Positions 1 to 10,591 of a stretch of 10,591 nucleotides of DNA are shown one piece after another. Source of the stretch: Candidatus Hydrothermarchaeota archaeon. Lineage in GTDB: Archaea > CAYFZR01. Each line of letters opens with the position of its first letter. The first letter of the stretch is position 1. A model generated the notes under the pieces. That model did not search any database. It worked only from the letters and a program-made list of their open reading frames with translations, and was not told where the DNA came from. Both the position numbers and the translations under genes were made by a program. The stretch is taken from contig JBHIEG010000041.1 of NCBI GenBank assembly GCA_046760505.1, forward strand, positions 1 to 10,591, written 5' to 3'.

Positions 1-31
1 AAGTAGTGCATTTTTAGTTCTACGTGAGCGT

Positions 32-169
32 ATGCCTGTGGTAACTCGAAAATACCAAGTTATAATTCCTAAGAAGATTCGAAAACTGCTGAACTTATCT
101 ATTGCTGATGAGATAGAATTCATTCCAACCAGCAAGGGAGTACGAGTGGATCAATTGCAAAAACAATAA
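32..169 (+). CDS. Short AbrB/MazE/SpoVT-type DNA-binding protein (45 aa), probably a truncated antitoxin remnant; not in the ORF track
   Basis: My translation from ATG32: MPVVTRKYQVIIPKKIRKLLNLSIADEIEFIPTSKGVRVDQLQKQ*. It matches the AbrB signature and resembles the antitoxin at 2270..2536 (VTSKYQITIPKSIRERMKLRIGDKIIF). It stops right after the DNA-binding domain and no intact toxin follows. Confidence 0.7.
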   Translation: MPVVTRKYQVIIPKKIRKLLNLSIADEIEFIPTSKGVRVDQLQKQ

Positions 170-260
170 TTGTGAATTGGTAATCTACAAGGAAGGACTT
201 CTCCTGGATGAAAGAAGATGTTTTGGAGCCAGAAGAACTTCTAAAATCGCTTGGTTCATA

Positions 261-716
261 TTATTTCATTCTTAAATCCGAAATTCCCGACTCTATCAAA
301 AATTTACTGCATAATTTTAGTACCCATTCCGCCTCTTCTATTGTAGAGGAGGCCGTACCCTCATCAATTATATCATAGGGATCTATCCAAACGCCTTCGA
401 CTTCTAATCCATATTCGGACTTTACTCTTTGATCTGCAAGTTTATTCACAATCCTCCCTAATTTTGGAATCTCTTCTTTGAACCATTCTGGCATCTCTTT
501 TTCCGTCATAGCCTTTCCCAGTACTCCACTCGTATCATGACTCTTTGGAATCAAGTACCCTAGAGTTAACAAAACAGATTTTGTAGCAAATTCAACACAT
601 CTCTGGCAAGAAAAGACACAATCGGGGTATCTTCCAGCCTTGAAATCATCTATTGCAGATGAAAATGCATCTTCTGCCTTCTTTATTAGTGATACTGCTC
701 TTCTCGTATTTATCAA
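261..716 (-). CDS. HEPN domain protein (COG2250-like), partner of the upstream MNT
   Basis: Pattern 'A..DF..GRY...VFSCQRCVEFATKSVL', 'PKSHD', 'RVKSEYG' and 'IEEAEWVL' is typical of this HEPN subfamily. The TTG start overlaps the MNT stop (TTGA, 716-713). Confidence 0.88.
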   Translation of the reverse strand: MINTRRAVSLIKKAEDAFSSAIDDFKAGRYPDCVFSCQRCVEFATKSVLLTLGYLIPKSHDTSGVLGKAMTEKEMPEWFKEEIPKLGRIVNKLADQRVKSEYGLEVEGVWIDPYDIIDEGTASSTIEEAEWVLKLCSKFLIESGISDLRMK

Positions 717-1165
717 AGTTCTATTTCTCCTGCTCTCTTCATTTTGGGTTTAAGATTCCAGTAAATCGTTCCGTCAGGAAGTTTTTCTTTTTTTGCTCCC
801 AATTCTTCCAATTTTCTCCTTACTTCTTCTAATTTTTTCTTCATGAATTCTCCTCGATCATATAGGATCTGACCTTCAGAAACCATGTCAAGGTAGAAGG
901 GTTGCGTAACCTTCGCCTCTTTTCTTGTTAGAAATATTGGAGAGATTGTTATTCCATGTTTTAGGTTAAACACACTCACGATTTCGGAGGTAAGTTCAGA
1001 TCTGATCATTTGATTCTCTGGAAGATTATCTAAAACGACCAAAAGGTCTATATCGCTATCCCATGTATGCTTATCCGTAGTGTACGAGCCAAACAATACA
1101 ACAGAAACCAGATCGCTCCCAAAATTCCTTCTCAAAAGCCCTATAAATTTGTTGATTAATTCCAT
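713..1165 (-). CDS. Minimal nucleotidyltransferase (MNT, Pol-beta superfamily) antitoxin
   Basis: VVLFGS-x10-DID LLVV catalytic motif, 'EGQILYD', and 4-nt overlap with the HEPN gene. Confidence 0.92.
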   Translation of the reverse strand: MELINKFIGLLRRNFGSDLVSVVLFGSYTTDKHTWDSDIDLLVVLDNLPENQMIRSELTSEIVSVFNLKHGITISPIFLTRKEAKVTQPFYLDMVSEGQILYDRGEFMKKKLEEVRRKLEELGAKKEKLPDGTIYWNLKPKMKRAGEIEL

Positions 1166-1184
1166 GATTATAGGTTGATGGTTA

Positions 1185-1200
1185 CATAATAAATTTTTTC
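1185..1200 (-). promoter_or_regulatory. Putative archaeal BRE/TATA promoter for a leaderless MNT-HEPN transcript
   Basis: Minus strand reads GAAAAAATTTATTATG. The TATA-like box lies about 22-28 nt upstream of ATG1165 and there is no SD. Confidence 0.5.
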
Positions 1201-1212
1201 TTTTCTAAATCT

Positions 1213-1626
1213 TTACATCATATCCATCAGGATTTGTTTTTCTAGCGGTTTGAAGTCCAGATAGTCTCTCCATACCTCTTCAATAAAATTGAATCTTCTT
1301 TCTTCGTCTCTGCTAAGTATAACCTCTCCTTTCGTAATCTCGTATTTTAATCCTAGTGGAGCGTAGTTTAATACTTTTACATCTACTGGAAACCTGATAC
1401 TTTTTTCTAGAATAATTGAGAGATCTATTTCATAATCAAGGCAATTTTCTTTCTTAACTTTCTCTTCATCTACGAATACTGCTATGTCTATATCTCTGAA
1501 TCCATAATCTTCGAGAAAACTTCCATGGATGTAGGCGAATATTATTTCATCTCTTTTTTCAATAAGATCCCTTAGGCTATTCTTTATTTTCTTCATCTTG
1601 TTTTTTGAAACATGAATTCTTTTCAT
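1213..1626 (-). CDS. mntA: MntA-type adenylyltransferase antitoxin (type VII TA-like MNT)
   Basis: 'IIFAYIHGSF...FRDIDIAVFV', 'PVDVKVLNYAP..LKYEI.KG.VI' and 'DYLDFKP' are characteristic of MNTs paired with DUF86/HepT. Confidence 0.85.
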   Translation of the reverse strand: MKRIHVSKNKMKKIKNSLRDLIEKRDEIIFAYIHGSFLEDYGFRDIDIAVFVDEEKVKKENCLDYEIDLSIILEKSIRFPVDVKVLNYAPLGLKYEITKGEVILSRDEERRFNFIEEVWRDYLDFKPLEKQILMDMM

Positions 1627-1812
1627 TATTTTTTCTCCAAAAAAACCTTTATTGGATTAGCCTGTATTTTGCGGATCGCAGGTATTAGGATCAGATATAA
1701 ACTCATCTTTTCCTATGGATGCAAGTGATCTGAGTCCGTTTATGGCTCTTTTGATCTCTTCTACTCTTCTCTTTACAAGGCTAATGTTTAATTCCAATCT
1801 TATACCTCTCAT
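1626..1812 (-). pseudogene. HepT/DUF86 ribonuclease toxin pseudogene (frameshift plus large internal deletion)
   Basis: From ATG1812 (or TTG1797 after GAGGT): MRGIRLELNISLVKRRVEEIKRAINGLRSLASIGKDEFISDPNT, in-frame stop at 1659-1657. RSAKYRLIQ follows in a shifted frame, then IKVFLEKK* in the third frame, whose TAA overlaps the mntA ATG (TAATG). No RxxxxH segment remains. Confidence 0.72.
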
Positions 1813-1850
1813 TAATTTGTTTTCGATCCTTAAAAATATTTTTACGGTAT

Positions 1851-2270
1851 TTATTCAACTAAAGGTGGTTCTAAGCGTGTTATAAAGTTTATACGATCGA
1901 AATGCCTATCGAATGAATATATCTCCCTTATCTTATACTTCTGCATAGTTAGACTATTTAGTGCATCTACATAATCGACGCCTGTTTTAGTAGCAAGTTT
2001 TACCGCATCTAGTGGAAAAAAATCTCCTGGAGTATCGAGTATCTTCAGACCTTTAAGTTCAAAAATTGCCTCTATTAGCTCTTTTATTCTACTCATTTTC
2101 CAGTTGACTGTCTCTAATACCCAAACGATTTCAGCTATAATGATACTTGAAGTTGCACATCGTTCTTTTCCTTCCTCAACCCTTTCAATGAGCGCGCTTG
2201 ATCTTCGATATTTATCCTTAGGCTTGCCTAGCATTTTGTATAAGAACAGGTTTGTGTCAATGAATCTCAT
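1851..2270 (-). CDS. vapC: PIN-domain VapC-family ribonuclease toxin
   Basis: PIN acidic residues present: FIDTN, IIAEIVWVLE, DYVDAL, IYSFDRHFD. One-nt overlap with the upstream antitoxin. Confidence 0.93.
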   Translation of the reverse strand: MRFIDTNLFLYKMLGKPKDKYRRSSALIERVEEGKERCATSSIIIAEIVWVLETVNWKMSRIKELIEAIFELKGLKILDTPGDFFPLDAVKLATKTGVDYVDALNSLTMQKYKIREIYSFDRHFDRINFITRLEPPLVE

Positions 2271-2536
2271 TATTCTAGATCCATCAATCGCTTTGAAGCG
2301 ATTAATTTAGTTATCATGTGTTGGAGCTCAACAGCATCGATTTCTAAGTCTTTTAGAGAGCAATCCAATGTTTCCGAAGGTTTGAGCTCTTTTCCTGCTT
2401 TTTTCATAAATATTTCTCCATTTCTTATGTCAAAAATTATTTTGTCTCCGATTCGAAGCTTCATTCTTTCTCTGATACTTTTTGGAATCGTTATTTGGTA
2501 CTTGGAAGTTACCTTACTAGTCTCCAAAAATATCAC
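2270..2536 (-). CDS. vapB: AbrB/MazE/SpoVT-family antitoxin (VapB); the true start may be TTG at 2527
   Basis: 'SKVTSKYQITIPKSIRERMKLRIGDKIIF' AbrB fold signature, coupled to the PIN gene. An AAGGTGA SD-like sequence precedes TTG2527. Confidence 0.88.
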   Translation of the reverse strand: MIFLETSKVTSKYQITIPKSIRERMKLRIGDKIIFDIRNGEIFMKKAGKELKPSETLDCSLKDLEIDAVELQHMITKLIASKRLMDLE

Positions 2537-2581
2537 CTTACCAATTCTACCTTACTTATTTTTTCTTACTTAAATCTTTTC
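2537..2581 (-). promoter_or_regulatory. vapBC promoter (BRE/TATA) overlapped by three CTTAC repeats in 14-nt phase
   Basis: Minus strand GAAAAGATTTAAGT at 2581-2568. Plus-strand CTTAC starts at 2537, 2551 and 2565; the last two extend to CTTACTTA. Confidence 0.55.
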
Positions 2582-2629
2582 AAGCTTTAATATCCCCGAT
2601 TCTATCAACAACGCAAGGTAAATAAGGCA

Positions 2630-2649
2630 GGAAAATTTTTAAATTTTCC
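2630..2649. promoter_or_regulatory. Perfect 9-bp inverted repeat abutting the wecC start codon; candidate operator
   Basis: GGAAAATTT-TT-AAATTTTCC ends one base before ATG2650. A TAAATA box lies at 2619-2624. Confidence 0.45.
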
Positions 2650-3939
2650 ATGAAAATGAAAAAGATCTGCGTCTTTGGATTAGGATACGTTGGATTACCC
2701 ACGGCAAGCATGCTTGCTACCCATGGATTCGAAGTTCTAGGAGTAGAGATCGATGAAAAAATAATAGAGTGTATAAACAGTGGAAACGCTCATATTGAAG
2801 AACCTGGTTTAAATACTTTGGTTAAGGCTGCTATCTTATCAAAAAAACTCAAGGCATCCAATAAACCGAGCGAAGCAGATGCATTCATGATATGCGTCCC
2901 TACGCCACTGGGTCCTGACAAAAAATCAGATTTAAGTTACGTTAAATCCGCTGCAAGATCAGCCATTCCTTATTTAAGAAAAGAGAACCTTGTCATCCTT
3001 GAGTCTACGGTTCCTCCTAAAACTACCGAAGAAGTTTTGGTTCCTATACTGAGAGAATCCGGACTTGAAATCGGCTCAGAATTGTACGTAGCTTATTGTC
3101 CTGAAAGGGTGATTCCGGGAAGAATAATTGTAGAAATGGTTGAAAATGACAGAATAATTGGAGGAATAAATGAAAAATCAGCATTGATGGCAAAAGAAAT
3201 ATATCAGACTTTTGTAGAAGGAGATATATTTATAACCGATGCTACAACGGCAGAATTTGTGAAATTAATGGAAAATACGTATAGAGATGTTAACATTGCT
3301 CTTGCAAACGAATTTGCTAAAATAGCTGAGAAAATCCATGTTAATGTATGGAATGCAATAGAATTGGCAAACAAACATCCGAGAGTAAATATTCATAAGC
3401 CAGGACCTGGCGTAGGAGGACATTGTATTCCTATCGACCCATGGTTTGTTGTAGAAAAATTTCCCCAAGCAGAGATGATCAAATTGTCTCGGAACATCAA
3501 CGATGAAATGATTTACTATGTATTTGATATGATAAAAGAAACTATTGGAAAAGAAAAAAGAAACATAACTATTTTTGGAGTTGCCTACAAAGGAAACATC
3601 GATGACACAAGAGGATCTCCTGCTAAGAGATTGATCGATATTTTGCTGAGAAAAAATTATAGTGTAAAGATATATGATCCTTTGGTGCGAAAATTTGAAT
3701 TTGAAATCAATGGCTTAGCCGATTCTGTGAAAAACTCGGATTGCATAGTTGTTTTAGCAGATCACGATGAATTTAAAAGAATAAAACTGGAGGAGATAAA
3801 GAAGATTGGCAAGTTAATGAGCGATAAAAATATTATAGATACCAGAAACTGCCTTGATCATGAAATTTGGAAATTAGCAGGGTTTAATGTTAGAATATTG
3901 GGCTCAGGGAAAAGCATAAACTCTGAGAAGTCTCCTTAA
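2650..3939 (+). CDS. wecC: Nucleotide-sugar 6-dehydrogenase, UDP-N-acetyl-D-mannosamine dehydrogenase (WecC) type
   Basis: GLGYVG Rossmann motif, ICVPTP, LESTVPP, CPERVIPG, KLMENTYRDVNIA, HPRVNIHKPGPGVGGHCIPIDP (catalytic Cys) and YKGNIDDTRGSP. Confidence 0.9.
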   Translation: MKMKKICVFGLGYVGLPTASMLATHGFEVLGVEIDEKIIECINSGNAHIEEPGLNTLVKAAILSKKLKASNKPSEADAFMICVPTPLGPDKKSDLSYVKSAARSAIPYLRKENLVILESTVPPKTTEEVLVPILRESGLEIGSELYVAYCPERVIPGRIIVEMVENDRIIGGINEKSALMAKEIYQTFVEGDIFITDATTAEFVKLMENTYRDVNIALANEFAKIAEKIHVNVWNAIELANKHPRVNIHKPGPGVGGHCIPIDPWFVVEKFPQAEMIKLSRNINDEMIYYVFDMIKETIGKEKRNITIFGVAYKGNIDDTRGSPAKRLIDILLRKNYSVKIYDPLVRKFEFEINGLADSVKNSDCIVVLADHDEFKRIKLEEIKKIGKLMSDKNIIDTRNCLDHEIWKLAGFNVRILGSGKSINSEKSP

Positions 3940-3973
3940 ACATTTTCCGAAGCACTCCACATATCTTTTTACC

Positions 3974-4005
3974 TCCTCCAAGATACACAGATACATCTTG
4001 GAGGA
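3974..4005. repeat. Perfect 11-bp inverted repeat between wecC and the ligase gene (terminator, operator or repeat remnant)
   Basis: TCCTCCAAGAT (3974-3984), 10-nt loop, ATCTTGGAGGA (3995-4005). A TATA-like TATTAATATA follows at 4008-4017. Confidence 0.6.
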
Positions 4006-4047
4006 ACTATTAATATAGATGTTCAACACTCTTTACAGATTGATTTT

Positions 4048-5454
4048 ATGAGAGGAGATGTGGGCTTTACCCATGGGATAGAAAAAGAGATCCAAGTAGT
4101 AAAAAAAGATGGCACGCTAGAACAAGATAAAGAGGATAAAGCCATCAGAGATTTTGAAAACATAATGAAATACGTTCCTGATAAGTATAAAGAAATCATA
4201 AATCTTCCTGGAAGTAAGAAAAAAGAAGGATACAGGCAAATATGGCGAGATCAGGGATGGCCAACCCAGTTGGAGATATCCACAAGACCCTGTTTCGATT
4301 TTGTATCTCTTAGAAGTGACTTAGAGAATCTATCTACTATTGTCAGCAAGGCTTGTAAGAAAGCAGATCTATCATTGATCGCGAGTGGGGCAAATCCTAT
4401 ATCTGAGCCTGAAGTGGGAGAGTACTTCGGAGAACACCATCATATAGGTATAGCAAGTGATGAGGAGAAAATATATGTTTATAATATGCTGAGGTGTTTT
4501 ACAGGAGAACTTATTGCCCTTACTGTAAATTCTCCCGTAAGAAAAGGAAGAGCATATACACAAAAAAGTTATAGAATAGGTAACAATCCTGCTGTAGGAC
4601 CTCCCCAAGGGGTTCCATACTTAAGGGAACTGACGGAAGAAGACTTTGGGGCAGATCCAAGACAATTAGATATTACTCCATTTTCCAATTATCCTACGGT
4701 GGAGATAAGGTTCTTTGATGTTCAAACATCCGTGTGCAGAAGCATTGGACTAGCAATAATATTACAGGCTCTGGCTCTAAAGGCAAGAAGATACCTGTAT
4801 AAACGTAAGGAAATACCTGAGATCTCCCAAGATATTATAGAACACAACAGAACTTATGGAATTAGAGCAGGATTAGATGCTGTATTCAGATCGGATAAAG
4901 ATATAGAAAACAGGTTTGCATACCATGGGAAAGGCATAACCAGATTGAGGGCGAGAGAAGCCCTGCATCATATGCTTGAGTTTATTAGACCAGAGATAGG
5001 GGAGTTAACAAAGAATCTATCACAAGATATGATTAAAAAATCTTTAAACCCTATATTTGCGAGTATTTACCCTAAAAATACAACAAAAGACGTGAGAAAT
5101 CAGCAGGGAGGTACATTGGCAGACTGGCAACTCACCCTCCTAAACAATGGCATAGATCATTTGATCGAAGAATTGGCAAATTGGACGTTAAAATCCTCTA
5201 AATTTGGAGTAGATCCCCTTCTGGTAGATAAAGATCCATCTAGAATATTGATGGATTATTTGGGTGTTGCAAAGAAAGAGCTCAGATTCCAGCCCGTGAA
5301 GTTACTCACACCAAAAGAGGTCAAATCAACAAAAGTAAAAAGAGTATACGAAGGAATAGTGGTTGAGCCCCCCAAGGGAGGGCCCATCAAGATTTTTGAC
5401 GTCAGGCCATATCGCTGGACGCTGAGGGTAACTAGAATAAGGCAACTGAGCTGA
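4048..5454 (+). CDS. Carboxylate-amine ligase, glutamate--cysteine ligase family 2 (GCS2/YbdK-like), divergent, with a basic C-terminal extension
   Basis: Ordered motifs THGIEKEIQVV (ExE), QLEISTRPC, LIASGANP, GEHHHIG, LIALTVNSP, SYR, DITP..YPTVEIRFFDVQ and NR..GIR.GLDA follow the GCS2 order. Confidence 0.85.
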   Translation: MRGDVGFTHGIEKEIQVVKKDGTLEQDKEDKAIRDFENIMKYVPDKYKEIINLPGSKKKEGYRQIWRDQGWPTQLEISTRPCFDFVSLRSDLENLSTIVSKACKKADLSLIASGANPISEPEVGEYFGEHHHIGIASDEEKIYVYNMLRCFTGELIALTVNSPVRKGRAYTQKSYRIGNNPAVGPPQGVPYLRELTEEDFGADPRQLDITPFSNYPTVEIRFFDVQTSVCRSIGLAIILQALALKARRYLYKRKEIPEISQDIIEHNRTYGIRAGLDAVFRSDKDIENRFAYHGKGITRLRAREALHHMLEFIRPEIGELTKNLSQDMIKKSLNPIFASIYPKNTTKDVRNQQGGTLADWQLTLLNNGIDHLIEELANWTLKSSKFGVDPLLVDKDPSRILMDYLGVAKKELRFQPVKLLTPKEVKSTKVKRVYEGIVVEPPKGGPIKIFDVRPYRWTLRVTRIRQLS

Positions 5455-6780
5455 CTATTCCTCTTTTTCCTCCTCAACCTCTTCTTCTTCCTCGACCTCT
5501 TCTTCTATTTCATCCTCTAACTCAGCCTCTTCTACAACTTCGACTTCTTCGACCTCTTCCTCTATTTCTTCCTCTGCTGGGGCCTCTGCTTCTTCCTCTA
5601 CCGTGACCTCTTTTTCAACTACAGGTACCCTGGGTCCTACGGTTATCGTAATTCTTTCTCCCATATCTTTGAAAAGTCTTCTGAGTTCTTCAGCATCAGT
5701 TCCGACATACATGGCTGCATTTGTGAGTTCTGAAATCTTTTGTAGTAACGGAATATCAACCTTCCTTGTTGCCTTAACATCTATGCTGCCATCTTCTTTT
5801 CTTTTAATATCGCCTATTGCGACCGTATAGATGAATATCCCTTTTTCTTGTGCTTTTTTTACAGCATCTAGGGGATGAACCTCGCTACCGTATTCAACGC
5901 CGTCCGTGATGAGAACTATGGATTTGAAGGAATCTTCCTTCCCTTCTCTCTCAAATATGTCCACTCCTGCCAAGATAGCATCTCCCATGGCAGTTAATCC
6001 ACCCAGACCCTCTTCCTTTGCGTTCAATAGATAGTCCTTTAACATTGGAAGGGTATCTTCGGTAACTCTGAATAGCATCCTGTTTTCGGTATCTCTTATT
6101 GCTATGGGCTTGTCGGCATAGAGTATGAATCCAACGTGATCTATTTTTCCCTGAATAGCCTTTGATTCGACGAATTGCTCAGCTGCTGCGATAGCAGCGT
6201 CCAATCTATTTTCGATTCCTTTCTCGAGATCTTTATAATCGTCGGTTATCATACTCGTGGAGAAATCTATGCAGATAACCGTATCTGCTACCTCAGGCTG
6301 TGTTGTAACTAAGAACTCAGTGTCTGGAAGCGGTATAGCTACTGCATCGCCACAATCCGGCTCAGTACTATCTAGCTGCACCTTTATATCTTCAGGGAGA
6401 ACCACAAACTGATTCTTAAGGAAAGGTCTCTCCCTCAAAATTTCGTACAAAGATGGTAACATGTTCACTTTCTTTCCATCTAATGCTGTGGCAGTAGATA
6501 TGTATCCTCTTTCGATCTCAACCGTCTTTTCAGCCTTGTAGACTTGTACTTCGTCTCCTTCATCAAGTAACCCGAGAACGTCTAGTATATCTGCGCCCAG
6601 TCCGATTTCTTTCTCCGAGACGTCACCTGGCTTTGCCTTGTATACTGCTTTTCCTCCTGGAGACTCAGCTATTACATAATCTCCCTCGCTTATTCCCAGA
6701 TCTTCCATGGTTGCTTGGTTGAGATATGCCTCTGGTTTGTACAACAGTTCTCTGAATATCTTTACATTAAGAATCTTCAT
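5455..6780 (-). CDS. Cdc48/VAT-N-like domain + vWA (MIDAS) domain + Glu-rich C-terminal tail
   Basis: aa ~1-160 carry two LG...GD.V repeats (MEDLGISEGDYV; LDVLGLLDEGDEVQV), then 'ERPFLKNQ...VQLDSTEP...PDTEF'. The vWA has CIDFSTSM, GLTAMGDAI, VLITDG and IYTVAIG. 33 of the last 55 residues are Glu. GGAGGTGA SD precedes the ATG. Confidence 0.85.
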   Translation of the reverse strand: MKILNVKIFRELLYKPEAYLNQATMEDLGISEGDYVIAESPGGKAVYKAKPGDVSEKEIGLGADILDVLGLLDEGDEVQVYKAEKTVEIERGYISTATALDGKKVNMLPSLYEILRERPFLKNQFVVLPEDIKVQLDSTEPDCGDAVAIPLPDTEFLVTTQPEVADTVICIDFSTSMITDDYKDLEKGIENRLDAAIAAAEQFVESKAIQGKIDHVGFILYADKPIAIRDTENRMLFRVTEDTLPMLKDYLLNAKEEGLGGLTAMGDAILAGVDIFEREGKEDSFKSIVLITDGVEYGSEVHPLDAVKKAQEKGIFIYTVAIGDIKRKEDGSIDVKATRKVDIPLLQKISELTNAAMYVGTDAEELRRLFKDMGERITITVGPRVPVVEKEVTVEEEAEAPAEEEIEEEVEEVEVVEEAELEDEIEEEVEEEEEVEEEKEE

Positions 6781-6793
6781 GCTTTCACCTCCT

Positions 6794-8080
6794 TCAATTT
6801 TCGTAAACTACCCGCTTTACCGTATAGTCTTTATTTAACGTGCTCGCTATTCGTTGAGCTATCTTTACGAATATTTCATCCAAGGATTCTGTTTTGTTTG
6901 TTGGTTTATAGGATAGAGCACAGTCTTTTACTAAAACTACATCATCTTCTTCAATAATCTTGCTTGATCTTATTGTATCTTCTTTTATACGAATAGACGG
7001 GACAAACACATACAGTTTTTTTTCCTTCTCCTTTGCTATAATGCTTACAGGTAAATCAAAGTTTTTATCAGTCGCATAAAGGTAAACATCTTTTGAAAAA
7101 TTGTGATTTTCCTTATCGATTGGATTTATCAGAGGTTCGACTTTACCTAAGACATTGTAAATCAGACTTGTCCATTTTCTCTTTATAAGATGAGCAGGAT
7201 CTTTGTCTACGGAGTTGATTACAGCAACTGCCCCGACGTAATTATTTTCTAAGCCCTTGATTTCTTTCCTTGTCTTTGCTATCATTTGTTTTGTGTATCC
7301 TTCTCTAGTGGTGAGATTGGCGATATTTTCGCCAAGGATCATCTTTTTATCCTCTTCAGATAGAAGATCGGTCTCCTGGATAAATTTTTTAGTTGTAAGG
7401 ATGTTTTTAGCCATCCCATAAGGCAAATCTGTTCCAAAAAGGATATTTGAGGGAGGCACGTGCTCAACAATGTTTTTTACGAATTCTATTCTATTTATGG
7501 AGAGTTCCAAATAGACAATGTCAGAAAACTTCAATGCAAGATCTATAGCCTTTTCAGTTCCCATTCCCTGAGAAAAAGAGTGTCCAAGAATAATTTTAGC
7601 ACCGGGGACGCTTTCCTCTACAGAATAAAGCAAAGATTCAAAATCCTCTGGCATATATCTTTGTTCTCCATTTACCCCGTAGTTAACTTCCGTATGGAAT
7701 ATCACTGGAACACTGAGGAGGCGGGCGTTTAATATTAGGTAGAGAACTTCATTACTGTCTACTCTGAATTTTTGCATTCTGGGGTGTAGTTTAACCCCCC
7801 TTAAGTTGAGGAATTTTACGCATCTTTGCAGTTCACTTATTGCATTCACGTGCTTAGGATCTATTCTACAGAAGCCAATAAACCTATCTTGAAACATGGA
7901 AATTTCTCGGCTAAGCTTGTCATTTGCCTCTCTGAAACACGATCCAGCATCTATTTCATCCATGGGAAATACTACAGCCCTATCGATGCCTAAACTCCTA
8001 AGGGCGAAGGATAGGGTTTTCGCACTCATTTGAGAGCCATCTTTGTCATTGCCTATGTGGGTATGAGCATCTATAATCAT
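6794..8080 (-). CDS. Metal-dependent amidohydrolase (TIM barrel, Amidohydro_2-like) with a ~170-aa C-terminal extension
   Basis: IIDAHTHIG (HxH), RGVKLHP, PVIFHT, IILGH, ILFGTDLPY and KKMILGENIANL close the barrel at aa ~257. ATGA overlap with the upstream gene. Confidence 0.9.
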   Translation of the reverse strand: MIIDAHTHIGNDKDGSQMSAKTLSFALRSLGIDRAVVFPMDEIDAGSCFREANDKLSREISMFQDRFIGFCRIDPKHVNAISELQRCVKFLNLRGVKLHPRMQKFRVDSNEVLYLILNARLLSVPVIFHTEVNYGVNGEQRYMPEDFESLLYSVEESVPGAKIILGHSFSQGMGTEKAIDLALKFSDIVYLELSINRIEFVKNIVEHVPPSNILFGTDLPYGMAKNILTTKKFIQETDLLSEEDKKMILGENIANLTTREGYTKQMIAKTRKEIKGLENNYVGAVAVINSVDKDPAHLIKRKWTSLIYNVLGKVEPLINPIDKENHNFSKDVYLYATDKNFDLPVSIIAKEKEKKLYVFVPSIRIKEDTIRSSKIIEEDDVVLVKDCALSYKPTNKTESLDEIFVKIAQRIASTLNKDYTVKRVVYEN

Positions 8081-8778
8081 TTAACTAGCCTCTCCAACAA
8101 TAGATTTACAGGCTTTGATCCTTCCACAGGCAAGTATGGTAATTGTAATTCAATCAAGTCATTTCCATCGTAGAAAAACACAGTCATCTCTTCTATTATA
8201 CTTCTGAGAGGAGATGAGTTGAGTATTAAATCTATCAATTCTTTTGTCTCCTCTAATTTTTCTTCAGTTATATCACAAACCAAGTAGAGATTTATTTTCT
8301 TATACTCCCCGGATACTGTTCTGATAGATGTCTTTTCATCGATTTTTGCTACCTCAAGCGGTAAGTTTTCTCGCCAGAGTTCTTGAACAAATGCTTTGAC
8401 ATCAATGACTGAAATCTTCTCTCCTTCCTTGAGGACTTTATTGCATAACGTTTTCCCATACTCCTTCTCATTAAATTTAGCTAAATCCGAGTTTTTTTCT
8501 ATCCTTAAGATTACCTCACTCGCTGTTGGTATATCAGCCATTCGATATGCTTCCAAAAGATCTCCCTCTAGCACAGAGGCCGAATCAGCAATGTCCAGTC
8601 CTAGTATAATCTCATTAGCTTCTAGATCCTCATTAAGTTCTACGGTGGCGAGTGTCTCGGTAAATCCTTTGACTAATACATTATCTCCCTCAGAAGATCC
8701 TAGAGCCAAGATACTCTCCTTGTTTAGCATTACTTTACCATCAATATTTTCAAGAATTTTTTTTACCAGAAATTCCAT
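8077..8778 (-). CDS. Cdc48/VAT-N-like domain protein with a short, probably degenerate vWA-like C-terminus; likely start ATG8778 rather than GTG8799
   Basis: 'VMLNKESILALGSSEGDNVLV...EIILGLDIADSASVLEGDLL' parallels both neighbours. C-terminal 'NLYLVCDIT-EEKLEETKELI..-MTVFFYD' echoes vWA beta1-alpha1-beta2 without DxSxS. GAGGT precedes ATG8778. Confidence 0.7.
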   Translation of the reverse strand: MEFLVKKILENIDGKVMLNKESILALGSSEGDNVLVKGFTETLATVELNEDLEANEIILGLDIADSASVLEGDLLEAYRMADIPTASEVILRIEKNSDLAKFNEKEYGKTLCNKVLKEGEKISVIDVKAFVQELWRENLPLEVAKIDEKTSIRTVSGEYKKINLYLVCDITEEKLEETKELIDLILNSSPLRSIIEEMTVFFYDGNDLIELQLPYLPVEGSKPVNLLLERLVK

Positions 8779-8788
8779 CTCTTTACCT

Positions 8789-9898
8789 CTATGCAGCACG
8801 AATCTTAAGTGTTTGGGCGAATTCTTTCCAGAGTTTTCTCAACTCATCAGGAGTTGCCTTGTAGACGCTACCTCCAGTTGGTTCAGCGAGGTATTTAAGA
8901 AAATCTATATCTGCGTCGCCAACTCCTACTCCAAAAAGGATTATACCCTGATCTTTTGCCATCGATGCTACCTTGTCTACGTCAGTCACATCGTAGTTTT
9001 TGCTGGCGTTTTCGTATCCGTCCGTAAGCAAGATTATTTCCTTTATGTTCTCTCCTTGGGATTTTTTTAGCATATCTATCGCATAGGCAGTAGCATCCAG
9101 TAGAGCGGTTATTCCTTCTGGCTTAATTCCCTTTATTTTTTCCTCGAAAAACTCCATCTTGTCTACATGCGCCGGGGTCATGGGAACGATTTCTTCTACG
9201 TCTGTGCTGTACGCAACAACACCTATATGCTGTACTAATCTTGCTGCACTTACTTTTGTCTTGAAAAACTCTATCGCTGCTTTTTTAGCTTCCTCAATCC
9301 TCTTTCCTTCCATACTGTTTGATTTGTCTATTACAAGTACAACATCCGATCCCACGTATCCACTTACGAGCGATATGTTTACCTCTATCCCTGTATCATC
9401 GGTTACCATACCCACCACGTTATTGTCTAAAGAAGGGGCGGACTTTTCAACCTGAATGTTGATGTCTTCCTGTACGATTAATATCTGATCTTTGATCAAG
9501 GGTCTACTCGAGAGAATTTTCTTAAGCAATCCCCTCCGGGTAAATGCATTTATCTTATCCACATCTATTCCGCTGCCACCGGGTCTAATAAGGAGGTCTT
9601 TCAACTCTACTACTGTCTCAGGAACCTCGACAACTACCTCATCTGCCTCCATTATTCCCAGAGAGTCCTGCAAATCTGTCCCTAATAACACTTCTCCTAC
9701 TTCCGCATAGATTTCGGTATAGGGGTCAGGATCTTTGGAAACAGCAATCGCGGCACTCGAATACTGGGGAGTCTTTAATATTATTGGGCTCATCTCTCCG
9801 ATATTAAGCCGCTCCATATCCTCTTTATTCATAACTACCGTCTGATCTCTTCTTATACCTCTATCACCAACAACAAAAGTCTCCACTTTCAACCCCAT
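8789..9898 (-). CDS. Cdc48/VAT-N-like domain + vWA (MIDAS) domain protein; first gene of the operon
   Basis: aa ~1-175: 'VVMNKEDMERLNIGE...EVLLGTDLQDSLGIMEADEVVVE...KKILSSRPLIKDQ...IQVEKSAP...VTDDTGIEV', as in the VAT/p97 N-domain. The vWA has LVIDKSNSM, GITALLDA, ILLTDG, FGVGVG and LAEPTGG. Confidence 0.87.
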   Translation of the reverse strand: MGLKVETFVVGDRGIRRDQTVVMNKEDMERLNIGEMSPIILKTPQYSSAAIAVSKDPDPYTEIYAEVGEVLLGTDLQDSLGIMEADEVVVEVPETVVELKDLLIRPGGSGIDVDKINAFTRRGLLKKILSSRPLIKDQILIVQEDINIQVEKSAPSLDNNVVGMVTDDTGIEVNISLVSGYVGSDVVLVIDKSNSMEGKRIEEAKKAAIEFFKTKVSAARLVQHIGVVAYSTDVEEIVPMTPAHVDKMEFFEEKIKGIKPEGITALLDATAYAIDMLKKSQGENIKEIILLTDGYENASKNYDVTDVDKVASMAKDQGIILFGVGVGDADIDFLKYLAEPTGGSVYKATPDELRKLWKEFAQTLKIRAA

Positions 9899-9913
9899 TT
9901 TTTATGTGTTGCG

Positions 9914-9930
9914 ATACTTAAATATCTTTG
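9914..9930 (-). promoter_or_regulatory. Putative BRE/TATA promoter for the leaderless Cdc48N-vWA operon
   Basis: Minus strand CAAAGATATTTAAGTAT, centred about 23 nt upstream of ATG9898, with no SD. Confidence 0.55.
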
Positions 9931-10088
9931 TGGATGATAAATGAAAATAATAAAAGAAGCAGAAAAAATCTCGTATTACGTAAAAGTTGATAATTTCGTG
10001 ATGTATCATTATATATAGACAGAATTGTGCAAAAAAGTAAAATAATATAGATTCAATTACTTTTTGTTGTATTTTGGAAGTGATGAAT

Positions 10089-10322
10089 ATGAAATGGGAA
10101 GAAATCTTTTCAGAGGGTATTAAGACGAGTGAGGGAGTGGAAATAAGGGTTAGTGTTGCTGAAAATCCAAGAGCAGGTATCGTTCTTGGGGTAAGAAAGT
10201 GGGTCCGAAGAGGCGACACAATGATACCTACGAGAGATGGAGCTGCGTTTCCTGCTACCAAAGAAACGGTGGACACATTAATTGAAATATTGCAGAAGAC
10301 GAAGGAGTTCTTGCCTGATTAG
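10089..10322 (+). CDS. PC4/YdbC-like small single-stranded nucleic-acid-binding protein
   Basis: 'EIRVSVAE....IVLGVRKW......PTRDGAAF......LIEILQK' matches the PC4 pattern (IRVS..E...D+R.W/Y...PTKKG+ then a helix). SD-like GGAAGTGA precedes ATG10089. Confidence 0.68.
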   Translation: MKWEEIFSEGIKTSEGVEIRVSVAENPRAGIVLGVRKWVRRGDTMIPTRDGAAFPATKETVDTLIEILQKTKEFLPD

Positions 10323-10329
10323 GCAGTAA

Positions 10330-10356
10330 AATTACTCATCTAATTACTCATCTAAT
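10330..10356. repeat. 12-nt tandem duplication (AATTACTCATCT x2 + AAT)
   Basis: Exact copies at 10330-10341 and 10342-10353. Confidence 0.85.
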
Positions 10357-10580
10357 CAATCTTTATTAAATGTTGACCAAAGGAACCTCCACCACCTTTT
10401 ATAAAGGTGGGACAAAAGTACTACTTCCTTCGGAGGTAGAACATCTCCCATACATTTTGCTTTGCTTTTTTCGAGGAGTTCTATTTGAGATGTTGAATTG
10501 CTTGCAATTCGACCTAATGATCTCCCTCCACCTTTTATAAAGGTGGATCAAAGGAACTACCTCTTCGAGATAGAGCAGCT
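10356..10580. repeat. Cluster of REP-like palindromic repeats and hairpins
   Basis: CCACCTTTTATAAAGGTGG is exact at 10392-10410 and 10528-10546, each followed by a CAAA.G.AC foot and a CTAC..TTC..TAG hairpin. A degenerate third copy lies at 10356-10386. GAATTGC-TT-GCAATTC lies at 10495-10510. Confidence 0.8.
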
Positions 10581-10591
10581 CTTTTGGAGAT

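Follow-up and report, generated by a model that had tools for sequence, protein, structure and literature searches.

A rare but conserved archaeal gene cluster as a possible, previously undescribed system for making and breaking amides

A carboxylate-amine ligase, an Amidohydro_2 hydrolase and one or more Cdc48N-vWA proteins are inherited together as a three-part archaeal module. This module is real, and it is apparently undescribed, since neither full-text literature searches nor PADLOC (no match for any of the five proteins) returned a described system, in agreement with the initial annotation, which had not recognised the combination either. That annotation had proposed that the ligase writes and the hydrolase erases an amide on a protein, with the Cdc48N-vWA proteins as readers, scaffolds or substrates feeding a Cdc48/PAN/proteasome, an interpretation that is partly supported by the analysis reported here. 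The rare conserved cluster thus suggests that some archaea have a candidate system, so far undescribed, for making and breaking an amide.

The window, i.e. the whole stretch of DNA analysed (10,591 nucleotides), spans a complete 10.6-kb contig, which belongs to the MAG of an archaeon from a hydrothermal vent. The ORFs were found where the initial annotation had placed them, and the following features were distinguished:

4048-5454, plus strand: GCS2/YbdK-type carboxylate-amine ligase, 468 aa
4075-4089, plus strand: ligase GhExE signature, residues 10-14, motif intact
4432-4449, plus strand: ligase EHHHIG, residues 129-134, HHH motif intact
4696-4710, plus strand: ligase TVEIR, residues 217-221, ExR motif intact
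9899..9930, minus strand: probable promoter and leader region; 'tatttaag', a TATA-like element, lies ~20-25 nt before the ATG of the 369-aa gene
9898-8789, minus strand: operon gene 1, Cdc48N-vWA protein, 369 aa
9368-9898, minus strand: predicted Cdc48/NSF-type N domain of the 369-aa protein, approximately residues 1-177
8807-9367, minus strand: vWA domain of the 369-aa protein (Pfam VWA), residues 178-364
9314-9328, minus strand: MIDAS D191-x-S-x-S195 of the 369-aa protein, intact with T264 and D293
8778-8077, minus strand: operon gene 2, Cdc48N plus vWA stub, 233 aa from ATG
8299-8778, minus strand: predicted Cdc48/NSF-type N domain of the 233-aa protein, residues 1-160
8080-8298, minus strand: vWA remnant of the 233-aa protein, ~70 residues, without MIDAS
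8080-6794, minus strand: operon gene 3, Amidohydro_2 hydrolase, 428 aa
8057-8065, minus strand: hydrolase HxH, residues 6-8, from the alignment of relatives
6797-7318, minus strand: hydrolase C-terminal domain, residues 255-428, subfamily-specific
6780-5455, minus strand: operon gene 4, Cdc48N-vWA protein with acidic tail, 441 aa
approximately residues 1-160 of the 441-aa protein, minus strand: predicted Cdc48N-type N domain
6253-6267, minus strand: MIDAS D172-x-S-x-S176 in the vWA domain of the 441-aa protein, MIDAS intact
5458-5619, minus strand: acidic tail of the 441-aa protein, residues 388-441, predicted disordered, 63% Glu+Asp, terminal Glu

The ligase gene converges tail to tail on the four-gene minus-strand operon, with a 0-nt gap between its stop codon (5454) and that of the 441-aa gene (5455). 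The operon spacings of 10, -4 and 13 nt given in the initial annotation were borne out by the ORF positions when the 233-aa gene is started at the ATG at 8778; an alternative GTG start at 8799 would give 240 aa. Shine-Dalgarno-like sequences were present 5' of the starts of the 233-aa gene (GAGGT, for ATG 8778), the hydrolase gene (GGAGAGG) and the 441-aa gene (GGAGGTGA), and inspection of the sequence upstream of the 369-aa gene revealed no such motif before its start. The segment 9899..9930 is the probable promoter and leader of the operon, judging from its TATA-like element; promoter scans designed for bacteria do not apply to archaea. The block spanning 4002-10323 is collinear with the sister species at 82% nucleotide identity. 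The window also carries PIN and MNT/HEPN toxin-antitoxin genes, which are not kept beside the block in G001.

The ligase forms part of a tight and very sparse subfamily. Among 5.8 billion proteins searched by word index, 5 clusters were recovered, and when 1.84 billion representatives were scanned in full with HMMER, 3 reached E <= 3e-207, after which the values fell to 2.7e-68. The subfamily was present in 2/401 sampled archaeal genomes and in 1/301 genomes within the phylum of G061. In all the tight-subfamily loci with flanking DNA inspected (6/6), the genes of a Cdc48N-vWA protein and of the orthologous hydrolase lie next to that of the ligase. These loci (the window, G001/L006, L010, L009, L012 and L013) represent two independent lineages; the trio was recognised in L006 by ORF sizes and order plus blastp, and in L010 by ORF sizes and order plus nucleotide collinearity. 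In the distant lineage (L009, L012 and L013, 60-77% identical among themselves) the ligase gene is followed by one Cdc48N-vWA gene and then by that of the orthologous hydrolase, all of them co-directional in L009 and L013. The ligase orthologues show 38-42% identity (E 2e-85 to 2e-88), the hydrolase orthologues 34-37% from end to end, with the C-terminal domain included (E 3e-70 to 4e-75), and the vWA orthologues 25-26% over both domains, the 369-aa protein being homologous over its full length to the vWA proteins of L013 (E 1e-20) and L009 (E 8e-19). Among the matches listed for a Cdc48N-vWA profile in the 401 genomes, only those in G000 and G001 cover the N domain; the remaining ones (98 genomes) begin at position 98 or later and correspond to the vWA only. 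Co-occurrence of ligase and operon, on which the initial annotation had staked its reading, therefore extends to both lineages and supports a functional association of the ligase with the operon. The stop codon of the Cdc48N-family gene and the hydrolase start overlap by 4 nt in the window (233-aa gene), in G001 and in L013, whereas the overlap in L009 is 1 nt; this translational coupling in every locus suggests that both proteins are produced in fixed proportion.

The window ligase is a soluble 468-aa member of a divergent GCS2/YbdK clade. It scored just under the Pfam GCS2 threshold (20.9 bits where 21 is required, E 2.6e-4), and its match to the NCBIfam carboxylate-amine ligase (E 1.6e-21) was far under the equivalog and all NCBIfam cut-offs (76 versus 371 bits). 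The YbdK/GCS2 structures 1r8g and 1tt4 are its only solved relatives (profile E 1e-18; E 1.9e-6 for the ligase against 1r8g), and no match to the Pup_ligase family was obtained at E <= 0.1 in the domain search of the window proteins. It shares the catalytic motifs of YbdK/GCS2 enzymes (PF04107), including the GhExE signature, the Mg/ATP site according to an excerpt of PMC2588565. It differs from them in an extra C-terminal region and in its fixed association with vWA and hydrolase genes. The orthologous ligases of L009 and L013 also carry a membrane hairpin at the N terminus, as well as a zinc ribbon; the hairpin is absent from the window ligase, the C-terminal ~90 residues of which align to the zinc ribbon but lack the cysteines.

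The 428-aa hydrolase is, by its sequence, an Amidohydro_2 TIM-barrel metallohydrolase (Pfam E 2e-13, 51.2 bits where 26.4 is required, residues 3-254) with intact catalytic motifs; K97/H99, H167 and D218 were unchanged across 10 relatives in the alignment. No recognised fold was found for its C-terminal domain. The full-length subfamily comprises only 6 clusters among 5.8 billion proteins, after which E falls from 7e-157 to 4e-56. The initial annotation took amidohydrolases to cleave C-N bonds, which is too simple for PF04909: characterised enzymes of this family are mostly decarboxylases, hydratases or lactonases, not amidases, and the closest solved relatives of the hydrolase are uncharacterised hydrolases, followed by C-C decarboxylases (gamma-resorcylate, LigW, ACMSD).

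Pfam VWA was matched by the 369-aa (E 1.1e-22) and 441-aa (E 1.5e-11) proteins, and the DxSxS, T and D of the MIDAS are present in four aligned vWA proteins. Pfam Cdc48N gave weak scores in two of the three paralogues (22.9 and 14.9 bits against a cut-off of 35.1) and no match was listed for the 369-aa protein at E <= 0.1. The Cdc48N assignment is nevertheless made because a profile search and the predicted fold agree. A profile of 8 N-terminal regions produced 38 matches at E <= 1 among PDB sequences, nearly all of them double-psi barrels or Cdc48/p97/VAT/NSF N domains, and the AtCDC48A N domain matched profile positions 16-155 (E 0.008). For the 233-aa protein, an AF2 model of moderate confidence (pLDDT 66.5) was aligned by Foldseek to the p97 N domain 3qq7 (E 8e-8, TMt 0.53, 165 columns), and VIA-align of its residues 2-160 gave Z 9.2-12.2 to the DEPDC5, NSF, p97 and PEX1 N domains. 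This model indicates an N-terminal domain of the Cdc48/NSF type, with a two-lobed fold, which, unlike that of Cdc48/p97/NSF/PEX1, is not followed by an AAA+ domain. Among the best structural matches, DEPDC5/Iml1 has the same domain order, an NSF/Cdc48-like NTD and then a Sec23-trunk (vWA-like) SABA domain, as set out in a section of PMC8534245; DEPDC5 is ahead of p97 and NSF by only ~1-2 Z units on a moderate-confidence model, and the Pfam IML1 family had 0 matches at E <= 10 in the genome.

The model of the 369-aa protein, also of moderate confidence (pLDDT 73.1), gave VIA Z values of 23.8 to the ANTXR2 vWA and ~21 to Rpn10. Rpn10, ArnA-ArnB (8s05, Z 20.1) and vWA-MoxR systems likewise use a MIDAS vWA as a protein-binding adaptor, and the reported pairing of ArnB with the zinc-ribbon protein ArnA is a loose parallel to the zinc-ribbon ligase of L009 and L013. 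The module differs in having no MoxR AAA+ gene, FHA domain, kinase or UIM, in the fusion of its vWA to a Cdc48N-type domain and in its ligase and hydrolase partners. The 'degenerate vWA' described in the 233-aa protein proved to be vWA-derived, although not a whole domain: only the first beta-alpha-beta remains, with the MIDAS DxSxS replaced by D-I-T-E-E and the remainder deleted. In the same way, the polyGlu tail of the 441-aa protein was found as an acidic, Glu-ending tail, but it is limited to this genus and missing in the L009 and L013 orthologues, i.e. it is not a general feature of the module.

Related hydrolases accompany more distant ligases as well. A related hydrolase lies within 2.5 kb in 10/13 genomes with a ligase-family match at E <= 1e-15; in 8 genomes other than those with the trio this arrangement occurs, for the more distant ligases, without a Cdc48N-vWA protein, the f78 genomes having an unrelated ~600-aa protein in its place. 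Therefore, the ligase-hydrolase pair is the wider core and the Cdc48N-vWA protein a clade-specific third partner, an accessory of one clade and not the universal reader that had been proposed.

Our tentative reading, to which we assign a probability of about 0.4, is that ligase and hydrolase make and break an amide on a macromolecular client, with the Cdc48N-vWA proteins as specificity or scaffold subunits. By family precedent (the glutamate gamma-carboxylate), the ligase would phosphorylate a carboxylate and condense it with an amine to give an amide, which the hydrolase would remove or process. Through the MIDAS site, the non-catalytic Cdc48N-vWA proteins would grip the client at an acidic group, and through the Cdc48/NSF-type N domain they would bind a peptide or partner, thereby directing the enzymes to a macromolecule, most likely a protein, instead of free metabolites. 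This genus has triplicated its adaptor (one copy is canonical, one is the stub without a MIDAS and one bears the Glu-terminated acidic tail), and its ligase has lost the membrane hairpin and zinc-ribbon cysteines of the orthologues. The writer/eraser proposal is plausible, although nothing in the loci shows the substrate to be a protein. Against our reading, the trio is known from only two independent lineages, Cdc48N and GCS2 are both sub-threshold in Pfam for the window proteins, the distant dyads have no Cdc48N-vWA protein, and PF04909 enzymes are mostly not amidases.

One important question is whether the module belongs instead to small-molecule or short-peptide metabolism, the ligase making, from free substrates, a gamma-glutamyl-type amide or peptide that the hydrolase supplies, recycles or degrades while the Cdc48N-vWA proteins regulate or scaffold. 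We consider this rather unlikely, although the vWA-free dyads of the 8 genomes favour it, as do the f120 clusters, which look like small-molecule or peptide chemistry from their content (6-7 tandem GCS2 ligases, two CN_hydrolases and a RimK-like ATP-grasp enzyme). YbdK is also said to work on free amino acids (a result attributed to Lehmann, 2004). Metabolic precedents exist in the FluG/NodGS fusions and Streptomyces SCO6961-SCO6962, in which a TIM-barrel amidohydrolase is functionally coupled to a GS-fold, gamma-glutamyl amide ligase (PMC6478659); that ligase is of the GlnA/GSI type, not GCS2, and the pathway is a metabolic/signalling one for small molecules, with no vWA or Cdc48N partner. 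In the relevant passages of Iyer et al. 2008 (PMC2588565), GCS2-like ligases with hydrolase neighbours and no Pup-like ORF are taken as peptide-forming. However, no transporter, oxidoreductase or other metabolic gene was conserved alongside the trio in the loci inspected, 1-3 conserved non-enzymatic proteins of protein-binding type are translationally coupled to the hydrolase, and the membrane hairpin and zinc ribbon of the orthologous ligases are unusual for a soluble metabolic enzyme.

Pup-like tagging and untagging, with the Cdc48N-vWA proteins reading the marks and delivering them to Cdc48, PAN or the proteasome, appears improbable. Two full-length Cdc48 genes lie elsewhere in the genome, and such genes are common in archaea. 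The Rpn10-like vWA matches and the disordered acidic tail with terminal Glu fit this proposal, but the vWA fold is generic and the tail is missing in L009 and L013. The module resembles pupylation (PafA/Dop/Pup, actinobacteria) in the GS fold and GhExE signature of its ligase and in a putative amide-undoing partner enzyme; PMC2588565 proposes for PafA a GCS2-like ancestor, the fold and signature of which the window ligase shares, and describes membrane anchors in some Pup ligases. In contrast to pupylation, the hosts are archaeal, the enzyme proposed as eraser is an Amidohydro_2 TIM barrel and not a PafA/Dop homologue, a Pup-like ORF was found in no locus, no small tag ORF fits within the block, and proteasome, PAN, Cdc48 or AAA genes are linked in 0/6 loci, which leaves the proposed feeding of a Cdc48/PAN/proteasome unsupported. 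We give similarly little credence to a system of conflict/defence or one associated with the cell envelope. Systems of these kinds often contain vWA proteins, the distribution is patchy and very sparse, the L009 and L013 ligases are predicted to be membrane-anchored, and the orthologous loci are ringed by PKD, beta-helix and CarboxypepD_reg surface proteins. These neighbours are confined to one lineage, however, the PIN and MNT/HEPN genes of the window are not conserved beside the block in G001, and PADLOC matched 0/5 proteins. Finally, a fortuitous adjacency, with a ligase unrelated to the operon, would be compatible with the opposite strand of the window ligase and with a sister species too close to inform, yet it is very improbable: the co-directional trio recurs in a lineage whose proteins are only 25-42% identical to those of the window, and relatives of the ligase and the hydrolase are adjacent in the 8 further genomes.

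The window spans the entire contig C41 (10,591 bp) of the archaeal MAG G000, which comprises 2.17 Mb in 142 contigs. Five of its genes form the block considered here, and ORF calls placed them as follows:

4048-5454, plus strand: GCS2-type ligase
9898-8789, minus strand: 369-aa Cdc48N-vWA protein, first gene of the operon
8778-8077, minus strand: 233-aa protein of the same family
8080-6794, minus strand: 428-aa hydrolase
6780-5455, minus strand: 441-aa Cdc48N-vWA protein

The gene layout drawn in the initial annotation was borne out by these calls, including the spacings of 10, -4 and 13 nt within the minus-strand operon. The stop codons of the ligase and 441-aa genes are directly adjacent, with 0 nt between them, and 108 nt lie upstream of the ligase. 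Shine-Dalgarno-like motifs were found 5' of all three internal operon genes, and the first gene (369 aa) carries only a TATA-like element, ~20-25 nt upstream; because of these motifs and the short spacings, the operon layout is compatible with a single transcript from 9898 to 5455. The stop of a Cdc48N-family gene overlaps the start of the hydrolase gene in every locus. The Rfam search of the window gave 0 matches, and a promoter and terminator scan gave no more than the shuffle expectation, its models being bacterial and not applicable to archaea. DNA nearly identical to 4048-9898 was present in four DNA runs (0.92-0.96 of words), all from one study labelled hydrothermal vent metagenome; the same run search found no RNA sequencing runs carrying this stretch.

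One important question is whether the ligase belongs with the operon that it faces. The phylum of G000 is represented in the genome set searched by two species genomes only, and in a 61-genome sample all genomes except the sister species were labelled 'same domain' relative to G000. The sister species (G001) has the identical set of five genes in a collinear block with 82% nucleotide identity, and is too close to the window species for its locus to be informative on linkage. More distant loci were scarce. A word-indexed search of 5.8 billion proteins gave seven matches to the tight ligase subfamily, five of them close, and an exhaustive HMMER scan of 1.84 billion representatives gave three ligases at E <= 3e-207 followed by a gap to 2.7e-68 (87 matches at 1e-30 and 1355 at 1e-3). 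The subfamily was present in 2 of 401 sampled archaeal genomes and in 1 of 301 genomes of the phylum of G061, and contig scans yielded two loci from genome contigs and four from metagenome contigs. The hydrolase subfamily, taken at full length, matches the ligase subfamily in rarity: six clusters were recovered before the E-values fell from 7e-157 to 4e-56, and the relatives after this gap are ~240-aa proteins consisting of the catalytic domain only. Proteins P0002 (Jordarchaeaceae) and P0004 lie on contigs whose lengths (5631 and 4511) do not match those of hydrolase clusters (10083 and 4144), which tells neither for nor against a shared contig.

Three distant loci (L009, from a MAG labelled Aenigmatarchaeota, L012 and L013) carry the ligase, then a 372-381-aa protein and then the hydrolase, all co-directional. 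The middle protein has a VWA domain and weak CDC48_N and Molydop_binding matches. When the window proteins were compared with those of the distant loci by blastp, identities of 38-42% were obtained for the ligase, 34-37% for the hydrolase (over its full length, including the C-terminal domain) and 25-26% for the vWA protein across both domains, which shows that all three are orthologous. The initial annotation had tied the ligase to the operon and had named failure of its orthologues to co-occur with Cdc48N-vWA genes as evidence against this link; they do co-occur, together with the hydrolase, in a distant lineage. The evidence for the full trio comes from no more than two independent lineages, and it is mainly this rarity that limits the importance of the module.

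The window ligase scored 20.9 bits with Pfam GCS2 (PF04107), below the gathering threshold of 21.0, and its orthologues in L009 (43.2 bits) and L013 (45 bits) scored above it; it therefore represents a divergent clade within the same superfamily. It matched the NCBIfam carboxylate-amine ligase model with an E-value of 1.6e-21 and failed the equivalog cut-off for gamma-Glu-Cys ligase/YbdK (best 76.4 bits vs 371). Only GCS2 models appeared in its Pfam and NCBIfam match lists, from which the glutamine-synthetase families were absent. Its solved relatives are YbdK structures only (1r8g and 1tt4; E 1.9e-6 in a single-sequence search and 1e-18 in a profile search). The motifs G10-I-E-K-E14 (GhExE), E129-HHH-IG (129-134) and T217-VEIR (217-221) align with YbdK and are invariant across six ligase sequences; GhExE is given in a section of PMC2588565 as the Mg/ATP site common to GCS2 and PafA. 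The orthologous ligases (597-604 aa in L009, L012 and L013) bear a zinc ribbon and a membrane hairpin of two helices, and the window ligase keeps the zinc-ribbon segment in a cysteine-less form. No hydrophobic segments were found in any of the five window proteins; all five are predicted to be soluble, which makes the system accessible to direct in vitro tests. The ligase domain has many relatives (P0022-P0091) that sit inside very large proteins of about 870 to 3804 aa, and Pfam analysis of eight larger ligase-domain proteins (631-2232 aa) returned GCS2 only, plus sub-threshold MG2, TED and LacZ_4 matches as beta-sandwich hints.

The hydrolase matched Amidohydro_2 (PF04909) over residues 3-254 with 51.2 bits (threshold 26.4; E 2e-13). 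Residues H6, H8, K97, H99, H167 and D218 are conserved without exception among ten relatives, and these include the metal ligands (HxH, H and D). The nearest solved relatives are the uncharacterised hydrolases 3nur (7e-12) and 3ij6 (8e-10), with decarboxylases next; the characterised PF04909 enzymes are mostly decarboxylases. An Atlas search with the C-terminal domain (255-428, ~170 residues) gave no family (best feature score 0.82, best TM 0.38). The hydrolases of L009 and L013 are Amidohydro_2 proteins of 408-409 aa, and the L012 copy is truncated by the contig end. Complex prediction for the hydrolase with the 233-aa protein, carried out without controls, scored 0.00 in two runs and carries no weight on binding either way. 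Elsewhere in G000, a second, shorter Amidohydro_2 paralogue (C51:393-1202) is 29% identical over residues 1-257 and lacks the C-terminal domain, and a weaker match (C1:97621-98274) contains one stop codon.

The three remaining proteins had been annotated as Cdc48N-vWA proteins, one of them with a degenerate vWA. The VWA domain (PF00092) was confirmed above the Pfam threshold in the 369-aa (81.5 bits, 1.1e-22) and 441-aa (45.2 bits, 1.5e-11) proteins, and the DxSxS...T...D MIDAS is intact in both and in the L009 and L013 proteins. Modelled with AF2 (pLDDT 73.1), the 369-aa protein aligned to a classical vWA over 175 residues (VIA Z 23.8, rmsd 2.2 A) and to Rpn10 with a Z of about 21. The 233-aa protein, described as degenerate, retains only the first beta-alpha-beta stub of the domain and has lost the MIDAS, so that it does not qualify as a MIDAS-bearing vWA protein. 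The 441-aa protein ends in an acidic tail of 54 residues (63% Glu+Asp, with Glu as the last residue), a feature shared with the sister species only.

The N-terminal regions of all three paralogues are mutually homologous. CDC48_N (PF02359) scored below its threshold of 35.1 in the 441-aa (22.9 bits) and 233-aa (14.9 bits) proteins, and no match was listed for the 369-aa protein at E <= 0.1. A profile of this region gave 38 PDB matches at E <= 1, almost all of them double-psi barrels or Cdc48/p97/VAT/NSF N domains, the best full-domain match being AtCDC48A (E 0.008). The model of the 233-aa protein (pLDDT only 66.5) matched p97-N in Foldseek (E 8e-8, 165 columns) and, over residues 2-160, the N domains of DEPDC5, NSF, p97, PEX1 and Sec18 (VIA Z 9.2-12.2). 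As modelled, the N domain has the two-lobed Cdc48/NSF fold, with a double-psi barrel and a beta-clam; the AF2 models are of moderate confidence and derive from 8-row alignments. A word-indexed search with the 369-aa protein returned eight matches, namely itself, the sister orthologue and bacterial vWA domains, and the L009 and L013 orthologues were recovered through gene context only. Matches to the Cdc48N-vWA profile at the vWA level occurred in 100 of the 401 genomes, with those starting in the N domain confined to G000 and G001.

DEPDC5/Iml1 chains (GATOR1/SEACIT) were the top or near-top structural matches of the 233-aa and 369-aa models (VIA Z 10.8-12.2; Foldseek 2.6e-9 and 3.8e-11, 239-408 aligned columns), with a small lead in Z over other N domains. 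In DEPDC5/Iml1, according to a portion of PMC8534245, an NSF-like NTD is followed by a Sec23-like SABA. The likeness is one of fold and domain order only, in that a vWA/Sec23-trunk-like domain comes after a Cdc48/NSF-like N domain, and the IML1 Pfam (PF12257) found nothing at E <= 10 anywhere in the G000 genome. This domain order, known from the eukaryotic proteins, is present in archaea.

A further 11 of the 401 genomes carry more remote relatives of the ligase (E 1e-16 to 1e-65), and in eight of these, six from genome family f78 and two from f120, a hydrolase relative lies <2.5 kb from the ligase. With G000 and G001 included, the ligase-hydrolase pair is present in 10 of 13 ligase-bearing genomes. 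The hydrolase of G606 lies about 11 kb from the ligase, and none was found at E <= 1e-15 in G018 and G670. Ligase and hydrolase are directly adjacent, in this order, in five of the six f78 genomes, with two genes between them in the sixth; in f120 there are several ligase paralogues, one of them directly abutted by the hydrolase. The f78 hydrolases have Asp at the H129 equivalent. A Cdc48N-vWA protein is absent from all inspected distant-ligase loci, and the ligase-hydrolase pair is thus the older unit, with a variable third partner. A wider, so far unnamed ligase and Amidohydro_2 gene pair is thereby defined in several archaeal lineages.

The f78 loci, in six large archaeal genomes (3.1-4.5 Mb; L037 3662-8800, L038 6628-11708, L040 6496-11704 and L043 6639-14105), encode a 575-631-aa protein, then a 554-582-aa GCS2-like ligase and then a 510-519-aa Amidohydro_2-like protein. 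The ~600-aa partner has no Pfam match; in the Atlas it falls in a cluster of 150 hypothetical proteins, likely its own and with no model, which are mostly from Promethearchaeota (Asgard). The f120 loci L041 (G621:C40, 6331-18851) and L042 (G601:C1) hold 6-7 GCS2-type ligase paralogues in tandem, together with two CN_hydrolases, a RimK-like ATP-grasp enzyme and an Amidohydro_2 hydrolase abutting a further ligase. This looks like a dense cluster for making and breaking amide bonds; its neighbours are the genes for PheRS and for a class I tRNA synthetase of the Trp/Tyr type. A ligase and a vWA protein also occur together in L007 (G018:C48, 1698-9857), from a phylum with just five genomes. Here a 364-aa GCS2 ligase, with 37% identity to that of the window, is clustered with a vWA protein, a MoxR-type AAA ATPase, a Roadblock/LC7 protein and three KaiC-like ATPases, one of which carries a fused Arf/Ras-like GTPase; the whole is flanked by CD36-like and prominin-like proteins.

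The combination of ligase, vWA, Cdc48N and amidohydrolase did not turn up in full-text literature searches, although the 2009 amidoligase survey or the 2008 supplements might list it, and PADLOC gave 0 matches for the five window proteins; the initial annotation, likewise, did not recognise it as a described system. The bacterial Pup system arose, according to part of PMC2588565, from GS-fold carboxylate-amine ligases, and the module resembles pupylation in its ligase ancestry and write/erase logic. It differs in having no tag ORF, no linked proteasome genes and no Dop-type eraser, the features that define pupylation. No small, disordered ORF ending in Gln/Glu was found by the ligase in the window or among the L009 and L013 ORFs of at least 90 aa, and the spacings of the window block, from the 108 nt 5' of the ligase through 0, 13, -4 and 10 nt, leave no room for one. 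The proposed delivery to a Cdc48/PAN/proteasome found no support, as linked proteasome or AAA genes are absent from the window, the sister locus (L006), L009, L012 and L013. G000 has two Cdc48 genes, which is usual for most archaea. As for vWA-MoxR systems, the window contig has no AAA+ gene; a MoxR-vWA pair occurs near the related ligase of G018. FluG/NodGS-type proteins share the enzyme logic of an amidohydrolase with an amide ligase, but their ligase is GlnA/GSI-type and that of the window belongs to another family, GCS2. Klebsiella CfmP was also considered as a parallel and is irrelevant, being an ATP-grasp enzyme. We regard the module as being of a known kind, in which a hydrolase accompanies a GS-fold amide ligase, here joined by a new adaptor family.

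In this co-inherited and translationally coupled module, with its recognised folds and intact catalytic and MIDAS motifs, the ligase would make an amide from an activated carboxylate (the Glu gamma-carboxylate by family precedent), the hydrolase would remove or process that amide and the Cdc48N-vWA proteins would serve as non-catalytic specificity or scaffold subunits. We assign a probability of about 0.4 to a macromolecular client, that is, a protein. This is favoured because the conserved third components belong to domain types that bind proteins, because neither a transporter nor any other metabolic enzyme is conserved alongside the trio and because the orthologous ligases bear the membrane hairpin and zinc ribbon. 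Against it, the vWA-less ligase-hydrolase dyads and the f120 cluster look metabolic, and the PF04909 enzymes so far characterised act chiefly in decarboxylation. Tag-less ligase and hydrolase neighbourhoods are, moreover, read as peptide formation in a section of Iyer et al. (PMC2588565), and a passage of PMC6478659 provides a small-molecule precedent in FluG and the SCO6961/6962 pair.

A far more specific version of the protein-client reading, which we consider improbable, is an archaeal, ubiquitin-independent protein conjugation with an origin separate from that of pupylation. The ligase would join a Glu carboxylate to client amines (lysines or others), the TIM-barrel metallohydrolase would erase the bond and the Cdc48N-vWA proteins, as prokaryotic counterparts of the DEPDC5/Iml1 NTD-SABA core, would select clients; relatives of the ligase-hydrolase pair would, as part of the same proposal, be widespread in Promethearchaeota. 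In some pair-bearing genomes the partner protein does cluster with Promethearchaeota proteins. Under protein conjugation, the carboxylate could in this genus come from the Glu-terminated acidic tail of the 441-aa protein. More generally, a second, archaeal case of a GS-fold ligase tied to a hydrolase and to protein-binding adaptors would show that amide write/erase modules arose repeatedly outside ubiquitin-based systems.

Upstream of the module, the window carries toxin-antitoxin-type genes at 261-2536, none of which adjoins the block in the sister species:

261-716: HEPN protein, overlapping the nucleotidyltransferase
713-1165: nucleotidyltransferase, overlapped by the HEPN gene
1213-1626: second Polbeta-type nucleotidyltransferase
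1851-2270: PIN domain protein, abutting the 88-aa ORF
2270-2536: 88-aa ORF, abutted by the PIN gene

A UDP-glucose/GDP-mannose dehydrogenase gene (2650-3939) lies directly upstream of the ligase, and in the sister species a ~2.2-kb insert with two genes (349 and 320 aa; L006 11014-13052) separates the two. The contig end (10356-10591) holds a repeat that is present in multiple copies and has the perfect palindrome CCACCTTTTATAAAGGTGG as its core; two copies lie at a distance of 136 nt. The repeat has 11 more matches in the genome, on contigs C4, C11, C13, C30 and C33, at least one of which (C30) is at a contig end, so that it may have broken the assembly. Positions 10422-10522 have a 90% identical copy elsewhere on the sister-species contig (L006 2883-2983).
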